Virus record (IMG/VR): IMGVR_UViG_3300031566_000038
Source of the DNA: a virus
Reading direction: 5' to 3' (one strand)
DNA length: 56,620 nt
Shown: piece by piece, positions 1 through 56,620 of the stretch
Position numbering within the stretch: position 1 is the first letter of the stretch
How the letters are laid out: the number at the start of each line of letters is the position of its first letter
Made by a program: the position numbers and the translations under genes
The notes under the pieces: generated by a model
Databases searched by the model: none
What the model was told of the DNA's origin: nothing
The model's input: only the letters and a program-made list of their open reading frames with translations

Positions 1-9247: not shown

Positions 9248-10924
9248 TTAAGCTCTTTTCTTAGTCTTAAGGAACTCAAAGTACCCCAGGCCATCCATGC
9301 CAAAGACTTCAGCGACAACGTCCGAGATGTTAGCTCGCAACCGAGAAGAACCTTCCGATAAGCCAATTCGACCTATTCGGATATTTTTCAAAATGTCATT
9401 GAGATAAGCAGCGACTTTGGGTGAAGCCTTGCGGACATCCCGCATAGTTCGACTCTTGCTTAGAGCGGCCAGAGAAGAGATCTGAGCTTGGTCCCGCTTG
9501 GACAACACACCTTGAGGCCCGTTGGGCAAAGGACGCCTCTTGGCCGTCTTAGCGGCTTCTGTGGTCGTTCCTGACTCTTGACCTAACTTACCAGCGTCAG
9601 AACGGTGAAAAGCGAAAGTTAAAAGGTAGTCACCGTCGATGTCTAAAAAGATCATCTCGCCGGGTAAGCCTACGGAGGTAGTCAACTTTTGAGCTAAGAT
9701 GTCGGATCGGGTCTTCACGTCTTGCAAAGAAACATCACCAGAAGCCAAAGCCTCACTAAAACCTAATTTTTTAGCTATCGCTTGCCCAGCCTCGGGAGAA
9801 CCCATCTCGTCAATAGCCGCTACGATCGAATCGATCACAATGGTTTGAAGATCGTTGTCGTCTAAGACGTGGGTCTTAACAGCCGTCAAAACCTTTTGCT
9901 TCAACGCTTGGGTGTCATAAGGACCAACCACCTTACCACCACGTACAACACTCCTGACTGAAGCCTTGGCTGTAGCCGGGGCCTTGCCTACCGGAGGAAG
10001 ACCTAAAGTGAAGCGTAGAATCCTTTCTGCGTTAGCATCCCCAGGTATCCGGGTGTACTCTTCCAAAGCCCGTATAACCTCGTTCTCTGTAACGTCAGCT
10101 AAAATAGGGTCACGCTTTAACTTGAATGCCAACTTTTTACCAGCCATACCTCTTTTTCCTCCTATGGTCCCCTCTACAGGGGTGTCGATGTGCTCTTCAC
10201 GATCCACCGTTGGCTCGCTTTCAATTTCGTCTAACAACTCTTTTAAAAATGCTTCCTCGTCTACTTCCTCTTCCGTCTCCATCATCACTTCTTCTTCTTC
10301 GTCTTCTTCAACTTCATACACGCTAGGTTCTTCTGGACGGTCTTCAGCATCATCAACAAACTCAGTGCCGTCTACTACATCGGGATCTTCAACTTCAAAG
10401 TCTTCTTCCGCAGCTTCTTCCGCAGCCTTTTCTTCATCTAAGATGATAAGGTGTTCGTTGACCCCATCCCGGTAAGCTTGTTCTAAATCTTGTTTGTACT
10501 GCACGAGGATCTTTGAGGAGTCAGGGACCGTTTGAATTTGGTCCCCGATATTATCTTCGAAGGTCTTCACCAAATGCTGGGACAAAGAATAAGGCATAGG
10601 GATCTTGGTTTTGATCTCCTCGTTTCTTTCTTCACCCGCTGGAGCGGTCATGTCTACAGTATGCAGCTTTAGCTTGACTTCGTTTAGCCCGCCCTGGAAA
10701 GCTTTGAAAGCTAGCTTTGAGTACCACGACGCTATCTTTTCAATATAGTTTTGGGGAATGTTGTGCATCAACGCCTGGAAAGGCTCCGAGAACTCGAAGG
10801 TAGATGCGATTATCTTTTCCGTTTCGAAAGCTTGATTGACTAAATGAGCTTTCACCAAAGACGGGATAGTGTGAATCAGTGACCTGATTTCTTGTTTGCG
10901 TCGAGCTTCCATTGTGATTGTCAC
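9248..10924 (-). CDS. large protein with a central polyacidic segment (possible head/scaffold-related)
   Basis: 558 aa. A poly-E/D stretch (EEDEEEEVMMETEEEVDEEA) separates two globular parts. Tightly packed with neighbouring genes. Confidence 0.6.
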   Translation of the reverse strand: MTITMEARRKQEIRSLIHTIPSLVKAHLVNQAFETEKIIASTFEFSEPFQALMHNIPQNYIEKIASWYSKLAFKAFQGGLNEVKLKLHTVDMTAPAGEERNEEIKTKIPMPYSLSQHLVKTFEDNIGDQIQTVPDSSKILVQYKQDLEQAYRDGVNEHLIILDEEKAAEEAAEEDFEVEDPDVVDGTEFVDDAEDRPEEPSVYEVEEDEEEEVMMETEEEVDEEAFLKELLDEIESEPTVDREEHIDTPVEGTIGGKRGMAGKKLAFKLKRDPILADVTENEVIRALEEYTRIPGDANAERILRFTLGLPPVGKAPATAKASVRSVVRGGKVVGPYDTQALKQKVLTAVKTHVLDDNDLQTIVIDSIVAAIDEMGSPEAGQAIAKKLGFSEALASGDVSLQDVKTRSDILAQKLTTSVGLPGEMIFLDIDGDYLLTFAFHRSDAGKLGQESGTTTEAAKTAKRRPLPNGPQGVLSKRDQAQISSLAALSKSRTMRDVRKASPKVAAYLNDILKNIRIGRIGLSEGSSRLRANISDVVAEVFGMDGLGYFEFLKTKKRA

Positions 10925-10976
10925 CTTCCCAGGTAGATTTTATCCAAAACGTCGATTTAAAGTTAAGATAACTAAG

Positions 10977-10992
10977 GACGATTAAATAATCG
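10977..10992. promoter_or_regulatory. 16-bp perfect palindrome ACGATTAAATAATCGT (operator-like)
   Basis: Lies in the 110-bp gap between the minus-strand gene 9248-10924 and the plus-strand repeat gene. Confidence 0.35.
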
Positions 10993-11034
10993 TGATGTTT
11001 CTGTTATAGACTACTACACCCTGGGAGATTTGAT

Positions 11035-11610
11035 TTGTCTACACTGGTGGTTACGTTCAAAGCGGAAGCTGGCGGAATAACACTTTTCGAAGTACCGTTT
11101 AGTGTTCAATTACCTATCCAAATTCCGATACCGTTCCCGCCCCCGGACCCACTAGATTTTCTTTTAGGGCTACTCCTAGACGCTTTAGGGCTGCCGTTCC
11201 CTTTGGAGATTCCATCTTTGCCTTGCCCTTTTGAATTAGATCTATTATCTTTGTTACCACCGATACCGCCGATCATAATTCCCGGCTTGCCGCCTATACC
11301 GTTCCCTCCGCCTGACCCCTTAGATTTTCTAATAGGAGCGTTGTTAAATGCTTTGGGTTTGGCGTTTCCATTGGAGATTCCATCGCTGCCGTGCCCATTT
11401 GAATTGGATTTGTTATCGCTCTTACCGCCGATACCACCGATCATAATTCCCGGCTTGCCGCCTATACCGTTCCCTCCGCCTGACCCCTTAGATTTTCTAA
11501 TAGGAGCGTTGCTCGACTTCCTAGGTATCCCTGATATCGAGATACCTTCTTTGCCGTGTCCGTTCCCGGCAGGGATAACTTTGACAATAGACGTAAAGGT
11601 AATCCCTTAA
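11035..11610 (+). CDS. Pro/Leu/Ile-rich tandem-repeat protein (3 x 56 aa)
   Basis: TTG start with a GGGAGA RBS 6 nt upstream. Repeat copies 1 and 2 differ at 32 codons; 28 are synonymous in this frame (4 non-synonymous), whereas the same changes are mostly non-synonymous in the antisense ORF. Confidence 0.55.
   Translation: MSTLVVTFKAEAGGITLFEVPFSVQLPIQIPIPFPPPDPLDFLLGLLLDALGLPFPLEIPSLPCPFELDLLSLLPPIPPIIIPGLPPIPFPPPDPLDFLIGALLNALGLAFPLEIPSLPCPFELDLLSLLPPIPPIIIPGLPPIPFPPPDPLDFLIGALLDFLGIPDIEIPSLPCPFPAGITLTIDVKVIP
11131..11590. repeat. tandem 168-bp repeat, about 2.7 copies
   Basis: Units start at 11131, 11299 and 11467 and differ by point substitutions. Confidence 0.8.
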
Positions 11611-13214
11611 ACTAAATTACCTTTCATCTTTATAAATGCGGATGAAAAAGCCGTAGCCGGGTTCGCATTTATAAGGGCTGCGGTGTTAGGCGGCAACGGC
11701 GGGCCGGACGGGCCTGTGGGTGTGGCGTGAATATGAAGGTCAAACAAAAGTGCCAAAGGCTCCGCTAGTGTAGCAGAAAAAGCAGCCAAGGCTCCTAGGG
11801 CTATAGAACCACACTGTACGTCCAACTTAGGGCTGTTTAGTAAGATATTGAGGTTCGATTGAAGTTGTGCGGTGGTCTTACCGTCTAAGATCAAAGCTTG
11901 GAACGGTGACACCAGCCGAACGTCTTGACCCATAGAAACATAGGTGCCTAGGCCTGAAGTTAGGGAAGTCGTCAAAGTAGCTGCGTTCATGTAGAGATTT
12001 GAGCCGTCCCCAGCGTTCATCTTTACCGAGCCAACTTTGTCGAAGGTCAACCGAGATCCTGAAGAATGTATTACATTTATCGTTTCGGTGTCGCTGGTGT
12101 CGTCCATAATAAACGAATGCCCACCGCCGGTTGTAAGAGCAAACTTAGTCTCGCCTGCTACATCCGAAAATTGCATTGTTTGGCCGCCGCCACGAGACCG
12201 AAGCTCGAACAAACCGCCAATATTGAACCTTAAGGTCTCACCGATTTGATAGATCGCATTCTTTTGAATCTGGTAAGTTAAATCGCCACGGATCGTAGCC
12301 TTCTCGTCTAGGTCTACTACACGATTGTAACCGCCGCTGGGTATTAAGAGGTCGTAACCGAAAGCTGCACCGGTGCCGAGACTGAGGGCGTAGTTACCCG
12401 CTTCATCAATTTCAACTGTAGTAGCGGTGTCGTCGTTAGCGAAATATTCTTCTACGTGTCTTAGAGCGTTGCCGGATCGGCTGTGGGCAAGAGCGAAACC
12501 TTTTTGATTGAGGACGTGCCCGGATTGCTTGCGGAACAAGATCGCAGGCTCTTCGTTGCCGGGGTTTCTAAGTTGTTGGTAGTGTTCGGCGGTGAAAGAT
12601 CCTCGAACTTTCGGGTATCTTTTTTCCCACGAAGAAAAAGTGCCGTCTTCATTCTCCTTGGGCCGGGACACAATCCCGAATCGATCTTCGTCACCCAAGG
12701 TGTTGGAACGGTATTGCAAGCCTTGGCGGTGGTGTATAGGAGCCCTATCACCAGCTACCATCTTATCCTGGTCCGCCCACCGCCGTATCATACCGCCGTA
12801 GGTCTCGATCGAAGGGCGACGGCTCATGAATATTTGAGCATTACCGCTGGAAAGCATATCGATCTCACCCGGTAGCAAAGGCCGGTATAAGGACAAGCCG
12901 TTCTTGTAGCTAGCGATCTTGTTCCGAGCGCCTCGTTGAACGGTTGTCATAATCTGAGGCTTGGCTTCGTCCGACCTAAATTGTAAGACAAAGTTGGTCC
13001 CGCCTTCAGGCATCGCTCTGATCCAAGACTTTTGTGAGATAAAAGGGTGAGTCAAGGTCAAAGCTTGAGCGCTGTTACCGTAATGGCTGAAGAACCCAGA
13101 CTCGGTGTCGGGGGACACAGCGGTAAGAATCGCTCCAAAGGGAAACCGCAGCGATTTCCGCAGCGATTCTTCCCTTTCATCATCAATTGCTTGGTCTCTA
13201 TCGTAATTGGGCAT
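11607..13214 (-). CDS. putative baseplate/tail-spike-like structural protein
   Basis: 535 aa. The C-terminus HIHATPTGPSGPPLPP resembles the HxH tips of gpV/gp5-type spikes. Gly-rich beta-strand-like middle region. Confidence 0.5.
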   Translation of the reverse strand: MPNYDRDQAIDDEREESLRKSLRFPFGAILTAVSPDTESGFFSHYGNSAQALTLTHPFISQKSWIRAMPEGGTNFVLQFRSDEAKPQIMTTVQRGARNKIASYKNGLSLYRPLLPGEIDMLSSGNAQIFMSRRPSIETYGGMIRRWADQDKMVAGDRAPIHHRQGLQYRSNTLGDEDRFGIVSRPKENEDGTFSSWEKRYPKVRGSFTAEHYQQLRNPGNEEPAILFRKQSGHVLNQKGFALAHSRSGNALRHVEEYFANDDTATTVEIDEAGNYALSLGTGAAFGYDLLIPSGGYNRVVDLDEKATIRGDLTYQIQKNAIYQIGETLRFNIGGLFELRSRGGGQTMQFSDVAGETKFALTTGGGHSFIMDDTSDTETINVIHSSGSRLTFDKVGSVKMNAGDGSNLYMNAATLTTSLTSGLGTYVSMGQDVRLVSPFQALILDGKTTAQLQSNLNILLNSPKLDVQCGSIALGALAAFSATLAEPLALLFDLHIHATPTGPSGPPLPPNTAALINANPATAFSSAFIKMKGNLV

Positions 13215-15452
13215 TTAACCGCCTGATTGGTCGTTAGCTTCGGATGATTGTGTCTTGTCGTCTGACTGTTCTTGCAGGGTTTTCTTAATCGTCGTTGTCT
13301 TACCATCTTTGATTTCTTTGGTTATGATCGAGATGCCGTTGCCTTCTATATACCCTGAAGAAGTTCCATCGGCGGTCTTATCAAAAACGGTACTGTAAGA
13401 TATCGGCATCTTTTCACCACCCGTGATGAATCTGAAGTTCTCACCTTCCAATCGACGGACGTAAGACAAGCTCATTTCCAATGATACATCCTGACGAATT
13501 TTCCAACTATAAGTGATCGAATCGCATATCGCTATTCTTTTCTTGACTACGTGATAGACCGGGCGGTTCAACCCCACAAAAGGTCTGTAAGACACCATCA
13601 TGTCGAATTTGTTAAAGTTGGCGAGCCTTTTGTTGAATTCCAAAAGAGCGTACTGGGCCAGCCGGTGGTGGTTCGTTATGCCTGGTAGGCTGTGCGTCTC
13701 AACGTGAACGCCGATCCTAGAGGCTAAAACATTAGAAAAGGCGGTGGCCCGAAGTTCCCAACCTTGAGTCGGGGCAACCCCAGCGCTGCTGGGGTGATCA
13801 CTGGCGATCTCGTCCGGCAAAAGCCGTGACGTAACCTCCATCGCTGACACAGGCGTACCACCCTCGTCGTTGATAGCGTCGGACATCACATGCCCATGAA
13901 ACGTTTGAACCTTATTGTAGATCGTGTTGTAGTCCGCAGGCATGAAGTCATACATAGGGAACTCAAAGATCAAGTCACCCATACCTGATATATAAAATTG
14001 ATAATCAATAGATTTAACCAATTGGACGATAAGCTCCAAACGAGACGCCCACTCCACACGAGCCGTAACCCTAGCGTCAACCGTAGCGGCGGCGATAAGG
14101 TTTGATACAGGGCCTAAGTCTGGCGGTAAAAGAAAATGAACCCTAGCCACGTCAGGGGAAAATTGACCGCCGTCCTTAGTCCCTTGGCCCATAAGCGTCA
14201 TTTCGCCCAGGGTTAAGAACCTTTCCACGATCGTGCCGAGCTTACCTGATTTAGCATCCTCACCCTGTCGGACCAGTTCAACATCGGGTGTGGTGTCAGG
14301 GGGGCCACCTTTGGCGTTTGTAGTAGCCCCTTCCGGTTGTTCGGGAGCGTTATCCGCTACTTTCGGTAACGGGTAAGAGCCAAAATTGATAATGTTGTTC
14401 CATTTTTCTAGCGTAGTCTTCTTTAAAGGTTCGCTAGCTTCGGGGTCGTATCTTAAGACTACACCCAGAGATACCTTGCCAATCCCACCGACAAAGGCGT
14501 TGTTTTTCTTTATACCGAAGATTAGATATTTTATAGAATCTAAAAAGGTCTTACCGTATAAAGCGTGCCCACGGGAGGCCGGTGTCCCTGATTGAACGAA
14601 GTCCGATAAAAAACCTACGTTTTCAGAGCCCTCAACGTTGGTGCGGTTGGCCCCGAAAAATAAGGTTTTCTCATTACCGTATTGGATATTTGGGTTGGTG
14701 TTGGTTCGCATCACAGCCATCTGAGACCGGATGTCTTGGCACGTAATGTTAATCACCGAACTACCGTTGATATAGCTTTGTGAAAATGGCTTGGTATCTA
14801 CATAGCCTGTAAATTCACAAGTCCATTCGGTCTTCTTTGTGCCCGCTGGACCTGCCAAAGGATTCAGCACAAACATTCTGATAGGGTCGAACTTGTGAAA
14901 CACCAAAGAGCCTACGCTAAACAGATATCTATCGGTAGTAGCCTCGGTAGTGTTAGCTGCGTTGAAAGGATCGGCGTTAACGATCGGGGCGTTCGGCTTT
15001 TTATTTTGAAAGCTGGTGCCATATTTCGCAACTTTGTGCTGCCAATTCGTGTTGCTTTCCTTCTTATTTTTATAAATCGTAGCTTTGGCTAGCTCGGAAT
15101 AAGCTCCCCCAGCGCCGTAGGGATCGTTCATCCTAAAGTTGGACGTTGTTGTCCGGCCAGTGGCCTCGTTTTTAACCTTGTTTTCGCCTGTCTTAGGGTC
15201 CGTGTTGGCTTTGTTTTTGCCTACGTTTAGGTTCTCTTCGGTGATCTCGAAAGCTCGCATAGCATTCGATAGGCTGAATGTAAGAGAACTTATCCCTTCT
15301 CGGTCCACCTTAGTCAAGTTCACCGCTGACGTGATCCAAGGTGTGATATCCGCCCCTTGGATGTAGATCTTAAAATCATGGTAGTAGACTTGATTCCGTT
15401 CTTCTCGGAAGTTGAAGGGGGTCTTGGTCTTAGGATTAGTAATATCAACCAT
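13215..15452 (-). CDS. large putative virion structural protein
   Basis: 745-aa ORF abutting the previous gene. Confidence 0.55.
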   Translation of the reverse strand: MVDITNPKTKTPFNFREERNQVYYHDFKIYIQGADITPWITSAVNLTKVDREGISSLTFSLSNAMRAFEITEENLNVGKNKANTDPKTGENKVKNEATGRTTTSNFRMNDPYGAGGAYSELAKATIYKNKKESNTNWQHKVAKYGTSFQNKKPNAPIVNADPFNAANTTEATTDRYLFSVGSLVFHKFDPIRMFVLNPLAGPAGTKKTEWTCEFTGYVDTKPFSQSYINGSSVINITCQDIRSQMAVMRTNTNPNIQYGNEKTLFFGANRTNVEGSENVGFLSDFVQSGTPASRGHALYGKTFLDSIKYLIFGIKKNNAFVGGIGKVSLGVVLRYDPEASEPLKKTTLEKWNNIINFGSYPLPKVADNAPEQPEGATTNAKGGPPDTTPDVELVRQGEDAKSGKLGTIVERFLTLGEMTLMGQGTKDGGQFSPDVARVHFLLPPDLGPVSNLIAAATVDARVTARVEWASRLELIVQLVKSIDYQFYISGMGDLIFEFPMYDFMPADYNTIYNKVQTFHGHVMSDAINDEGGTPVSAMEVTSRLLPDEIASDHPSSAGVAPTQGWELRATAFSNVLASRIGVHVETHSLPGITNHHRLAQYALLEFNKRLANFNKFDMMVSYRPFVGLNRPVYHVVKKRIAICDSITYSWKIRQDVSLEMSLSYVRRLEGENFRFITGGEKMPISYSTVFDKTADGTSSGYIEGNGISIITKEIKDGKTTTIKKTLQEQSDDKTQSSEANDQSGG

Positions 15453-15622
15453 ATCTAGCTCTTCATCTTAAAGGGTTCATTCTAAAGATAAGGGCTGTCT
15501 TACTGGGCCATGCGGTGTTAAAACTAAGATGCTCATCAGTTGGTTAGAGCAGCGTTACATGCCGAGGGCCGGAAGTTCGAATATGTTCCACGCCCGGACA
15601 GCCCATTGATCCCGTCTCACTT

Positions 15623-15958
15623 TCACTCCGCCCTCCTCTTAAAGCACTGGCTTCCGCTACGATCCATCTGAGGTGAGGACCAGTAAGCCCGGACGCACTT
15701 GAATCTTTCTACCCGCACCAAATCTTCCAAACTAAATTCTCGGTAGGGGTTGTCACGATCTTTAAAGCTTACCCAGATATTAGGACCGTCACTCAGAATA
15801 TCTACTACAGGAATTTCCATAACCAACAGCCCTTCGTGTTCAAGCTGTTTTAGGTATTCGAGAACGGTAGCTTTTAAAGCCTGTAGAACCGTGGGGGATA
15901 CCAGTTCGTACCTGAACCGATCAAAGATTTCATCAAGCTCTTCTTGACAGCCTATCAT
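15623..15958 (-). CDS. hypothetical protein
   Basis: 111-aa ORF overlapping the upstream stop by 4 nt. Confidence 0.45.
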   Translation of the reverse strand: MIGCQEELDEIFDRFRYELVSPTVLQALKATVLEYLKQLEHEGLLVMEIPVVDILSDGPNIWVSFKDRDNPYREFSLEDLVRVERFKCVRAYWSSPQMDRSGSQCFKRRAE

Positions 15959-16746
15959 TTTTTCATCTCTTCAAACTTTTTAAACAAATCGTTGTCTTCT
16001 TGATTTTGTTTGTCCGTTTTGGCCCAATTTATCCCTAACGATTTCCAAGTGTCTTGGTTCTTAAGATCTTTTTCTTCGGGGTATACAGGCTTCACCGCAC
16101 AATATTGGTGACCCTTCTTATCCACCCCGCCCCCGACGATCCTTAGATGATCTCCCGGTTTTGCGCCAGGCGGCACCCAAACCATTTTGATACCCCACAA
16201 AGTCTCAACCGAGATGTAGTCACCTTTCAGCATGATCTCAAGTTTGATATTCTCGTCTACAAAAACATCTAAACCCTTCACCGTGTACCTGGGGTGCTTT
16301 TCAGCGGTCACGGTAACCAAAGCATCCCCGGTTTGATTCAGGCATTTCTTCCCTTTGCGCTTTTCAACATGCCGGAACCCTGAGATAGAGCCCGGTGGAA
16401 GATCAAAAGCAAAGGTGACCGGCTCGAAGTCTTCCGACTTGATAGGTTCTAAGTTCGCACCCAAGGAAATTTGGTTGTAAGACACCACTAACCGAGTGCC
16501 GTAAAAGGCATCATTGAAGGTGGTAATCATCTGGATGTTGAAAGTTAAGTCCCGTACCGGACGGATGCTTTGCTTCCGAGCGTATGACGGGTCGGTGATC
16601 ATCCGATAAGCGTGGGTGACCTCCACAAACTTATCGGAATCACCACCTTGGTCTGGGTGGTGTTCCAAGCACAATTTACGCCAAGCCTTCCGAAGAGTGT
16701 CCGGCGAATCGTCAGGTTTACAACCCAGTACCTCAAAATAATCCAT
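15955..16746 (-). CDS. DnaJ-like co-chaperone (J domain + DnaJ C-terminal domains, no Zn-finger/G-F region)
   Basis: N-terminal J domain with the HPD motif (KLCLEHHPDQGGD). The C-terminal part (GDALVTVTAEKHPRYTVKGLDVFVDENIKL...LWG.IKMVWVPPGAKPGDHLRIVGGG) matches the DnaJ CTD I/II pattern. Confidence 0.7.
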   Translation of the reverse strand: MDYFEVLGCKPDDSPDTLRKAWRKLCLEHHPDQGGDSDKFVEVTHAYRMITDPSYARKQSIRPVRDLTFNIQMITTFNDAFYGTRLVVSYNQISLGANLEPIKSEDFEPVTFAFDLPPGSISGFRHVEKRKGKKCLNQTGDALVTVTAEKHPRYTVKGLDVFVDENIKLEIMLKGDYISVETLWGIKMVWVPPGAKPGDHLRIVGGGVDKKGHQYCAVKPVYPEEKDLKNQDTWKSLGINWAKTDKQNQEDNDLFKKFEEMKK

Positions 16747-17361
16747 TTAGTGTCCTGATTCGACCGGGATATCTAATTTCTCTAGGGTCTTTTGCATCGA
16801 CCGCTTTAAAATACCCTGCACCTTGTCTTGTGTAGTATTGTTAGGATTCGCTATCGTAGCTTTCAATTCGTGATCTTCGTTAGCTTCGGCGGCGGCCTTC
16901 TTTTCTGCCTGCCTTTTTGCTTCGACCTTCTCGATCCGTTTTTGGAAGACAAAACCCATGCCGCTAATCAAGTCTTCGGGCTTCACTACAAGGTCCACAA
17001 CCCCAGAAAAATAAGGTGGTACCGACGCCAAAGTATTAGAAACGGCTAACATAGGCTTGCCAAACACAGCCGCTACGGCCATGAAGTGAACGTTGGGTGA
17101 GCTATCTAAATCTAAAACCAGGATATCTGATTCTGATATGCCCCAAAAATCTTGCCGCATAGAAGTTTCCCAAGGGTGGGGGACGACCGGGGGCTCTGTT
17201 TCAAAATGCACTAATATTTCCCGGCCCTTCTCGTTGTTATAATCGTATTGATTATGTAACAGAATTACGTTTTCTGTTCGTTCCACTACATCTAATATAG
17301 GTGAGTGCTTACCCGATTGATCCCGCTCAGATGCTACAAACACCACCAATTTCTTTTCCAT
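16747..17361 (-). CDS. hypothetical protein (possible nucleoside 2-deoxyribosyltransferase-like fold)
   Basis: 204 aa. ISESDILVLDLDS...AVAAVFGKPMLAV loosely resembles the NDT/Rcl motif. Low confidence. Confidence 0.5.
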   Translation of the reverse strand: MEKKLVVFVASERDQSGKHSPILDVVERTENVILLHNQYDYNNEKGREILVHFETEPPVVPHPWETSMRQDFWGISESDILVLDLDSSPNVHFMAVAAVFGKPMLAVSNTLASVPPYFSGVVDLVVKPEDLISGMGFVFQKRIEKVEAKRQAEKKAAAEANEDHELKATIANPNNTTQDKVQGILKRSMQKTLEKLDIPVESGH

Positions 17362-17369
17362 AATATCTC

Positions 17370-17801
17370 CTATGATTGTCTTACATCACCAGCAACAACC
17401 CCGTGGTCCACCAAATAAGACTTCCGAGGCTTCGATGGCCGATTATAAATTAATTCCATTTCTTTGCTTATGATTTCATCCATTTCATTGTGCAACCCTA
17501 ACATCCCACAGAGCCGTTTGACGACATGGATTTTTTCGATACGAGACGAAAACAAGTCCATAAATTCGTAAAGGTCTTGGGGATTTTCCCTCGAACCGGA
17601 TTTCAATAGAGCATTGGTGTAGCTTTCCTTGGCTTGGTGCAAACCTTTGTCGTAGTCCAAGATTTCTAAAAAGATTTGGTGGAAAGCTTTCTCGTACTCT
17701 GCCATCGAACAACGTTTTAAGATTTCCTCGTTTACCTCTTTGAACGGGGTGTCGTCTTCGGGCAGAATCTCTTCTTCGTCGTCTACTACATTCTCTTTCA
17801 T
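17370..17801 (-). CDS. hypothetical protein
   Basis: 143-aa ORF with an acidic N-terminus. Confidence 0.5.
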   Translation of the reverse strand: MKENVVDDEEEILPEDDTPFKEVNEEILKRCSMAEYEKAFHQIFLEILDYDKGLHQAKESYTNALLKSGSRENPQDLYEFMDLFSSRIEKIHVVKRLCGMLGLHNEMDEIISKEMELIYNRPSKPRKSYLVDHGVVAGDVRQS

Positions 17802-18499
17802 TGGGCGTACCTTTCTCGGGAGAACAGAAGCTTTTCGGACGAAGCTAAGATTTTCGACAAGGTAAATTCAGTGGAATCGAACTTTTTGTCGATGTATTCC
17901 GCCACGGTCAAACACTTCTTTAGATTTTTCTTCACCGGAATTTGCTCCGGCAAGATCCGGTTCATCGCTGCGTTGCGGATCGCTTCGTTTTTGAGTGTAG
18001 TCATTTTGCTGTACTTGGAATAAAGCCAAAGCTCAGCGTGTTGTAGTAGCTCTTCGAGTTCGTACTTGGTATCGATCAGCGAGGTATAGATCGTAGAGAC
18101 CCTAGAGCGATTGACCACTATTTTTCTAAGGTAGCGGTTGATTTCTTCCAGGTCTTGCTGGGTGCCGAAGCGGTGTTGTGAGAAATCATCCTCTACTACA
18201 TAGTTCCTAAGCTCTTCTAGGATAGAGTCGTCCACGTTAAACTTCGGTGCGGTAAGCTGCTTTCGCACCCCTAGCACGTATTTATCGCACAAGATCTCTT
18301 GAAACCCGTCCATAAGTGGTTCGGTGTACTCGACACAAGCCAAGGTGAGGGCTTCGACTTCTCGGGTGACCGAACAGTTCCCGCTATCCCCAAAGCCTGC
18401 TTTGTACCACTGACAAGACCCGCAATAAGTTTCGTCAGCTTCGGCTTCCGGGTGTTCGCCGGGATACTTCCCATTAGGCACGGGGCATCTCCTTGTCAT
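17798..18499 (-). CDS. Cys-rich (zinc-finger) protein
   Basis: 233 aa with an N-terminal CPVP...CGSC...C...C cluster. Confidence 0.5.
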   Translation of the reverse strand: MTRRCPVPNGKYPGEHPEAEADETYCGSCQWYKAGFGDSGNCSVTREVEALTLACVEYTEPLMDGFQEILCDKYVLGVRKQLTAPKFNVDDSILEELRNYVVEDDFSQHRFGTQQDLEEINRYLRKIVVNRSRVSTIYTSLIDTKYELEELLQHAELWLYSKYSKMTTLKNEAIRNAAMNRILPEQIPVKKNLKKCLTVAEYIDKKFDSTEFTLSKILASSEKLLFSRERYAQ

Positions 18500-18890
18500 C
18501 GATAATCTTATCCGTGGCCGTAGACCGCCACCGGCCCACTAGCATGTAGTCCTTAACCTTGTTCGGGTGCTCATAAGCTATCAAGCGCACGACTTGATCT
18601 TCGAAAATCACCTCGAAGGAAAGGTTTTCGGTGTTGACCTCCCCTTTTTTGTTGTAAACAACACCAAAAGAATTGAACAAACAAAACTTCGGGTAGATTT
18701 CGTCGTACCTATACCGCAAAAGATAGCCGATCATTTTGTCCTGGGGGCTGTAGATCAATTTGAACTCAGCCCGAGAGACTTTGTAGACCCTTCTTTGCTT
18801 CGCACCTTCTAAGGATTCACCCTTGAGCACAAATAATTCGCCCATACCGTCGGTGATCTTGTCTTCTAAATACCACTTGGCCATCTTCAC
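18474..18890 (-). CDS. hypothetical protein
   Basis: 138-aa ORF. Confidence 0.45.
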   Translation of the reverse strand: MKMAKWYLEDKITDGMGELFVLKGESLEGAKQRRVYKVSRAEFKLIYSPQDKMIGYLLRYRYDEIYPKFCLFNSFGVVYNKKGEVNTENLSFEVIFEDQVVRLIAYEHPNKVKDYMLVGRWRSTATDKIIDDKEMPRA

Positions 18891-18902
18891 GGGATTTCTC
18901 CT

Positions 18903-19910
18903 TCACACCAAACACACAGGGAAAATGTAATTCAAATCTAAAGACGCTCCACCAGATTCCAGCCCGCCTTTGTAGTAGACCATCCGCTCGTTAGCCGACA
19001 TCATTCCTTTGTCCACAGCAAAAAGCTTGGTGTGGTCTTCGAAAGCCTTGGGGAACATATTTATCTTGTACGTCCGCTCTGAATTCTCATTGTAGATTTG
19101 GTCTACATCATCAACACCGTCTACTACAGCATCACCAATGTCTACATGCTTCATCTCCAGAGTCATCGTATCGGTTAAAGACACGGTGAGCATAGCCCCG
19201 TCGGATTTCTTCGGTATCATCCCTACCAAAGGTTTGATAGCGGTAGCCAAAGATTTAGGCACAAAGGTACAAGAAGTTTTAGCTTGGAACTTAGAGAAGA
19301 TCGTATCAAAGTCCGAAGAGCTTTGGTTGATACCCGCTGAATAAATCTCAAAAGTTTCATTCCTAAACATCGTTTGGAACTTACTCACACCAATCTGGAT
19401 AGGTGTGTCATCCGTGATGCTACCTTTGCCGTACAAACAATCAAGCAGATACTTAGGCGCTTTGACATCGAAATCTTTGGTCACTACTACATCCGAGGTG
19501 ATCTTCGCCAAGGAATATTGATCGTCCGCTGACATCGTGAGGTGACCTTTTTCGTTGCGAAACCGCACCGGCATCAAATCTTTCTTCTCGTCGTGGAAGG
19601 CAAAAGGGATGCTAAGGTACTTGGTAGCCGCTGCCAACACCCCGTATGGGATAGTGATCGCATCCATCCCCTCGGGAATATCTTCAAACTCTGGTCTAGG
19701 CACCGCTACCCGCAAATGGGTGGTGAGCCGACCGTTTACCAGCTTAAGCTCTGACTTTTCATCTTGCCAAGACAATACTACATCTTTTCCAGCCAAGCTG
19801 ATATTCATCAACACAGTCGGATCGAACGAATAGTCGGTGTTACCCGTGCCGTGGTGAGTCGCTGACGCTGGTTTGGCCGACACCAAAGCGTTGTCCGTCA
19901 CCATTATCAT
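18903..19910 (-). CDS. hypothetical protein (possibly sliding-clamp-like); start uncertain
   Basis: The full ORF runs to 20075 but would overlap the upstream gene by 155 nt. An internal ATG at 19904-19910 has an AGGA RBS. The position next to the helicase module suggests a replication role. Confidence 0.45.
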   Translation of the reverse strand: MIMVTDNALVSAKPASATHHGTGNTDYSFDPTVLMNISLAGKDVVLSWQDEKSELKLVNGRLTTHLRVAVPRPEFEDIPEGMDAITIPYGVLAAATKYLSIPFAFHDEKKDLMPVRFRNEKGHLTMSADDQYSLAKITSDVVVTKDFDVKAPKYLLDCLYGKGSITDDTPIQIGVSKFQTMFRNETFEIYSAGINQSSSDFDTIFSKFQAKTSCTFVPKSLATAIKPLVGMIPKKSDGAMLTVSLTDTMTLEMKHVDIGDAVVDGVDDVDQIYNENSERTYKINMFPKAFEDHTKLFAVDKGMMSANERMVYYKGGLESGGASLDLNYIFPVCLV

Positions 19911-19920
19911 CCTAAAGGGT

Positions 19921-20853
19921 TCAAACGTGAAGGTTATTGTCGGCTTTTTCACACTGAAAGCGGCGAATTTTGCGAACGTCTTTAGTGTCTCCCTGAATTC
20001 CTTGGCGTTGAACATTACCGTGGTGCTCATATATCCCCCCTGATGGCTCGTCGTAATAACAGAACCGCAAAACATCTAGCAAAAATTCAATAGAATTTTG
20101 CAATGATAACCAATCCGCAACAGAACCGAAACCAGAATCCCTAGTGTAATCCATCCTAAGTTCATAAGTGGTTTGCAAAGAACGATACGCTAAGAAGAAT
20201 CTTTCTTGAGCCTCGTGTAAAGATTTTCTATTTTCTACCTGCAATATTTCATTCTGGTGGTGGTCTATAAAGACAGAAGCTAAGTTCTTCAAGCTCAACG
20301 CCACCGACATCCCAGAAAAATAAGTCTTCTCATTCACCAAACCACTCGGCATTAAACTTTGCTTCGAGGTCGGGAAGACTACTACAGCGTCGGTGCCAGT
20401 CAAAAATTCTAACTTCATCTTAACATTCCGCAACCAAGTCTTGGCCAAGGTCTTCACCGATGTCAAACCCGTTAGCTCCTTTAGCTCTGTGAGCGCACCA
20501 TCCGATCCACAAAGCCGGAAGTCCGGGTGGATGGGCCGTAGGTATCTCAGATAACTACGAAGCTCTGAGGCGATAGGGCTAACCTTGATGAAAGCATCCA
20601 CCCCACGCAAACCATCTTCTATTTTTTGTAAGATAAAAATAATCTGCGTGGCTATCCCGTTGTGTAAGATATCATCTTTAGAAATCCCGTAGTCAAAACA
20701 GATATCAGGATGTTCGTTTTCTAAAAAAGCTATTACATCCCCCACCGTGGTAGTGTCGGTGAAGGCGTCGAGATTAGGCACGGGCAAATAAATCCCGTCG
20801 TTGATCGCTTCGGCGTAACCTATGGCCCATATAGCTGTGTAGTAGGGTATCAA
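19921..20853 (-). CDS. hypothetical protein (replication module)
   Basis: 310-aa ORF immediately downstream of the DnaB-like helicase. Confidence 0.55.
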   Translation of the reverse strand: MIPYYTAIWAIGYAEAINDGIYLPVPNLDAFTDTTTVGDVIAFLENEHPDICFDYGISKDDILHNGIATQIIFILQKIEDGLRGVDAFIKVSPIASELRSYLRYLRPIHPDFRLCGSDGALTELKELTGLTSVKTLAKTWLRNVKMKLEFLTGTDAVVVFPTSKQSLMPSGLVNEKTYFSGMSVALSLKNLASVFIDHHQNEILQVENRKSLHEAQERFFLAYRSLQTTYELRMDYTRDSGFGSVADWLSLQNSIEFLLDVLRFCYYDEPSGGIYEHHGNVQRQGIQGDTKDVRKIRRFQCEKADNNLHV

Positions 20854-22182
20854 TCAAGACCTCAGTTCCGGCATCGAAGGTACTTTTTTCCTAGATTTCC
20901 TAGGCTTTTCTTCCTCTTCATCTTCCAACGGGCTTGGGCCGAAGTAGTCTTTGAAGGTAAAGGTCGTGAAGTCTTTTTCCAAGTAGAAGTTGTACACCGG
21001 AGCATTACGAGCTTTAAGATGTCTTATATTTATCAGCCCAGCTTCTCGTTCTTTTTCTCCGTGGTCCCACACCCATACAAAGTTCGCATTGGCTTGGATC
21101 GCCTTCGAATACTTGAGCTTGTTACCTTCATCGTCGTATTGCGCCAAGAGTACCACAGCCGCATTCAAGTTGTTGGCCGCTAATTTAGCGTGGCGGGAGT
21201 GATCGCCTAAGATTTCCCACATCGCTTTTTTAGGATCAGTCGGCTTCAAAAGACTGATGTAGTCGATATAGATCACATCGTAATTCATCGGCTTAAGCTC
21301 TAAAGCTATCTGTGGGATGGTAAGCTCCCTCGACGGCGTCCAGATAGTCAACCTATTGTCCGAAGGCGTTTGGGATAAGAAATCTTTGAATCTGCTTTTG
21401 ATTAGATCTATATGTTTAGAGGTCAACCGCTTCAAGTTGATCTTAGAGTGCTCGATCCGTGATTGCGTCGATAACATCCGGTACCGAAGTTCGATCTCGT
21501 CCATTTCATAAGACACAAAACAAACATTATAACCTAATTCGTATTGAGCGGTGGCCATGTTCAAAGCCAAAGCTGACTTCCCGCCCCCAGGCACCGAAGC
21601 CATCACCAACACATTCTTGCGGTGTAGGCCCCCAGAGCGGTCGTCAAAGACCTTCAACCCAGTCTTCAATAGATCATCGTCGTTGGTGTCGGCTAGCTCG
21701 GCTCCGATCTTTTCTACGATCTTGTCAGCATCCGCCTTAGTGTAGTGAACCATCTCGGTGGAGTCGTTGGTGGTATGGCAGCTTTGCAGCATGTTCTCCA
21801 CGTTGCTCACCACTAGGTCCACGTCTACGTTGGTGCCGGACATCACCTCCATCGTGTGGGCCATAGCCGCTGAAAGGATTCTAGCCTTGCGGTGCTGTAC
21901 TAGGTTCTCTATCGCCGCCTTGATATTCCCGGCGTCTAGGCTATTGGGTTGGTTCAAAAGGCTACGGGCTTCCTCGGATAGCGTTTGGTCGTTGCGGAAG
22001 ACCTCACTAGAAGGAATTTCTTTGCCCACGTTCATAATCGTGATGACCCTGCGGTAGATTTCTTGGGCCGGGGCGTACCCGAAGTAGTCTTCCTCGACTT
22101 GACCCAACAAAGCACCCCGGTTCGGGGCGTCCAACAAAGCCCGGATTACCTGGACCTCAGTCGTAGCATCGACAGTTTTCAT
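20854..22182 (-). CDS. dnaB: DnaB-like replicative DNA helicase
   Basis: TGLKVFDDRSGGLHRKNVLVMASVPGGGKSALALNMA matches the DnaB C-terminal box (GxLD...GG...G.GKS/T...ALN.A). An FVSYEMD stretch matches motif H1a; RecA-like core. Confidence 0.7.
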   Translation of the reverse strand: MKTVDATTEVQVIRALLDAPNRGALLGQVEEDYFGYAPAQEIYRRVITIMNVGKEIPSSEVFRNDQTLSEEARSLLNQPNSLDAGNIKAAIENLVQHRKARILSAAMAHTMEVMSGTNVDVDLVVSNVENMLQSCHTTNDSTEMVHYTKADADKIVEKIGAELADTNDDDLLKTGLKVFDDRSGGLHRKNVLVMASVPGGGKSALALNMATAQYELGYNVCFVSYEMDEIELRYRMLSTQSRIEHSKINLKRLTSKHIDLIKSRFKDFLSQTPSDNRLTIWTPSRELTIPQIALELKPMNYDVIYIDYISLLKPTDPKKAMWEILGDHSRHAKLAANNLNAAVVLLAQYDDEGNKLKYSKAIQANANFVWVWDHGEKEREAGLINIRHLKARNAPVYNFYLEKDFTTFTFKDYFGPSPLEDEEEEKPRKSRKKVPSMPELRS

Positions 22183-22224
22183 TTACTTACCTCACCTGAT
22201 TCAGTCACCTAAGACTTTTAACGA

Positions 22225-22824
22225 TCAGGTGAAGTTCTGGTGAGAAGTTTTCGCTAGCTGCCACACAATATCAGGATTGTTACCCAGCTTTTCGACTACA
22301 AACTTCATGATGTTGGGGGTCGTAGCTATAATGATTGTAGTAGCGGATTCGGTGCGGCGGATGAAGTCCTTGGCGATCTCCAACTTTTTAAGCTCGGTTT
22401 GTTCGGACAACCCGTGGATCACAGCCAAGTCACATTCTTCTGTAGATTTTAAGAAGTCCCAGTCCGGGTGACCTAAGTCGATCCACTTGACTAAACCCAT
22501 ATCACCTTGGGAAAATTGGAAGTTGAAAAACTCCCGGCTGACCAAAGTAGCTAACTCGTAACCCGCTTGCTCCGTTGGGTAAGAACCTACTACATATAAA
22601 CCTGGGCCGCCGAGAGCATCGATGTTTTCTAAGACATCGCTCAAGGCGGCGGATTGACTTTTAGGGTTGATGATAAAAGTTCCCTTGGCCGCTTGCACCG
22701 AAGTCGTGACGAAATGGAGTTGGGCCGGGGTGATCTTCTTTTTCAGATAGGTAATAGGAGCCCCAGACAAGGCTAGAAGCCGGTCGCTTTTCGGTAAACC
22801 GTAGAACTTACGACCTCTAGCCAT
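22225..22824 (-). CDS. hypothetical protein
   Basis: 199-aa ORF between the vWA gene and the helicase. Confidence 0.5.
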   Translation of the reverse strand: MARGRKFYGLPKSDRLLALSGAPITYLKKKITPAQLHFVTTSVQAAKGTFIINPKSQSAALSDVLENIDALGGPGLYVVGSYPTEQAGYELATLVSREFFNFQFSQGDMGLVKWIDLGHPDWDFLKSTEECDLAVIHGLSEQTELKKLEIAKDFIRRTESATTIIIATTPNIMKFVVEKLGNNPDIVWQLAKTSHQNFT

Positions 22825-22852
22825 AAAGGAACACCTTATTATTCTGCTACAT

Positions 22853-24991
22853 TCAGAGATCTACAATAACTTCTCTTACACCGAACGTAAAGTTCTTTCC
22901 ATCCACGTCAAGGACGCTGTCTTCTCGGCTGTCGAATTCGTCGAACCACTTAGAAGCCAGTAGAATAGCGAACTTGGTTCTTTGGATGTGCTTACGATTT
23001 TTCAAAAGCTCATGATTCTTATACTGAATCAAGTCATCCAAGATCGCCAGCTTGACTTTGTCCGATCCCTTGGCCTTCTCAGCCAGCACCAAACCTTCGT
23101 TCACCAAAGCTCCGGTTACCGTCAGCTTTTTGCCGCCCACTAAACGATTTCGCACATCCTCGATCTTAGGCAAGCTAGAATGGCCTTTGACCTTCACGGT
23201 GAATTCTTTGGCGTGGTAGTAGTCTTTGGCTTCGCCTTTCACCATCGGTGGGGCGTAACCGTTCTTGCCGATGCCATTCTCTTTCAAAAATTCCGCTTGG
23301 GCTGGGGTCAACATCTCAGGCTTGGCATCGTCGCCTTCGATCTCTTTTTTGACGAACTTCAACGCTTTAAGGTGCGCTTGAGTCACGATCTCTGAGTAGA
23401 CTTGGCGGCACATCGTAGTAGCTGACGTGTACCCGTCGGCGATAGCTCGGTTGATAACCGGGATGCTCTCTAACACTAAGATGTCGGTGCCGTCTTCCGC
23501 CGTTTCAATCATGTTGATGTCGTTGAAAAACTTCCTCGTGGCCTCAGAAAGCTTCACAGGCAGCTTCTTGATGTTTAAGAACCCGTCCTTCACCAAAGCA
23601 TAGTTCCGGTAAACAAACGTCGGGTACTCTTTTTGGAAGCCAACCCCGGCGAAACCATCTTTCAATTCGATCGTACCTTTGATCGTAGCCCTTACCGACA
23701 AATTCAGCTTCTTTTGATTCCAAGTCAAAGCTGAGATAGGGCACGTCGGGTTGTCTTCCGCTTGGAACTTGGCGTAACCCTCTTCCGGTTGTGAAGCTAA
23801 ACCGATCTTCCGATAGTTGAATTCCTTGTGCCGTGGCAAGAAGTAATTCTCTTCGTCACCCATCAACACGTCTAAGGCGTCTAACAAGCAAAAAGCATCC
23901 CTGGGCGGCAGGTAGTTGGTGTTGCGGCCCTCGGCGAACCTAGCCTTGGTGTGGGTGACCGCTCGCTTGATCTTACCTTCAGCTTGGCCAAACTCTTCTA
24001 GGGTGTAAGCGTTGTTGACCCGGTTGATCAAAGCTACGTCGCCCACGGTTCCTAAGATCTCCAAAGCTTCATCCGACTTGGCCTTCTGGGTGAGAAGCAA
24101 AGCCGAAGCGTAAGCCCCTTTCAAAAGGGGATCTTTCGACTCCTTGGTGAGCGTAACTTCAGTCGCTCCCTTGGGCGCAGCTTTGGTCAACACGTAAACC
24201 TGGGAAGCTGACGACTTGTTCGGGCTTAGGATCACGGTGTTGTCAGGAGAAACGAGATACGAATTCACCGCCCCGCCGTTCAAAGAAAAGACCACGTCGC
24301 TTTGTTGGGTGTCGGTGATAAGATCAACCTTCACCTTTTTCGCTACGTCGGTGGTGCCTTGGAAAAATTCAGATAGCTGGGTTTGGTACTCGCCCAAAGA
24401 AGAACAATGCGTCAACGAACCGCCGATCCCGTTAGCCATATCGGTCATCAACGCCTTGTTGTAGTAGTTACCGTAACCGATGAACAAACCCGCTGTGACC
24501 TTGTTCTCGATCGCTTTCAAAGCCTTGTGGATGTTCTCGATCTCTTTGGTGCGGTTAGACACCACAGGGTAGCCGTCAGTGAAAAAGGATAGCGTCACGT
24601 TGTCTGAAAATACCGCTAAGTCATTGATAACTTGGTCGGTGTCAGCCAAAATCTCCGAGAAGCAAGTACAACCCACAGGCGTCAGATTAGAATTCACCGC
24701 CTTCTCTAAAGCTTTGTAGTCGCCTTCTTCATTGATCTTGAATCCCTTGAGAATAAAATTCTTCTGCCCTTCACCGGAAAACCAACCCAAAGTCACCGTG
24801 TCACCAGCCGGTAATTCTTTGAGCTTGGTGATGATGTCTTGGCCTAAACCTCTTAGCTCGTAAGACATCGAATAAGATCTATCAAAAATAAGGATATGGT
24901 TGGTTGAAACCGGTGCCGCCTTAACCTTCGACAAAGCAGGCACGGTCTGTTCTACTAATACTAGATCGTCTCGGATTTTCAAATAACGCAT
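22853..24991 (-). CDS. von Willebrand factor A (vWA) domain protein with intact MIDAS
   Basis: 712 aa. MIDAS elements ILIFDRSYSM (DxSxS), PVGCTCFSEIL (Thr) and TLSFFTDGYP (Asp) lie in the N-terminal ~200 aa. A ~500-aa C-terminal region is unrecognised. Confidence 0.7.
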   Translation of the reverse strand: MRYLKIRDDLVLVEQTVPALSKVKAAPVSTNHILIFDRSYSMSYELRGLGQDIITKLKELPAGDTVTLGWFSGEGQKNFILKGFKINEEGDYKALEKAVNSNLTPVGCTCFSEILADTDQVINDLAVFSDNVTLSFFTDGYPVVSNRTKEIENIHKALKAIENKVTAGLFIGYGNYYNKALMTDMANGIGGSLTHCSSLGEYQTQLSEFFQGTTDVAKKVKVDLITDTQQSDVVFSLNGGAVNSYLVSPDNTVILSPNKSSASQVYVLTKAAPKGATEVTLTKESKDPLLKGAYASALLLTQKAKSDEALEILGTVGDVALINRVNNAYTLEEFGQAEGKIKRAVTHTKARFAEGRNTNYLPPRDAFCLLDALDVLMGDEENYFLPRHKEFNYRKIGLASQPEEGYAKFQAEDNPTCPISALTWNQKKLNLSVRATIKGTIELKDGFAGVGFQKEYPTFVYRNYALVKDGFLNIKKLPVKLSEATRKFFNDINMIETAEDGTDILVLESIPVINRAIADGYTSATTMCRQVYSEIVTQAHLKALKFVKKEIEGDDAKPEMLTPAQAEFLKENGIGKNGYAPPMVKGEAKDYYHAKEFTVKVKGHSSLPKIEDVRNRLVGGKKLTVTGALVNEGLVLAEKAKGSDKVKLAILDDLIQYKNHELLKNRKHIQRTKFAILLASKWFDEFDSREDSVLDVDGKNFTFGVREVIVDL

Positions 24992-25145
24992 GGTGTCTCC
25001 AAAAGTAAATGTGTAACAGAACTCTCTTACATAATTTGTACTACATACGATTATTATCTACTACACATTTCTAACTTAAAAGTTCAAATGCTCTCACTTA
25101 TTTTTAAAGGTAGAGGATACAAAATTCAGGGGTGGGGGAAGAAAA

Positions 25146-25373
25146 ATGAAAGCTATTTTGGAATTTAATCTGGATGATATTTCGGATCGGTTAGCCCACA
25201 AAAGATGTGTAAACGCTACCTGCGCCTACCTCGCTCTTTTCGAGGTAAACGAAAAGCTTCGCCAAATAAACAAGTACGGTGACGGTAACGACAAGGTTGA
25301 TGTAGGCGAGCTTAGAGAGATTATTTTTGATATCTTTGATGCTAACGGCGTAAACCTAGATGATTTGGAATAA
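25146..25373 (+). CDS. hypothetical protein
   Basis: 75 aa. GGGGGAAG RBS; first gene after an AT-rich divergent region. Confidence 0.4.
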   Translation: MKAILEFNLDDISDRLAHKRCVNATCAYLALFEVNEKLRQINKYGDGNDKVDVGELREIIFDIFDANGVNLDDLE

Positions 25374-25376
25374 AGA

Positions 25377-26294
25377 ATGGCCTATATATTAAGGGTTAAA
25401 ATTATCGGGGTGGCTAACGAAGCCGGTGACGTGGCGGTCAATATGCAATGCCATCTGACCGACACCGCTGGGGTGCCTTTCACTAACACCGCTGGGGTGT
25501 TGGACGAGTTCGTGGTAAGAGCCCCGAAGTCTTCTGATCCCGGCACCGGTCGCCTAGCGTACCTCACCGGCCTAGCTGAAGACGCTATCGCTTTGAAATA
25601 CGACGTGTCGTTGGCTGCGGACGGCTCCGACGGCTCGGACGTATTGACGATGGCTACCACCGCTGTGGATCAGATCTTTTTGGGCCTTCTCGTGGACGGG
25701 CCGGGGGTCACCACCCCCACGCCTTTGATATCGGTGTTGTCTACTACAGATGTCTTACTGACCGATACTTTGACCTTGGAATACACCGGCGACACCATAA
25801 GTAATGAGATTGATGAAACCGGCGACGTGACCTTAGACGACAACACCATAACTTCGATGTCTTCTACGGCGGATGTCACCGCAGGGATGTTTGTGACTGG
25901 GCCGGGGATACCCGTATTCGCTTCGGTGGTGTCGGTGACCTCGGGTACGGAGCTAGTGATCTCGCAAAATGCGGTGTTGACCACCGGGTCGGCAGCTTTG
26001 GTTTTCACCGACAACCCCGAGTCAGAATTCTTAACTGCGGTGACCCCGGCTATCTTACAAGATAGCTACGTTGGTATGTCTATAGTAGGGGACGGGATAC
26101 CGGACGGGACTTTGATAGCCGAAGTTATTGCCACGGACGAGCTAAGGTTGTCGGCTTTGGCGACTTCTACCAATACAACTTCAGCTTATTCGATCGCTGG
26201 GACGGCTCCGTACTTTTTCGATACTTCCGGTTTGACGGTGGACTACACGGATCTGCAAAGGGTGCTGGATATAGTAGACTTTGATAACTTGTAA
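25377..26294 (+). CDS. Thr/Val/Asp-rich protein (possible structural)
   Basis: 305-aa ORF with beta-rich composition. Confidence 0.5.
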   Translation: MAYILRVKIIGVANEAGDVAVNMQCHLTDTAGVPFTNTAGVLDEFVVRAPKSSDPGTGRLAYLTGLAEDAIALKYDVSLAADGSDGSDVLTMATTAVDQIFLGLLVDGPGVTTPTPLISVLSTTDVLLTDTLTLEYTGDTISNEIDETGDVTLDDNTITSMSSTADVTAGMFVTGPGIPVFASVVSVTSGTELVISQNAVLTTGSAALVFTDNPESEFLTAVTPAILQDSYVGMSIVGDGIPDGTLIAEVIATDELRLSALATSTNTTSAYSIAGTAPYFFDTSGLTVDYTDLQRVLDIVDFDNL

Positions 26295-26305
26295 GAGGCT
26301 TTGAG

Positions 26306-26875
26306 ATGAACCACAAATTGATAGCAGCGTTGCACCGGGTAGTAGCCCAGGGCCTTTCGGGGCAACAGCTTTCCACTAGGCTACGGCAATTAGATAAAAA
26401 TTACGGCTTTTACGACAAGAGCCAACAAGCTTATTTGCAAAAGATCTACAACGATGCTTACCACGACGGGGTAGCAGCGGTGAATAAGGATGCCTTCACG
26501 GATTCCACCCATGTCACGTTCCAAGAAGTTAGGGACCGATTCGAAGATTACGTCAAAATCGACGAAGAAGATTGGGATTTCATAGCCCAAGTAGCGGCAG
26601 GCAACCAAGGATCGATAGATGAAATCTTGAAGCGCTCCGGCCAACCCGGTTTCGAGAACGACTTTGACTACGATCTATACGAAAAATACTACATCGATGG
26701 CTCTCGGAAGCTGGAAGAAGACGAAGACTACGCACCCAAGGAAGGGATCAAAGGTGAAAAGATCTTCTTCGTCTCAGATATGGCCTATTCCGATGGGGTT
26801 GGCAAACGGCTTTGGAAGTTAGCTTCCCAAACAATCAAAGAGCTAGCTGACGAATTGATGGAAGAAAAAGTTTAA
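26306..26875 (+). CDS. hypothetical protein
   Basis: 189-aa ORF with an acidic C-terminus. Confidence 0.5.
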   Translation: MNHKLIAALHRVVAQGLSGQQLSTRLRQLDKNYGFYDKSQQAYLQKIYNDAYHDGVAAVNKDAFTDSTHVTFQEVRDRFEDYVKIDEEDWDFIAQVAAGNQGSIDEILKRSGQPGFENDFDYDLYEKYYIDGSRKLEEDEDYAPKEGIKGEKIFFVSDMAYSDGVGKRLWKLASQTIKELADELMEEKV

Positions 26876-27035
26876 GAATCGGAAACCGAATACGCTTGAC
26901 AAAAACCCCGCACCGGTATTACTTTGAATACTCAACCAACGCCAAGGAGCGAACGTGCTACTTCACTACATTCAAATTAGCTTTATTAAGCCTAAGCGGA
27001 TGTTCTGAAGCGTTTCCTGTCTTAAAGATATTAAA

Positions 27036-27065
27036 CGCCTAAGAACATCTTTCTTAGGCGTTTTT
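27036..27065 (+). terminator. rho-independent terminator
   Basis: 10-bp perfect stem CGCCTAAGAA/TTCTTAGGCG, loop CATCT, then TTTTT. Confidence 0.6.
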
Positions 27066-27073
27066 GTATTTAA

Positions 27074-27146
27074 GCCAGGGTAGCTCAGTAGGTAGAGCAC
27101 TAGGTCGAAACCCTAGGTGTCAGCGGTTCAAATCCGCTCTTCGGCG
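27074..27146 (+). tRNA. tRNA-Phe(GAA), atypical acceptor stem
   Basis: Cloverleaf read by hand. D-arm GCTCAGTAGGTAGAGC; anticodon stem CTAGG/CCTAG with loop TCGAAAC (anticodon GAA); T-arm AGCGG-TTCAAAT-CCGCT. The acceptor stem GCCAGGG/CTTCGGC has one A-C mismatch and two G-U pairs. No encoded CCA. Confidence 0.5.
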
Positions 27147-27159
27147 CTAAATTATTTAA

Positions 27160-27231
27160 TGGGTAGTAGCTCAGTGGTAGAGCGCAAGTCTGATAAACTT
27201 GAGGTCGGCTGTTCAACCCAGCCCTACCCAA
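27160..27231 (+). tRNA. tRNA-Ile(GAT)
   Basis: Perfect cloverleaf. Acceptor TGGGTAG/CTACCCA; D-arm GCTC-AGTGGTA-GAGC; anticodon stem CAAGT/ACTTG with loop CTGATAA; T-arm GGCTG-TTCAACC-CAGCC. No encoded CCA. Confidence 0.8.
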
Positions 27232-27367
27232 CTATTTTTACTATGGAGGTCTTAAGAAAATGAATACTACGACAACGCTAAGGCAAACCGGTAAGTCCTT
27301 CAAGAAATCTACCAAAGAGATTCTTCTCAAACATAAATAGCCCTCTATACATAGTCTGATATCTTAT

Positions 27368-27456
27368 GGGCTAGTTGTCGCTAGTCCATCCTGCTGGAGA
27401 TGTAGAGCATGGCACTTTTAATGCCAGGGTCGCAAGTTCGAATCTTGTCTAGCTCT
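27368..27456 (+). tRNA. tRNA-like element, Lys(TTT)-type anticodon arm, aberrant D region (possible pseudogene or unusual tRNA)
   Basis: Acceptor GGGCTAG/CTAGCTC (6 Watson-Crick + 1 G-U). Canonical T-arm GCAAG-TTCGAAT-CTTGT. Anticodon arm TGGCA-CTTTTAA-TGCCA. About 16 extra nt, including the palindrome CTAGTTGTCGCTAG, sit where the D-arm should be. A T-run follows. Confidence 0.35.
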
Positions 27457-27487
27457 TTTTGTAAGATATTAAACGAAGGAATTCAAA

Positions 27488-27709
27488 ATGAAATATTATA
27501 AGCAATGTACTTTTAGGCAAGAAAAAACGGTCACCACGGCTTGGATAGAAGAGCGTGGGGCTAAGGTGGGTAAGAAGGTGAAGTTCAAAGATGCGGACAA
27601 CGACGATTGGTGGGACGTGATTTCGGTGGGGGAAGACCGCCGCCCGGAAACCGCCGTCAAAATTTCAGAGAGATCTTACCTACACCAAAGGTCTATGTCG
27701 GACATCTAA
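27488..27709 (+). CDS. hypothetical protein
   Basis: 73-aa ORF with an AAGGAA RBS. Confidence 0.4.
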   Translation: MKYYKQCTFRQEKTVTTAWIEERGAKVGKKVKFKDADNDDWWDVISVGEDRRPETAVKISERSYLHQRSMSDI

Positions 27710-27756
27710 CGCCTGGAAAAATCCCCTGGGGCAAAACAAAGAATTTTGCTTGTAAC
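27707..27756. repeat. ~50-bp repeated element, copy A (inverted relative to 34526-34576)
   Basis: ACGCCTGGAAAAATCCCCTGGGGCAAAACAAAGAATTTTGCTTGTAACC. About 96% identical to the reverse complement of 34526-34576. Confidence 0.7.
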
Positions 27757-27852
27757 CTTCCGATATAATAAAGCTCTACTGATCTACGTTAGTCGGGTAT
27801 TTTTGGGACTTCGCCAGGGTTACTTTTTTAGAAACGAACCTAGGGGGATGGG

Positions 27853-28440
27853 ATGAGAAATCTGGTAGCTGCGTTGCATCGGGTCTTAGCGATCACAGAA
27901 GATGAAACAAAAAAGTTTATCTCCGACCACGGTGGGCGGCCCACCCAAAAGGATTTGGACAAGTACGTTCAAGACAAGGGTATGGATAAGGATGAGATCT
28001 CAGAGATCATGTACGATCTCGTGAAGAATCAAATAGGTGGTTTGGAAGCGCCGAAACCGAAGCCTAAATCTAAGTTAGATACTGAAGCGATTAAAAAATT
28101 GGCGAAAGCTACGGGCCTCGAATACGAAACGCACAACTATGAGGTTCGCTTCTTTCTCGAAAGCATGATCTACGTCGATGCTACTAAGATGACGGAAGAC
28201 GAATACGACGAGATGGAAAAAGAGATCAAAAGTTTTTCCTTAAAAGGCGAAGGTTATGAAATTTTCGCTTGGAATGATGTTAGCGGGTACGATTATTGGT
28301 CTCAGCCGGATGAAGAGACAAATTATATTCAGATAGAAGTTAAAGTAGACAAAGATAAGATCGAATCGATAGACCCCAAGCAATTGAAGTTTGATGTAGA
28401 AGATGCTCAGAATACTTTTCACCAGTGGGATAACGGATGA
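27853..28440 (+). CDS. hypothetical acidic protein
   Basis: 195 aa with an AGGGGGATGGG RBS. Confidence 0.5.
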   Translation: MRNLVAALHRVLAITEDETKKFISDHGGRPTQKDLDKYVQDKGMDKDEISEIMYDLVKNQIGGLEAPKPKPKSKLDTEAIKKLAKATGLEYETHNYEVRFFLESMIYVDATKMTEDEYDEMEKEIKSFSLKGEGYEIFAWNDVSGYDYWSQPDEETNYIQIEVKVDKDKIESIDPKQLKFDVEDAQNTFHQWDNG

Positions 28441-28847
28441 CTAGACCTCTAATCTTAATCCAAGCTGAAACCAATCCTATAATCATGGACCAAGTGATAG
28501 AAGAGGTTGGTCCTAGGGTATTAGAGATCGTGGAAAGTTTTTCGGCTAAGGCTTTGAATCGGTATAACGTGCGCCCAGGGAGAATCTTCGGTAACCCTAG
28601 GGGCAAGGAACGGTTCAAGGTGGTTGATCTAGTCGGCTCGAAGATCGTGTGGAAGGACTTACAAACGAACCGCACGACTTACGATGATGTAGACGAGATC
28701 TTAGAAGCTTGGTCTTTGGCGGGGTATCAAGAAATTTCCCGGATCGATCAAATGCTAGAAAAGTTGAAGTCCTGGTTAACTCCATTTTTAGGAGCGGTTA
28801 TTGTAGGCGCTCTGCTTTCATGGCTGGTTAATAAGTTAGGACGGTAA
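28437..28847 (+). CDS. protein with C-terminal transmembrane anchor
   Basis: 136 aa ending ...LTPFLGAVIVGALLSWLVNKLGR. ATGA overlap with the upstream gene. Confidence 0.5.
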   Translation: MTRPLILIQAETNPIIMDQVIEEVGPRVLEIVESFSAKALNRYNVRPGRIFGNPRGKERFKVVDLVGSKIVWKDLQTNRTTYDDVDEILEAWSLAGYQEISRIDQMLEKLKSWLTPFLGAVIVGALLSWLVNKLGR

Positions 28848-28985
28848 AAATGATCTTAGGTAATATTGAAGTCGAAGACGAAAAAGTTGTGTTACAAGTT
28901 GTATTCGAAGATGTCGATCAAGCTTTGGGTTATTGCATCGACCACGAAATTATGATCTCCCCTAAATTTATAGACGAGGGTTCTA

Positions 28986-29306
28986 GTGAGCGAGCATAAA
29001 GATTTTATCGTTGCTAAGACCTTGGAAGCTTTCGAGCGGTTCGATCCGGTGGTGGAAGAAACGTTACCCCAAGAGCCAGGGTCGCCTTCGGTGGCCCCGG
29101 ACGGTGTGCCTGTCTTCGACTTAGAAACGATGAGAAATCTGGAGCTTCACAAAGATAAAGTGATCCACGCCCCTGATTTTGAAGCGTTTATGGATCTCTT
29201 ACAAAACGTAGCTACGGAAGAGAAACTAAACCCGGCTCAAGACTTTGACAAGTTAGCCTCGGTGTTGAACCGGTTTAGAATAGACGAAGGGCTGGACCCA
29301 CTTTAG
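28986..29306 (+). CDS. hypothetical protein
   Basis: 106-aa ORF from a GTG start. Confidence 0.4.
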   Translation: MSEHKDFIVAKTLEAFERFDPVVEETLPQEPGSPSVAPDGVPVFDLETMRNLELHKDKVIHAPDFEAFMDLLQNVATEEKLNPAQDFDKLASVLNRFRIDEGLDPL

Positions 29307-29566
29307 TATCTAGCTCGTGGTTGTCTTTCTTGCGCTTCGTTGACTTTGATGGTTCTGCCGTCGAATTCCTTGCCGTCTAATCCGTGCATGGCGTCGTCAG
29401 CGTCCTGGTCGCTAGAGTAGGTTACAAAACCAAACCCCCTAGACCGATCTGTCTCACGATCGAAAATCACCTTTGCTTCGGTGACTGTACCGTATTGCTC
29501 AAATTTAGCTAACAATGAATCATTGTCAGTGCCCCACGAGAGACCACCCACGAATAACTTTTTCAT
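29303..29566 (-). CDS. RRM-type RNA-binding protein (RNP-1/RNP-2)
   Basis: RNP-2 KLFVGGL and RNP-1 RGFGFVTY in an ~87-aa single RRM. The chosen ATG has an AAGAGGA RBS 8 nt upstream. The ORF-track N-terminal extension (MFCKIKRRLQFQVKR) to 29620 was trimmed; its ATG 9 nt upstream (29575) sits directly against that same RBS. Confidence 0.65.
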   Translation of the reverse strand: MKKLFVGGLSWGTDNDSLLAKFEQYGTVTEAKVIFDRETDRSRGFGFVTYSSDQDADDAMHGLDGKEFDGRTIKVNEAQERQPRARY

Positions 29567-29687
29567 CTCTATCATCCTCTTAACCTGAAATTGAAGTCTT
29601 CTTTTGATCTTACAGAACAAGGCTAGACTGTCAACTACACATTTTCATTACCTTTTCCTACTACAACAAACCAAGGTTAGTTTGTAT

Positions 29688-29703
29688 CTGAGTATATACT
29701 CAG
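29688..29703. promoter_or_regulatory. 16-bp perfect palindrome CTGAGTATATACTCAG (operator-like)
   Basis: In the divergent intergenic region between the RRM gene and 29723-30073, just upstream of the GAAAGGGGG RBS. Confidence 0.4.
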
Positions 29704-29722
29704 GAAAGGGGGTGTTTAAAAA

Positions 29723-30073
29723 ATGGCAGGTATTAAAGAAACAAAAGAACTCTTAGAGTTCATCATCCGGTTAGGTGAAGCGGTAGACCGCAGCATGGAA
29801 GATGGGGAGATAGGTTTCATGGATATGAGCAATTTAGTTTCGGCTATGCTCGCAGCCAATGCAGCTTTCTCTGACATCGCTCTCATACCAGCGGAGATCA
29901 AAGATTTAACGAAAGAAGAATCTGAAGAGCTTTACGCTTACGTGCGAGACGAGCTTGATCTCGAAAGCGACAAGATTGAGATGATCGTCGAAAATGCCTT
30001 GGAAATAGGGATGAAAGTTTACCAACTTATCCTAGCGATCCGAGGCGAAGCGCCAGCCGCACCAGCCGCATAG
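29723..30073 (+). CDS. hypothetical protein
   Basis: 116-aa ORF with a strong RBS; ends PAAPAA. Confidence 0.5.
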   Translation: MAGIKETKELLEFIIRLGEAVDRSMEDGEIGFMDMSNLVSAMLAANAAFSDIALIPAEIKDLTKEESEELYAYVRDELDLESDKIEMIVENALEIGMKVYQLILAIRGEAPAAPAA

Positions 30074-30075
30074 GG

Positions 30076-30098
30076 TAGCCCCTTCGGGGGCTATTTTT
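30076..30098 (+). terminator. rho-independent terminator
   Basis: Stem TAGCCCC/GGGGCTA, loop TTCG, then TTTTT. Confidence 0.55.
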
Positions 30099-30100
30099 CC

Positions 30101-30979
30101 TTAGAAAATCTTCTGCAAATCCACTTCACAATCTTCATCCCACAAAGGGCCTTCTTCGACTTCGGGCTGGTTCAACACGCTCGTCTCTAAATCTAAAGCG
30201 TAATTTAACCGCACCAACTTATCGTTCAAAAGAATCGCTTCTTTGGCGTCCTTGAGCTTTTGGCGGCACTTAGGTGAAAGCTTGGCTTCAGCTACTTTGT
30301 CATAAAAGTCTTCTAAGGAGCCGTCAGAAGAAGCCATAATGCTGATAAGCTCGTTCTTGGTCCTTAGCACCACGTTGGGTACCGAGTCACCTGAATCGCC
30401 CCACAGCGACTTCCACAGCCTTATTTGAGCAAACTCTGTAAGGTGCTCATGTATAACTTTGTGCTTGTCTTTTCGGCAAAAACTAGCTCGAACGTGGTGT
30501 TTGCCTATGAACTCTTTTTTCAGCGGATCGTAAACACCGGCGTTGGGGTGGTCGGATATTTGCCAGATATCTTTGTCTGTGGTGATGACCGTGACTTCAT
30601 CGTTAAAGTGCTGGGCGACAAAGGAAGCGATAGAGTCGTCGGCTTCGTACCCTCCGGCTATGATCGTGGTCGCCTCACCTAGATTTTGTTTAATAGCTTC
30701 GGTGGCGTCGAACCGGGTGCCATCTTGGTGCGTCAACTTTTGCCTGCCTGCCTTATAACCAGGAAGCAATCGATATTTTTCTTCAGGCCTACTATCTAAG
30801 GCGTAGATAAATTTAGCCAACCCGTTCCAACGCCGGTAGCTGGCTATACACTTCTTAAAATAGTCTACGTGTTCGGTGTAATATTTGGGGACTTGATCTG
30901 GTTTGCCACGGTAAGCAGCGAAGAAAGCGATGTAAACTAAATTTGAGAAATCGACCACAACATAACTTTGTCTAAACAT
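30101..30979 (-). CDS. 5'-3' exonuclease / flap endonuclease (FEN, RNase H-like; PIN + H3TH)
   Basis: N-terminal VVVDFSNLVYIAFFA; GYEADD and ITTDKD acidic clusters; LWGDSGDSVPNV matches the H3TH LxGDxSDNIPGV motif. Confidence 0.7.
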   Translation of the reverse strand: MFRQSYVVVDFSNLVYIAFFAAYRGKPDQVPKYYTEHVDYFKKCIASYRRWNGLAKFIYALDSRPEEKYRLLPGYKAGRQKLTHQDGTRFDATEAIKQNLGEATTIIAGGYEADDSIASFVAQHFNDEVTVITTDKDIWQISDHPNAGVYDPLKKEFIGKHHVRASFCRKDKHKVIHEHLTEFAQIRLWKSLWGDSGDSVPNVVLRTKNELISIMASSDGSLEDFYDKVAEAKLSPKCRQKLKDAKEAILLNDKLVRLNYALDLETSVLNQPEVEEGPLWDEDCEVDLQKIF

Positions 30980-31024
30980 AAGGAACCTCCATTGCCGGGA
31001 GTATACTACACCAGGGTTAGGAGT

Positions 31025-31408
31025 TCAATCGTCGGTAGGGTCACTGGAGTACCCAGCTTCAAAGAGATTAATCAAAGTCCACTCAGAGATAGGCCGCCAG
31101 CCGCCTCTAAGGTCTACAGAGAATTTAGTTTCAGACATATCTTTGGTACCTAGGCATGTACTACATACCCGATTACCATTGTTGAGGCTTTTAAATTCTC
31201 GGCTGCACCGTAAACAAGACCTTTGTTTAGCGTCGGCTTCTTCATCGATGTCGTAGCCTTCAACATCTTCTAGGGAAAGATAAGGGCCTAGGCCGTTCCA
31301 ATCCGAAACGTCTTGGTTCCGAGGTCGGGGTGGTCGCCCCCGGCCCCTTTTAGCTTCTTCCTCTTGTTCTTTGATTGTAGATTCAAGGTATCTTCGGACT
31401 TTCCCCAA
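31025..31408 (-). CDS. AT-hook / zinc-ribbon protein
   Basis: RGRGRPPRPR plus CLRC...CSTC. Confidence 0.45.
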   Translation of the reverse strand: MGKVRRYLESTIKEQEEEAKRGRGRPPRPRNQDVSDWNGLGPYLSLEDVEGYDIDEEADAKQRSCLRCSREFKSLNNGNRVCSTCLGTKDMSETKFSVDLRGGWRPISEWTLINLFEAGYSSDPTDD

Positions 31409-31422
31409 AAGTTACCCCCATT

Positions 31423-32355
31423 TTAAGTTTTCGTATTCAGCTTAGCCATAAATTCCGCTCCTTGGATGCCGCCGTAGCCGTAATAGAGATCTTTACCCGA
31501 TCGTCCGAGGTCTATAGCGGTTTCTTGCAACGTGTTCTGTAATAGATCACGCATAGCCGCACGTCCGATGGAGGGGTTCTTTTTCAAGAGTAGAGAAGCC
31601 CCGAGCGCTAACAAACCAGCTACGGTCGGTGAAGCCATCGACGTACCCTGCAATTTTCTGTAGGTTTTGCTTAGATAAGTAGAATAGCAAGAAACACCTG
31701 GGGCTGCCACCGCTACGTGATCGCCGTAATTTGAAAACCACGCTCGATTTTCGTTCTTGTCGATAGCCGCTACGGCTAAAACCCCGTCGTAAGCTGCCGG
31801 GTAAGAATCACTTTGGGTGTTTTCGTTGCCCGCCGCCGCTACGAGTAACACCCCACGGGCGTGAAGTTCCTTACAAATTTGAGCTTGCTCGGGAGAATAG
31901 TGAGTCGAACCCAAAGACATATTGACGATGTGCGGATCGGGTTGGGCGGCTACCCACCTCAAAGCGGCAGTGGTGTAATGGGTATAACCAGAACCGTTGT
32001 CGTCTAAGGTTCGAAGCGAAGTGATTCTTGAACTAGGAGCCAAGCCGACCCCAGCGGCTCCAATCTTACCGCAACACCAAGTTCCGTGGCCGTTGCCGTC
32101 GTTAGGGTTGTTGTTGCCCTGGATAAATGAATACGCCTTCACAGGGGAGTGAGCAAAAGCGAAGTGGTCGGGGGTACACCCAGAGTCTATTACATAAACA
32201 TTTACCTTTTCACCTTTGACCCCGTACTTAGCCCACAAAGAAGGGATCTTGAGTTGATCGAAATCCCAAAGGGTCTCGCCTACCGACAAGCCTTCCACGG
32301 TAGGCCCGTCCCAGATGGGGTTGATGCTAATTTTATCCTTAGCTTCCTCTGTCAT
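31423..32355 (-). CDS. subtilisin-like serine peptidase (S8), no signal peptide
   Basis: Catalytic triad contexts VIDSG (Asp), HGTWCCG (His) and GTSMASP (Ser). Confidence 0.75.
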   Translation of the reverse strand: MTEEAKDKISINPIWDGPTVEGLSVGETLWDFDQLKIPSLWAKYGVKGEKVNVYVIDSGCTPDHFAFAHSPVKAYSFIQGNNNPNDGNGHGTWCCGKIGAAGVGLAPSSRITSLRTLDDNGSGYTHYTTAALRWVAAQPDPHIVNMSLGSTHYSPEQAQICKELHARGVLLVAAAGNENTQSDSYPAAYDGVLAVAAIDKNENRAWFSNYGDHVAVAAPGVSCYSTYLSKTYRKLQGTSMASPTVAGLLALGASLLLKKNPSIGRAAMRDLLQNTLQETAIDLGRSGKDLYYGYGGIQGAEFMAKLNTKT

Positions 32356-32363
32356 AACATCCC

Positions 32364-32750
32364 CTATATTTTGATGTAGTAGGTTTTAGTTACTAATATC
32401 TTTCCTTCGATATCCGAAAAAGTCGCTACCAACGACACTCTTTGGTCGGGGTACTTAGGCAAATAAATCAAGTCTGAGACTTCGTAAAACCCTAGGTACT
32501 TACCTTTGTAGACTATTTCTAAGGTAGCAGCGTTGGCGGGTAAGTAGTTCGGATTGAATTTTATCCGTAGGGTGCCGTTGGCCGCCAGAGAAAATTGCTG
32601 TTCTTCTTCAAATTCACCTGGGGCTGGGTGCGGTGCTGTGGTGTCGAGCGGTGGGGCAGGTTTAGGTGTAGCGACACAAGCCGTCAAAGCTAGGCCGCAT
32701 AGGAATAATTTTAGTTTGGTGAGCATTAGATTTACCCCTATCGTAAACAT
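32364..32750 (-). CDS. secreted protein or lipoprotein
   Basis: Signal peptide LFLCGLALTACVA (lipobox-like). Confidence 0.5.
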   Translation of the reverse strand: MFTIGVNLMLTKLKLFLCGLALTACVATPKPAPPLDTTAPHPAPGEFEEEQQFSLAANGTLRIKFNPNYLPANAATLEIVYKGKYLGFYEVSDLIYLPKYPDQRVSLVATFSDIEGKILVTKTYYIKI

Positions 32751-32770
32751 TTATCTATAAACAATATAAC

Positions 32771-32799
32771 AGAAAAAGGAGCTTGCCGAAGCAAGCCCC
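32771..32799 (-). terminator. rho-independent terminator (minus strand)
   Basis: On the minus strand: GGGGCTTGC-TTCG-GCAAGCTCC followed by TTTTTCT. Sits downstream of gene 32829-33554. Confidence 0.5.
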
Positions 32800-32828
32800 T
32801 TTCGAGGAAATCTAAATTACGTTACGAA

Positions 32829-33554
32829 TTAGGCAGTGAATCTGATTCGTAGTCCAAGGTACGGATTGTCCGAAGTAGGTACGCTAACGACGATAGCGTC
32901 TAAAGCAACCGCTGTGCCTTGAGTGATTTGACCTGCGTCACCTAGGGTGATAGCAGTACCGGCTGACCAATCCAAAGATGTGTCAAACTGGTCTGTCCAT
33001 AGTTCTCCGAGACCGTTTCCAAGCTCGATGAACCCATGCTCACTGTGAAGTCCACGGTTGTTGATGAATCTCTCACCGAACCGTTGCTTGGATTGAACCA
33101 AGGTCAAGTCATAGAGGTAAGTGATCGTAACGGTGGCACCAGCTTCGTCGGCGTGGAACTTTAATCGGCCAGTTTGAAGGTCAACTTTTACAGAATCATT
33201 TGCCGTTGCGCCTGCAAACGTCTCGTCGATTGTGAGCACCAATCCGCCAGCCGTTACGGCCCGGATTCTTAGAGTAACTAGGTTCTGGTTTCGAAGATCA
33301 ACTTCCAAAGCCGCTGGAGCGGAAGGAACAGTAAGAACTTCTACTTCTGAAGTACGATCGGGCTGTGAGTCAGCGGTTTGCGAATACCCGATTGGAATCT
33401 CAGTACCACCGATGGTAGCAACGAGTTCCGCTTTTTCAACACCGTCTTCGATAATGCCGCACATGATCAAGCCTTCTTGGGCTACGACTGTACCGGATGC
33501 CAAAGCTCGGTTGATGCGTTGCGAAGAAAATGTTCGCTTTAGGTCAATAGACAT
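32829..33554 (-). CDS. hypothetical protein (possibly structural)
   Basis: 241-aa ORF with beta-rich composition. Confidence 0.5.
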   Translation of the reverse strand: MSIDLKRTFSSQRINRALASGTVVAQEGLIMCGIIEDGVEKAELVATIGGTEIPIGYSQTADSQPDRTSEVEVLTVPSAPAALEVDLRNQNLVTLRIRAVTAGGLVLTIDETFAGATANDSVKVDLQTGRLKFHADEAGATVTITYLYDLTLVQSKQRFGERFINNRGLHSEHGFIELGNGLGELWTDQFDTSLDWSAGTAITLGDAGQITQGTAVALDAIVVSVPTSDNPYLGLRIRFTA

Positions 33555-33715
33555 TAGTAACTCCTGGAATAAACTTTTTCAATTTGGATATGAGCTAGCG
33601 TGCTGAAAACGAACATTTTCTACCCACTGTCATTTTTCTAAGTTAAGGGTGTGGTAAAGATTTTTAGTAGATTGTACTGTACCCTTGTCGTAAAAATTTA
33701 AAAAAGGGTGGGGCT

Positions 33716-34495
33716 ATGAATCAGCTAAGCGGCGAGTGTTTGCTCATCGGGGATGTTGCGGGTCAATACGAAGCTTTGATGAGCCTCTTAAAGTCCTGTC
33801 CTGACGTTCTCCCGGTGAGTGTTGGTGACATGATCGACCGAGGGCATGACTCCAAAAAGGTAGTCGACTTTTTCAGAGACCACGGCAAAAGGTTGAAAGG
33901 CAACCACGAGCATATGTGCGTGGACTTCATCCAAGATAGAAAATATTACGGCAGTGGTATCTGGTTTCGTAACGGGGGCGAAGCGACGGTAGAATCCTAC
34001 TTAGGTGAATCAATCCGAGATTTAGAGACTGAATTTTGGAATGAATACGAAGACGGCTCTGCACAGGATTTCAACAACGAGATCAGAGAAAAGCTAAAAG
34101 CTACCGGGTTGGACAAAGAGCTAGATGATTTGCCCTTGTACTTTGAACTCGACGGTGGTGGTATCGTCACCCACGCCCCGATCCGAGCCGGGTTGACGTT
34201 GGATACCGTTTGCGAATTAGGGGTGCGAGGTTTCACCAGCTTCAGTAAAGCAGAAGCCAAAGCCGACCAGTCAGTGATCTGGAACCGCTACCCGCCCTGC
34301 AAAATGGAAGGCAAGTACCAAATCTTTGGCCATAACTCGATGTGGGGTCATTGCTTTATGAAGCACGACGAGGACTCGAATTTATCAAGGGACAATTTTA
34401 AAGAACCTTGGGGTGTTTGCTTGGATGATTCCCGAGCAATGAGATTAACCGCTATGCACTGGCCGTCCAAAAAGATCTATCAAGAAGTATTTTGA
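33716..34495 (+). CDS. PPP-family Ser/Thr phosphatase (calcineurin-like metallophosphoesterase)
   Basis: GDVAG...GDMIDRG...GNHE motif series. Confidence 0.7.
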   Translation: MNQLSGECLLIGDVAGQYEALMSLLKSCPDVLPVSVGDMIDRGHDSKKVVDFFRDHGKRLKGNHEHMCVDFIQDRKYYGSGIWFRNGGEATVESYLGESIRDLETEFWNEYEDGSAQDFNNEIREKLKATGLDKELDDLPLYFELDGGGIVTHAPIRAGLTLDTVCELGVRGFTSFSKAEAKADQSVIWNRYPPCKMEGKYQIFGHNSMWGHCFMKHDEDSNLSRDNFKEPWGVCLDDSRAMRLTAMHWPSKKIYQEVF

Positions 34496-34525
34496 GGCGA
34501 CTAAGGTAGATCAGTAGAGCTTTAT

Positions 34526-34576
34526 TATTTCATAAGGTTACAAGCAAAATTCTTGTTTTGCCCCAGGGGATTTTTT
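34526..34576. repeat. ~50-bp repeated element, copy B (inverted relative to 27707-27756)
   Basis: GGTTACAAGCAAAATTCTTGTTTTGCCCCAGGGGATTTTTTCAGGCGT. Hairpin GCAAAA/TTTTGC plus a T-run. Lies between convergent genes. Confidence 0.7.
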
Positions 34577-34587
34577 CAGGCGTGGGC

Positions 34588-35121
34588 TCAAAAAGACTTC
34601 CGCTTTTTAAGCTGTTTGATGATGATAGATTCTTCACCTAGATCGATTTGGGCTGTGGGGAATCTTTTGGCGAGATCCGCTAACACACACCCCCGGACGT
34701 AAGCTTCTTGGGAAAGCTTAAGCTCTTTGCTTCGAGCTTCGATCAAGGTCTTGTGTTGGCGGCGGATAGTAGAAGCCACGTTGACTAGCTCGTTAGGTTC
34801 GTGGCCGCCTCTATCCTTCTGGGTAATCATAGCGTTCCGAACCTGCACCGCTAGATCCAAACACCTTTGCTTGGCACCTTCGTTCTCTTTGAAGATGATC
34901 GACAAGGAGTCGATGACCTTGGCTTGGCCGTGGTGCTTAACCATCAACTTGTAAGCGACGTTGTGCAAAGCGTCGTGGCACCCCGGACAAAGGTCTATCA
35001 AATTATCGATAGTGTCTTTACCGCCTAGAGCCCTGGGGGTTTTGTGGTGTGAGTGCTTGTGGATAACCGGGTAAGCCTCTTCACAACACCCACACCTGAA
35101 GATTTTGTTGAAGTCGTTCAC
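34588..35121 (-). CDS. HNH endonuclease
   Basis: CGCC...HKHSHHKTPRALGG...N..DLCPGCH..LH fits the HNH motif. The likely GTG start overlaps the TGA stop of the upstream methyltransferase gene (GTGA). Confidence 0.55.
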   Translation of the reverse strand: MNDFNKIFRCGCCEEAYPVIHKHSHHKTPRALGGKDTIDNLIDLCPGCHDALHNVAYKLMVKHHGQAKVIDSLSIIFKENEGAKQRCLDLAVQVRNAMITQKDRGGHEPNELVNVASTIRRQHKTLIEARSKELKLSQEAYVRGCVLADLAKRFPTAQIDLGEESIIIKQLKKRKSF

Positions 35122-35762
35122 CGCCCCGCTCGTACCTCGTAGTCGTGTAAAAAGTTGTCGGGAGTAGAGATAGCGTTGGAAGCGTAGATCGCATAGCCCA
35201 TCCACCTACCTTTGGGGTGGTCCGCCCTGGGGTCTCGGAGAACAGCATGAATGTCCACAAAAGAATAGTGTTTACGGAACAAAACGACTAGCTCGGTTTC
35301 GGTGTAGTGCCAAATGTGATAGCCCCGGCGCTCCGCTTTGGTCTTGGGCTGGTACGGGAAAACGTTGCCGTTGGGGGTGGTGCAATAGATACTAGGAGCT
35401 TTCGAAGCGAACCAAGCTAATTGCTTGTCGAGGTCATCTTTTTCTAGGTGTTCTATCGCTTCGATCGAGATCACCATGTCGATAGGCTCGGTAAGGCTTT
35501 CGAGGTCGTGGGTGTACCGCAAGGTTTCAGACCCGAATAGCTCGTTAGCTTTGTCTACTACAGGTTTGTGTAGATCAAATCCAGTGATCTTCAAAGCCCA
35601 AGGGTGGAGAAAGTAGGAGCCGTGGCCGTACCCGCACCCGAAGTCTAGGACAGATTTCCCTATAATATAAGGGGCGGCACCGTGGTACAGGCGTCGAGAA
35701 TTGATAAAGTCACCGTCACCGCCGTTTTGGTTCAGCTTGGGTCGTTCTTCTGTAGTAGTCAT
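35118..35762 (-). CDS. class I SAM-dependent methyltransferase
   Basis: Motif I VLDFGCGYGHG. No DPPY/NPPY DNA-methyltransferase motif, so the substrate is unknown. Confidence 0.65.
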   Translation of the reverse strand: MTTTEERPKLNQNGGDGDFINSRRLYHGAAPYIIGKSVLDFGCGYGHGSYFLHPWALKITGFDLHKPVVDKANELFGSETLRYTHDLESLTEPIDMVISIEAIEHLEKDDLDKQLAWFASKAPSIYCTTPNGNVFPYQPKTKAERRGYHIWHYTETELVVLFRKHYSFVDIHAVLRDPRADHPKGRWMGYAIYASNAISTPDNFLHDYEVRAGR

Positions 35763-35810
35763 ATAGTCCCCTTTTTTAGATCAGAGTCTAAAACTAAAGG
35801 GAACCTTTGG

Positions 35811-37427
35811 CTATGGTTTGTTCCTAAGAATTTTGAAGTCTTCGAGCTTGGCGTTGATGGTAGAATTCGCCGCTTCTAACGAGCCGACCGTAACGTCTAT
35901 GGTTTGATCGATCGTGTGAGTTTGGGCGTGGGTAGAGATCAAAACATTATCGATATAGAATTCTATGTTGGTGCCGTCTAGGTACAACCCGTACAACACC
36001 ACGTCGCCTTCTGGGGTTGAAATTTGGTCCGATCCAACGTTAAACAAGCAAACCCCGTTTACATCGAAAACTAAAAACCTTAGCCGATCCGACGACGCTA
36101 GAAATTGGAAGCCGTCTTTTTGGTTGGTTGTAGTAGAGACTAGACCTCTACGGCCCGGCCCTCGGATGTGGGTGGTCTTAAGCTGGAAGTACAAGGGCAG
36201 CTTAAGCTCGACTTGCTTGGTTGTAAGATACAAATCGTGAATTCTGTCGGGTAAAGCTCGGGTGGTGAAGTAAGGCATCGCTTCAGCTTGGGGTAGATAC
36301 AAATCCAATTGGAAGGTGTCGGTGGCGTCTATCCCTGGAATTTCTATTTCAACATCGAATGTAGCAGCCGTCAAAGGAATCTCAGAAGATTGGACGGTGC
36401 CGTACAAAGGAGCCCACACCGAAATTTGTTCCGCTGGGGTGGTTGTGGTTTCGGTAGATAGGAGATCGCCGACCACGTTGAAGAAGTTGATGTTTATATT
36501 GAAATCGGTGAAGGACAAAATTCCGGTGTCGGAAGCGAGCTTGTGGTAAACAGAAATAGTGAGCGCCCTTATGCCTGCTTGTAAGGGCACCGGGTCAATA
36601 ATCTCGATGTTAAGGTTATCGAAAGCTGAAAAGGGGTTGACGTTAGAAGCTCTGATCCGCCATTCGTAAGTGCCTTCGATGTCGCCTTCGGTCAAATTGG
36701 ATGTCGCCACAAGCCCTGGGGCTTCGATGATATAATTTTCTGGCCGGGAAGTTTCGTCCGGGTCGGCTACAAATTGTGGGTTAGGCATAAAGTTGGTGAT
36801 CGAGTTCTCAATGTAAATCACATCCGATTTTTCATTGTACTCCAACGGTATGAAAGTTCCGTCGTCGGCTGAGTTAGTCCCGTCCGGCGGCTCGAAATAT
36901 ACTCTGTGGGAGCCTTGGGAAAGAAGAATATCGTCGTTGCTAAGGGTGTACAACACCGACTCTACGATCGGCTCGGGAGTGGAGATATTATCTTCCGGGT
37001 ACACCGCCAGGCTTGCAGGGATGTTTTCTTCGAACTCATCGTACTTGATTGGCTGCGGCGTTAGCTCCCGAGCTTCTTCGGTCGTGTCTAACACCGGTAC
37101 TCGGGTTGTAACCGCTACCGTGTCCCGAACCTCTAGGATCTCCAAGAATAGATCTATCAAATAGCTAGGGTTGGCTATCGTGACGATAGCATTTTGCTCG
37201 AAGGTAGTAGTCCCAAACAATCCGTTGGACGTGTCTAAGAAAGACGCAGGGACTTCGAAGCTTTGTAACTCCAATTCCTTTAGCGTTTCATTAGGCGTGA
37301 TGTACTGGTGTAACAGCTTCACGGTAATATCCACGGGGTCGGGATTTTCACCCACATCAATTCGTCTGATGTACTCCCCGTGGATTACATTGCGGTCTAA
37401 GCTGGCTTTTATTTTGGTAGTTCCCAT
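35811..37427 (-). CDS. large putative structural protein (tail-fibre-like?)
   Basis: 538-aa ORF, beta-rich. Confidence 0.55.
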   Translation of the reverse strand: MGTTKIKASLDRNVIHGEYIRRIDVGENPDPVDITVKLLHQYITPNETLKELELQSFEVPASFLDTSNGLFGTTTFEQNAIVTIANPSYLIDLFLEILEVRDTVAVTTRVPVLDTTEEARELTPQPIKYDEFEENIPASLAVYPEDNISTPEPIVESVLYTLSNDDILLSQGSHRVYFEPPDGTNSADDGTFIPLEYNEKSDVIYIENSITNFMPNPQFVADPDETSRPENYIIEAPGLVATSNLTEGDIEGTYEWRIRASNVNPFSAFDNLNIEIIDPVPLQAGIRALTISVYHKLASDTGILSFTDFNININFFNVVGDLLSTETTTTPAEQISVWAPLYGTVQSSEIPLTAATFDVEIEIPGIDATDTFQLDLYLPQAEAMPYFTTRALPDRIHDLYLTTKQVELKLPLYFQLKTTHIRGPGRRGLVSTTTNQKDGFQFLASSDRLRFLVFDVNGVCLFNVGSDQISTPEGDVVLYGLYLDGTNIEFYIDNVLISTHAQTHTIDQTIDVTVGSLEAANSTINAKLEDFKILRNKP

Positions 37428-37445
37428 ACCACAAAAATAAGCTGG

Positions 37446-37856
37446 TTAAGCGCCTAACTTAGTCTTGAGGTGTTCCAAAGCTTCAGGTCTCGGTTCTCCA
37501 CTGTCGTTTAACAACCCACGAGCTTTAAAATCTCTGTCGATTAAGGATCGGAGGTACTTGGAAACTTTACCCGTAGAGGTTTCGGAACCGTGATCCAATT
37601 TCGCTAGCGTTTTAAGGCTCTCAGAATAAAAAGGCACCTTCTTCTTTGGGATGTAAAACGTGATACTGTGGATTCGATCGTCCTTAACTTTAGCTTTCTT
37701 GGCAACAGCTTTCTTGGCAACTATTTGGGGTGGAACCGACGCAGTAACCCCAGATTCAACGACATTAGTCATGGAAACTCCCTCTTGGAACAATAGATTT
37801 TCTGGAAACTCTAAGACATAATACGAATGTAAAATACCGATGTCCAGACAATCCAT
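37446..37856 (-). CDS. hypothetical protein with basic stretch KKAVAKKAKVKDDR
   Basis: 136-aa ORF. Confidence 0.45.
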   Translation of the reverse strand: MDCLDIGILHSYYVLEFPENLLFQEGVSMTNVVESGVTASVPPQIVAKKAVAKKAKVKDDRIHSITFYIPKKKVPFYSESLKTLAKLDHGSETSTGKVSKYLRSLIDRDFKARGLLNDSGEPRPEALEHLKTKLGA

Positions 37857-37959
37857 TATTAAAAAGCCAGATAATCTAATAAGTTGTGTAGTAGAGTTTT
37901 TCTAAAGGTGTGATTTTAAAATAGTAAAACTATGATTTTGCGAAAGCGTAAAACCTAAT

Positions 37960-37981
37960 TAGTAGGTTAGATAACCTACTA
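37960..37981. promoter_or_regulatory. inverted repeat TAGTAGGTT-agat-AACCTACTA (operator-like)
   Basis: 9-bp perfect arms in the divergent region upstream of 38022. Confidence 0.4.
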
Positions 37982-38021
37982 TGCTTACTTTATAACCAAC
38001 TTAAACTTTGGGGGTATAGTC

Positions 38022-39620
38022 ATGGGTAAGACCGTTATTGTAGAGGAGAAAGCTTCAAATTTTTCCAGTGGAACCTCTGCCGATAGTTTCGGTGTGGGTA
38101 ACAACACAGCAAATAAAACCTACTACAAAAGTTTCCAACCGGACTTTGATCCATATATAGCTTACGATCCCGTGCTTCAGACTTGGGTACGTAGAGATTC
38201 CGAGGCTTCGGTCGAGATTCCTTTTGCTGATGCTACCGCTTCCGAGGAAGAAAACTTTGTAGCTACAGAGATCGGTTTCCACCATACAAACCAAAAGCCT
38301 CTTACACCGGCATACGGCTTGGATGCTATTACCAATTTAGTGGACTCTGGTCTTTCGGTGGTGAAAGTATCCACAACCGCAGGGGCCAACAACCACGACA
38401 AGCTTATAGCGGCGATTGCTTCGGCGAGTGCTGGGGATATCGTGTGGGTAGATATTGCTAGCTTCGCAGAAACGTTTGATGGTGGGGAACTCGTTATCAA
38501 CACCCCCATCCACCTAGTTGGTTATAACGGAGATCCAGCCGAAACTATCATAACGATGGGTACGGGGACTGTAGGGGCTTCTCAATCATGCCTACGCTTA
38601 AATGTTGGTGGGACAGGCCCTTTGTGGAAAGATAGGGTTGTTATCAGCGGAATTACCATCGACGGTGCAGGGATTAATACCACCGACGACGGAATCAACG
38701 TTACCGGTTTTCATGCTGTCTTAGTTGATAAATCATATGTTACTTACGAAAATTGTGTAGCCAAGAACTGCTACGGTTTTGGTTTTAATTTAGAGTCAGT
38801 AAGCACCACCACCGACTTTGTTTTTAAGGACTGCGTGGCTTCATATTGTGCTCATGGTTTCAAAGCTGGTGGTGGGACAGTAGAAGACATGAAGATCCTT
38901 AATTGTGTAGCTCACGACAATCGCCACCACCCAAGCTCAAGCGGCACCACAGGTAGTGGTTTTTTTATTCGACCACTATTGATTCGGTTCATTATGAAGG
39001 ATTGTGCTTCTATCTCGAACCAAGAGCACGGCTTCAGCACCGAACAGTTCACTTGTGACAGCCTTGTAGAAAATTGTTTGTTCGAAGGTAATGGCTGGGA
39101 CATAAATGCTTTTAACCCTTCCGGTTGTAAGATATCCCAAGGGGATGGGGAAGAGGTCGATGGCTTAACGTTCAAGCGGTGTGTGTTCCGGCATAACGGT
39201 TTGAGAGCACCTTTCACAGACACGGACGGTAACGATCGGGGTATAGGGGTTCTATTCAAAGTCAAAACTGCTACTTCGAAAGATGTGCTGTTCGAAGAGT
39301 GTACGTTCGACAATAACGGTCATATCGGCATACACTGGCATGGCCGAGACGGTGAAGCCCCCACTACATCCAATTTTGTCGTGAAGGATTGCAATTTCTA
39401 TAATCATGAATTTGCTGGGCTGGGTATGGATAACCTGGGGTCTACGGAAAACCAAATTATTACGGCTACCGGTAACTATTGGGGCTCTACGGACGGGGCT
39501 AGCGGTACAGGCCCAGGCACCGGGGACGCTACCTTAACCTCTACTCCCTACGGAGCTAAGCGGGTAGCGAACGAAGGTGAAACACTCCAAACTTCGATCA
39601 TTGTTTTGACAATCGATTAA
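38022..39620 (+). CDS. right-handed parallel beta-helix protein (pectate-lyase fold; tailspike/depolymerase-like)
   Basis: Repeated PbH1-like segments NCYGFGFNLES, NCVAHDNRHH, CVFRHNG and CTFDNNGHIGIHWHG. Confidence 0.65.
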   Translation: MGKTVIVEEKASNFSSGTSADSFGVGNNTANKTYYKSFQPDFDPYIAYDPVLQTWVRRDSEASVEIPFADATASEEENFVATEIGFHHTNQKPLTPAYGLDAITNLVDSGLSVVKVSTTAGANNHDKLIAAIASASAGDIVWVDIASFAETFDGGELVINTPIHLVGYNGDPAETIITMGTGTVGASQSCLRLNVGGTGPLWKDRVVISGITIDGAGINTTDDGINVTGFHAVLVDKSYVTYENCVAKNCYGFGFNLESVSTTTDFVFKDCVASYCAHGFKAGGGTVEDMKILNCVAHDNRHHPSSSGTTGSGFFIRPLLIRFIMKDCASISNQEHGFSTEQFTCDSLVENCLFEGNGWDINAFNPSGCKISQGDGEEVDGLTFKRCVFRHNGLRAPFTDTDGNDRGIGVLFKVKTATSKDVLFEECTFDNNGHIGIHWHGRDGEAPTTSNFVVKDCNFYNHEFAGLGMDNLGSTENQIITATGNYWGSTDGASGTGPGTGDATLTSTPYGAKRVANEGETLQTSIIVLTID

Positions 39621-40681
39621 TCCCGGCTATAACCTTCAGCGGGCACCCCACGGGTATCGGCTGGTTTGCCTTGATTCATCCGCACAGGCCTTAGTTTGGC
39701 TTTCGCTCGCTTAGGCTTGGTGGTTGATTTAGAAGTTTTTTGGCCGCCTTCTTCGACCGAGAACGACTTCAAACCGCAATCCTTGCAAACATTGGTGTTC
39801 TTCTTGAACTTACCCCCACAATGTTGGCACTCTGGATTCTTAGCGTTGTAGGTTTTGGTATGTAAGACAGAAATGTGACGACCGAATTCATCGATCTGAT
39901 CGTTCATATACCAGAACAACAAACGAAATTGGTATGGAATCTTAGGTAGAACCTCTTCCAATTTTTCATCGTCCACGTCTAATTCTTCGTTGACGAAGGC
40001 CTTGCGATCTTTTGGCTTGATTTTCTTCTTCAACTTTTCAGCGTAGAACTTCGGGTCAATCAAAACAGCGTCCGTTTTGATGCAAGAGGTCAAAAGTTTG
40101 CGGAACCTAGCCGGGACTTCAGCCGCTTTGTCCATTAGTTCTTCCGCCGTCAACGGCTCTATTGCAAATTTGAAATCCGTCTTGAGGAACACCCGGAAAT
40201 CGTCTATCAGCATCGCTCGGTGGAAGAAGCGGCCACGTTTTACCACTACACCTCTATCCTCCAGCTTACCCCTTATGGACGCCTTGACTTCAGCTTCTTG
40301 AGCTTGCAACCCAGCTAACGCTCGTTCATAGCGCTCTTTTAAAGCGTTCACCTTCAAGTCTATTTTATCAAGCTCGGCACAACCAGCACCCACCGCCAAC
40401 TTGACCTTCGCAGGGATATTTTTGTTGACCTTGACAATGTCGTAGAAAACCACGTAGCCTGTTTTTTGATTGCCGACCTTGGGCAGCTTTTTGACGGTAT
40501 GGGTCGAGCGCATAAGCTTATCTTTTTCGTCATGCTCAAATTCCACCCCACGAGACGCAAGCAGCCCCACCGCTTCCCTGTAGATCGTATATAGTTGATA
40601 ACCCTCGTCGGTCTTTTCGTAACCTACGTAATACTCTAGTTTTAGTGCTGGTTTCGTCTTCGCTGTCATGCTTGCCCCCAA
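39617..40681 (-). CDS. hypothetical protein with C-terminal zinc ribbon
   Basis: CQHCGG...CKDCG near the C-terminus. A cluster of inverted repeats lies upstream. Confidence 0.55.
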   Translation of the reverse strand: MGASMTAKTKPALKLEYYVGYEKTDEGYQLYTIYREAVGLLASRGVEFEHDEKDKLMRSTHTVKKLPKVGNQKTGYVVFYDIVKVNKNIPAKVKLAVGAGCAELDKIDLKVNALKERYERALAGLQAQEAEVKASIRGKLEDRGVVVKRGRFFHRAMLIDDFRVFLKTDFKFAIEPLTAEELMDKAAEVPARFRKLLTSCIKTDAVLIDPKFYAEKLKKKIKPKDRKAFVNEELDVDDEKLEEVLPKIPYQFRLLFWYMNDQIDEFGRHISVLHTKTYNAKNPECQHCGGKFKKNTNVCKDCGLKSFSVEEGGQKTSKSTTKPKRAKAKLRPVRMNQGKPADTRGVPAEGYSRD

Positions 40682-40799
40682 AAAGGTTACCTCACAAAAC
40701 CCTTTTCGGTTCTATAGCGAAATCACTTTAGCATTTTTTACGGATTTGTCTTACAAAATATATAAGATGTTGTTTTTATTAGGTAGGGGAAGGGGCCGC

Positions 40800-40825
40800 A
40801 ATTTGAGTGGGAATACACTCAAATT
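40800..40825. promoter_or_regulatory. inverted repeat AATTTGAGTG-n6-CACTCAAATT (operator-like)
   Basis: 10-bp perfect arms. The core TTGAGTG recurs in a second inverted repeat at 40842-40865. Confidence 0.45.
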
Positions 40826-40899
40826 GTGCCGATGTGCGGTATTTTGAGTGTACTTCTACTCAAAAAGATTAATACGTGAACCCATATTAATCTTTTTAG

Positions 40900-41385
40900 C
40901 TAGCTAAGAGAAGATAGTGGCTCTACTACAGAGGAGGCTTTTACCTTAGCTTCTTTTTTCTTAGACTTTCGTTTGGTGGTGTGTTTGGTTTTCGATCCTT
41001 TAGGCCGCCCGGTTTTCTTCTTAGCTTTGACGGTATCGTCGATAGCTTTGATTATTGACTTGGTTAAGACTGGGCTAGCGTCAGTGGTTTTCTCGCTAGG
41101 TACTAGGACTGCATGAGAAGCTTTTACGGTTGGGAATTCCTTTTCGGTGATCTCTTTGACTACTTCGATAGCGTTGTCTACGGCTTGAGCCAAAGTTGTT
41201 TCGACTACACTAACTTTTTCAGCTTTGACATCGAGCATCACCAGAGCTAATTGGTAAGCTGTTTGCCCGAGCATTTTAAAATAGTCGGTGTTGTAAGAGT
41301 TGGGATTCTTGGCGATCATCCCGCTGATAATTACGCCTACCATTTGATCTACATATTGAGCTTCTGCTACCGTAAGTTCACGCAT
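40900..41385 (-). CDS. basic protein with AT-hook-like tail (DNA-binding)
   Basis: Start chosen at the ATG with a GGAGA RBS 6 nt upstream. The C-terminus reads KAKKKTGRPKGSKTKHTTKRKSKKK. Confidence 0.5.
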   Translation of the reverse strand: MRELTVAEAQYVDQMVGVIISGMIAKNPNSYNTDYFKMLGQTAYQLALVMLDVKAEKVSVVETTLAQAVDNAIEVVKEITEKEFPTVKASHAVLVPSEKTTDASPVLTKSIIKAIDDTVKAKKKTGRPKGSKTKHTTKRKSKKKEAKVKASSVVEPLSSLS

Positions 41386-41458
41386 ACCCGTTCTCCGTAT
41401 AATTCTTTTGAACATCCTTACTTTTAGATAACAGAGGAGCATCCAAAATTTCCCCTTC

Positions 41459-41869
41459 GTGAGGTTCCCTAATATGGGTGACGTAACTTATGTTCAGCAA
41501 TTAGAAATCGTAGCTGGTAAAAGTCCCGGTAGTGCTGGGGCGGCTATTAGAGAAAAAGACTTTGAAATATCCCCCGCTGAAGTCTTAGAATTTTCAAACA
41601 TCAATGAAAGCTCTTCCCACCGATACGTGATCGAAGACGGCACGGTAGATTCCGATCTATGTGCTGGTACTATCGCTTTGATTAAAGTTATGGTGATCCG
41701 CCCGGACGCTGACTTGGATGTCAAGTTGGTGAATGCCGCTGGAACATCTCAAAACATCACATTTACCGGAGGTCGTACCTCGATCATCCACGCCAACCTT
41801 ACCCAAATTTTAGTCTCGAACTCGTCTGGGGATGCCGTAAAAGGGATCTTTTTCGTTGCTGGTGACTAA
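41459..41869 (+). CDS. hypothetical protein
   Basis: 136-aa ORF. Confidence 0.5.
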   Translation: MRFPNMGDVTYVQQLEIVAGKSPGSAGAAIREKDFEISPAEVLEFSNINESSSHRYVIEDGTVDSDLCAGTIALIKVMVIRPDADLDVKLVNAAGTSQNITFTGGRTSIIHANLTQILVSNSSGDAVKGIFFVAGD

Positions 41870-41911
41870 AACATTTCTATAGTGTTACAATTTAATCGAA
41901 AGGGTTTCTTA

Positions 41912-42187
41912 ATGGCCAACCTTAAAGCCGTTCAACCCATTGCGGACACGCCCGAATTTCCACCCGAAGTCATCGAGAAGATGAAAAACCAAGTCAAATT
42001 ACTCCACGAAGGTTTCATCGTCTATATCAAAGACGTGAAGGACAGCAAAGAAGATTCGAACCATGTGACCGTGAAGGTGACCCTACTCTCTAAAGTCAAT
42101 ACTATGTCGGTCTTTGGGGATATCGAACTAAGGTTCACCAAACAAGCGATACCAATGCTCAAGCAACAATTGAGCAAGGTTAGCTAG
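41912..42187 (+). CDS. hypothetical protein
   Basis: Start moved to MANLKAV, which has an AAAGGG RBS. Confidence 0.45.
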   Translation: MANLKAVQPIADTPEFPPEVIEKMKNQVKLLHEGFIVYIKDVKDSKEDSNHVTVKVTLLSKVNTMSVFGDIELRFTKQAIPMLKQQLSKVS

Positions 42188-42242
42188 CCATAGTTAATTT
42201 GGAGACTAAGGCTATACCCTAATCTCCAATATTGGCGTTGAT

Positions 42243-44813
42243 ATGAGCATTCGATTTTCCGGCATTTTGACGATCGATACCGTAACGGTAGTAACATCGC
42301 CTTATGTAGTAGAAGCTACATTTTCCGATTCGAGGGGCTATTTCGATGAAACTTTGATTGCTGTCGATAACGTGATTATCGACGCAAACAAAAATCGTTA
42401 TGTAGTCACCGACGTTACTAGCGTTACACCTTTGATCCTAGAATTAGAGTGGGACGACCTCGATGCGCCCGCCCAACCCACCACGGGCGATGGTATTATC
42501 GGTGTGGTTTCTTCCGCTAGGGAGCTTTTAGAAGTTACCCCGGACGCACCAACCGGTGTGGCAACCGCAGCCCGTAACATCGATTTCTTCAAAAACTTAG
42601 ATACCACACCAGATCTAGTTACCGGACCCGCTGGAGTCGCCGGAGCTACCGGCTTTGGCTTCGGCCAACAAGGTCTCACCGGCCCTTCCGGCGCTACAGG
42701 TATCGCAGGTATCATAGGACCACAAGGTGGCACAGGGCTAGCGGGTGTGGCTGGTGTGGCGGGAGCCGTCGGGACCAAAGGCGCTACCGGTCTCGGTGGG
42801 ACCAAAGGCGCTACCGGTACTAAAGGCAGCAACGGCACCCCAGGTGTTGACGGTGTAACAGGCCTTACCGGAGCCGTAGGAGCAATCGGAAGCACTGGTA
42901 TGGTAGGTTCCCAAGGATCTCAAGGTCTCACTGGAATTGACGGGACCAAAGGTGACACCGGAGCGGGCGGTTTGGTTGGCGACACCGGAGCGGGCGGCCA
43001 ACAAGGCCTAACCGGATTATCAGGTTCCACTGGTCTTCAAGGCGTCCAAGGCAACATAGGATCGCAAGGTACGACCGGAACAAGCGGTGCTACAGGATTA
43101 CTAGGTGGCACAGGTTTAATAGGTCAAACAGGGGTTTCGATAACCGGCCCACGAGGACACACCGGACCTTTCGGTCCTACAGGTTTAGCGGGAAGCACCG
43201 GAAGCCAAGGTGATACGGGTTCTCTGGGACTAAAAGGCGATACAGGCGTAGCGGGGACCAACGGCACCACCGGAGCGGGCGGCCAACAAGGGCAAACGGG
43301 AGCGTTAGGTCAAACCGGAGCCGATGGGGGTGTAGGCCAACAAGGTATCACAGGATTCGGCGGTACTACAGGCTTACTAGGAAGCACCGGAGCAACAGGA
43401 ATCCAAGGGTCCGTAGGCCAACAAGGTCTCACAGGCCCCGCAGGTGTAGGCGTAACAGGATCACAAGGTCAAACAGGTGCCGTAGTTCAAGGTGATACTG
43501 GAGTTTCGATAACCGGTCAGACCGGTTTGGCAGGACCGACGGGTAGTCAAGGATCGACAGGCCCGTTAGGTCTTGTTGGAGCCACCGGAGCAAGCGGCAC
43601 CAAAGGCGATACAGGTACGATCGGCGTACAAGGAAATACAGGCCTTAGTTTGCAGGGAAGCACAGGCCTTCAAGGTTCACAAGGTACAACCGGATTCAAT
43701 GGTAACGCTGGCTCTACAGGCGTAGCTGGCTTGCAAGGTGATACGGGTACAATAGGTGGTCAAGGCTCTGCCGGTGCTACAGGCGTTAACGGTCTTCAAG
43801 GGATAACTGGCGGTGTTGGTATTCCCGGTGAAACCGGAACACAAGGTGTAGTAGGAAATGCGGGAGCAACGGGTGTTGTCGGTACTCAGGGTATAACAGG
43901 ATTAAATGGTACTACAGGTATAGTAGGTAGTACAGGTGCTACTGGAATTAGCGGAGCCACCGGAGCCTTTGGAGTAATCGGAGCTACCGGAAGTCAGGGC
44001 ACCACGGGCGTAGCTGGAATCCAAGGAGCCCAAGGTTCCACCGGAGCCCAAGGCCAACAAGGAAATACCGGCCCAATAGGCACCACAGGTTCTATGGGTT
44101 CGCAAGGACAGCAAGGTCTGACCGGTGGACTCGGGCTCCAAGGTTTGACGGGATTATTAGGCGGCACTGGCGTACAAGGTGGCGTAGGAGTTGATGGTAC
44201 CACCGGGGTGAAAGGGCCTACAGGAGTACAGGGAGCGACGGGTCAACGAGGCTTCACAGGCATAGGCATTATAGGACCGCCAGGACCGATAGGCTCCACC
44301 GGATTCACTGGAACTACAGGTGTTCCCGGCGAAACTGGTGCTGGTTTACAAGGCCAAACCGGAGCGGGGGCCACAGGTCCAGAGGGTCACACAGGTGTCC
44401 AAGGAATTGCGGGAGCCACCGGCCCACAAGGTATAGCCAGAACCGCTTACAACTGGACGATCTCCAATAGTTCAGGTTTAATCGTTGGTACTTATATCGT
44501 TTACTTTGCGATGGAAGCGGTGACGATCGACGAGGTCGTGGTGACGATGATTAATTCAGGTACAGGCGGCACCGGCGCAACCCACTTTGAATTCTATAAA
44601 TTGGGAGCTTCCATTTTACCGACTTCACCACCGGTCGGTACCGGCGACTTCACGGTCATCATCCCGGCAGCGGGCGTGACGGTTATGAACGGCACCAAAG
44701 TAACCACCTTAGCTTTAGGTTTGGCCCTAAACGAATCTTTGGTAGTAGGGATCTCAGCGGCCCCGGACACCCCAGGTAATAACGCTTTGATTTCGATTCG
44801 AGCTTTGTTGTAG
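42243..44813 (+). CDS. collagen-like triple-helix repeat protein (fibre-like)
   Basis: About 600 aa of Gly-X-Y repeats rich in T/Q/A/V, from roughly residue 125 to 730, flanked by non-collagenous N- and C-terminal domains. Confidence 0.75.
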   Translation: MSIRFSGILTIDTVTVVTSPYVVEATFSDSRGYFDETLIAVDNVIIDANKNRYVVTDVTSVTPLILELEWDDLDAPAQPTTGDGIIGVVSSARELLEVTPDAPTGVATAARNIDFFKNLDTTPDLVTGPAGVAGATGFGFGQQGLTGPSGATGIAGIIGPQGGTGLAGVAGVAGAVGTKGATGLGGTKGATGTKGSNGTPGVDGVTGLTGAVGAIGSTGMVGSQGSQGLTGIDGTKGDTGAGGLVGDTGAGGQQGLTGLSGSTGLQGVQGNIGSQGTTGTSGATGLLGGTGLIGQTGVSITGPRGHTGPFGPTGLAGSTGSQGDTGSLGLKGDTGVAGTNGTTGAGGQQGQTGALGQTGADGGVGQQGITGFGGTTGLLGSTGATGIQGSVGQQGLTGPAGVGVTGSQGQTGAVVQGDTGVSITGQTGLAGPTGSQGSTGPLGLVGATGASGTKGDTGTIGVQGNTGLSLQGSTGLQGSQGTTGFNGNAGSTGVAGLQGDTGTIGGQGSAGATGVNGLQGITGGVGIPGETGTQGVVGNAGATGVVGTQGITGLNGTTGIVGSTGATGISGATGAFGVIGATGSQGTTGVAGIQGAQGSTGAQGQQGNTGPIGTTGSMGSQGQQGLTGGLGLQGLTGLLGGTGVQGGVGVDGTTGVKGPTGVQGATGQRGFTGIGIIGPPGPIGSTGFTGTTGVPGETGAGLQGQTGAGATGPEGHTGVQGIAGATGPQGIARTAYNWTISNSSGLIVGTYIVYFAMEAVTIDEVVVTMINSGTGGTGATHFEFYKLGASILPTSPPVGTGDFTVIIPAAGVTVMNGTKVTTLALGLALNESLVVGISAAPDTPGNNALISIRALL

Positions 44814-44836
44814 AAACCTTACGTACCAATAAAAAT

Positions 44837-44876
44837 ATCCCGGCTTGGTAGGCTTCTACTGACCGGGATTTTTTTA
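44837..44876 (+). terminator. rho-independent terminator
   Basis: Stem ATCCCGG/CCGGGAT with a 19-nt loop, then a T7 run. Confidence 0.5.
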
Positions 44877-44970
44877 ATTTTATAGCTTGAAAAAGCGGCC
44901 TCGACCTTTAAAAGAATAGTAGACGCTACTGATTTTCGTCTAAACTATTTAACGCTAGAAGGATACTACA

Positions 44971-45963
44971 ATGACTGCTACAAAAAAAGTTACCGACAAG
45001 AACACCAAGAAACAGATCTTAGATGTTTTGGCTGACACCCAAGCCGAACTCCGGGCTGAGAAGTCTAAGAGCGGGGTAAACAAGCGTGCTGATTTGAAAG
45101 TTGTACAAGAGCAAGAGGTCGTGGAAAAGGTCAAGGCAGCTTCGGTCGAAGAAACGATCAAGAACTTCCGGGTCGAGCTTAACAAAGGCCTAGCCGGTTT
45201 CGAACAAAAGCTCTTAGAGAAGCAAGAAGAGTTCGAAAATATCCAAGAAGCGATCGATATTCAAAAGACTAGCCTCAAAGACATCCACGAGATCAGCCAA
45301 GAAGCCGACACGCTGGATGCTTTGCTAAGAGCCCAAGAAAAACAAGAAGAAGAATTCAATAATTCCATGAATGAAACTCGGTTAGTATGGGGTAAAGAGC
45401 AACAAGACCATGCTAAGGAGCTTCAAGAAAAAGAAGCCGAGCTTCGGAAGACCCGCACCAGGGAGCAAGAAGAGTATTCTTACGATCAAAAGCTCAAAAT
45501 CAAGAAGGACAAGGACACTTACGAGGCTGAAAAAGCTGTAAGAGAGAAAGCTCTTAAGGACCAAGAGCAAATCGTTTTGGCGGATCTCAAAATAAGAGAA
45601 GATGCTTTGATCGCCAAAGAAGAAGAAGTCGCTGCGCTGAAAGCTACGGCTGACAAATTTGAAGAAGTTAAGCTAGCAGCGGTAGAAGAAGCGGTAGAAA
45701 GCGCTTTGGGTCGTGAAAAAAGCTCCCGGCACTTCGAAGTTTCAGCTTTGAAGAAAGATCAAGAGTCTTCAGCCAAGATTCTCGACCACGAAAACAAAAT
45801 CTTGACTGACCGAGTAGCCGAGCTTACCGCACAAAACACCGACCTAAACAGCAAACTGCAAAACTCTTACGCTGAAATTCGTCAGGTCTCTGAAGCTGCC
45901 ATCACAGGCGCAGCACAATCTAAAGTTTATGTGACCAACGAATCATCCAAGACCGGTAAATAG
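44971..45963 (+). CDS. E/K/Q-rich coiled-coil protein
   Basis: 330 aa. Heptad-like charged repeats throughout. Confidence 0.6.
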   Translation: MTATKKVTDKNTKKQILDVLADTQAELRAEKSKSGVNKRADLKVVQEQEVVEKVKAASVEETIKNFRVELNKGLAGFEQKLLEKQEEFENIQEAIDIQKTSLKDIHEISQEADTLDALLRAQEKQEEEFNNSMNETRLVWGKEQQDHAKELQEKEAELRKTRTREQEEYSYDQKLKIKKDKDTYEAEKAVREKALKDQEQIVLADLKIREDALIAKEEEVAALKATADKFEEVKLAAVEEAVESALGREKSSRHFEVSALKKDQESSAKILDHENKILTDRVAELTAQNTDLNSKLQNSYAEIRQVSEAAITGAAQSKVYVTNESSKTGK

Positions 45964-45981
45964 ATCTAGTTGAATTTAAAC

Positions 45982-46016
45982 AAAAGGCCTTTGCTTTAAA
46001 AGTGAAGGCCTTTTTT
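45982..46016 (+). terminator. rho-independent terminator
   Basis: Stem AAAAGGCCTT/AAGGCCTTTT with a 13-nt loop, then a T-run. Confidence 0.6.
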
Positions 46017-46270
46017 AATTAAAAAGAAATTCACCTTCGAACCGTTGCGGCTCAACGCATTAATGAGATGTAGTAGAACACGTTATAGAAACTCCTTGCG
46101 GTGTTAAAATCCGATGTTAGATTATAACTATTCCGAACGTTCAGGCGGAGGGTACGGGGAAGGGCTACAGTCCTTTTTTTTAGTGGGGAAGTCCCCCTTT
46201 TTCCTTCAAGGTCTATTCGGAACTTACGCTCCCGGTGTGGGAGTTAACAATTGAAAAGAGGGAGACTCTT

Positions 46271-47383
46271 ATGATTCTCAAGCGCAAACCTTATCGTGTG
46301 TCGATCGTCCTTGGTCGATTTCAAGTTTTCCACAAAGCCCACAAAAGATTATTAGACGAAGCGTTCACGTTGGCGGATATCGTTTTGGTTGTTTTAGGTT
46401 CGCACCAAGCGGCTTTGAACATCAAAAACCCGTTCACCACCGACGAAAGAGAAGAGATGATCCGCAAGGTCTACCCCGACCGAGATATCCATTTCGTGGT
46501 GGTGCCGGATCATATGTACGACGACGACCGCTGGCTCCTAGAAGTTCAAGCCAAGGTCCGGCAAAAGATTACGGCGCTTGGGATCGAAACTGAAATTGTC
46601 ATCCGTCCTTGGGAAGATCGAGCGGTAGCCCCTCCCAAAGTGAATAAAGATATTTGTATCTGCGGCTACTACAAAGATTCGAGTTCTTATTACCTCGACT
46701 ACTACAAAAACATATGGGGTTTCGAAACCCACGTAGCTTCTATCAACATTTCTAGCACCGACATCCGAACCGCTTTGTTTACCGATGGGCGAGTCCAGCC
46801 TGAGCAAAGTAATTTGCATTGGGCGCAACAAGTTCCCGACCCGGTCGTGGATTGGGTCTCTGCTAATTTTTTAGGCACTCCAAAGTTTGACTACCTCAAA
46901 GAAGAGTACGATTTCCTTGTTGATTATAAGGAGAAGTGGAACCCTACGGGCGATCGGCAATGGATCACCGGGGACGCTATAGTGGTTCAAAATGGTTTGG
47001 TCTTGATGGTGATTCGAAAAAATATGCCTGGCAAGGGGTTGTGGGCTTTACCTGGCGGTTTCATCAAGAAAACCGAAACGATCGACAACGGGGTGCTTAG
47101 GGAACTCAAAGAAGAGACCGTGATCGGGATGCACAAACACGAGCTTCGCAAACACTTCGTGGGTAGTGCAGTGTTCGACCACCCTGACAGAGACCTCCGG
47201 GGTAGGATCGTAACTCACGGGCACTTCTTCAAGCTGGGGAAGGACATCCCGCTACCGCACGTCAAAGGTAGCGACGATGCTTTGAAAGCTTTTTGGGTGC
47301 CGATAAACGAAGTCATCCAGAACGCCCACAACGTCTACGGCGATCATATCCATATCCTAAATTATTTGTCTCGTTTCAACTAA
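46271..47383 (+). CDS. nadM: bifunctional NMN adenylyltransferase / Nudix hydrolase (NadM/NatV-like)
   Basis: N-terminal LGRFQVFHKAH (GRFQPFH nucleotidyltransferase motif). Nudix box GGFIKKTETIDNGVLRELKEETV. GAGGGAGA RBS. Confidence 0.75.
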   Translation: MILKRKPYRVSIVLGRFQVFHKAHKRLLDEAFTLADIVLVVLGSHQAALNIKNPFTTDEREEMIRKVYPDRDIHFVVVPDHMYDDDRWLLEVQAKVRQKITALGIETEIVIRPWEDRAVAPPKVNKDICICGYYKDSSSYYLDYYKNIWGFETHVASINISSTDIRTALFTDGRVQPEQSNLHWAQQVPDPVVDWVSANFLGTPKFDYLKEEYDFLVDYKEKWNPTGDRQWITGDAIVVQNGLVLMVIRKNMPGKGLWALPGGFIKKTETIDNGVLRELKEETVIGMHKHELRKHFVGSAVFDHPDRDLRGRIVTHGHFFKLGKDIPLPHVKGSDDALKAFWVPINEVIQNAHNVYGDHIHILNYLSRFN

Positions 47384-47393
47384 GAGGTCTGTT

Positions 47394-48770
47394 ATGTCTG
47401 ATTTTTACAGCTTTTTAAGCAATCTTATTTTTCTCACTGACTCTTACAAGGTCTCCCACTGGCGTCAATACCCGAAGTCTATCACCAAGATGTTATCTTA
47501 TTTTTCCAGCCGGGGTGGGTTGTACCCTGAAACGGTAGCGAATGTTTTGCTCCACTACCAAATGAAGCGGTTGGAAGGGGTGCAAATCACCCAAGAAAAG
47601 ATCGAAGAAGCGGCGGAACTTTTTAAATTTCACTTCGGTGATGAAAGCATTTTCAACCGTGCGGGTTGGGAATATATCCTAAAGGAGCACGGTGGTCGGC
47701 TACCGTTGAAGATCAAAGCGGTCGCCGAAGGCACGGTAGTACCCCACGGCAATGTTTTGATTGTGGCTGAAAGCACCGATCCTAAATGTCCTTGGGTCAC
47801 CAACTACTTCGAAACCTTCATGGTGCAAAATTGGTACCCTTCCACGGTGGCTACTTTTTCGTACACGGCTAAGAATCTTATCAACCGCTACCTCGAAGAA
47901 ACCGGTGACCCTGCCGGTTTGCCTTACAAATTGCACGACTTCGGGGTCAGGGGCACTAGCAGCATGGAATCGGCAGCGATCGGTGGGGCGGCTCACCTCC
48001 TAAATTTCTCTGGCACCGACAACCTACCCGCTATGGCTTTGCTCAAAAAGTTCTACGGGGGGTACGTGGGGAACTCTATTCCGGCAGCGGAGCACTCCAC
48101 AGCGTGCTCTTGGATCAAAGAAAAAGATTTCTTCCGTCACATGATCGAAGAATTCCCAGGGATGGTAGCGGTGGTGTCCGATACCTATGACATCTACGAA
48201 GCTTGCCGGGTTTGGTCCACCGAGCTTAAAGACCAAGTTCTGGCCCGAAAAGACGGCTGTGTGGTTATCCGGCCTGACTCGGGTGACCCGCTAGAAGTCT
48301 TGGAAAAGATCTTCGAGATCCTAGGGGAGAACTTCAAGAACGAGATCGTGGTAAACAAAAAAGGTTACAGGGTATTACCACCCCAGGTGCGAGTGATCCA
48401 AGGAGATGGAGTAGACATAGAAGCTATCGGCGATATCTTAGAGATGCTGAAGTTGAAAGGTTGGTCGGCAGACAATATAGCTTTCGGCTGTGGTGGTGCT
48501 CTTTTACAAAAATTGAATAGGGACACTAATAAGTTTGCTTTCAAAGCGTCCGCCGTTTTGGACAACGGGGTATGGCGGGAAATAAGGAAGAACCCGGTCA
48601 CCGACCCCGGTAAAGCAAGCAAAGCGGGCTTATTAGATCTTGTCAAAATCGACGGAACCTTTACTACCACTTCACCTTCGGGGAATTCATTGCTTGCGGT
48701 AGTTTTCGAAAATGGTATGGTGCCGCCGAGCGATAGTCTGGAAACTATTCGCACCCGCTTAGTGGTCTAA
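47394..48770 (+). CDS. nadV: nicotinamide phosphoribosyltransferase (NAMPT/NadV)
   Basis: 458 aa. HDFGVRGTSSMESAAIGGAAHLLNFSGTDN is typical of NAMPT. Lies 10 nt after nadM. Confidence 0.8.
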   Translation: MSDFYSFLSNLIFLTDSYKVSHWRQYPKSITKMLSYFSSRGGLYPETVANVLLHYQMKRLEGVQITQEKIEEAAELFKFHFGDESIFNRAGWEYILKEHGGRLPLKIKAVAEGTVVPHGNVLIVAESTDPKCPWVTNYFETFMVQNWYPSTVATFSYTAKNLINRYLEETGDPAGLPYKLHDFGVRGTSSMESAAIGGAAHLLNFSGTDNLPAMALLKKFYGGYVGNSIPAAEHSTACSWIKEKDFFRHMIEEFPGMVAVVSDTYDIYEACRVWSTELKDQVLARKDGCVVIRPDSGDPLEVLEKIFEILGENFKNEIVVNKKGYRVLPPQVRVIQGDGVDIEAIGDILEMLKLKGWSADNIAFGCGGALLQKLNRDTNKFAFKASAVLDNGVWREIRKNPVTDPGKASKAGLLDLVKIDGTFTTTSPSGNSLLAVVFENGMVPPSDSLETIRTRLVV

Positions 48771-48895
48771 TATCTTACTGGTTGACTCGGGGGTTTCTAG
48801 TTTAGAAGCCCTCGACATTTTTTATCTAGTACCCCCTTGATTAAAGTCTCTTACATTTGTTATAAGTGCTGTCGCCAAAGGGCTGTAACGTACAA

Positions 48896-49201
48896 ATGGA
48901 GCGAAAAATGCTTAATACATCAAGAGAACCCCGCCGAAAAATCGTAGCTGTTTCAGAGATCGCCGATCGCAAAGCCGCTAACCAAGAATTGAAGGCAATT
49001 ATAAACGAGAGCCAAGAAGAAAGGGCCGCTTTCGACGCCGACCGCTCCTCTGTCGTGACCTCGGTAAGGTTCAACAAAGAACTGTTATCGGAGATTAAGC
49101 TAGCAGCGAGCTATGAAAACATGCCCTATCAAGGGTGGCTTCGCAGCATGGCCAAAGAAAATGCCCGGACTGCGATCCTTAATCGCTTATCCCCCACTTA
49201 A
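48896..49201 (+). CDS. possible ribbon-helix-helix / BrnA-like DNA-binding protein
   Basis: C-terminal SVRFNKELLSEIKLAASYENMPYQGWLRSM resembles the BrnA antitoxin pattern. No cognate toxin gene is adjacent. Confidence 0.35.
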   Translation: MERKMLNTSREPRRKIVAVSEIADRKAANQELKAIINESQEERAAFDADRSSVVTSVRFNKELLSEIKLAASYENMPYQGWLRSMAKENARTAILNRLSPT

Positions 49202-49579
49202 AACAATTCTCTTCACCGCTATAAGGTTTGTCACGGTTATCGGCTTTTCGGTAACAGTGGTCGTGACAGCCCCCTCGCCGCCCCTGTGAATGTAAACATA
49301 TCTGATATACGTGGTGGGTTTTTCCCATAAGCTTACAAGGTCGAAGCTGTCGGAGTGGAAATTTGCGTCATACCGGCCTTGGTAGTCCCACTGTGCGCCT
49401 AGAAGCTCACCATTGACTTCGACATGGCCGAAAAAGATGGGGTTCTTTCCGTTCACGAGGTACATCACAACGGCTCTTTCCCCATCGAGGGTGCGGTAAG
49501 CCTTCCCTACTTCAATACGGTATTCTTCCCGGCTTTCCCGGTATTCCTCTTCCATATCTTCTATGTCCAACAAATCCAT
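49187..49579 (-). CDS. hypothetical protein
   Basis: 130-aa ORF. The CTACTACA word sits directly upstream of its ATG. Confidence 0.45.
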   Translation of the reverse strand: MDLLDIEDMEEEYRESREEYRIEVGKAYRTLDGERAVVMYLVNGKNPIFFGHVEVNGELLGAQWDYQGRYDANFHSDSFDLVSLWEKPTTYIRYVYIHRGGEGAVTTTVTEKPITVTNLIAVKRIVLSGG

Positions 49580-49632
49580 AGCTACTACACCCTTAGTTTA
49601 TATAAAGGTAAGATTAACTCCAAGGGGGGCTT

Positions 49633-49995
49633 ATGCGAATCGTCAAACTCTTTGACGAGGTTGCTATCATGAATGAACTTCAAGTAGATACAATTGCGCT
49701 GATACACGCAACCTCTTTCATGCACCCAATCAAGAAGTTGGTTGATGCTCACGAGATCATTAGCCTAAATTTAACTATCGAAGAACGATTTGAAGACTAC
49801 GAAGACCCGCCCTGGGATATTCCAGCTTTGTCGGACCTAAGCACGATCCGCAGAGAGCTTGTAGTCTATCACCGCACCGATTTCGACCCAGCACTACTGA
49901 TCGATCGGTATTCGTGTAAGATGATCAAGTTGTTCCGTCACATCCACATTAGAAAAAAATTAACCTCAAAGGTTCTAGGGGTAGAGCCGAAGTAG
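49633..49995 (+). CDS. hypothetical protein
   Basis: 120-aa ORF with a GGGGGG RBS. Confidence 0.45.
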   Translation: MRIVKLFDEVAIMNELQVDTIALIHATSFMHPIKKLVDAHEIISLNLTIEERFEDYEDPPWDIPALSDLSTIRRELVVYHRTDFDPALLIDRYSCKMIKLFRHIHIRKKLTSKVLGVEPK

Positions 49996-50475
49996 TATGT
50001 AGTAGATAATTGCGTAGTGCGTCAAATGATGCACGGCTTGATCGAACCCCATAGAAATCCAGAAGAACACATTGTTCTTTTTTAGCTTTCGGGTGGTTTC
50101 ATCTTCGCCGTGGTCTTGTTCGTAAGCGTAAAGGTCCATGAACTCATTTTTTGAAAGAGCGTTGAAGCGGCCTAAAAGATTCGGCGAAGCTTTCACCCGG
50201 TCCATGCAAAAGTGTAAGACAAAATCAAAAAGCATAACGTGTAGAACCCACCCGCAATCGCCTATATCCCTGTAAAGTGCAAAACCGAAAGCTATTACAA
50301 AAGTACCCAGGGCGTGTATCGAGCAATGGGTTGTGAGAGGTAGCACCCAAGCCCACCCTGGTTTAAATTTCCCTAACTGATAAGCGGTTTGTAAAGGGTA
50401 GTCACATAAAAAGTGTTTCACTTGGTAAGCTACCAGCAAAACAAACACGTCGCATAAGATAGATTCTACTGTCAT
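49975..50475 (-). CDS. polytopic membrane protein
   Basis: 166 aa with several hydrophobic helices. Confidence 0.5.
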   Translation of the reverse strand: MTVESILCDVFVLLVAYQVKHFLCDYPLQTAYQLGKFKPGWAWVLPLTTHCSIHALGTFVIAFGFALYRDIGDCGWVLHVMLFDFVLHFCMDRVKASPNLLGRFNALSKNEFMDLYAYEQDHGEDETTRKLKKNNVFFWISMGFDQAVHHLTHYAIIYYILLRLYP

Positions 50476-50546
50476 GGGCTACCTCTTGACTTGAGCCTTA
50501 AATTCATGGGAAGATCTGTGAACACTTTCGGATACAGGAGTACAGA

Positions 50547-51281
50547 GTGACCTTTGAATTGGACAGCGGAATTCTTGAAGCTAAGCTAGAAGTGTTACAA
50601 AAGTTAAAAGGCTTCATACAATACAACCATATCCTAACTAAAATGATTACTGAGATCTCTAACAAACACGACATCGACTTCAAAGAGCTTTGGGCGTGGA
50701 CACTAGAGCAAATGTTTTCAGAAGAGTTAGCGGAAATAGTACCACCCAACACTACTACAAAGAAAGCGAAAGAAGCGCCGGTAGTGAAGGTAGCGAAGGT
50801 AGAAGCGACGAAAGAGACGGTAGCAGCGAAAGAAGCGGTAGCGAAGCCGAGGCCGGTAGCGAAACCGAATGTTTTACGGCGTAAAATTAGCGATCCTGTG
50901 GTTTTGTTCAAACAAGCCTCGACAGATAAAAAGCTTCAGATCTTACAAACAACCAAAGACCCTGCGATTTTGGCTGCGGGTATCGTAGACCAGAACCGCC
51001 ACGTTCGGTTACAGGCTGTAAGGAATGAAGAAACCCCGCAAAAGCTGATCGAGACGGTGGTGTTGCGGGATGCTAATTTGAAGGTGCAACGGGTGGCTAT
51101 ACGGTTCGTGGAAGACCAAACGTTTTTGGGTCGGATCGCTATTTCCGGGCTGGACATCGAAGTCCGCCAAAAATCTATCCGAAAGCTCACAGACAAGAAG
51201 ATACTACAAAAGATCGTCCAGGGCCGCTTTCCCCCAACCCTCGTCAAAGCGGCAGGATTGACTATCTCAGAGCTTATCTGA
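50547..51281 (+). CDS. HEAT-like repeat protein with K/A/V-rich linker
   Basis: GTG start with an AGGAG RBS 7 nt upstream. C-terminal repeats of the form ...VRLQAVRNEETPQKLIETVVLRDANLKVQRVAIRFVED. Confidence 0.5.
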   Translation: MTFELDSGILEAKLEVLQKLKGFIQYNHILTKMITEISNKHDIDFKELWAWTLEQMFSEELAEIVPPNTTTKKAKEAPVVKVAKVEATKETVAAKEAVAKPRPVAKPNVLRRKISDPVVLFKQASTDKKLQILQTTKDPAILAAGIVDQNRHVRLQAVRNEETPQKLIETVVLRDANLKVQRVAIRFVEDQTFLGRIAISGLDIEVRQKSIRKLTDKKILQKIVQGRFPPTLVKAAGLTISELI

Positions 51282-51420
51282 CAAAACCTTACCAAAACTT
51301 ACCACCAAATATCTCAAAAATAGCGCTGCAAGGCGCTATTTTTGTTTGTGAAAAAAAAGTCCTAAAGTTTATCCCCTTTCGCACCGAAAAAGTCTTTGGT
51401 TAACAAATGGAGGGATAACC

Positions 51421-52311
51421 ATGAAGAACTTAATATACTACATAACAAGCATGAGCATCTTTATCGCATTGGGTTGTGGCACGGATTTGACTGGTGAAGA
51501 TAAGGAAGAGTTAGAGCGGCTCCGAGCGGAGCAAGAGGTAGCCGATAAGGCTGAAGAAGAAAAGCAAACGGAAGCTGAAGCGGTAGAAAAATCGGATAAT
51601 GAAGAATTTTTATCACAAGAGCCGGTGTATCTTCGAGGGTATCTTTCTTCGAGCTTCACGATTTCGGTAGACGATCAATCATTCGAAGACTCTGAAGATT
51701 TTTATTCGGCTCAAATAGAGAAAATGGAAGCTGAAAAAATAGCCCAAGGTTTCGAAGGCTATGATTTAGAGTTGAAAGGTCGTCTAGGTTTGGCCGATCT
51801 TAAGTATGGTATGAGCGTTTATATCGAATCGGCTGGCGAAGAAGGCTACGGCGCTGAAACTGTAGTAGTCGCTGACGGTACGTTTGAGGTCCGCTTCCCA
51901 CCCCAGGCGAGCGGTGACACCTTCCAAATTAGAGCGAACAAGCGCATAGGCGTGGTACTTAGCAACGACGAGGGTGATGTCGTACACTGGTGTTACAACT
52001 TCTATGGCCGTAAGGTTGCCGAAGTCACCCACGATAGCAAGCCGGTGATTCTTAGAGAATTCTTCACCAAGCTCACCAAATATGATTGCCAAGTCGCCAA
52101 GAAAAAAGATGGCACCCTGGGCATCCCGCAGCACGTTTCAGAAGTCGTACCCGACGATAAAGCTTCTACCGAGGCCCAAAACGATCAATGGGACCGGGAG
52201 TGGGAAGAATCAATCGAAAGCGCTACCGACGATGACAATCCAACACAAGAGCAAATTGATAAGTGGGACCAAGAATGGAACGACCTTATCGAAGAGCAAA
52301 ACAAAGCCTGA
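51421..52311 (+). CDS. acidic lipoprotein
   Basis: Signal peptide with lipobox IALGCG. GGAGGG RBS. Confidence 0.55.
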   Translation: MKNLIYYITSMSIFIALGCGTDLTGEDKEELERLRAEQEVADKAEEEKQTEAEAVEKSDNEEFLSQEPVYLRGYLSSSFTISVDDQSFEDSEDFYSAQIEKMEAEKIAQGFEGYDLELKGRLGLADLKYGMSVYIESAGEEGYGAETVVVADGTFEVRFPPQASGDTFQIRANKRIGVVLSNDEGDVVHWCYNFYGRKVAEVTHDSKPVILREFFTKLTKYDCQVAKKKDGTLGIPQHVSEVVPDDKASTEAQNDQWDREWEESIESATDDDNPTQEQIDKWDQEWNDLIEEQNKA

Positions 52312-52384
52312 CTCTCTGCATTATTTGTAGGGTTAACCTCCGGCTGGGGGTGATAGATCGCTCCCAGCCTTTTAAGGATATTTT

Positions 52385-52624
52385 ATGTATCATAGAGAAC
52401 TCATAGTACAGAAAGCCGAGAGTCATGGGGTAAAGGCTGACTTCCTAATACAAAAGGTCAAAGCTTTGCCTTACGAGCCTAGAAGCGATTTAGAGATGTA
52501 TGTGCTTTTAGATCAAATCATAGCTGACGGTTTTGAGTATGAATTCGAAGCTTTGTACGATGGCCAAGACGAAGACCCCGAACATGCTTTCTATTTTGCT
52601 TATGCTAAGGTGGATAGGTCTTGA
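52385..52624 (+). CDS. hypothetical protein
   Basis: 79-aa ORF. Confidence 0.4.
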   Translation: MYHRELIVQKAESHGVKADFLIQKVKALPYEPRSDLEMYVLLDQIIADGFEYEFEALYDGQDEDPEHAFYFAYAKVDRS

Positions 52625-52766
52625 CGGCGGGGGAAAAACCCCCCTATACTTTAAATTGGTTTGGCGGTTCCATTTTAGTCGAATAGCACTGATTTTATTT
52701 AATTGATTTCAATCTTATCTTTTTTATTTTATTAATTAAAAAAACCGTCACTTCTACGATTTTAAA

Positions 52767-52793
52767 AAGCCTAGGCGTTTAACGCCTAGGCTT
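52767..52793. terminator. palindromic hairpin AAGCCTAGGCGTT-t-AACGCCTAGGCTT; terminator for the minus strand, weaker for the plus strand
   Basis: 13-bp perfect palindromic arms. On the minus strand it is followed by TTTTAAAA, downstream of gene 52837-53421. Confidence 0.55.
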
Positions 52794-52836
52794 ACTAATT
52801 TGGAGGTCGTCCCTGGCAAATAGAGAAGACTAACCT

Positions 52837-53421
52837 TTAGCTAACACCGAAAGGGTCGGGTACGTCAATCGAAGGCTTAGGATTACAAAGTCCATTTAGC
52901 TTACCCCTTTTGCTCTGCGGAGCAATCGGCCAACCCAATTCTTCAGAGATCTTGACTTGCCAACCACGCTTCGTCGCATAACGATAGCTTTTGCTGTCCG
53001 CAAGCTTCCAGGCGGTCAACCCATCGGAAAACGAAGCTAGCTCTTTACAGTCTTCGTAGGTGCGTTTCACGCCAACGCAACGATCCCAACCTTGAGCCTT
53101 TACGATATTATCCAACCATCCTTTGTTTTCACAATACAAAAAAAGCGACCGGTCGGATCGGCGGAAATGATCCACACCCTTATAAATAACCGTCTCTTCT
53201 ATTACTTTTTCATAGGCAGGCCGCTTAACATAAGATCTTTCGACCGTTCGAAAAGTCCAGCCTAATTCCGTCCCTATCACTCGATGCCACCTCTTCCGAT
53301 AAGCAGCCAAGTACGATGCTCGACCCTTGGGACACTTAGCCCACTCAACTATTTTAGTGTACGGTTTAGCAATAGCTAAACATCGTTCGTAGGTCCAATA
53401 CCCAACGGGCTTTCTCGGCAA
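52837..53421 (-). CDS. basic protein with two ~45-aa internal repeats (SY..A..KR.W...I..ELGW)
   Basis: SYLAAYRKRWHRVIGTELGW and SYRYATKRGWQVKISEELGW. Confidence 0.5.
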   Translation of the reverse strand: MPRKPVGYWTYERCLAIAKPYTKIVEWAKCPKGRASYLAAYRKRWHRVIGTELGWTFRTVERSYVKRPAYEKVIEETVIYKGVDHFRRSDRSLFLYCENKGWLDNIVKAQGWDRCVGVKRTYEDCKELASFSDGLTAWKLADSKSYRYATKRGWQVKISEELGWPIAPQSKRGKLNGLCNPKPSIDVPDPFGVS

Positions 53422-53505
53422 AATATATCTCCCTTATTGCTGAGATCTATCTTACACATTTTGGGTGAAAAGAACCACCGTGTATAAAACACGATGGTTT
53501 TTTGA

Positions 53506-53922
53506 TTAGGTGTGGTTGAAAACGGTACCAGCGATGATTTTGGTTTCATCTATTTGTAAGAGCTTTTCTTCGAAGTCTTCACGGGTGAAGGACTCTTTAA
53601 GGTCTCTTACATTTTGTTGTGGCACCACCCAAAACTCATCGGGCTTTATAACGAACTTTTCCTTGGAGGTCGCTTCGGTGAAAATCGGCACCCCGCAAAA
53701 GGTGCCCAGGTCGCCAACCAACATTTCGGTTTTGGAGGTAGGGTCGAAACCTGGGTGGTCGCTTTCGAAAACCAACGACGACCAAATTTCATCCGATACC
53801 AAAAGAGCGCTGCGCCTAACGCTAACTTTGTTGTAGTCGAAAATCCCTGGCAGGGAATCCCAAGTCAACTTGCCTTCTAATGGAACTTTCATAGCGAGCC
53901 CTCCAGAGCATCTGTTACGCAC
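53506..53922 (-). CDS. hypothetical protein
   Basis: 138-aa ORF. Confidence 0.45.
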   Translation of the reverse strand: MRNRCSGGLAMKVPLEGKLTWDSLPGIFDYNKVSVRRSALLVSDEIWSSLVFESDHPGFDPTSKTEMLVGDLGTFCGVPIFTEATSKEKFVIKPDEFWVVPQQNVRDLKESFTREDFEEKLLQIDETKIIAGTVFNHT

Positions 53923-54166
53923 GTATACGTTGCCGTTGCCGGAGTGTTGCTAGTGCTCACTGTCAGCAAGCTATCAGCCGTTGAGCCTACTATACCTTGA
54001 AGACCTTTCTCTAGGTGGTCAAGATGAATATCAGTACCACCGAGGGCGATCCCCGGCCCCGCAGTCACAGAGGAAAACATATCACCAGTTAGCCTAAAAC
54101 CCACTGGCGAGCCCGCACTATAATCTGTCGTAGGCCGATCGAAGTAATTGTTACTCGACCGGCCAT

Positions 54167-54373
54167 TTAAAAAGGGCGTACAGCGATCTCCAATTGGTCT
54201 AAGCGATCCGCAAAGCTTTCGGGCACAGACCGGGCGGCGACGAAGTTAGCTTCCTTTTCAGACTTGGCCAAGATTGTAGTAGGTTTTACTACTAGCTCAG
54301 CTTTGCCGCCGTCCTTGCTTTCTTTCTTGGATGGGTTGTAGATAACCGCATACTCAAATAGTTTACTAGACAT
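54167..54373 (-). CDS. hypothetical protein
   Basis: 68-aa ORF. Confidence 0.35.
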   Translation of the reverse strand: MSSKLFEYAVIYNPSKKESKDGGKAELVVKPTTILAKSEKEANFVAARSVPESFADRLDQLEIAVRPF

Positions 54374-54432
54374 AAAAAGACCTTTCTAAAATGTTCGAAC
54401 ATTCCGAAAGGCTTTTAAAGGTCGTGGCTATT

Positions 54433-55419
54433 TTAGGTGGTTTTCATTCTATGTAATGTGGCAAAAGCATTCCACCACCAATCGTGGTCGGCACCTCTGG
54501 TGTAGGCGGTCACCTTAAGTCGGATGTTATGACCCAACCTGGAAGCATCCGAGGTTTGCAAATTCATAAAACCACTGCTTAGAAGCGGAACTTTGTTTGC
54601 GAATCGGATAAACTCCACCTCGACGGTAAACATATTGTACACACCATCACCCGAAGGAGCGGCTGCGATATTCTCAAAAAGCTTAGTGGTGGTGTTGTAG
54701 TCGGCATTCCAAAAAGCAGCCGACCTTTTACCGAATTCGTTCAACGGCATCTCTACTAAAACCATAGTGTCTACATCGATCGTACCGTCACCCGCTGCGG
54801 GTACTATCATATAACCTTGATAGAGATTGTAGAAAGTATTGGTACCGGCTGATGTAGCAGAGAGCTTCGGAACGAAAGAAACCGAGATCTCATCATTCAA
54901 CGCATCTTTCCACTGAAGGTAGCCCTCGTGGATAAAGGTGTTATTGACTACGCTGTTCAAGTCTAAATAGGCCGATTCTGTAGTAGGGTTACCAATCTCA
55001 TGATGCCCTTTTAGTTTTTGGTTTTCAGGTACGTCACCCCCTATCAAAGAAGCATTAGCTTGATCGTCCGAAGCGCATGTAAAATAGGTTGTAGTGCCAG
55101 GGACTCTGGACGTTTGGTGGACCGGAATTTTAGAACCATCCATTAACCCGGAATCCGTAGGCGGTTTAGCATCCAGATAGGGTTTGTAGTTGGTTACAAA
55201 ATCTGTGTGATCCGCATTAACATACCGCCAATGCCCTACGGGATATATGTTTGTGAAGTAAGTATAGTTGTTGTGCTTCACAAAGCACAAAAAATAGACT
55301 CCACTTGACAGACTTTTTCTGTGATATTGCAACGGAGTCGAATCTGAGATATGCCCCTTTAGGTTTGTCCAGGTTTCCTTAACCGGTCGCACAAAATTAG
55401 TGCTATTCGCTTTAAGCAT
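54433..55419 (-). CDS. putative structural protein
   Basis: 328 aa, beta-rich. Abuts the next gene with a 2-nt gap. Confidence 0.55.
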   Translation of the reverse strand: MLKANSTNFVRPVKETWTNLKGHISDSTPLQYHRKSLSSGVYFLCFVKHNNYTYFTNIYPVGHWRYVNADHTDFVTNYKPYLDAKPPTDSGLMDGSKIPVHQTSRVPGTTTYFTCASDDQANASLIGGDVPENQKLKGHHEIGNPTTESAYLDLNSVVNNTFIHEGYLQWKDALNDEISVSFVPKLSATSAGTNTFYNLYQGYMIVPAAGDGTIDVDTMVLVEMPLNEFGKRSAAFWNADYNTTTKLFENIAAAPSGDGVYNMFTVEVEFIRFANKVPLLSSGFMNLQTSDASRLGHNIRLKVTAYTRGADHDWWWNAFATLHRMKTT

Positions 55420-55421
55420 TA

Positions 55422-56369
55422 TTAGTCACCTCCCGAGGTAGCGGTGTGCCAACCGTTTACAACCGCCATAATCGTGCCAACATTTATTTTATCTTCGTTC
55501 ACTATGGTAATTCTGAAATGATTCTTGCCGTTCCCGATGAAGTCGTTGGGAGGTGAAACCCACATTAAGGAATCTGTAGAGATTTGGTTCCCCACTCTGC
55601 CGATCACCCGGTCGGTCAAACCCAACGGCATATTATCGGGGAAATCTGTAGGTAACCCCGCTTCTAAAGTGATCGTGGACGCCCCAGAATCTTTATCGAT
55701 AACCTTGGCATGAAACCCGGTTTCCGCTACCGTGTCGTAAAAGCAATAGTAGTGGTACCTGCGGATAAGATCTACTTCGCCGTTGGTATTGTGTACCGTG
55801 ATTACAGTGTCACCGCTCGTGTGGGCTCCGTTAACTTTGGTTGCGATGATCTCGTCGCCTCTTACCCACGGGTTGATTCTCATATATTCATCGACAGCGA
55901 TCTCTTCGAACCATTCTAATGTTATCGACGAAGCGACTTGTTCGGAACCACCCTTAAGAAGATTTATCGTAGCGTGACGGCCCGGTGGTAAGACAAAGAA
56001 TTCGGAATAGGTCTCTTCATTCTCTAGCTCTTTTTCAATCACCCAGTTGATACCTTTGTTACCACTGACGTGAGCGAAGTTTTCGTTTACAACGTGCCAA
56101 TCACCATCTTTGGACCTCGGAGGTTGGGTATTGCCTTGCAACCAAGCTAACCCTTTCGCTGGTACAAGAAAATCGTCGGTACCGTCCGCACCTTTGTTGA
56201 CGGTCAAAAAACCCGCACCGACATCAGAGATGACTTTGCTGTCTTCACCCCAATCTTGGAATTCGGATTCTTCAAGATCGTAATAAGCTAAGTAAGTGAT
56301 GGACTGACCGACCCAGACATCATCAACCCCTTTCGTATTCTTTACCCGTACTATCCTGGCCATAAACAA
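55422..56369 (-). CDS. putative structural protein
   Basis: 315-aa ORF. Confidence 0.55.
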   Translation of the reverse strand: MFMARIVRVKNTKGVDDVWVGQSITYLAYYDLEESEFQDWGEDSKVISDVGAGFLTVNKGADGTDDFLVPAKGLAWLQGNTQPPRSKDGDWHVVNENFAHVSGNKGINWVIEKELENEETYSEFFVLPPGRHATINLLKGGSEQVASSITLEWFEEIAVDEYMRINPWVRGDEIIATKVNGAHTSGDTVITVHNTNGEVDLIRRYHYYCFYDTVAETGFHAKVIDKDSGASTITLEAGLPTDFPDNMPLGLTDRVIGRVGNQISTDSLMWVSPPNDFIGNGKNHFRITIVNEDKINVGTIMAVVNGWHTATSGGD

Positions 56370-56373
56370 CCCT

Positions 56374-56586
56374 TTACATATAGAGTTTCACTAAAGGTTT
56401 TTGAACTCCGCTAGCAGTCGAAAGATAACAATTGACCGAATCTCCTGCGGTTACAGCAAAACTAATAGCGGATACTTGTGTTTGTGTACCGACCAATACC
56501 ACTGAAGCGGCAGGGGTGCCGACCGTAGTGTTCACCCTAAATTCCAAAGTTCCCGACGGTGTACCGCCTTGATTTGAAAAGGTCAT
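56374..56586 (-). CDS. hypothetical protein (may extend beyond the window edge)
   Basis: Ser/Thr/Gly/Val-rich 70-aa ORF close to the window end. Confidence 0.35.
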   Translation of the reverse strand: MTFSNQGGTPSGTLEFRVNTTVGTPAASVVLVGTQTQVSAISFAVTAGDSVNCYLSTASGVQKPLVKLYM

Positions 56587-56620
56587 ATTCGTAACACTAT
56601 CGGTAACCGGGGCTACAGCG

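Follow-up and report, generated by a model that had tools for sequence, protein, structure and literature searches.

A conserved proline-rich repeat protein encoded beside the probable central tail spike gene of large uncultured phages, and its inversion in one clade

The DNA considered here is a stretch of 56,620 nucleotides, referred to as the window, from the IMG/VR virus record IMGVR_UViG_3300031566_000038, in which a short gene on the plus strand lies between two genes read from the minus strand (Table 1). Its product consists of a short N-terminal segment followed by three tandem 168-bp units that begin at 11131, 11299 and 11467 (the third being cut short), and their translations match those given in the first-pass annotation of this DNA; the GGGAGA ribosome-binding site and the TTG start that it named are likewise both present, six bases apart. 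The unit structure is also picked up by Tandem Repeats Finder (period 168, 1.9 copies, 90% matches over 11195-11511), and the first 45 nucleotides of unit 3 are the same as in unit 2, with no differences. An AF2 model of the small protein, built from two sequences, reaches a pLDDT of 36; this low-confidence model predicts a beta-hairpin for the N-terminal segment (11035..11130) and a helix for the Leu-rich stretch of unit 1, in which Asp residues are spaced on one face, as judged from the periodicity by eye. At its 3' end the gene meets the stop codon of the 535-aa neighbour, the two stops overlapping by 4 nt. Further downstream, an 11-nt perfect inverted repeat without a T-run occupies 11630-11674; by eye, it is absent from the corresponding downstream region of the related locus L016.

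Table 1. Positions, in the window, of the genes and other features of the locus.
Feature	Position	Strand	Remarks
Divergent neighbour, 554 aa from ATG at 10912 (558 aa in full)	9248..10924	-	N-terminal 155 aa 42-82% identical in every related locus
Divergent intergenic region, 122 bp	10913..11034	.	between the small gene and the 554/558-aa gene; candidate promoter/operator
Shine-Dalgarno-like GGGAGA	11023..11028	+	six bases 5' of TTG; starts of homologues preceded by equivalent purine-rich motifs
Protein-coding gene	11035..11610	+	191 aa, TTG start; acidic, pI ~4.1; 25% Pro, 21% Leu, 13% Ile
N-terminal segment (MSTLVVTFKAEAGGITLFEVPFSVQLPIQIPI)	11035..11130	+	first ~7 residues kept family-wide (alignments)
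Antisense Gly/Ser/Lys-rich ORF, 112 aa	11106..11444	-	compositional shadow, not a gene
Repeat unit 1, 56 aa	11131..11298	+	PFPPPDPLDFL motif, Leu-rich helix (predicted), IPSLPCP, Pro/Ile-rich linker
Repeat unit 2, 56 aa	11299..11466	+	4 aa and 34 nt different from unit 1
Repeat unit 3, truncated and diverged	11467..11607	+	ends with the family's conserved C-terminal beta-strand ITLTIDVKVIP
Convergent neighbour, 535 aa, probable central tail spike	11607..13214	-	gp5/gp138-like beta-helix (predicted)

The substitutions that separate units 1 and 2 identify the coding strand. They fall 11, 1 and 22 times at plus-frame codon positions 1, 2 and 3, respectively, and in this frame change 28 codons, 24 of them synonymously and four with a change of residue (L/I, L/A, D/N and P/A); the four amino-acid changes had been reported correctly, while the accompanying tally of 32 codons with 28 synonymous was too high. 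By the Nei-Gojobori method dN is 0.059 and dS 1.25. When the 34 substitutions were placed randomly with the transition/transversion mix kept, a mean of 20.8 non-synonymous codons resulted and none of the 20,000 trials fell below 11, against the four observed (P<5e-5). Read in the frame of the antisense ORF, the same substitutions change 25 codons, 10 synonymously and 15 non-synonymously (K/N, S/K, H/Q, F/S, I/K and others), with dN 0.19 and dS 0.44, and so they do scramble the antisense product as the first-pass annotation had claimed; the dN/dS comparison between units that it had proposed as a check indicates strong purifying selection in the plus frame only. The synonymous excess between units is repeated in most other family members, for example in L004 (dN 0.033, dS 0.43), and between orthologues the window and L016 differ with a pN of 0.105 and a saturated pS of 0.78.

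Homologous loci point the same way. The plus-strand ORF is whole in the L004 homologue (54% identity), with an ATG start and the ribosome-binding site AGGGAGGG, and the antisense frame is broken up into pieces of 62 and 66 aa; this is the opposite of the arrangement that had been named as evidence against the plus-strand gene, namely a homologue with the minus-strand ORF conserved and the plus-strand one broken. In alignment, the TTG of the window falls on the ATG starts of its homologues (MSTLVV / MATLVI), each start having a Shine-Dalgarno-like motif 5' of it, and a frame-by-frame check found the sense frame uninterrupted in 14 of 14 family members. The preference for the plus strand is thereby borne out by the substitution pattern, the intact homologous ORFs and the aligned starts. 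Both strands had been described as open: this is correct for the plus-strand ORF, but on the other strand the ORF at 11106-11444 is present in a frame that has two stops within the gene. The antisense and sense frames have common third codon positions, and antisense stops can arise only at a sense Tyr preceded by a codon with T or C as its last base, or at a His or Gln preceded by one with T. Tyr, His and Gln together make up one to six residues per family protein and only two in the window protein, and it is because these residues are rare that the antisense frame is largely open; since the two antisense stops of the window correspond to essentially all the available sites, there is no sign of stop avoidance. 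That the minus-strand ORF is the real gene, or that the region is a non-coding tandem repeat or dual-coding, can practically be dismissed, for although several members have an antisense frame that stays open across most of the gene or all of it (no stops in L014, L011, L023 and L021), the possible stop sites are few, stops are present in the remaining 10 of the 14, the antisense start is not conserved and non-synonymous changes outnumber synonymous ones in that frame. The plus-strand ORF at 11035-11610 truly codes for protein and is under strong purifying selection, and the locus shows that long antisense ORFs, misleading for annotation, can arise from amino-acid composition alone.

In a word-indexed protein search the same protein, with no differences, turned up on six contigs, together with P0002, the 190-aa homologue of L004 with 54% identity and three repeats. 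A two-sequence HMMER profile run against 1.84 billion representative proteins yielded P0003-P0006 as the only further true members; one other match was rejected as a spurious repeat protein. The flanking proteins then served as baits for more loci: JGI metagenomes were searched with the N-terminal part of the 558-aa neighbour, and IMG/VR with the C-terminal part of the 535-aa one. When all six-frame ORFs were scanned with a family HMM, each locus that was sufficiently related (L004-L037) proved to have a member, and a further one lies on a 328-kb contig (L070). The family amounts to about 21 distinct lineages with proteins of ~126-266 aa, known only from uncultured, large myovirus-like phages on contigs of up to 328 kb. 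Its members have in common the N-terminus M-[AS]-T-[LM]-V-V-T..., the C-terminal strand ...V-T-[IV]-E and, between these conserved termini, Pro-rich repeats that open with IPFPP-like motifs.

The first-pass annotation saw no obvious family, and database searches agree. The window protein has no Pfam match at E<=0.01, no family member has a meaningful match in Pfam, PHROGs, NCBIfam or PDB sequences, and the family profile matched no PDB sequence at E<=10; the sole recurring database match, to the Pro-rich region of the GBS Bac protein (three members), is compositional. Among 50,697 GenBank phage records, tblastn of the small protein and of its L032 and L022 relatives found no relative, and megablast searches of GenBank phages with 9-14 kb of the window yielded nothing usable. 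Scans of IMG/VR with the alignment of the small protein or with the N-terminus of the 558-aa neighbour likewise returned nothing. The gene is thus shown to define a previously undescribed, uncharacterised and widely conserved protein family.

Composition varies strongly around this conserved frame. Proline makes up 15-29% of the proteins across the family, and the pI spans ~4 to ~10: the clade to which the window belongs, in which the gene is inverted (see below), is acidic (pI 4.1-4.6), whereas the other clades are mostly basic. In the inverted clade each repeat contains DPLDFLLGLLLDAL, longer in L014 and L010, followed by IPxLPCP with one Cys. The stretch DPLDFLLGLLLDAL is Leu-rich with spaced Asp and looks amphipathic by eye, the helix call coming from the low-confidence model; the other clades have (LPx)n tracts instead of the helix. 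The single conserved Cys per repeat noted in the window is invariant within the inverted clade (LPCP), but it does not extend to the other clades, which have Phe, Leu or Ile at that place. Given this clade-specific Cys and the reversal of charge, neither charge nor Cys can be essential to the function of the family. The window protein contains no His. Inspection of the sequence reveals neither a signal peptide nor a lipobox, nor any unbroken transmembrane segment, as Asp and Pro break up every hydrophobic stretch.

Repeat number is steadier than repeat length. Whether homologues differ in the number of repeats had been put forward as a point to check, and the number proves to be constant at three in 19 of 21 lineages, with units of 32-72 aa, and to vary in two, the L011 clade and L028, which show only two repeats, possibly through assembly collapse. 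That copy number is kept despite a twofold range in unit length suggests constraint on copy number itself. Within one genome the units are closer to each other than to orthologous units, at synonymous and non-synonymous sites alike (pS 0.25-0.61 within a genome against about 0.8 between orthologues), and adjacent units have identical stretches of 45-93 nt. Parallel protein evolution of the units was rejected as an explanation, since within-genome units are also closer at synonymous sites. The repeats evolve by ordinary concerted evolution (duplication or gene conversion), followed by synonymous drift under strong constraint at the protein level.

The position of the gene is conserved as well. 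By tblastn of the window proteins, homologues of the 535-aa and 558-aa neighbours flank the family gene in all loci, with the gene placed between the 3' end of the former and the 5' end of the latter; it is always just downstream of the spike gene or one gene away, and a few loci have extra genes inserted at the junction of spike gene, family gene and 558-aa gene, such as an I-HmuI-like HNH endonuclease in L010. In the distant relatives L032 and L035 the order is tape measure (phrog_1533), tail protein with lysin activity (phrog_1015), spike (phrog_430 and phrog_4011), one gene and the family member, and this is followed by a 616-694-aa protein that matches Pfam Phage_tail_tube_init (51 bits) and the baseplate protein phrog_975. 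By this conserved module order, the family is a core gene of the baseplate-centre module. The 558-aa neighbour occupies the slot held in these distant relatives by the tail-tube initiator or baseplate protein; no homology to the L032 and L035 initiators was found by BLAST, and PHROG and Pfam scans of its own relatives were negative.

The 535-aa neighbour is probably the central tail spike, an assignment that draws on weak-to-moderate sequence matches and a structural model. The protein of the window itself has no Pfam match, and its L015 orthologue matches Gp5_trimer_C at E 0.004, below the cut-off. Residues 358-405 align with an IMG/VR protein (L003; hhalign probability 95%, 48 columns) that passes Pfam Gp5_trimer_C and whose gene is followed by gp25-like and gp6-like baseplate genes. 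The C-terminal half matches L035_376 (E 5e-28) and L032_351 (E 6e-25), the first of which is matched by PHROGs for a baseplate protein and for a T4 gp5-type hub/lysozyme, with phrog_430 at E 1.4e-4. The C-terminus carries the invariant sequence LAEPLAxLFDxHxHxxPxGPxxPPLPPNTAA, with D-x-H-x-H invariant in 10 homologues and the HxH about 40 residues from the end. An AlphaFold model of the spike (18 sequences) is confident over residues 210-460, where it predicts regularly spaced short strands; generic folds with a single-layer beta-sheet also stand among its structural matches. Searches for cultured relatives were negative: GenBank phages searched by tblastn with the 535-aa and L070 spikes returned nothing usable, and GTDB genomes scanned with the spike C-terminus were empty of matches and hence offer no prophage or host clue. 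Myxococcus phage Mx1, with a weak match to the L032 spike, was discarded as a relative, as its locus lacks a family member.

The gene had been described as expressed against the local transcription direction, and in the window it is indeed oriented against its neighbours, but in most lineages it is co-directional with the spike gene. Besides the window, it is antisense to its neighbours in L016, L004-6, L015, L014 and L010; in these loci it points towards the spike gene, in many cases with the two stop codons overlapping by 4 nt, and away from the 558-aa gene. Co-directional copies are closely packed, with a 10-nt gap in L021, a start/stop overlap in L070 and overlapping gene boundaries in L032 and L035. 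When the spike proteins are placed in a tree by neighbour-joining, the inverted loci group as a single clade, sister to co-directional ones, and because most relatives are co-directional and the inverted loci are one clade, the orientation against the grain is derived, by a single in-place inversion of ~0.6 kb. In the ancestral arrangement the gene ran in the direction of the spike gene. A search for inverted repeats flanking the family gene found none, and no invertase was seen among the neighbouring genes scanned. Since such repeats are lacking and four independent contigs from different samples have the same orientation and the same sequence, the locus is not an active invertible switch.

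Following its inversion, the gene must use a promoter of its own, for which the 122-bp divergent spacer is the candidate region. Within this spacer the inverted clade has a conserved TAAAGTTAAGA box (TTTAAAGTTAAGATAACTAAGG at 10956-10977), which in the window overlaps with a sigma-70-like match on the plus strand (TTAAGA-16-AATAAT, 10963-10990) and has no second copy there. The conserved box, as CTTAACTTTAA, was considered as a recurrent promoter motif of the window and rejected (four matches against two expected), and the group-B motif TTATATTWAA is absent from the window.

What the product does can be approached from its neighbours and its repeats. Monomeric tip proteins are known in which three repeats give local threefold symmetry and whose genes lie beside the spike gene, as in T4 gp5.4 (PMC12407873) and phiKZ gp163.1, next to gp164 (PMC13250141). 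This precedent, the constancy of three repeats and the adjacency to the spike gene together suggest a partner of the threefold axis. The product would be a monomer whose three repeats provide local (pseudo-)threefold symmetry, and its binding site may lie at the threefold axis of the spike/hub trimer or around it. Its role there would be structural (a cap, a collar or a plug) or that of an assembly factor specific to the spike; the LPCP Cys of the inverted clade may form a buried three-Cys cluster or a metal site on the pseudo-axis. By analogy with such tips, a monomeric pseudo-threefold subunit or assembly factor that binds the spike/hub axis is a tentative proposal, held at somewhat below even odds. 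The more specific possibility that the family represents a new non-PAAR, threefold-repeated monomer that caps or wraps trimeric spikes, including those of the HxH type, with each repeat binding one face or chain and, in the inverted clade, three Cys making a metal or thiol cluster on the axis, is unlikely. Several observations weigh against such readings. The spike next to the gene in the window has an HxH motif, and for HxH spikes an iron-loaded apex of their own, with no separate tip protein, has been proposed (PMC12407873); the L011 clade and L028 show two repeats, which speaks against threefold symmetry; and net charge is not conserved across clades. In addition, the inversion has separated the gene from the spike operon, with which a subunit needed in fixed stoichiometry would be expected to stay. 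Taken as a whole, the explanation preferred here, which combines the coding gene, the family, the single inversion and a putative spike partner, is given a probability of about 0.5.

Uncoupling from the operon would be better tolerated by a folding or assembly chaperone of the spike or hub, made in infected cells and absent from the virion, since a factor without fixed stoichiometry could be inverted and given a separate promoter. Many phages encode chaperones directly downstream of the trimeric fibre or spike that they fold, and here the gene adjoins the spike gene in every lineage. Against this, the family has no similarity to known chaperone families, a proline content of 15-29% with PPII-like (LPx)n tracts would be unusual, and a near-constant number of three repeats is not required, and the chaperone is on balance a rather unlikely explanation.

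Less probable still is an envelope-active protein that leaves the particle together with the spike and acts in the periplasm or at the inner membrane during genome delivery, through Leu-rich helices with spaced Asp in the inverted clade or through rigid Lys/Pro PPII rods in the others. The gene does lie within the spike/tape-measure module, the seemingly amphipathic DPLDFLLGLLLDAL would suit such a role, the (LPK)n tracts resemble Pro-rich spacers that span the periplasm, and in P2 the spike passes into the periplasm in the course of infection (PMC12407873). The lack of a visible signal peptide, lipobox or uninterrupted transmembrane segment argues against it, as does the reversal of charge between clades, which is at odds with membrane binding through conserved charges. 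An accessory gene with no link to the tail, a moron or early gene acting for instance in anti-defence or superinfection exclusion, is improbable: it would account for transcription against the late structural genes, the window gene does run opposite to its neighbours and needs its own promoter, and the adjacent junction is an insertion hotspot in relatives (the HNH endonuclease of L010 included), but position is kept even where spike identity falls to about 30%, and the deep synteny and tight co-directional packing with structural genes in the ancestral state are the signature of a core module.

What is new here is the family beside the spike gene, its clade-specific inversion, the recognition of the antisense ORF as a compositional artefact and the steady repeat number of three, which points to a partner of the threefold axis. 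The family is a conserved and strongly constrained group of ORFans at the heart of the baseplate of a large and wholly uncultured group of phages, and it offers structural phage biology a well-defined target; it is not a new kind of system. The locus, in turn, is a clean natural example of a single gene inverted in place within a late operon. Mu G/Gin and P1 C/Cin are alike in that a tail-module gene is found in either orientation; here, by contrast, the inversion is fixed in one clade and flanking inverted repeats were not found.

Structural and functional parallels lie among spikes and their tips. The top matches of the beta-sheet in the spike model are complexes in which a Pro-rich motif of STIL/Ana2 lies across the G-box sheet of CPAP/SAS-4 (PDB 4by2, 4bxr). 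The likeness is artificial, as it is produced by a monomeric AF2 model of a trimeric beta-helix, yet it illustrates how a Pro-rich strand can bind across a single-layer sheet, and by analogy each repeat might bind a spike face in this way. Compared with the HxH 'iron-loaded' spikes P2 gpV and phi92 gp138, the 535-aa neighbour is much longer, its N-terminal ~330 aa have no recognised fold, and it has ~40 residues past the HxH, including a conserved PPLPP, with no Pfam match. Should the small protein bind the axis of such a spike, this would challenge the rule that HxH spikes carry no partner. A non-PAAR spike tip has been proposed before in RB43 orf205w, which is encoded where T4 has genes 5.1-5.4 (PMC12407873). 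It too is an unrelated ORFan that lies downstream of a gp5-like spike gene and has been assigned to the tip, but it is set apart, by description, by its length of about 690 aa and another predicted architecture.

A close parallel is with the PAAR-repeat tips (T4 gp5.4, phiKZ gp163.1 and T6SS PAAR; PF05488 / DUF4280), small monomers with three internal repeats whose genes lie beside the central-spike gene within the baseplate hub module (PMC12407873, PMC13250141). The window protein differs from them in lacking PAAR motifs and any Pfam match, and none of 14 family members matches PF05488 at E<=1. It is 1.3-2.7 times longer and rich in Pro, Leu and Ile, with predicted helices or, elsewhere in the family, PPII tracts in place of a three-hairpin cone. 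Where PAAR proteins have a His3Cys site, its sequence offers no His, and three Cys occur only in the inverted clade; its partner spike, moreover, has the HxH that is thought to make a tip unnecessary. If the family nevertheless binds the spike axis as proposed, it would be, after PAAR, a second and unrelated solution to the fitting of a monomer onto a trimer.

Where the small gene, which encodes a proline-rich protein of three repeats, converges on the spike gene, which encodes a probable central tail spike, relatives of the window have an insertion hotspot: one of these loci from uncultured phages carries an I-HmuI-like HNH endonuclease at this point, and two others carry unrelated genes of 110-165 aa (see the table). 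In the window itself, a perfect 11-nt inverted repeat, TTATAAATGCG...CGCATTTATAA, with a loop of 23 nt, lies 20 nt beyond the stop codon of the small gene and within the conserved C-terminal codons of the spike gene. No T-run accompanies it, and it was not seen, by eye, in the downstream sequence of the related locus L016. Directly upstream of the hub and spike genes lies a DnaJ gene.

In the inverted clade, where the small gene is antisense to its neighbours, the divergent spacer contains a conserved box, TTTAAAGTTAAGATAACTAAGG, whose version in L014 is a 16-nt near-perfect palindrome (CTCTTAAAGTTAAGAG); the window holds no other copies. In the co-directional clade (L011, L021-L026, L028), where the small gene runs in the same direction as the spike gene, a TGT(A/C)TTATATT(T)AAA motif is conserved between the small gene and the homologue of the 558-aa gene, ~30-60 nt downstream of the former; it may be a promoter for this homologue, and the window lacks it. 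For the window counterpart of the homologue, the ORF list places the start at a GTG at 10924, and both homologues and gene calls place it at an ATG at 10912, preceded by GGGAAGGTGA, from which a protein of 554 aa (MEARRK...) is read. Its N-terminal 155 aa reach up to 82% identity, and the remainder, part of which is a long low-complexity tract of acidic character, is far less conserved.

Features at and around the small gene and elsewhere in the window
Feature	Locus	Coordinates (strand)
I-HmuI-like HNH endonuclease	L010	3394-4458
Unrelated genes	L004	5696-6172
Unrelated genes	L005	2896-3725
Inverted repeat	window	11630-11674
Spacer box	window	10956-10977
Spacer box	L014	~195-215
554-aa protein gene	window	9248-10924 (-)
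DnaJ gene	window	15955-16746
884-aa ORF	window	2489-5143 (+)
Collagen-repeat protein, 856 aa	window	42243-44813 (+)
NAD salvage pair	window	46235-48770 (+)
163-aa protein gene	L070	12176-12667

Elsewhere in the window, the 884-aa ORF matches MVP_shoulder (95 bits), Vault_3 (37 bits) and Band_7/SPFH (24 bits) in Pfam and has no PHROG match; its predicted product is major-vault-protein-like, on a phage-like contig. The collagen-repeat protein, with ~10 stretches of triple-helix repeat (Pfam Collagen, 223 bits), is possibly a fibre. In the NAD salvage pair, a cytidylyltransferase-like/NUDIX protein is followed by a NAMPT/NAPRTase protein.

In L070, a relative of 328 kb, a 163-aa protein encoded three genes downstream terminates in a long (EP/KP)n tract, which resembles a TonB-type spacer.

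Follow-up and report, generated by a model that had tools for sequence, protein, structure and literature searches.

Phage tRNAs are increasingly viewed both as a codon supply and as a means of escape from tRNA-cleaving defenses, and the control of their expression is almost unknown. In large lytic phages such as T4, T5, and the cyanomyoviruses, they are carried in accessory clusters in which degenerate tRNAs and additional stable tRNA-like RNAs also occur. Infection is known to be rescued from the PARIS nuclease by a phage tRNA-Lys (PMC11464382), some pseudo-tRNAs have regulatory roles (PMC3399842), and T4-type phages shuffle repeat-flanked cassettes (PMC2839356, PMC4122927). In the bacterial trpL, pheL, thrL, and ilv leaders (PMC1183508, PMC3082878), a Shine-Dalgarno sequence is followed by a short open reading frame (ORF) whose regulatory codons fall in region 1 and whose stop codon masks region 2. 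Exclusive helices (1:2, 2:3, and 3:4) form in these leaders, and the 3:4 helix is an intrinsic terminator.

Here, we analyzed a tRNA cluster within 56,620 nucleotides of viral DNA (IMG/VR record IMGVR_UViG_3300031566_000038), referred to below as the window; all window features given with coordinates are on the plus strand. Our explanation of the locus as a whole is an accessory tRNA operon in a hypervariable hot spot, with a broken tRNA-Lys and a trp-type attenuated leader. We consider this complete explanation about equally likely to be right or wrong.

The phage and its variable island

The window belongs to a large, uncultivated phage whose sources are freshwater and soil metagenomes; related contigs reach 87–210 kb. 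Besides a replicative helicase, which was identified by eye and whose homologue in relatives matches DnaB_C, it codes for a flap endonuclease and NAD-salvage genes, which are typical of large lytic phages. The phage may infect a member of the Planctomycetota, a host assignment made from one 21-mer. Its source samples include SRR29492071–73, SRR8554504/12, and JGI 3300031539/31578/31669. Look-ups with the window's own proteins gave 13 loci on 11 distinct contigs, which came from 11 samples and are 99.7–100% identical to the window, and the third member of the tRNA cluster (element 3) is 100% identical across contigs from ten samples. Because the loci are nearly identical, covariation analysis is impossible. 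IMG/VR searches with the flanking proteins, the helicase, and an alignment of the 189-aa family returned no relatives, and exact-pattern scans of IMG/VR with segments of element 3 gave 0 matches. Diverged copies of element 3 or of the leader described below were found neither in IMG/VR, GenBank phages, and GTDB genomes nor in a JGI metagenome set, which evidently does not contain this phage, as judged by protein alignment and by searches with the junction between the second copy of a 13-mer repeat and the ribosome-binding site beside it. Since no diverged homologue of either was found, the functions discussed for both are ones that we infer.

Between conserved 189-aa and 136-aa genes lies a variable island at 26876–28436, its extent being approximate and defined relative to related phages. 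The island is absent in five related lineages (L015/L016/L021, L032/L033, and the P0026 lineage). At the same site, L019/L029 have a tRNA-Ile, a tRNA-Thr, and another gene, and L020 has two unrelated reverse-strand genes. With the site empty or differently filled in relatives, the cluster sits in a hypervariable island, and the locus is an insertion hot spot that is recombinationally mobile in the broad sense. A LIAALHRV-coding repeat is common to the starts of adjacent genes.

A gene and a candidate small ORF accompany the tRNAs. A 73-aa gene (27488–27709; Shine-Dalgarno AAGGA at 27476–27480) belongs to phrog_25356, which has no assigned function, and its sole diverged homologue, in L014, adjoins a tRNA cluster and an HNH endonuclease gene. 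A small Lys- and Thr-rich ORF of 26 aa (MNTTTTLRQTGKSFKKSTKEILLKHK, 27260–27340) has GGAGG 10 nt upstream; it gave no family match and has no significant RNA structure. We asked whether it is a shortened homologue of the L019/L029 82-aa gene and found no similarity.

Two working tRNA genes

The initial annotation had described one textbook tRNA, a tRNA-Ile, and two aberrant ones. The tRNA-Ile(GAU) at 27160–27231 (ARAGORN end 27232) is indeed canonical; it is called by ARAGORN at default settings and matches positions 1–70 of the Rfam tRNA model (RF00005) at 58.8 bits. It is homologous to the tRNA-Ile in the L019/L029 island, with 74–78% identity to L029 4441–4516. The tRNA-Phe(GAA) at 27074–27146 (ARAGORN end 27147) has no encoded CCA and does have the weak acceptor stem described, with an A4·C69 mismatch and two G·U pairs. 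To call it aberrant was an overstatement, as ARAGORN finds it by default, it matches model positions 1–71 at 57.6 bits, and its cloverleaf lies at most 0.5 kcal/mol from the minimum free energy. In one population variant (L009), a G>A change at 27079 converts the G6·U67 pair to A-U. Both genes show a full-length Rfam match, four paired arms, a 7-nt anticodon loop, and a cloverleaf that equals the minimum-energy fold or comes within 0.5 kcal/mol of it, with an ensemble probability of 0.13–0.24, and both are working genes. A weak YrlA match, far below threshold, covers tRNA-Phe and tRNA-Ile but not element 3, and we discarded a Y RNA-like identity.

A candidate attenuator ahead of the tRNAs

Upstream of tRNA-Phe, we identified a leader at 26944–27008. 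It consists of a Shine-Dalgarno sequence (AAGGAG, 26944–26949), a gap of 5 nt, and a 17-codon ORF running from a GTG at 26955 to a TGA at 27006–27008. The peptide (VLLHYIQISFIKPKRMF) is encoded with three Ile, two Phe, and two Lys codons, so that 7 of its 16 codons match the Phe, Ile, and Lys anticodons encoded downstream (P = 0.004 by shuffling; P = 0.008 by a binomial test against the phage's own genes). Ile and Phe codons at 26970–26987 fall within region 1, and the stop codon at 27006 falls within region 2. The Shine-Dalgarno sequence, start, and stop are placed as in classical attenuators. The weak points of the arrangement are the scattered regulatory codons and the GTG start. No GenBank phage matched the leader, which is carried only by near-identical strains.

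Two hairpins with a common segment (27033–27050) are predicted here. The antiterminator, or 2:3 hairpin, spans 26998–27050 (−22.4 kcal/mol, z = −5.4) and excludes the intrinsic terminator at 27033–27068 (−17.7 kcal/mol, z = −7.3). The latter has a perfect 13-bp stem (27033–27063) with a 5-nt loop and a T run (TTTTTG), and it ends 10 nt ahead of tRNA-Phe. The 5′ arm of the antiterminator can alternatively pair with region 1 and the Shine-Dalgarno sequence (26944–26983), and this 1:2 pairing is part of the minimum-energy fold; the leader as a whole has z = −4.7. When a ribosome block was modeled, the antiterminator was favored by 2–7 kcal/mol at codons 3–8 and 11, and the terminator was favored from codon 13 to the stop.

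The presence of a ribosome-binding site, region-1 codons, a region-2 stop, and an exclusive terminator and antiterminator suggests trp-type, ribosome-mediated attenuation of the tRNA operon, with a mechanism and a promoter that we infer from one sequence. The switch would turn on the first copy of the 13-mer AAGATATTAAACG (27025–27037), which forms the apical 3′ strand of the antiterminator and whose last 5 nt are the base of the terminator stem. As the strand shared by the two hairpins, it would gate read-through into the tRNAs. Translation of the Ile/Phe/Lys-rich ORF would set the switch: stalling at those codons would free region 2 and let the antiterminator form, and unhindered translation to the stop inside region 2 would let the terminator form.

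A more far-reaching version is that the operon regulates itself, with the leader sensing a shortage of the downstream tRNAs and the rearranged tRNA-Lys kept as a tRNA-like module. Depletion or cleavage of host tRNAs, for instance, would then stall the ribosome, turn the terminator off, and yield more phage tRNA. We see this version as possible but on the unlikely side. We found no description of leader-peptide attenuation of a tRNA operon in the literature.

Transcription may start at a weak putative promoter, TTGACA-18 nt-TACTTT (26896–26925), which we read from the sequence just past the stop of the 189-aa gene and which fails a consensus scan. At the equivalent place, L019/L029 have TTGAAA-17-TAGGAT directly before their tRNA-Ile, without a leader. 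Neither TTGAATAC nor TTACTTTGAATA is enriched, and we dropped both as a recurring phage promoter motif. The scan also showed no promoter-like site between the terminator and tRNA-Phe.

It is conceivable, if rather doubtful in our view, that nothing in this region is regulatory. The terminator would simply end the upstream operon, the tRNAs would have an unrecognized promoter, the leader ORF would be spurious, and the 13-mer would recur by chance. No promoter passes the scan on the plus strand of 26000–28600, which fits this account but may simply mean that the scan does not suit the host. The ORF is also short with a GTG start, a single sequence is available, and it is not unusual for a window to contain one or two nearby 13-mer repeats. 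However, such an account would have to treat as coincidence two overlapping, exclusive hairpins, each with z below −5, as well as a terminator-to-tRNA-Phe gap of just 10 nt, a codon match with P of about 0.004–0.008, a stop codon that falls inside region 2, and two 13-mer copies that both pair with nearby complements.

A tRNA-Lys-derived element with an insert

Element 3 (27368–27456) is, judged by its sequence, derived from tRNA-Lys(UUU). The features described initially are all present. The acceptor strands are GGGCTAG/CTAGCTC, the T arm is GCAAG-TTCGAAT-CTTGT, the Lys-type anticodon arm is TGGCA-CTTTTAA-TGCCA (anticodon at 27417–27419), and about 16 extra nucleotides (27376–27391) sit between the acceptor and D stems, making an acceptor-to-D connector of 18 nt versus the canonical 2. 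The four stems are intact or nearly so. Intact stems fit a functional RNA equally well as a very recent relic. A 30-nt core (27402–27431) is identical to the tRNA-Lys(UUU) of six Planctomycetota, and the acceptor and T stems differ from Planctomycetota tRNAs yet are fully paired, which shows that element 3 descends from a once-functional phage tRNA. Element 3 has GCTGGAGATGTAGAGC where the closest tRNA-Lys genes have GCTCAGTTGGTAGAGC. Within its core, positions 13 and 22 form a G·G mismatch, only one G of G18/G19 remains, and the insert shifts U8 out of place; the discriminator is U, versus A in all six closest tRNA-Lys genes. GenBank phages gave generic tRNA similarity only, the best being a Xanthomonas phage tRNA-Asn at 93% over 43 nt. 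The ancestral tRNA-Lys would be an insert-free allele reading GGGCTAGT(A)GCT.... We also considered whether the insert duplicates the 3′ end or the T arm of the element itself and rejected this, as the best alignment (8/9, P = 0.12) is not significant.

The initial annotation had left the choice between a pseudogene, a tRNA with an insertion, and a tRNA-like RNA, and this proved to be the right family of answers. Neither ARAGORN nor Rfam found a differently folded canonical tRNA at 27368–27456. ARAGORN makes no default call at element 3 and in relaxed mode returns a poor 77-nt tRNA-Lys at 27379–27455. The Rfam tRNA match is partial, covering model positions 10–63 (27393–27448, D-arm to T-arm) at 30.0 bits with a threshold of 29. 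A tmRNA or two-piece tmRNA was rejected, as ARAGORN -m found none and Rfam gave no tmRNA match at E ≤ 10. Thermodynamic predictions, which leave out tertiary contacts as well as proteins and modifications, put the cloverleaf 9.2 kcal/mol above the most stable fold and give it an ensemble probability of about 8e-7. Every predicted fold instead has the 5′ acceptor strand in an 8-bp hairpin (27368–27375 with 27380–27387). The minimum-energy fold of 27392–27455, a segment called by ARAGORN in mitochondrial mode, is a three-way junction of the anticodon arm, the T arm, and a 5-bp closing stem. Element 3 has neither the full-length match and 2-nt connector nor the core nucleotides and stable cloverleaf of a canonical tRNA.

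We propose that a phage tRNA-Lys was rearranged by a 16-nt insert between its acceptor and D stems and by changes to its D loop. Owing to the insert, the 5′ acceptor strand is predicted to fold back once transcribed, leaving a 5′ hairpin and a D-arm-less three-way junction in place of a cloverleaf. Element 3 is most likely a recently disabled relic that presumably no longer decodes.

Could element 3 still work as a noncanonical tRNA-Lys(UUU), with its 16–18-nt connector looped out and perhaps with the benefit of escaping host anticodon nucleases? Base pairing is complete in the acceptor (7 bp), the anticodon stem (5 bp), and the T stem (5 bp), both the T loop (TTCGAAT) and the anticodon loop (CUUUUAA) have canonical sequences, and bacterial tRNA-Lys has an identical anticodon arm. 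Rescue from the PARIS nuclease by a phage tRNA-Lys is on record (PMC11464382), and odd tRNAs in relatives, such as an 80-nt tRNA-Pro in L014 and a tRNA-Thr with a short D loop in L019, are still called by ARAGORN. We nevertheless find this quite unlikely. The cloverleaf is energetically remote and the rival hairpin would form first during transcription; core tertiary contacts are missing owing to the G13·G22 mismatch, the loss at G18/G19, and the shifted U8; the discriminator is not A; and the anticodon loop shows no escape-type change. No working tRNA of bacteria or phages is known to have an acceptor-to-D connector of 18 nt, nor is such a connector known from phage tRNA clusters.

The 30-nt block identical to bacterial tRNA-Lys genes also raises the question of whether element 3 is an attP site, a phage copy of the 3′ portion of a host tRNA-Lys gene. 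This is highly improbable, and we rejected it. The identity is confined to the center of the tRNA and does not extend to its 3′ end; every genome match diverges in the T stem and the 3′ acceptor strand, and none of 185,579 species genomes contains an exact 32-mer that extends into the T arm. The ORFs scanned in the window included no integrase, and the gene content fits large lytic phages.

The flanks of element 3 bear on a further alternative. Its 5′ flank (TGATATCTTAT, 27357–27367) forms 11 bp with 27461–27471, overlapping the second copy of the 13-mer, in both the minimum-energy and the centroid folds (P = 0.009 by flank shuffling). Copy 2 would thereby make a leader-trailer helix around the broken tRNA, beside the ribosome-binding site of the 73-aa gene. 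Such a helix would isolate element 3 as a domain, as might be expected of a selected, non-decoding tRNA-like RNA. This RNA could be a processing mark, where RNase P, RNase Z, or RNase E would cut to release the 73-aa mRNA from the tRNA precursor; it could serve as a decoy that draws off tRNA-Lys-targeting nucleases; or its 5′ hairpin could act as an acceptor mini-helix. Copy 2 follows the element at a distance of 7 nt, with the next gene's ribosome-binding site at 20 nt, and the element's anticodon stem-loop is undamaged. The predicted 5′ hairpin has a G·U at its third pair followed by an A, which we take to recall the alanine identity set. Pseudo-tRNAs with regulatory roles provide a precedent (PMC3399842). 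Against this, the near-identical contigs offer no evidence of conservation, the fold of 27340–27530 is no stabler than that of shuffled sequences (z = −0.77), and there is no match to tmRNA or any other family. We think a selected role of this kind unlikely. At most, element 3 would be a structured tRNA-like module steering processing between the tRNAs and the next mRNA, and we prefer the disabled relic.

The 13-mer repeat

The exact 13-mer was first noted as a repeat flanking the cluster and was proposed to be a promoter-like or processing signal or the footprint of a mobile cassette. Its two copies are where they were reported (27025–27037 and 27463–27475) and do flank the cluster, but copy 1 is not merely placed before it, being a strand shared by two hairpins. 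Copy 2 lies 7 nt past element 3 and abuts the Shine-Dalgarno AAGGA of the 73-aa gene. The promoter-like signal did not hold up, as no sigma-70-like promoter is predicted at either copy. A search of the window gave only these two exact copies, and six matches at ≤2 mismatches versus 1.77 expected, four of which carry two mismatches each. The 13-mer is a single instance and neither a dispersed nor a repeated signal in the window. In a Markov-2 simulation, about 0.58 exact direct repeats of at least 13 nt within 600 nt are expected per such window. By our own estimate, which allows for post hoc choice, the chance of a pair bracketing this cluster is about 1e-4 to 1e-2.

This improbability is consistent with a tRNA cassette that entered by short-homology or site-specific recombination and left the 13-mers, together with TTTTTGTA 8-mers at 27061 and 27456, as repeats that could also mediate its loss, in the manner of the PeSL mini-circles of T4-type phages. 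The hot spot is proven, with other tRNA sets in relatives, and the genes at 26306 and 27853 begin with a second pair of repeats (28 nt, 82% identity). L014 joins a tRNA cluster, an HNH endonuclease gene, and a homologue of the 73-aa gene, and repeat-flanked shuffling is documented in T4-type phages (PMC2839356, PMC4122927). However, the 13-mers are internal to the island, away from its edges (26876 and 28436) and from the borders seen with relatives, and all examined contigs with the 73-aa gene also carry the cassette. An empty site is predicted to carry the junction CCTGTCTTAAAGATATTAAACGAAGGAATTC. The predicted empty-site context was absent from the one metagenome scan, which had no power, as the collection evidently lacks this phage. 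Moreover, two copies do not make a PeSL-like family, and the last 5 nt of copy 1 belong to the terminator stem. With regard to a target-site duplication, direct repeats are present, there is no empty site among the examined contigs, the borders in relatives are elsewhere, and the island has no transposase. We regard a repeat-bounded cassette as a minority possibility. The duplication is best read as a probable by-product of the short-homology recombination that built the cluster. We also compared copy 1 and the terminator with a hairpin in the relatives' 106-aa-family gene; the 14/15 match is not significant by BLAST, and this homology was set aside.

Discussion

The cluster is ordinary for a phage, except for a possible ribosome-sensing switch ahead of the tRNAs. 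Should the leader prove to be an attenuator, it would act as a feedback sensor gauging the availability of the very tRNAs under its control, a new use of a textbook mechanism. The broken tRNA-Lys would be a natural example of one short insertion trapping an acceptor strand, and a test case for tRNA finders and for non-decoding roles of phage tRNA-like RNAs. If neither reading is true, the locus amounts to an ordinary island of accessory tRNAs in which one gene is decaying.

Like the accessory tRNA clusters of large lytic phages, this one has tandem tRNAs in a variable, non-essential region, without encoded CCA, with unusual stems, and with a link to a homing-type HNH gene through the relative L014. 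It differs in the 18-nt connector of its third member and in the attenuator-like leader in front. Element 3 resembles tRNA pseudogenes and pseudo-tRNAs, such as the tRNA-Other of Bacillus cereus (PMC3399842), in being tRNA-derived, near or below the detection threshold, and not expected to decode; unlike them, it has four paired or nearly paired stems, a single insert with D-loop changes, and a place in a phage operon. Its three-way junction at 27392–27455 and the ARAGORN mitochondrial call recall the D-arm-lacking tRNAs of mitochondria, but those need dedicated mitochondrial factors, and nothing suggests that such a form functions in bacteria. PeSL-type cassettes also have short repeats and a terminator flanking non-essential genes in a hyperplastic region. 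They are defined by many dispersed promoter and stem-loop copies, whereas here there are two exact copies of the 13-mer, no recognizable promoter, and no dispersed family in the window. The leader shares with trpL-type attenuators the Shine-Dalgarno sequence and short ORF, the region-1 codons, the stop masking region 2, and the exclusive helices ending in an intrinsic terminator. In contrast to those attenuators, it is phage-borne, its regulatory codons (three Ile, two Phe, and two Lys) are scattered and not in a run, and what it would control are the tRNAs for those same codons in place of biosynthetic enzymes.

tRNA cluster and its third element

ARAGORN, run over the whole window, called two tRNA genes, tRNA-Phe(GAA) at 27074–27147 and tRNA-Ile(GAU) at 27160–27232, which score 57.6 and 58.8 bits with the Rfam tRNA model. 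Both have a cloverleaf that coincides with the minimum-energy fold or is no more than 0.5 kcal/mol from it. The weak tRNA-Phe acceptor stem noted in the initial annotation is present, with A4·C69 and two G·U pairs, one of which (G6·U67) becomes A-U in one population variant. Both tRNAs look functional.

The third member of the cluster, element 3 (27368–27456, plus strand), begins with the 5′ acceptor strand GGGCTAG (27368–27374), followed by a 16-nt insert, TGTCGCTAGTCCATCC (27376–27391), with one T on each side. A degenerate D arm (GCTG-GAGATGTA-GAGC) lies 3′ of the insert, followed by a perfect Lys(UUU) anticodon arm (anticodon 27417–27419), a 5-nt variable loop, a canonical T arm, the 3′ acceptor strand CTAGCTC, and a U discriminator. 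The Rfam tRNA model matches only 27393–27448, at 30.0 bits where the threshold is 29; the match takes in model positions 10–63, from the D arm to the T arm, and lacks the acceptor stem. Default ARAGORN made no call here, the relaxed mode built a poor 77-nt fold on the second GCTAG, and the mitochondrial mode called a D-arm-less tRNA. Upon folding, GGGCUAGU and GCUAGUCC form a local 8-bp hairpin and the 3′ acceptor strand takes GCUGG as its partner. We attribute the poor and missed calls to the 5′ acceptor strand being locked in this hairpin. For element 3, the cloverleaf is less stable than the minimum-energy fold by 9.2 kcal/mol and has an ensemble probability of ~8e-7, versus 0.13–0.24 for the neighboring tRNA-Phe and tRNA-Ile. 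Neither a tmRNA nor any other RNA family searched with ARAGORN and Rfam fits the element.

A 21-mer across the anticodon arm and variable loop was found in 6 of 185,579 species genomes, each time in a tRNA-Lys(UUU) gene of Planctomycetota. Alignment showed that 27402–27431 is identical to these six genes, that conserved positions have changed in the 5′ half of the D arm, and that the T and acceptor stems differ yet are fully paired. The identical core and the diverged but paired stems show that element 3 is the descendant of a functional phage tRNA-Lys, changed by insertion and D-loop alterations; as the stems are intact, this damage must be recent or else tolerated. Similarity of the insert to other parts of the element had P = 0.12. 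The genome matches to 27402–27431 come only from Tepidisphaerales, Phycisphaerales, and Planctomycetales MAGs, a possible hint of the phage host.

Leader RNA and the two 13-mer copies

Upstream of the tRNAs is a terminator with a perfect 13-bp stem (27033–27045 with 27051–27063) followed by TTTTTG, ending 10 nt 5′ of tRNA-Phe (−17.7 kcal/mol, z = −7.3). The upstream 13-mer, copy 1 (27025–27037), provides the opening of this stem with its last five bases, and in its entirety serves as 3′ strand of the antiterminator, a longer hairpin at 26998–27050 (−22.4 kcal/mol, z = −5.4). The two predicted folds are mutually exclusive. In the free-leader fold, the 5′ arm of the longer hairpin pairs instead with 26944–26983, which includes the Shine-Dalgarno AAGGAG and a GTG start. 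The leader ORF, VLLHYIQISFIKPKRMF, has its stop codon at 27006–27008, within region 2, a segment of the antiterminator. Of the 16 codons after the start, seven match the anticodons of the downstream Phe, Ile, and Lys genes (shuffling, P = 0.004; comparison with the phage’s own codon usage, P = 0.008).

We modeled a ribosome by blocking a ribosome-sized stretch of the leader RNA and varying the A site codon by codon. With the A site at codons 3–8 or 11, the antiterminator was ahead by 2–7 kcal/mol; placing it at codon 9, 10, or 12 left the two structures ~1 kcal/mol or less apart; and at positions from codon 13 through the stop codon, the terminator was favored. A promoter scan showed no promoter-like site from the terminator to tRNA-Phe, and expression of the tRNAs therefore depends on read-through; a weak putative promoter, TTGACA-18-TACTTT, lies upstream at 26896–26925. 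Together, these parts have the architecture of a trp-type attenuator in front of the tRNA operon, a reading that we propose from this single sequence at somewhat less than even odds. A literature search found no published precedent for such an arrangement.

A sequence identical at 14 of 15 positions to copy 1 plus the next two bases, AAAATATTAAACGCC, occurs within a 106-aa-family gene of relatives (contigs L029 at 5735, L019 at 6838, and L021 at 1716, against window 27024–27068). It codes for KILNA there and is followed by a complementary GGCGTTT, as in the window’s terminator. The window’s own 106-aa-family gene differs at this position, and BLAST gave the similarity no significance.

Copy 2 (27463–27475) lies 7 nt 3′ of element 3 and immediately 5′ of the ribosome-binding site of a 73-aa gene (27488–27709). 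Folds of 27340–27530 pair it over 11 bp with TGATATCTTAT (27357–27367), which adjoins element 3 on its 5′ side (P = 0.009 by flank shuffling). Each copy is predicted to pair with a nearby complement, in different structures. Between tRNA-Ile and element 3 is a 26-aa ORF (27260–27340, plus strand) with GGAGG 10 nt upstream, four consecutive Thr codons, and six Lys codons; searches returned neither homologues nor RNA structure for it.

Gene content and the variable island

The window is phage-like by ORF content. It encodes a replicative helicase (recognized by eye, with a homologue in relatives that matches DnaB_C), a flap endonuclease, an RRM protein, a subtilisin-like protease, DnaJ, and an HNH endonuclease; no integrase was found among the ORFs scanned. 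Also present are an NAD salvage pair at 46235–48770 (a cytidylyltransferase-like/NUDIX protein [NUDIX/NMN-adenylyltransferase] and NAMPT), a vault-protein-like gene (2489–5143), a collagen-repeat gene (42243–44813), and a 168-bp near-exact tandem duplication at 11203–11510 inside ORF 11035–11610. A full-length HEARO RNA, of the IscB/IsrB-associated omega-RNA family, lies at the left edge (212–452, minus strand, 122.5 bits); its usual partner ORF would fall before the window start, and the adjacent 293-aa ORF (454–1335, minus strand) has no Pfam match.

The window’s own proteins were found on contigs from 11 metagenome samples that are 99.7–100% identical to it, with a single SNP as the only difference in the 612-nt intergenic stretch. 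Therefore, the oddities are not assembly errors. These contigs carry no comparative signal, and the island (26876–28436) was compared through diverged homologues of its flanking 189-aa and 136-aa genes. In five lineages, these genes are adjacent or 10–65 nt apart. In L019/L029, the island holds tRNA-Ile(GAU), tRNA-Thr(UGU), and an unrelated 82-aa gene, tRNA-Ile being the only element shared with the window’s island; in another relative, L020, it holds two genes on the opposite strand. These comparisons show the space to be a hot spot.

The 73-aa gene has a single diverged homologue, on the distantly related contig L014, and this one again neighbors three tRNAs and an HNH endonuclease. There (66–318 and 363–1043), tRNA-Asn, tRNA-Tyr, and tRNA-Pro, which encode CCA and have unusual D regions, precede an HNH_3 endonuclease gene and the homologue. 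In Rfam at E ≤ 0.1, only the Tyr gene was matched, by a sub-threshold tRNA-Sec hit. A short hairpin and T run lie just 5′ of the first tRNA. The tRNA-Thr(UGU) of L019 (5623–5691) and L029 (4520–4588), 69 nt long and scoring 50.7 bits, has a D loop that is shortened and lacks the GG motif; odd tRNAs are recurrent in this phage group.

Neighboring genes open with the same LIAALHRV-coding sequence (motif M..L[IV]AALHRV), present in the window as a pair of 28-nt repeats with 82% identity at 26306–26346 and 27853–27890 and likewise duplicated in L020 at 693 and 1140; it is likely a recombination linker through which gene cassettes are exchanged. The sole polymorphic patch among near-identical strains is 27700–27899, with 14 variable positions including an indel, through which the gene starting at 27853 exists in 191-, 195-, and 199-aa versions.

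Origin of the repeat

The cluster, its insert-bearing third element, and the paired 13-mer are all real. Exact copies of the 13-mer AAGATATTAAACG start at 27025 and 27463, as initially described, and occur nowhere else in the window. The accompanying interpretation was partly right: its options for element 3, a tRNA pseudogene, a tRNA with an insertion, or a tRNA-like regulatory RNA, are of the right kind. For the repeat, it suggested a promoter-like or processing signal or the footprint of a mobile tRNA cassette; comparison with relatives places both copies inside the island, off its borders, and no cassette-free variant was seen among the near-identical contigs examined. Chance alone is unlikely to account for both copies. 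The 8-mer TTTTTGTA is likewise repeated (27061 and 27456), and an imperfect 22-nt repeat (D14) spans both stem-plus-T-run ends. Most economically, the tRNA cluster would have been put together in the hot spot by short-homology recombination, which would have left these repeats behind, and copy 1 may have been kept as a component of the attenuator switch.

Taken alone, this locus amounts to an ordinary accessory tRNA island in which one tRNA-Lys is disabled or repurposed; what merits experiment is the attenuator-like leader. As for known repeat systems, the 13-mer differs from the PeSL family (PMC2839356, PMC4122927) in being non-dispersed within the window, which rules out a PeSL-like family here.

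Follow-up and report, generated by a model that had tools for sequence, protein, structure and literature searches.

Short transcription signals that travel between the accessory genes of large phages have been described in T4-like phages, where the PeSL (promoter-early stem-loop) cassettes were defined and tested (Arbiol et al. 2010, PMC2839356; Comeau et al. 2014, PMC4122927; PeSL / PmSL cassettes). Intrinsic bidirectional terminators, the REP/BIME and MITE repeats and the attC sites of integrons offer further points of comparison for a small repeat in an intergenic spacer. In phage lambda, the oop-type antisense promoter is located shortly past the 3' end of a convergent gene, into which it points back.

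In this study, we describe a repeat of this size class in a window of 56,620 nucleotides, the whole stretch of DNA that was analysed (IMG/VR record IMGVR_UViG_3300031566_000038). The window is part of a large uncultured phage with a genome of at least 87 kb (longest contig 87.5 kb), which is only distantly related to any GenBank phage and carries genes for DnaB, NAD-salvage enzymes, collagen-like fibres and a vault-like protein. The group to which this phage belongs is not T4-like. A sequence-only reading of the window had noticed an element of about 50 bp, present twice in inverted orientation, and had suggested either a reused bidirectional terminator or regulatory module or a small mobile or recombination-prone repeat.

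The repeat pair in the window

The inverted pair was borne out by the sequence at both sites. One copy, W1, occupies positions 27709-27795 on the plus strand (nhmmer E = 1e-27, with a profile-HMM envelope of 27702-27807), and the other, W2, occupies 34498-34583 on the minus strand (nhmmer E = 6e-27); both were delimited from the sequence and by repeat detection, and W2 also from its gene context. They are 91% identical over 87/88 nt in a gapped alignment, and were detected as two arm pairs, an ungapped one of 80 nt and one of 38 nt shifted by a 1-nt indel, while the runner-up among the inverted repeats of the window has a length of 37 nt and 76% identity. When each half of the element was searched at up to 3 mismatches, exactly the W1 and W2 sites were recovered, where shuffled sequences lead one to expect 0.00-0.08. 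The similarity of the two copies is far beyond chance.

The extent of the repeat needs some correction. The 49-mer first placed at 27707-27756 lies at 27709-27757, and its partner lies at 34583-34536 instead of 34526-34576, so that the second position was about 8-10 nt off. The differences reported between the copies were essentially right, being one G/A substitution (GGAAAAA vs GAAAAAA) and one indel of a loop A (CAAAGAA vs CAAGAA). The length of about 50 bp was too short, as the similarity runs about 38 nt further, through TTCCGATATAATAAAGCTCTACTGATCTACGTTAGTCG, and the unit measures about 88 nt, nearly double. Its sequence is unchanged in every fetched assembly that covers it (at least 6 metagenome samples; ENA, JGI, Logan). 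Some Logan contigs end inside the element, and we considered whether these ends might be transcript ends. They fall exactly where 31-mers cease to be unique and this idea was rejected; the contigs break there because W2 and W1 share 31-mers with a copy of the E2 type, described below.

According to the gene map, both copies lie in intergenic spacers, as had been claimed. The spacer of W1 runs from the stop of a 73-aa gene (27707-27709), a member of the known phage family phrog_25356, to the start of a 195-aa gene at 27853, which opens a plus-strand operon of 195, 136, 49, 106 and 116 aa. Upstream of the 73-aa gene there are tRNA-Phe(GAA) and tRNA-Ile(GAT) genes at 27074-27232. A perfect hairpin with a 13-bp stem (27033-27063) directly precedes tRNA-Phe and is scored as a terminator on both strands, and a third tRNA-like match at 27393-27448 is weak (30 bits) and was not called by ARAGORN; the whole tRNA block (27033-27448 region) is absent from close relatives.

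The 92-nt gap that W2 fills has a gene stop on either side, that of an HNH gene on the minus strand (34588-34590) and that of a convergent metallophosphatase gene on the plus strand (34493-34495). W2 begins 4 nt past the former stop and ends 2 nt short of the latter. The metallophosphatase gene (33716-34495) matches Pfam Metallophos and a NinI-like phrog. Past it lies a minus-strand operon for a 241-aa virion protein, a 128-aa protein, a subtilase, a 127-aa protein and a 5'-3' exonuclease. The module of convergent operons between the two copies, 6.7 kb long, is thus flanked by units that both point into it. We considered whether this segment might be inverted in some genomes and rejected the idea, as it has the same orientation in all long contigs (at least 4 samples) and in the related L014 lineage.

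The 195-aa gene has a sole other homologue, a distant one, 47% identical in amino acids and located in a different phage region. A patch of 168 nt (27886-28053 of the window vs 8137-8304 of L045) is 80% identical in nucleotides between the two, which suggests a recent transfer of part of the gene. We rejected the idea that the 195-aa gene travels with the element, as this homologue sits in an operon with no element nearby.

Copies in related phages

Two related uncultured phage lineages (L014 and L021 / L025) hold six more copies, and the family thus counts eight. In L014, whose exonuclease shares 70% amino acid identity with that of the window, copy LA (5284-5384, plus strand) follows the HNH gene and copy LB (5943-6044, plus strand) separates the phosphatase gene from an extra 179-aa gene. 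Copy LC (12706-12606, minus strand) is preceded by tRNAs and an unrelated 82-aa gene, and downstream of it comes the gene orthologous to the 136-aa gene of the window. A degenerate copy, LD (17895-17793, minus strand), lies between a 199-aa gene and the DnaB gene. The remaining two, E1 (6316-6422) and E2 (7440-7550), both on the plus strand of L021, were found in L021 / L025 by a pattern scan of metagenomes, and adjoin a complete IscB element. The number of copies per lineage is 2-4, in the 14-78 kb examined for each.

The family does not reach far. More distant syntenic relatives (L018, L019, L020, L036, L039 and L040) have no copy. The 189-aa and 136-aa genes are adjacent without the element in L018, L019 and L036, in all of which the junction is covered; the HNH and phosphatase genes abut or overlap without it in L039 and L040, and are separated by a 95-aa gene in L036. 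There were 0 matches in IMG/VR to exact and degenerate patterns, none among the INPHARED phages in near or distant mode, and none in PLSDB. The only match in GTDB genomes, in an alphaproteobacterial MAG, was shown by nhmmer and BLAST to be due to chance and was discarded. Within the phage itself, the window and about 21 kb of its flanks (11.5 kb on the left and 10 kb on the right; about 78 kb in total) contain no further full copy, and none stands beside the IscB-less HEARO element at the window start, within 11.5 kb leftward, where one would be placed by analogy with L021. The sequence-only reading had been prepared to give up the element if it consisted of only two copies and was not conserved. 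Conservation in relatives was found, yet there are only two full copies in the sequence at hand for this phage.

Anatomy of the unit and its predicted promoter

The alignment of all eight copies (W1, W2, LA, LB, LC, LD, E1, E2) defines a unit of about 90-100 bp with two modules. The 5' module consists of ACGYC, an A-tract and a short palindrome. In W1 it lies at 27717-27731 on the plus strand, where the A-tract AAAAAT is followed by the 9-bp palindrome CCCCTGGGG (27723-27731); the palindrome of W2 is at 34569-34561, and in other copies its position is taken by CCCTATGGG, CTATAGG or CCTAGG. The A-tract and the palindromic character of this module are conserved, and its sequence is not.

The 3' module, of about 55 bp, starts with TAA(C/G), continues with 18 nt that hold (TG)nATAAT, and ends with CTCTACTGA. 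The TAA(C/G) box (TAAC at 27753-27756 on the plus strand in W1; 34540-34537 in W2) has the invariant columns T50, A51 and A52, and its distance to TCTACT is exactly 18 nt in every one of the eight copies. Between them, the alignment places a hexamer like a -10 box, TATAAT at 27764-27769 (plus strand) in W1 and AATAAT at 34529-34524 in W2. Its consensus, nATAAT, has A at position 2 and T at position 6 in seven copies each. A TG dinucleotide precedes it by one base in 5/8 copies, among them W2, where it takes the extended -10 position (34532-34531); W1 is without it. The best-conserved box of the unit is CTCTACT (27774-27780 on the plus strand in W1; 34519-34513 in W2), identical in all copies except the decayed LD, which reads CTAAACT, and with C71, T72, A75, C76 and T77 invariant. 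A leader of the form GTTACTTTT..AGAAAC is common to W1 and LC.

From this arrangement we infer that the 3' module is a portable promoter of the extended -10 type. Transcription would start at about 27775 in W1 and proceed rightward into the operon of the 195-aa to 116-aa genes. From W2 it would start at about 34518 and run leftward, antisense through the phosphatase gene and towards the operon from the 241-aa gene to the exonuclease gene. In such a promoter, CTCTACT would span approximately positions -2 to +5. Sigma-70 promoters do not usually have their best-conserved box where transcription is predicted to start, and CTCTACT may instead be a site at which a protein binds or the sign of another kind of promoter. 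No copy has a match to a -35 hexamer, the two-hexamer scan was negative at W1 and W2, and the window showed no gene for an RNA polymerase or a sigma factor.

The orientation of the copies complicates the picture. The predicted promoter aims at a downstream sense gene in W1, LC and E1, with 57 nt from the end of the repeat to the ATG of the 195-aa gene at W1, about 50 nt to the start codon at LC and about 210 nt at E1. In the other five (W2, LA, LB, LD and E2) it aims at the 3' end of a convergent gene, whose stop codon falls inside the unit at LA, LB and LD. Sorted by the neighbouring genes, W1 and LC lie in the sense direction and LB and LD in the antisense direction of tandem genes, W2, LA and E2 lie between convergent gene ends, and E1 lies between apparently divergent gene starts. 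No single oriented transcription signal fits all eight copies, and a role as promoter of the next gene fits only 3/8.

Several promoter classes were considered for the unit and rejected. A class used throughout the phage is one of them, as ATAATWAAGCTCTACTGA has no other match when up to 3 mismatches are allowed, and the intergenic CTACTAC sites before other operons have no upstream consensus in common with the element. A middle promoter with a T4 MotA box was prompted by TGCTT, which the window copies have 12 nt ahead of the -10 box but which is absent from the copies of L014 and from E1. The spacing fits a promoter of the ECF-sigma type (AAC-N18-TCT), but three copies have AAG and the window yielded no sigma gene; this class survives only within the proposal that follows.

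Another proposal, which we regard as improbable, is a new kind of cassette-border element in a phage group unrelated to T4, integron-like or oop-like, in which the TAA(C/G)-N18-CTCTACT core would be read by a phage factor and the unit would serve both for antisense control and as a crossover point. The factor that recognises the core would then be an unusual sigma, an RNA polymerase or a recombination protein, and antisense transcripts from beyond the stops of convergent accessory genes would time or silence those genes.

Terminator and RNA structure

The sequence-only reading had based its terminator on a hairpin, GCAAAA-n7-TTTTGC. This hairpin is present in W1 (27731-27749) and, with an n6 loop, in W2 (34561-34544), but it is not a consensus of the family, as E2 has a weakened GGTT version and LA, LB, LC, LD and E1 have none. 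Where it occurs it is weak, with 6-7 bp rich in A/U, and the folding energy does not differ from that of shuffled sequences (z = 0.06-0.32, both strands). The terminator scan reported nothing at W1 or W2, and RNAalifold found zero consensus pairs among the eight copies on either strand. Rfam 15 gave no match at the gathering threshold, and a permissive search returned one lncRNA at chance level (14.7 bits vs a gathering value of 70).

We therefore see only a slight chance that the unit is a bidirectional or reverse-strand intrinsic terminator, in which transcription of the genes ending at the unit would be stopped by the hairpin or, on the reverse strand, by the CCCCAGGGG palindrome with ATTTTTT behind it. 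It is true that at least one gene ends at the element in seven of the copies, that three copies lie between convergent genes, and that the reverse strand of every copy has a short palindrome and then a T-run. However, the palindromes of the family allow a stem of 3 bp at most, E1 lies between divergent gene starts, and the corresponding convergent HNH/phosphatase junction of distant relatives has no element. The terminator reading is unsupported because the hairpin is not conserved, no consensus structure exists, the folding energy is at the level of shuffles, and the same scan finds clear hairpins with 13-bp stems elsewhere in this phage, at 27033-27063 and 32803-32774.

Borders of accessory genes, recombination and decay

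Every copy borders genes that are unique to its lineage, namely the 73-aa, 195-aa, 82-aa and 179-aa genes, Tpt1 plus the 114-aa gene, and IscB. Two of these sets are bracketed by direct repeats: the 179-aa gene of L014 by LA and LB, and the cassette of Tpt1 (RNA 2'-phosphotransferase) and the 114-aa gene of L021 by E1 and E2. A probable vestige of a third copy in the window, TGATTCAGTCACCTAAGACTTTTAA at 22197-22221 on the plus strand, lies in a spacer of 42 nt that separates the DnaB-like gene from the 199-aa gene, and corresponds to the middle of LD. This assignment is tentative, as it comes from a synteny-anchored pairwise alignment only and the HMM does not detect it. Units are thus gained, lost and left to decay.

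Copies within one genome are much alike, with 91% identity for W1/W2 and 82% for LA/LB, whereas positional orthologues between genomes reach only 53-63% (W1/LC 53%; W2/LA and W2/LB 61-63%), which is about the same as the 38-59% of other orthologous spacers. Such a difference points to concerted evolution, most simply by gene conversion. Over the 55 nt at its 3' end, E2 has 96% identity to W2, while no relation is seen in its 5' part or in either flank. E2 is thus chimeric and a crossover has occurred inside the element; judging from this copy, recombination can act within units, between the two modules. We also tried W2 as a hybrid of LA (5') and LB (3') left by excision of the 179-aa gene, and rejected it, with identities of 62/50% in the 5' part and 69/69% in the 3' part. 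Products of inversion or cassette excision were not seen in any contig.

The suggestion of a small mobile or recombination-prone repeat, or of a regulatory module, is supported by the family in the relatives, by copy numbers and positions that vary with the lineage, by the lineage-specific gene borders, by the concerted evolution within genomes and by the one chimera with its internal crossover.

It is possible, though we think it unlikely, that the repeat is a functionless recombination scar or a selfish repeat, that is, a spacer duplicated along with accessory cassettes, with copies alike only through gene conversion and with no regulatory role. In favour of such a scar, the element is specific to its lineages and close syntenic relatives lack it, LD and the vestige in the window are decaying, the divergence between genomes is no lower than in other spacers, and the copies occur in all four transcriptional contexts. 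However, seven copies that disagree elsewhere at 35-50% of positions show no variation in several boxes or in the 18-nt spacing, the architecture of A-tract and palindrome is kept while the sequence of the 5' module changes, and the element is identical in all fetched assemblies of the window phage. These features suggest selection on parts of the unit, of which eight related copies are no proof.

There is a similarly slight chance, as low as that of the terminator, that the unit is the target of a dedicated enzyme, such as an attC-like site for site-specific recombination, a non-autonomous element of the MITE/PATE kind or a homing-endonuclease site. W2 and LA directly follow an HNH gene and E2 lies about 110 nt from the end of the IscB element, and a target site would agree with the short conserved palindromes, with the bracketing of cassettes by direct repeats and with the position of the E2 crossover between the two modules. 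Yet no nuclease gene adjoins W1, LC, LB, LD or E1, and the HNH gene keeps its syntenic place in distant relatives without the element and is therefore not travelling with it. As for a MITE, no terminal inverted repeats or target-site duplications are common to the eight copies, and a CTAACG/CGTTAG pair occurs only at W1. As for an integron attC site, there is no consensus pairing and the unit as a whole has no hairpin symmetry. Neither an integrase nor a transposase or TnpA was found in the window.

The explanation that we prefer, and to which we give about an even chance, is that the unit is a portable promoter and cassette-border repeat similar to PeSL, homogenised and shuffled by recombination, with a promoter activity that we infer. 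Such a unit would give inserted genes a transcription signal of their own and would offer patches of homology where cassettes are exchanged.

Other features of the phage

The window contains several further elements and genes that deserve mention. A HEARO / IscB omega RNA is located at 212-452 on the minus strand (Rfam RF02033, 122 bits), with no IscB ORF behind it, and is flanked by two near-identical hairpins, CCCCCTCCTTyAGGTGGGGG, at 17-40 and 424-447. In L021 (7652-9276), a full version of HEARO carries a 433-aa IscB (RRXRR + HNH), and related loci also occur in L027/L030; the window copy is therefore an ORF-deleted derivative. Some assemblies of the same phage (L030, L031, L033) have an empty site, in which a 293-aa ParB-like gene leads directly to the next gene, and the insertion is thus polymorphic in the population.

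The most over-represented 8-mer of the window is CTACTACA / TGTAGTAG, with 43 sites vs 1.7 expected, or about 1 per 1.3 kb. It occurs on both strands and in both orientations, mostly inside genes (e.g. 25058, 37894, 49582), and its antisense sites are confined to the stop-free frame. The octamer is also enriched in relatives (17 in L027, 8 in L014 and 11 in L045). A 168-nt unit is tandemly duplicated at 11125-11460, within the 11035-11610 region, as 2 copies with 79% identity.

Among the genes, one for an 856-aa collagen-repeat protein lies near a NAD-salvage pair of NMNAT/NUDIX and NAMPT (regions 42243-44813 and 46235-48770, both plus strand), and the collagen-repeat protein, which is tail-fibre-like, is the source of most direct-repeat families in the window. 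The vault-like gene (2489-5143, plus strand) is unusual for a phage. Its 884-aa product matches the shoulder and repeat domains of the major vault protein (PF11978, 3e-27; PF17795) and an SPFH/Band 7 domain. An RNA-recognition motif of eukaryote type (RRM_1) is present in an 87-aa protein (29303-29566, minus strand) and is kept in all relatives of the phage group.

Comparison with known systems

The resemblance to intrinsic bidirectional terminators lies in the location of the unit after stop codons or between convergent genes, and in a palindrome flanked by an A-run, which is a T-run on the opposite strand. The unit differs from them in having no stable or conserved stem and in placing the T-run after the palindrome on one strand, and one copy lies between divergent starts. 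With the lambda oop promoter it shares a position only, since W2, LA, LB, LD and E2 are aimed into the 3' end of a convergent gene; here, however, no short antisense RNA or terminator is defined and the same element is also found upstream of sense genes. REP/BIME, MITEs and integron attC sites are likewise intergenic repeats of about 100 bp beside stop codons that are associated with cassette borders, but the unit has neither the hairpin symmetry, terminal inverted repeats and target duplications nor the cognate recombinase of these systems. The RYYYAAC/GTTRRRY core sites of attC are not common to the copies, and strings that resemble them occur only at W1.

If the PeSL-like reading is true, mobile regulatory cassettes are not confined to the T4-like phages in which they were described, and cassettes are also shuffled in unrelated uncultured large phages, with a different sequence and a looser rule of orientation. 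The element would then mark the sites at which accessory genes are exchanged, among them tRNAs, RNA-repair enzymes and nucleases. This would aid the annotation of plastic regions in metagenomic phage genomes, in which such repeats also break short-read assemblies. On its own the finding is genuine but modest, with a putative function and a type of mechanism already described in T4-like phages.

The differences from PeSL are considerable. The phage described here is not T4-like, and has 2-4 copies in 14-78 kb per lineage where a T4-like genome has many. There is no conserved stem-loop terminator, although a G/C palindrome and an A-tract are conserved in its place, and where PeSL has sigma-70 -35 and -10 boxes about 17 nt apart, the unit has nATAAT, with TG in 5/8 copies, and no match to a -35 box. 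Five of the eight copies face the 3' end of a convergent gene and not a Shine-Dalgarno sequence and start codon, the best-conserved box is CTCTACT at the predicted start site, and there is no sequence similarity to the published PeSL consensus. With this incomplete match in stem-loop, -35 box, orientation and copy number, the element is likened to PeSL and therefore not filed as a member of that family.

The likeness nevertheless extends over the general plan. Both are short composite intergenic repeats (<100 bp) in plastic accessory regions of large phages of the lytic type, and both place an AT-rich stretch and a G/C palindromic motif upstream of a box of the -10 type. In both, copies bracket lineage-specific ORFs as direct repeats, and degraded copies stand beside indels in hyperplastic locations, represented here by LD and the vestige in the window. 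Recombination between and within copies, which for PeSL includes mini-circles and deletions, would be a further common trait, to which concerted evolution and the chimera E2 point indirectly in the present case. Taken with its cassette borders, its homogenisation and its predicted promoter, the unit as a whole would work much as PeSL cassettes do in T4-like phages.

Follow-up and report, generated by a model that had tools for sequence, protein, structure and literature searches.

Genomic context and organization of the gene pair

The window (the whole stretch of DNA analysed, 56,620 nucleotides) displays a phage context, with genes for DnaB, a sliding clamp and a 5′-3′ exonuclease next to tRNAs and many ORFans. 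Two ORFs were identified on the plus strand at the coordinates given by the first-pass annotation, flanked by the following features:

46271–47383, + strand: ORF A, nadM/natV-like gene (ATG at 46271, stop codon ending at 47383; 370 aa)
47394–48770, + strand: ORF B, nadV gene for Nampt (458 aa)
45982–46019, + strand: terminator-like hairpin 5′ of the pair (15 bp, 3-nt loop, U run)
48787–48824, + strand: terminator-like hairpin 3′ of the pair (13 bp plus T run; hairpin at 48787–48815)
46069–46081, + strand: TGTAGTAGAACAC copy of the 9-mer TGTAGTAGA, ~200 nt 5′ of the NadM start

The first-pass annotation had read the two genes as a pair of NadM/NatV-like NMN adenylyltransferase (NMNAT)-Nudix protein and NadV/Nampt, i.e. 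the NARP2 gene set, and this reading held in all sequence tests. These included the profile search proposed there, in which the NAMPT_N/PF04095, CTP_transf_like and NUDIX families were all matched, with matches to NCBIfam and PHROG models as well, and the alignment of catalytic residues, which were found to be conserved for both NAMPT and NMNAT (with HKAH for HxGH). NARP2 denotes a Nampt-clade gene and an Nmnat gene within one phage genome (10.1101/2024.02.11.579819), and the present phage-like contig carries adjacent Nampt and NMNAT genes. Related contigs possess the same pair at the same locus, and no near-identical DNA was detected among 50,697 phage records. Across 80 NadM loci in IMG/VR, Nampt is located downstream and on the same strand in 68; since NadM-Nudix followed by Nampt is thus frequent in phages, the pair is simply one more, unremarkable case of a known system. 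Its contribution is limited to one more lineage of NARP2-carrying phages, uncultured and very divergent.

The terminator that had been described ahead of the pair is real and strong: hairpin 45982–46014 has a folding energy of −18.5 kcal/mol (z −4.84), and none of 200 shuffles was equally stable. However, it is located 19 nt past the stop codon of the upstream 330-aa gene (44971–45963) and ~255 nt ahead of the pair, and therefore terminates the former, delimiting the NAD unit on its 5′ side. On the 3′ side, the bicistron is closed off by hairpin 48787–48815 (−19.1 kcal/mol, z −4.5). Only 10 nt separate nadM from nadV, and the Shine-Dalgarno sequence (SD) of nadV (AAGAGG) overlaps the nadM stop codon. 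Both genes would be made as a single transcript between the two terminators, with translational coupling being probable.

A scan for sigma-70 promoters yielded match counts at chance level. The 9-mer TGTAGTAGA is strongly over-represented in this phage, with 19 exact copies in the window, and the 13-mer TGTAGTAGAACAC occurs there 45 times at up to 3 mismatches, as compared to 12.6 ± 3.2 times in shuffles. Variants of TGTAGTAGAACAC are kept 5′ of the pair in the relatives L011 and L014, and the copy at 46069–46081 may act as a promoter or other DNA-level signal.

The NadM-Nudix protein

The product of ORF A is predicted to combine, in one polypeptide, an NMN adenylyltransferase of the NadM type and a Nudix domain of the ADP-ribose pyrophosphatase type. 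Pfam matches comprise PF01467 (CTP_transf_like, 8.7e-12) and PF00293 (NUDIX, 3.4e-15), the NMNAT domain spanning aa ~10–170 and the Nudix domain aa ~235–360. The NCBIfam PRK05379 bifunctional NMNAT/Nudix models scored 274 bits, under the equivalog cut-off of 409, and the best match to a solved structure is Synechocystis NadM-Nudix (2qjo, 2.6e-62). Close relatives in IMG/VR were not found by single-protein search and required a profile search.

Both nucleotidyltransferase motifs are present as GRFQVFHKAH and ISSTDIR (family: GRFQPFHxGH and ISSTxxR), the exchange of HxGH for HKAH (G to A at one position) being common to the closest relatives; G15, R16, F17, Q18, F20, H21, H24, T163 and R166 are invariant across 14 sequences. 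The Nudix box is intact (G263 FIKKT E269 TIDNGVL R277 E278 L K E281 E282 T V I); where the consensus Gx5Ex7REUxEExGU has the Gly of 'xGU', both ORF A and 2qjo carry another residue. A lineage-specific insert of ~20 aa resides in the NMNAT domain at aa ~103–126. An in-frame GTG at 46235 was rejected as alternative start, since it lies within a conserved leader hairpin (see below) and homologues give no support to it.

The nicotinamide phosphoribosyltransferase

The NAMPT_N and type II phosphoribosyltransferase barrel domains, which together span the full length of ORF B, are recognized by PF18127 (NAMPT_N, 9.2e-30) and PF04095 (2.3e-50). The protein scores 523 bits against NCBIfam PRK09198 (cut-off 405) and ~441–455 bits against human and rat NAMPT PDB chains over residues 10–454, and shares 50.7 % identity with rat NAMPT across 442 aligned positions. 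In NAMPT, His247 is the phosphorylated histidine and Asp219 determines nicotinamide specificity, the further residues up to Arg392 in the following list being catalytic or substrate-binding ones. Conserved in ORF B are (mammalian numbering) Tyr18, Phe193, Arg196, Asp219, His247, Arg311, Asp313, Gly353, Asp354, Gly383/384, Arg392, Lys400, Lys415 and Lys423, the equivalents of the residues up to Arg392 being Y18, F183, R186, D209, H234, R293, D295, G337, D338, G367, G368 and R376; among the 23 NAMPT positions compared, ORF B differs at I11L, V242I and S275A. Judged by these profiles and residues, ORF B is a true nicotinamide phosphoribosyltransferase. Two proteins appearing as 'best' Nampt matches, P0002 and P0003 (745 and 729 aa), were dismissed as relevant fusions: each consists of a partial second Nampt copy joined to a full copy, and, originating from contigs of ~2.3 kb, they are probably assembly artefacts.

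Namat, the nicotinamide ADP-ribose transferase of NARP1, is homologous to Nampt and has the catalytic core in common with it (PMC12774641). Adenine selectivity of Namat relies on a clamp formed by a longer β1-β2 loop and two aromatic residues that the clamp helix contributes (F392/Y396 in SPbetaL1 Namat; PMC12774641). The β1-β2 loop of ORF B is short and Nampt-like, in contrast to the longer loop of the aligned Namat proteins. At the clamp-helix columns, assigned to F392/Y396 indirectly from an alignment with two Namat proteins, ORF B reads FGCGGALLQKLNRDT (Ala and Lys), whereas the Namat proteins of phages warpig and IME-SA2 read GVGSYTYQYMTRDT and GVGSFSYQFNTRDT (aromatic residues). Identity amounts to 46–57 % with Nampt-type proteins, as opposed to 32–35 % with these two Adps-linked Namat proteins. 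A tblastn search of the window with two Adps proteins retrieved nothing better than E 0.17; as the contig measures at least 85 kb, of which the search covered just 56.6 kb, ORF B might be imagined as a Namat partnered by an Adps encoded outside the window. That is highly improbable in view of identity, loop and clamp, of ORF B sharing one operon with an NMNAT gene, and of NARP1 and NARP2 not having been found together in any phage (10.1101/2024.02.11.579819). Since the Namat clamp residues are absent and no Adps gene was detected in the window, ORF B is assigned on sequence grounds to the PRPP-using Nampt of NARP2, not to the ADPR-PP-using Namat of NARP1.

Two hairpins in the nadM leader

The region directly upstream of nadM contains two short hairpins:

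46228–46244, + strand: leader hairpin P1, G-CUCCC [GGUGU] GGGAG-U
46256–46270, + strand: leader hairpin P2, AAGAG [GGAGA] CUCUU, abutting the AUG at 46271

The nadM SD (GGAG, 46261–46264) is placed inside the P2 loop. Both hairpins appear in the minimum-energy fold of the window leader, whose stability does not significantly exceed that of shuffles (z −1.7), the stems being short; likewise, the stability of the 312-nt leader as a whole is not unusual (z −1.24), and 46150–46212 is unstructured (z +0.95).

The element stands out by its conservation. About 50 nt of the leader are conserved far beyond the proteins in 8 lineages, across which P1 is 100 % paired with one compensatory change and four U-G variants, and the P2 stem covaries in relatives (UAUAGG/CCUAUG, AAAGG/CCUUU, UAAGG/CCUUA, ACAC/GUGU, AAAA/UUUU). 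Changes on both sides were observed for 8 of 9 leader base pairs, with a covariation score of 0.90–1.05 versus ~0.2 in shuffles; the percentage paired is partly circular in the alignments of both regex-selected (A5) and model-fitted (A6) hairpins. Covariance model R2 assigned 37.6 bits to 46229–46269. The independent model R3, built without the window lineage, retrieved all 8 leaders as top matches, and the window leader (17.5 bits, E ~0.009) was its top match in the window. The 65 model matches all lie on the gene strand; their P1 loop is AGAGA in 33 and AGUGA in 13 cases, closed by a C-G pair in 58 of 58 scored, so that the GGUGU loop renders the window leader atypical. In 18 of 19 two-copy loci, the last P2-loop base is identical between both copies.

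Two other interpretations of P1 were discarded. Sequestration of the genuine SD by its CUCCC arm found no support upon inspection of A4 and from covariation in L014, and a DNA palindrome or operator does not agree with the asymmetric loop, the frequent G-U pairs and the exclusively sense-strand matches.

Distribution of the leader element

Position checks located ~54 of 57 model matches in IMG/VR loci directly 5′ of a NadM or Nampt start, and an unbiased pattern scan of IMG/VR placed 34 of 43 matches immediately 5′ of these genes. In 31 of 80 distant loci, NadM is preceded by a hairpin with an R-G-N-G-N loop and a stem of 5 bp or more, including three or more G-C pairs; random windows taken from these loci show one in 1.3 % of cases. 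Where NadM and Nampt stand apart, the element is repeated 5′ of the second gene; elsewhere it is essentially absent (~0.67 Mb searched). One candidate for a further gene with the motif is a 213-aa ORF in L033/L036. Among cultured phages, variants were detected ahead of both genes in phiRSL1, which has one 5-bp hairpin for each, and Synechococcus phage B3, and ahead of one gene only in K64-1, Cp1R7A-A1 and Ci1. KVP40-like nt-1 and Mx1 gave no match even when filters were switched off and the threshold was relaxed to E ≤ 5, nor was one found 5′ of the NAD genes of LucasX and BUCT-ZZ01; the motif is therefore dispensable for NARP2. When bacterial and archaeal genomes were scanned for the pattern, none of the at least 121 matches in the 120 loci listed is positioned 5′ of NadM or Nampt; since, moreover, most lack a stem, these matches are attributed to chance.

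Rfam produced chance-level matches only for window positions 45900–46330, and NAD+-I, NAD+-II and guanidine-II models gave none at E ≤ 10 there or in the leaders of L049 and L034, and none at the gathering score in 20 loci. No matching Rfam family, nor a matching paper in the literature searched, was found; the two-hairpin leader preceding NAD+ salvage genes is apparently an undescribed RNA element and a new feature of the locus. This conserved leader, absent from the first-pass annotation, is the sole unusual feature of the locus.

That the hairpins are merely passive, serving SD presentation or mRNA stabilization and having been co-transferred horizontally with the genes without any specific regulator, is very unlikely. 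Initiation can indeed profit from a loop-displayed SD, mRNA can be shielded by a stable hairpin at its 5′ end, and the stems are short. However, the P1 loop and its C-G closing pair stay fixed although stems change fully and proteins fall to 33–40 % identity, and neither the duplication before a separated second gene nor the near absence from other sequence fits a passive structure.

Predicted NAD+ salvage pathway

From homology, Nampt is predicted to form NMN from nicotinamide and PRPP, and the N-terminal domain of NadM to form NAD+ from NMN and ATP. The C-terminal Nudix domain would hydrolyse ADP-ribose (possibly also excess NAD(H)) to AMP and ribose-5-phosphate, which could re-enter the PRPP pool via host PRPP synthetase. 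It would follow from these steps that NAD+ is rebuilt from the leftovers of NAD+-cleaving defence effectors (TIR, SIR2, SEFIR), or topped up for phage replication.

In experiments with KVP40 NARP2, infection was rescued in the face of several NAD+-depleting systems; NARP2 increases NAD+ also where no defence system is present, and its expression is costly or toxic (10.1101/2024.02.11.579819). By analogy with these experiments, an anti-defence role may be proposed for the window operon; the one characterised homologue on which this reading leans, of the KVP40 type, is ~44 % identical. A purely auxiliary metabolic module, providing NAD+ for replication with no particular anti-defence role, corresponds to the original reading of the KVP40 and jumbo-phage NAD+ genes (PMC11662467; PMC9503650). 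It would accord with the NAD+ increase seen without defence and with the lack of a further anti-defence gene beside the pair in the window. Such a supply function is, however, compatible with an anti-defence role rather than exclusive of it, leaves the rescue of infection by KVP40 NARP2 unaccounted for, and is at odds with related loci holding Macro and NADAR (ADP-ribose-processing) genes between NadM and Nampt, inserts which point to an ADPR-centred conflict. Restriction of the pair to metabolism is thus possible, if rather doubtful. No Macro, NADAR or Adps homologue was detected in the window.

Two further genes that had been suggested for study in the same context bear no recognizable relation to the pair. 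ORF 16747–17361, taken for nucleoside deoxyribosyltransferase-like, has no relative of this family in Pfam or PDB even at E ≤ 10 (best Pfam match Phasin, 0.021), and the lambda-like PPP phosphatase lies in an unrelated stretch 12 kb away:

33716–34495: PPP phosphatase (Metallophos 1e-6; lambda phosphatase 1g5b 1.6e-5)

Possible function of the leader

A covarying element that precedes exactly two NAD+ salvage genes, and each of them when separated, implies post-transcriptional regulation of NAD+ reconstitution rather than simple expression, in agreement with NARP2 being reported as toxic and costly in PRPP. The most likely identity of the leader is that of a translational operator specific to the pathway, or of a small riboswitch. 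Translation of nadM would begin within the leader, with P2 carrying the SD and touching the AUG. A factor recognizing both similar loops (R-G-N-G-A pentaloops) would stabilize P2 and block ribosome entry; most plausibly this could be a dimeric pathway enzyme under autogenous control, less plausibly a small ligand. Whichever factor binds, such control would limit a costly, PRPP-consuming pathway. As a whole, the explanation of the locus as a phage-encoded NARP2-type NAD+ salvage operon, with the leader as its pathway-specific translational operator, is considered probable.

A metabolite riboswitch proper, arranged in tandem hairpins like guanidine-II, sensing NAD+, NMN, nicotinamide, ADP-ribose or PRPP and gating both genes, shares much with the observed anatomy: two hairpins, joined by a variable linker, whose loops are conserved while their stems covary freely, the second one containing the SD. 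The strict tie to two genes of one pathway extends across Ralstonia, Synechococcus, Klebsiella and Mesorhizobium hosts, a diversity that argues against a host-specific protein as binder, and the costly or toxic expression of NARP2 would make feedback pay. On the other hand, both loops are purine-rich and unable to pair with each other, and inspection of the aligned matches revealed no inter-hairpin covariation of loop position N, for which reasons kissing of the loops in guanidine-II style was rejected. Furthermore, the single 5-bp hairpin per gene in phiRSL1 is below the size of known aptamer types, and NAD+-I, NAD+-II and mini-ykkC models yielded no match. Such a riboswitch is accordingly judged unlikely. 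Equally unlikely is a new small riboswitch class or ligand-dependent autogenous operator that senses the NAD+/NMN pool or ADP-ribose/nicotinamide debris. If true, the NAD+ reconstitution genes would be switched on only once host defence begins to deplete NAD+, and an immune-attack sensor would be built into the anti-defence operon.

Should the leader bind a pathway enzyme or metabolite, it would offer a testable handle on how phages time their anti-defence response, as well as a small portable regulatory part. The cultured carriers, i.e. phages phiRSL1 (Ralstonia), B3 (Synechococcus), K64-1 (Klebsiella), Cp1R7A-A1 (Mesorhizobium) and Ci1 (Citrobacter), render experiments feasible now.

Comparison with known systems

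The two proteins align over their full length, catalytic motifs included, with bacterial NadM-Nudix (Synechocystis slr0787, PDB 2qjo; Francisella NadM, 2qjt) and with Nampt of Xanthomonas (7yqo) and human/rat (2g95), respectively. Both differ from these in being phage-borne, and ORF A in addition by HKAH for HxGH and the 20-aa insert in its NMNAT domain. KVP40 NARP2 (NadV Nampt and NatV NMNAT-Nudix), likewise of phage origin, has the same protein families, domain architecture and predicted reactions as the window pair, in line with the likeness to KVP40 drawn in the first-pass annotation. The likeness does not extend to the gene arrangement of KVP40-like nt-1, which has no NadM-like gene annotated within 4 kb of Nampt, whereas NadM and Nampt directly follow one another in the window, as is typical of many other phages. 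The two-hairpin leader is present in the window operon and missing from nt-1, and relative to the cultured phages examined, identity is ~44 % for Nampt and below 40 % for NadM. NARP1 (Adps and Namat) shares with the window pair a homologous phosphoribosyltransferase fold and NAD+ as end product; the latter differs by having neither Adps nor Namat-type clamp residues and by requiring an NMNAT step.

Among regulatory RNAs, the NAD+ riboswitches of class I (nadA motif) and class II (pnuC motif) resemble the leader as cis-regulatory elements ahead of NAD+ metabolism genes, but differ in architecture and gave no match in the three leaders searched at E ≤ 10. In guanidine-II (mini-ykkC), a variable linker joins small tandem hairpins whose ACGR tetraloops and closing pairs are conserved, and the second of them lies next to or over the SD. 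Tandem hairpins, conserved loops and closing pairs, variable linker and placement of the second hairpin at the SD recur in the leader, which is distinguished by R-G-N-G-A pentaloops devoid of loop-loop complementarity, by lack of an Rfam match and by its association with NAD+ salvage genes.

Protein-bound operators include the E. coli thrS operator (dimeric ThrRS), the replicase hairpin bound by MS2 coat protein, those of T4 gp43 and RegA, and CsrA sites. P2 resembles the GGA loop of a CsrA site, e.g. ACAC[GGAGA]GUGU, and P2 loops (GGAGA/GGAGU) present GGA over the SD, whereas P1 loops (AGAGA/AGUGA/GGYGA) are without the GGA that CsrA requires. With the operators of thrS, MS2, T4 and CsrA the leader shares hairpins at SD and AUG and two similar sites fitting a dimeric binder; in distinction to them, its binder is a proposed one, and it accompanies two genes of a single pathway across many unrelated phages.

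The nadM-nampt operon

The two adjacent ORFs which the first-pass annotation had read as an NAD+ salvage pair were found on the + strand exactly where it had placed them, between two strong hairpin-plus-U elements:

45982-46019: strong hairpin-plus-U element, 5' flank of the pair
46271-47383 (+): ORF A, NadM-Nudix (nadM), 370 aa counted from the ATG
47394-48770 (+): ORF B, Nampt (nampt), 458 aa
48787-48824: strong hairpin-plus-U element, 3' flank of the pair

The genes form a tight bicistron with an intergenic gap of 10 nt, the nadM stop codon being overlapped by the Shine-Dalgarno sequence (SD) of nampt. A strong terminator had also been announced before the pair; the 5' element is such a structure, but it ends the upstream gene and is not part of the pair. 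Just past the operon terminator, a small ORF (48866-49201, +) has a weak CopG-antitoxin-like match below the cut-off (2.2e-4); relatives carry differing small genes in this slot.

The proposed identity of ORF A as NMNAT-Nudix was borne out by profile searches (Pfam CTP_transf_like, 8.7e-12, and NUDIX, 3.4e-15; PHROG 395, 5.3e-57), and its closest solved structures are the NadM-Nudix proteins of Synechocystis (2qjo, 2.6e-62) and Francisella (2qjt, 1e-43). All NCBIfam PRK05379 models ("bifunctional NMN adenylyltransferase/Nudix") match, all of them under their equivalog cut-offs (best 274 vs 409 bits). The protein contains the nucleotidyltransferase motifs GRFQVFHKAH and ISSTDIR and a Nudix box (G263-x5-E269-x7-R277-E278-L-x-E281-E282), the residues of which are mostly invariant in a 14-sequence alignment. 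HKAH replaces HxGH, likewise in the closest relatives, and a 20-aa insert is common only to the nearest homologue, P0122.

ORF B, annotated as Nampt, matches Pfam NAMPT_N and the NAPRTase barrel as well as NCBIfam PRK09198 above the cut-off (523 vs 405 bits), and aligns end to end with the human and rat NAMPT structures (~441-455 bits). Identity with rat NAMPT is 50.7 % over 442 positions. The catalytic residues are conserved: in rat numbering, Tyr18, Phe193, Arg196, Asp219, His247, Arg311, Asp313, Gly353, Asp354, Gly383, Gly384, Arg392, Lys400, Lys415 and Lys423 are retained, and among 23 listed positions only I11L, V242I and S275A are changed. The roles of these residues we take to be those described in the NAMPT structural literature. 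The observation and main interpretation of the first-pass annotation hold; on their own they add a new phage to a known system.

Nampt versus Namat

The NAD+ pathway NARP1 employs a Nampt homologue, Namat, which takes ADPR-PP made by Adps, and the window protein therefore had to be assigned to one of the two types. References were the Adps-linked genes of Escherichia phage warpig and Staphylococcus phage IME-SA2 for Namat, and genes from Mx1, nt-1 and bacteria for Nampt. ORF B shares 46-57 % identity with the Nampt type vs 32-35 % with Namat, and its beta1-beta2 loop has the short form. In columns which we infer to correspond to the Namat "selectivity clamp" defined in PMC12774641, it reads FGCGGALLQKLNRDT vs GSYTYQY and GSFSYQF in the two Namat proteins. 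No Adps homologue was detected in the window by tblastn with both Adps proteins as queries (best E 0.17). Identity, loop, clamp columns and absence of Adps together mark ORF B, as judged from sequence, as the predicted PRPP-using Nampt of NARP2, the pathway defined in bioRxiv 10.1101/2024.02.11.579819.

Phage context and distribution of the pair

None of 50,697 phage records contains DNA nearly identical to the window, and most large ORFs lack a Pfam or PHROG match. Eighteen metagenomic contigs (ENA, JGI, Logan), of up to ~87.5 kb on record, carry an identical Nampt protein with identical neighbours. The source is a very divergent and probably large phage. The window encodes a DnaB-type helicase, a sliding clamp and a 5'-3' exonuclease; further products are a methyltransferase, a beta-helix protein and the following uncommon cargo, including two or three tRNAs:

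15955-16746 (-): DnaJ with its C-terminal domain
27074-27448 (+): tRNA-Phe, tRNA-Ile and a weak third tRNA-like match
29303-29620 (-): RRM_1 RNA-binding protein (8.3e-22)
31423-32355 (-): subtilase
42243-44813 (+): collagen-repeat protein, 856 aa

Homologues of Nampt/Namat occur in 2017 phage records and of NadM-Nudix in 479. Iyer et al. (PMC9503650) had reported NadV in every phage with NadM. NadM followed by Nampt, adjacent or nearly so, is seen in DSS3P8, LucasX, BUCT-ZZ01, Milchi, K64-1, Cp1R7A-A1 and others, and in 68 of 80 IMG/VR loci with NadM relatives a Nampt gene of the same orientation follows within 3 kb. The window pair therefore belongs to a known module, of which it is a distant new member (best phage identities: Nampt ~50 %, NadM 39 %; metagenomic proteins 57-59 %). 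Related viral loci L018, L070, L073, L088 and L089 have a Macro-domain gene (PF01661, 1.4e-8) between nadM and nampt, and L018 and L073 a NADAR gene (PF08719, 6.8e-49), insertions that would broaden the operon in the direction of ADP-ribose processing. Homologues of neither were found in the window.

Other elements of the window

Two further genes had been suggested to act in the NAD+ context. The supposed nucleoside-deoxyribosyltransferase-like ORF (16747-17361) yielded no such signal in Pfam (best 0.021, Phasin) or PDB searches (chance matches to ribosomal protein S14 alone, E 0.47 and above). The PPP phosphatase (33716-34495) is lambda phosphatase-like and lies 12 kb away from the pair; recent work linking phosphatases with NAD+ conflict concerns Macro-domain enzymes that accompany NARP1 (10.64898/2026.01.28.702374).

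A full-length HEARO RNA (RF02033, IscB-associated omega-RNA family) at 212-452 (-) scored 122.5 bits (gathering threshold 83; E 6.8e-25). It is located directly 3' of a 293-aa ORF (454-1335, -) without Pfam match, and any IscB-like ORF downstream of it would run past the window end; such an element in a phage genome is worth attention. An 884-aa protein (2489-5143, +) to which no PHROG corresponds has the domains of a Major Vault Protein: MVP_shoulder, matched along its entire profile (3e-27), a Vault_3 repeat (3.7e-9) and SPFH/Band_7 (4.2e-5). Homologues of vault proteins are unusual in phage-like contigs. The 9-mer TGTAGTAGA occurs in 19 exact copies vs ~0.4 expected from length, e.g., at 25065 (-), 37887 (+) and 46069 (+). 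Eleven copies are intragenic in sense orientation, five are antisense and three intergenic, each of the three pointing at the next gene. The relatives L011 and L014 retain variants of the 9-mer ahead of their NAD operons. A role as phage promoter, or as some other signal at the DNA level, is possible.

A conserved two-hairpin leader

The region upstream of nadM was aligned for eight lineages, in which NadM shares no more than 46-59 % identity with the window protein. It contains a ~50-nt block ending at the AUG and far more conserved than the proteins. Two hairpins were recognized (loops bracketed):

46228-46244: P1, G-CUCCC[GGYGA]GGGRG-U
46256-46270: P2, AAGAG[GGAGA]CUCUU; the loop is the Shine-Dalgarno sequence and the 3' arm touches the AUG

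Within this set the P2 arms covary (UAUAGG/CCUAUG, AAAGG/CCUUU, UAAGG/CCUUA), and in P1 a single compensatory change is joined by four U-G variants. A first model from the eight lineages matched distant IMG/VR loci weakly, in the corresponding position. Among 80 loci with NadM only 33-41 % identical, a hairpin with R-G-N-G-N loop and a stem of 5 bp or more, 3 or more of them G-C, was present within ~130 nt upstream in 31, vs 1.3 % of random windows from the same loci. In most of these a short SD-bearing hairpin follows, e.g., ACAC[GGAGA]GUGU or GCAAAA[GGAGU]UUUUGC; the start codon comes next. Stem sequences differ wholly between loci, and what stays constant is the two loops and the C-G pair that closes P1. 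Loci L033/L036 have an extra two-hairpin motif (2215-2253) before a 213-aa ORF (starting at 2259) just upstream of nadM; this ORF, which has no Pfam match, may be an additional regulon member.

In a 22-sequence alignment, eight of nine pairs changed on both sides, and the covariation score of 0.895 (0.178 in shuffles; 0/500) collapsed when partners were shifted by one to three columns; a 65-hit alignment gave the same picture. As both alignments lean towards structure by construction, more weight is placed on other tests. Covariance model R2, run on both strands of 666 kb, returned 65 matches at E≤1, all on the gene strand. About 54 of 57 in IMG/VR loci directly precede the start of NadM (about 34) or Nampt (about 20), the latter where nampt is separated from nadM; the window has a single match (46229-46269). 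The pattern CAGAGAG-N8-32-CACGGAGAGTG matched 43 times in 2.9 million IMG/VR contigs, 26 times immediately before a NadM-Nudix and eight times before a Nampt ORF. In cellular genomes its matches were chance-like, with none before NadM/Nampt among the matches listed. Model R3, built without window-lineage sequences and run without filters, ranked the eight leaders as its eight best matches and gave the window leader 17.5 bits (E ~0.009; next-best in the window 10.2 bits). Minimum-energy folds of four instances were exactly the two hairpins. In cultured phages, with filters off, all seven matches in 60 kb lay directly before NadM or Nampt:

Leader motif in cultured phages
Ralstonia phage phiRSL1: both genes have one C[AGAGA]G hairpin, 5-6 nt ahead of the AUG
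Synechococcus phage B3: weaker variants, preceding NadM as well as Nampt
Klebsiella phage K64-1: one copy, before Nampt
Mesorhizobium phage Cp1R7A-A1: one copy before NadM, both loops GGUGU as in window P1
Citrobacter phage Ci1: one copy, before NadM

DSS3P8 had weak matches only, and none preceded the NAD genes of LucasX and BUCT-ZZ01; KVP40-like nt-1, Mx1 and the two NARP1 loci lack the motif. No Rfam 15 family matches it, and no description was found in the literature searched on NARP2 and on RNA motifs or riboswitches of NAD+ salvage genes; literature beyond may hold one. The motif is an apparently undescribed cis-element, specific and covarying, of phage NadM/Nampt genes, and the window leader is a divergent yet recognisable copy. 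It constitutes the added value beyond the known NAD+ pair.

Possible function of the leader

Regulation of these genes makes sense, since NARP2 consumes PRPP and makes NAD+ in excess, and toxicity prevented the cloning of its operon in E. coli (10.1101/2024.02.11.579819). A DNA operator is disfavoured and action at the RNA level favoured, because the stems keep complementarity only, G-U pairs are common, and the loops are asymmetric with every match on the sense strand. Since the SD lies within P2 and the AUG adjoins it, stabilisation of this hairpin by any factor should block initiation. A CsrA-type mechanism would fit P2, which has GGA, and not P1, which has none. Locus L011, the closest longer relative of the window phage, encodes a 63-aa CsrA homologue (PF02599; 6495-6686; also in L012 and L013) 1.3 kb upstream of the operon; the window has no counterpart at this position.

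The last base of the P2 loop is identical between copies in 18 of 19 two-copy loci, an agreement that a common trans partner could explain, as could shared ancestry alone. The P1 and P2 loops are alike (C-RGNGA-G) and unable to pair with each other, which would suit a dimeric binder. The single-hairpin form of phiRSL1, too, fits protein recognition better than an aptamer. The only proteins always accompanying the motif are NadM-Nudix and Nampt, both presumably oligomeric as in solved homologues; for these reasons autogenous translational control, as known for the thrS operator or T4 gp43, is ranked first. A small riboswitch of guanidine-II-like architecture ranks second, and a passive element merely presenting the SD ranks last.
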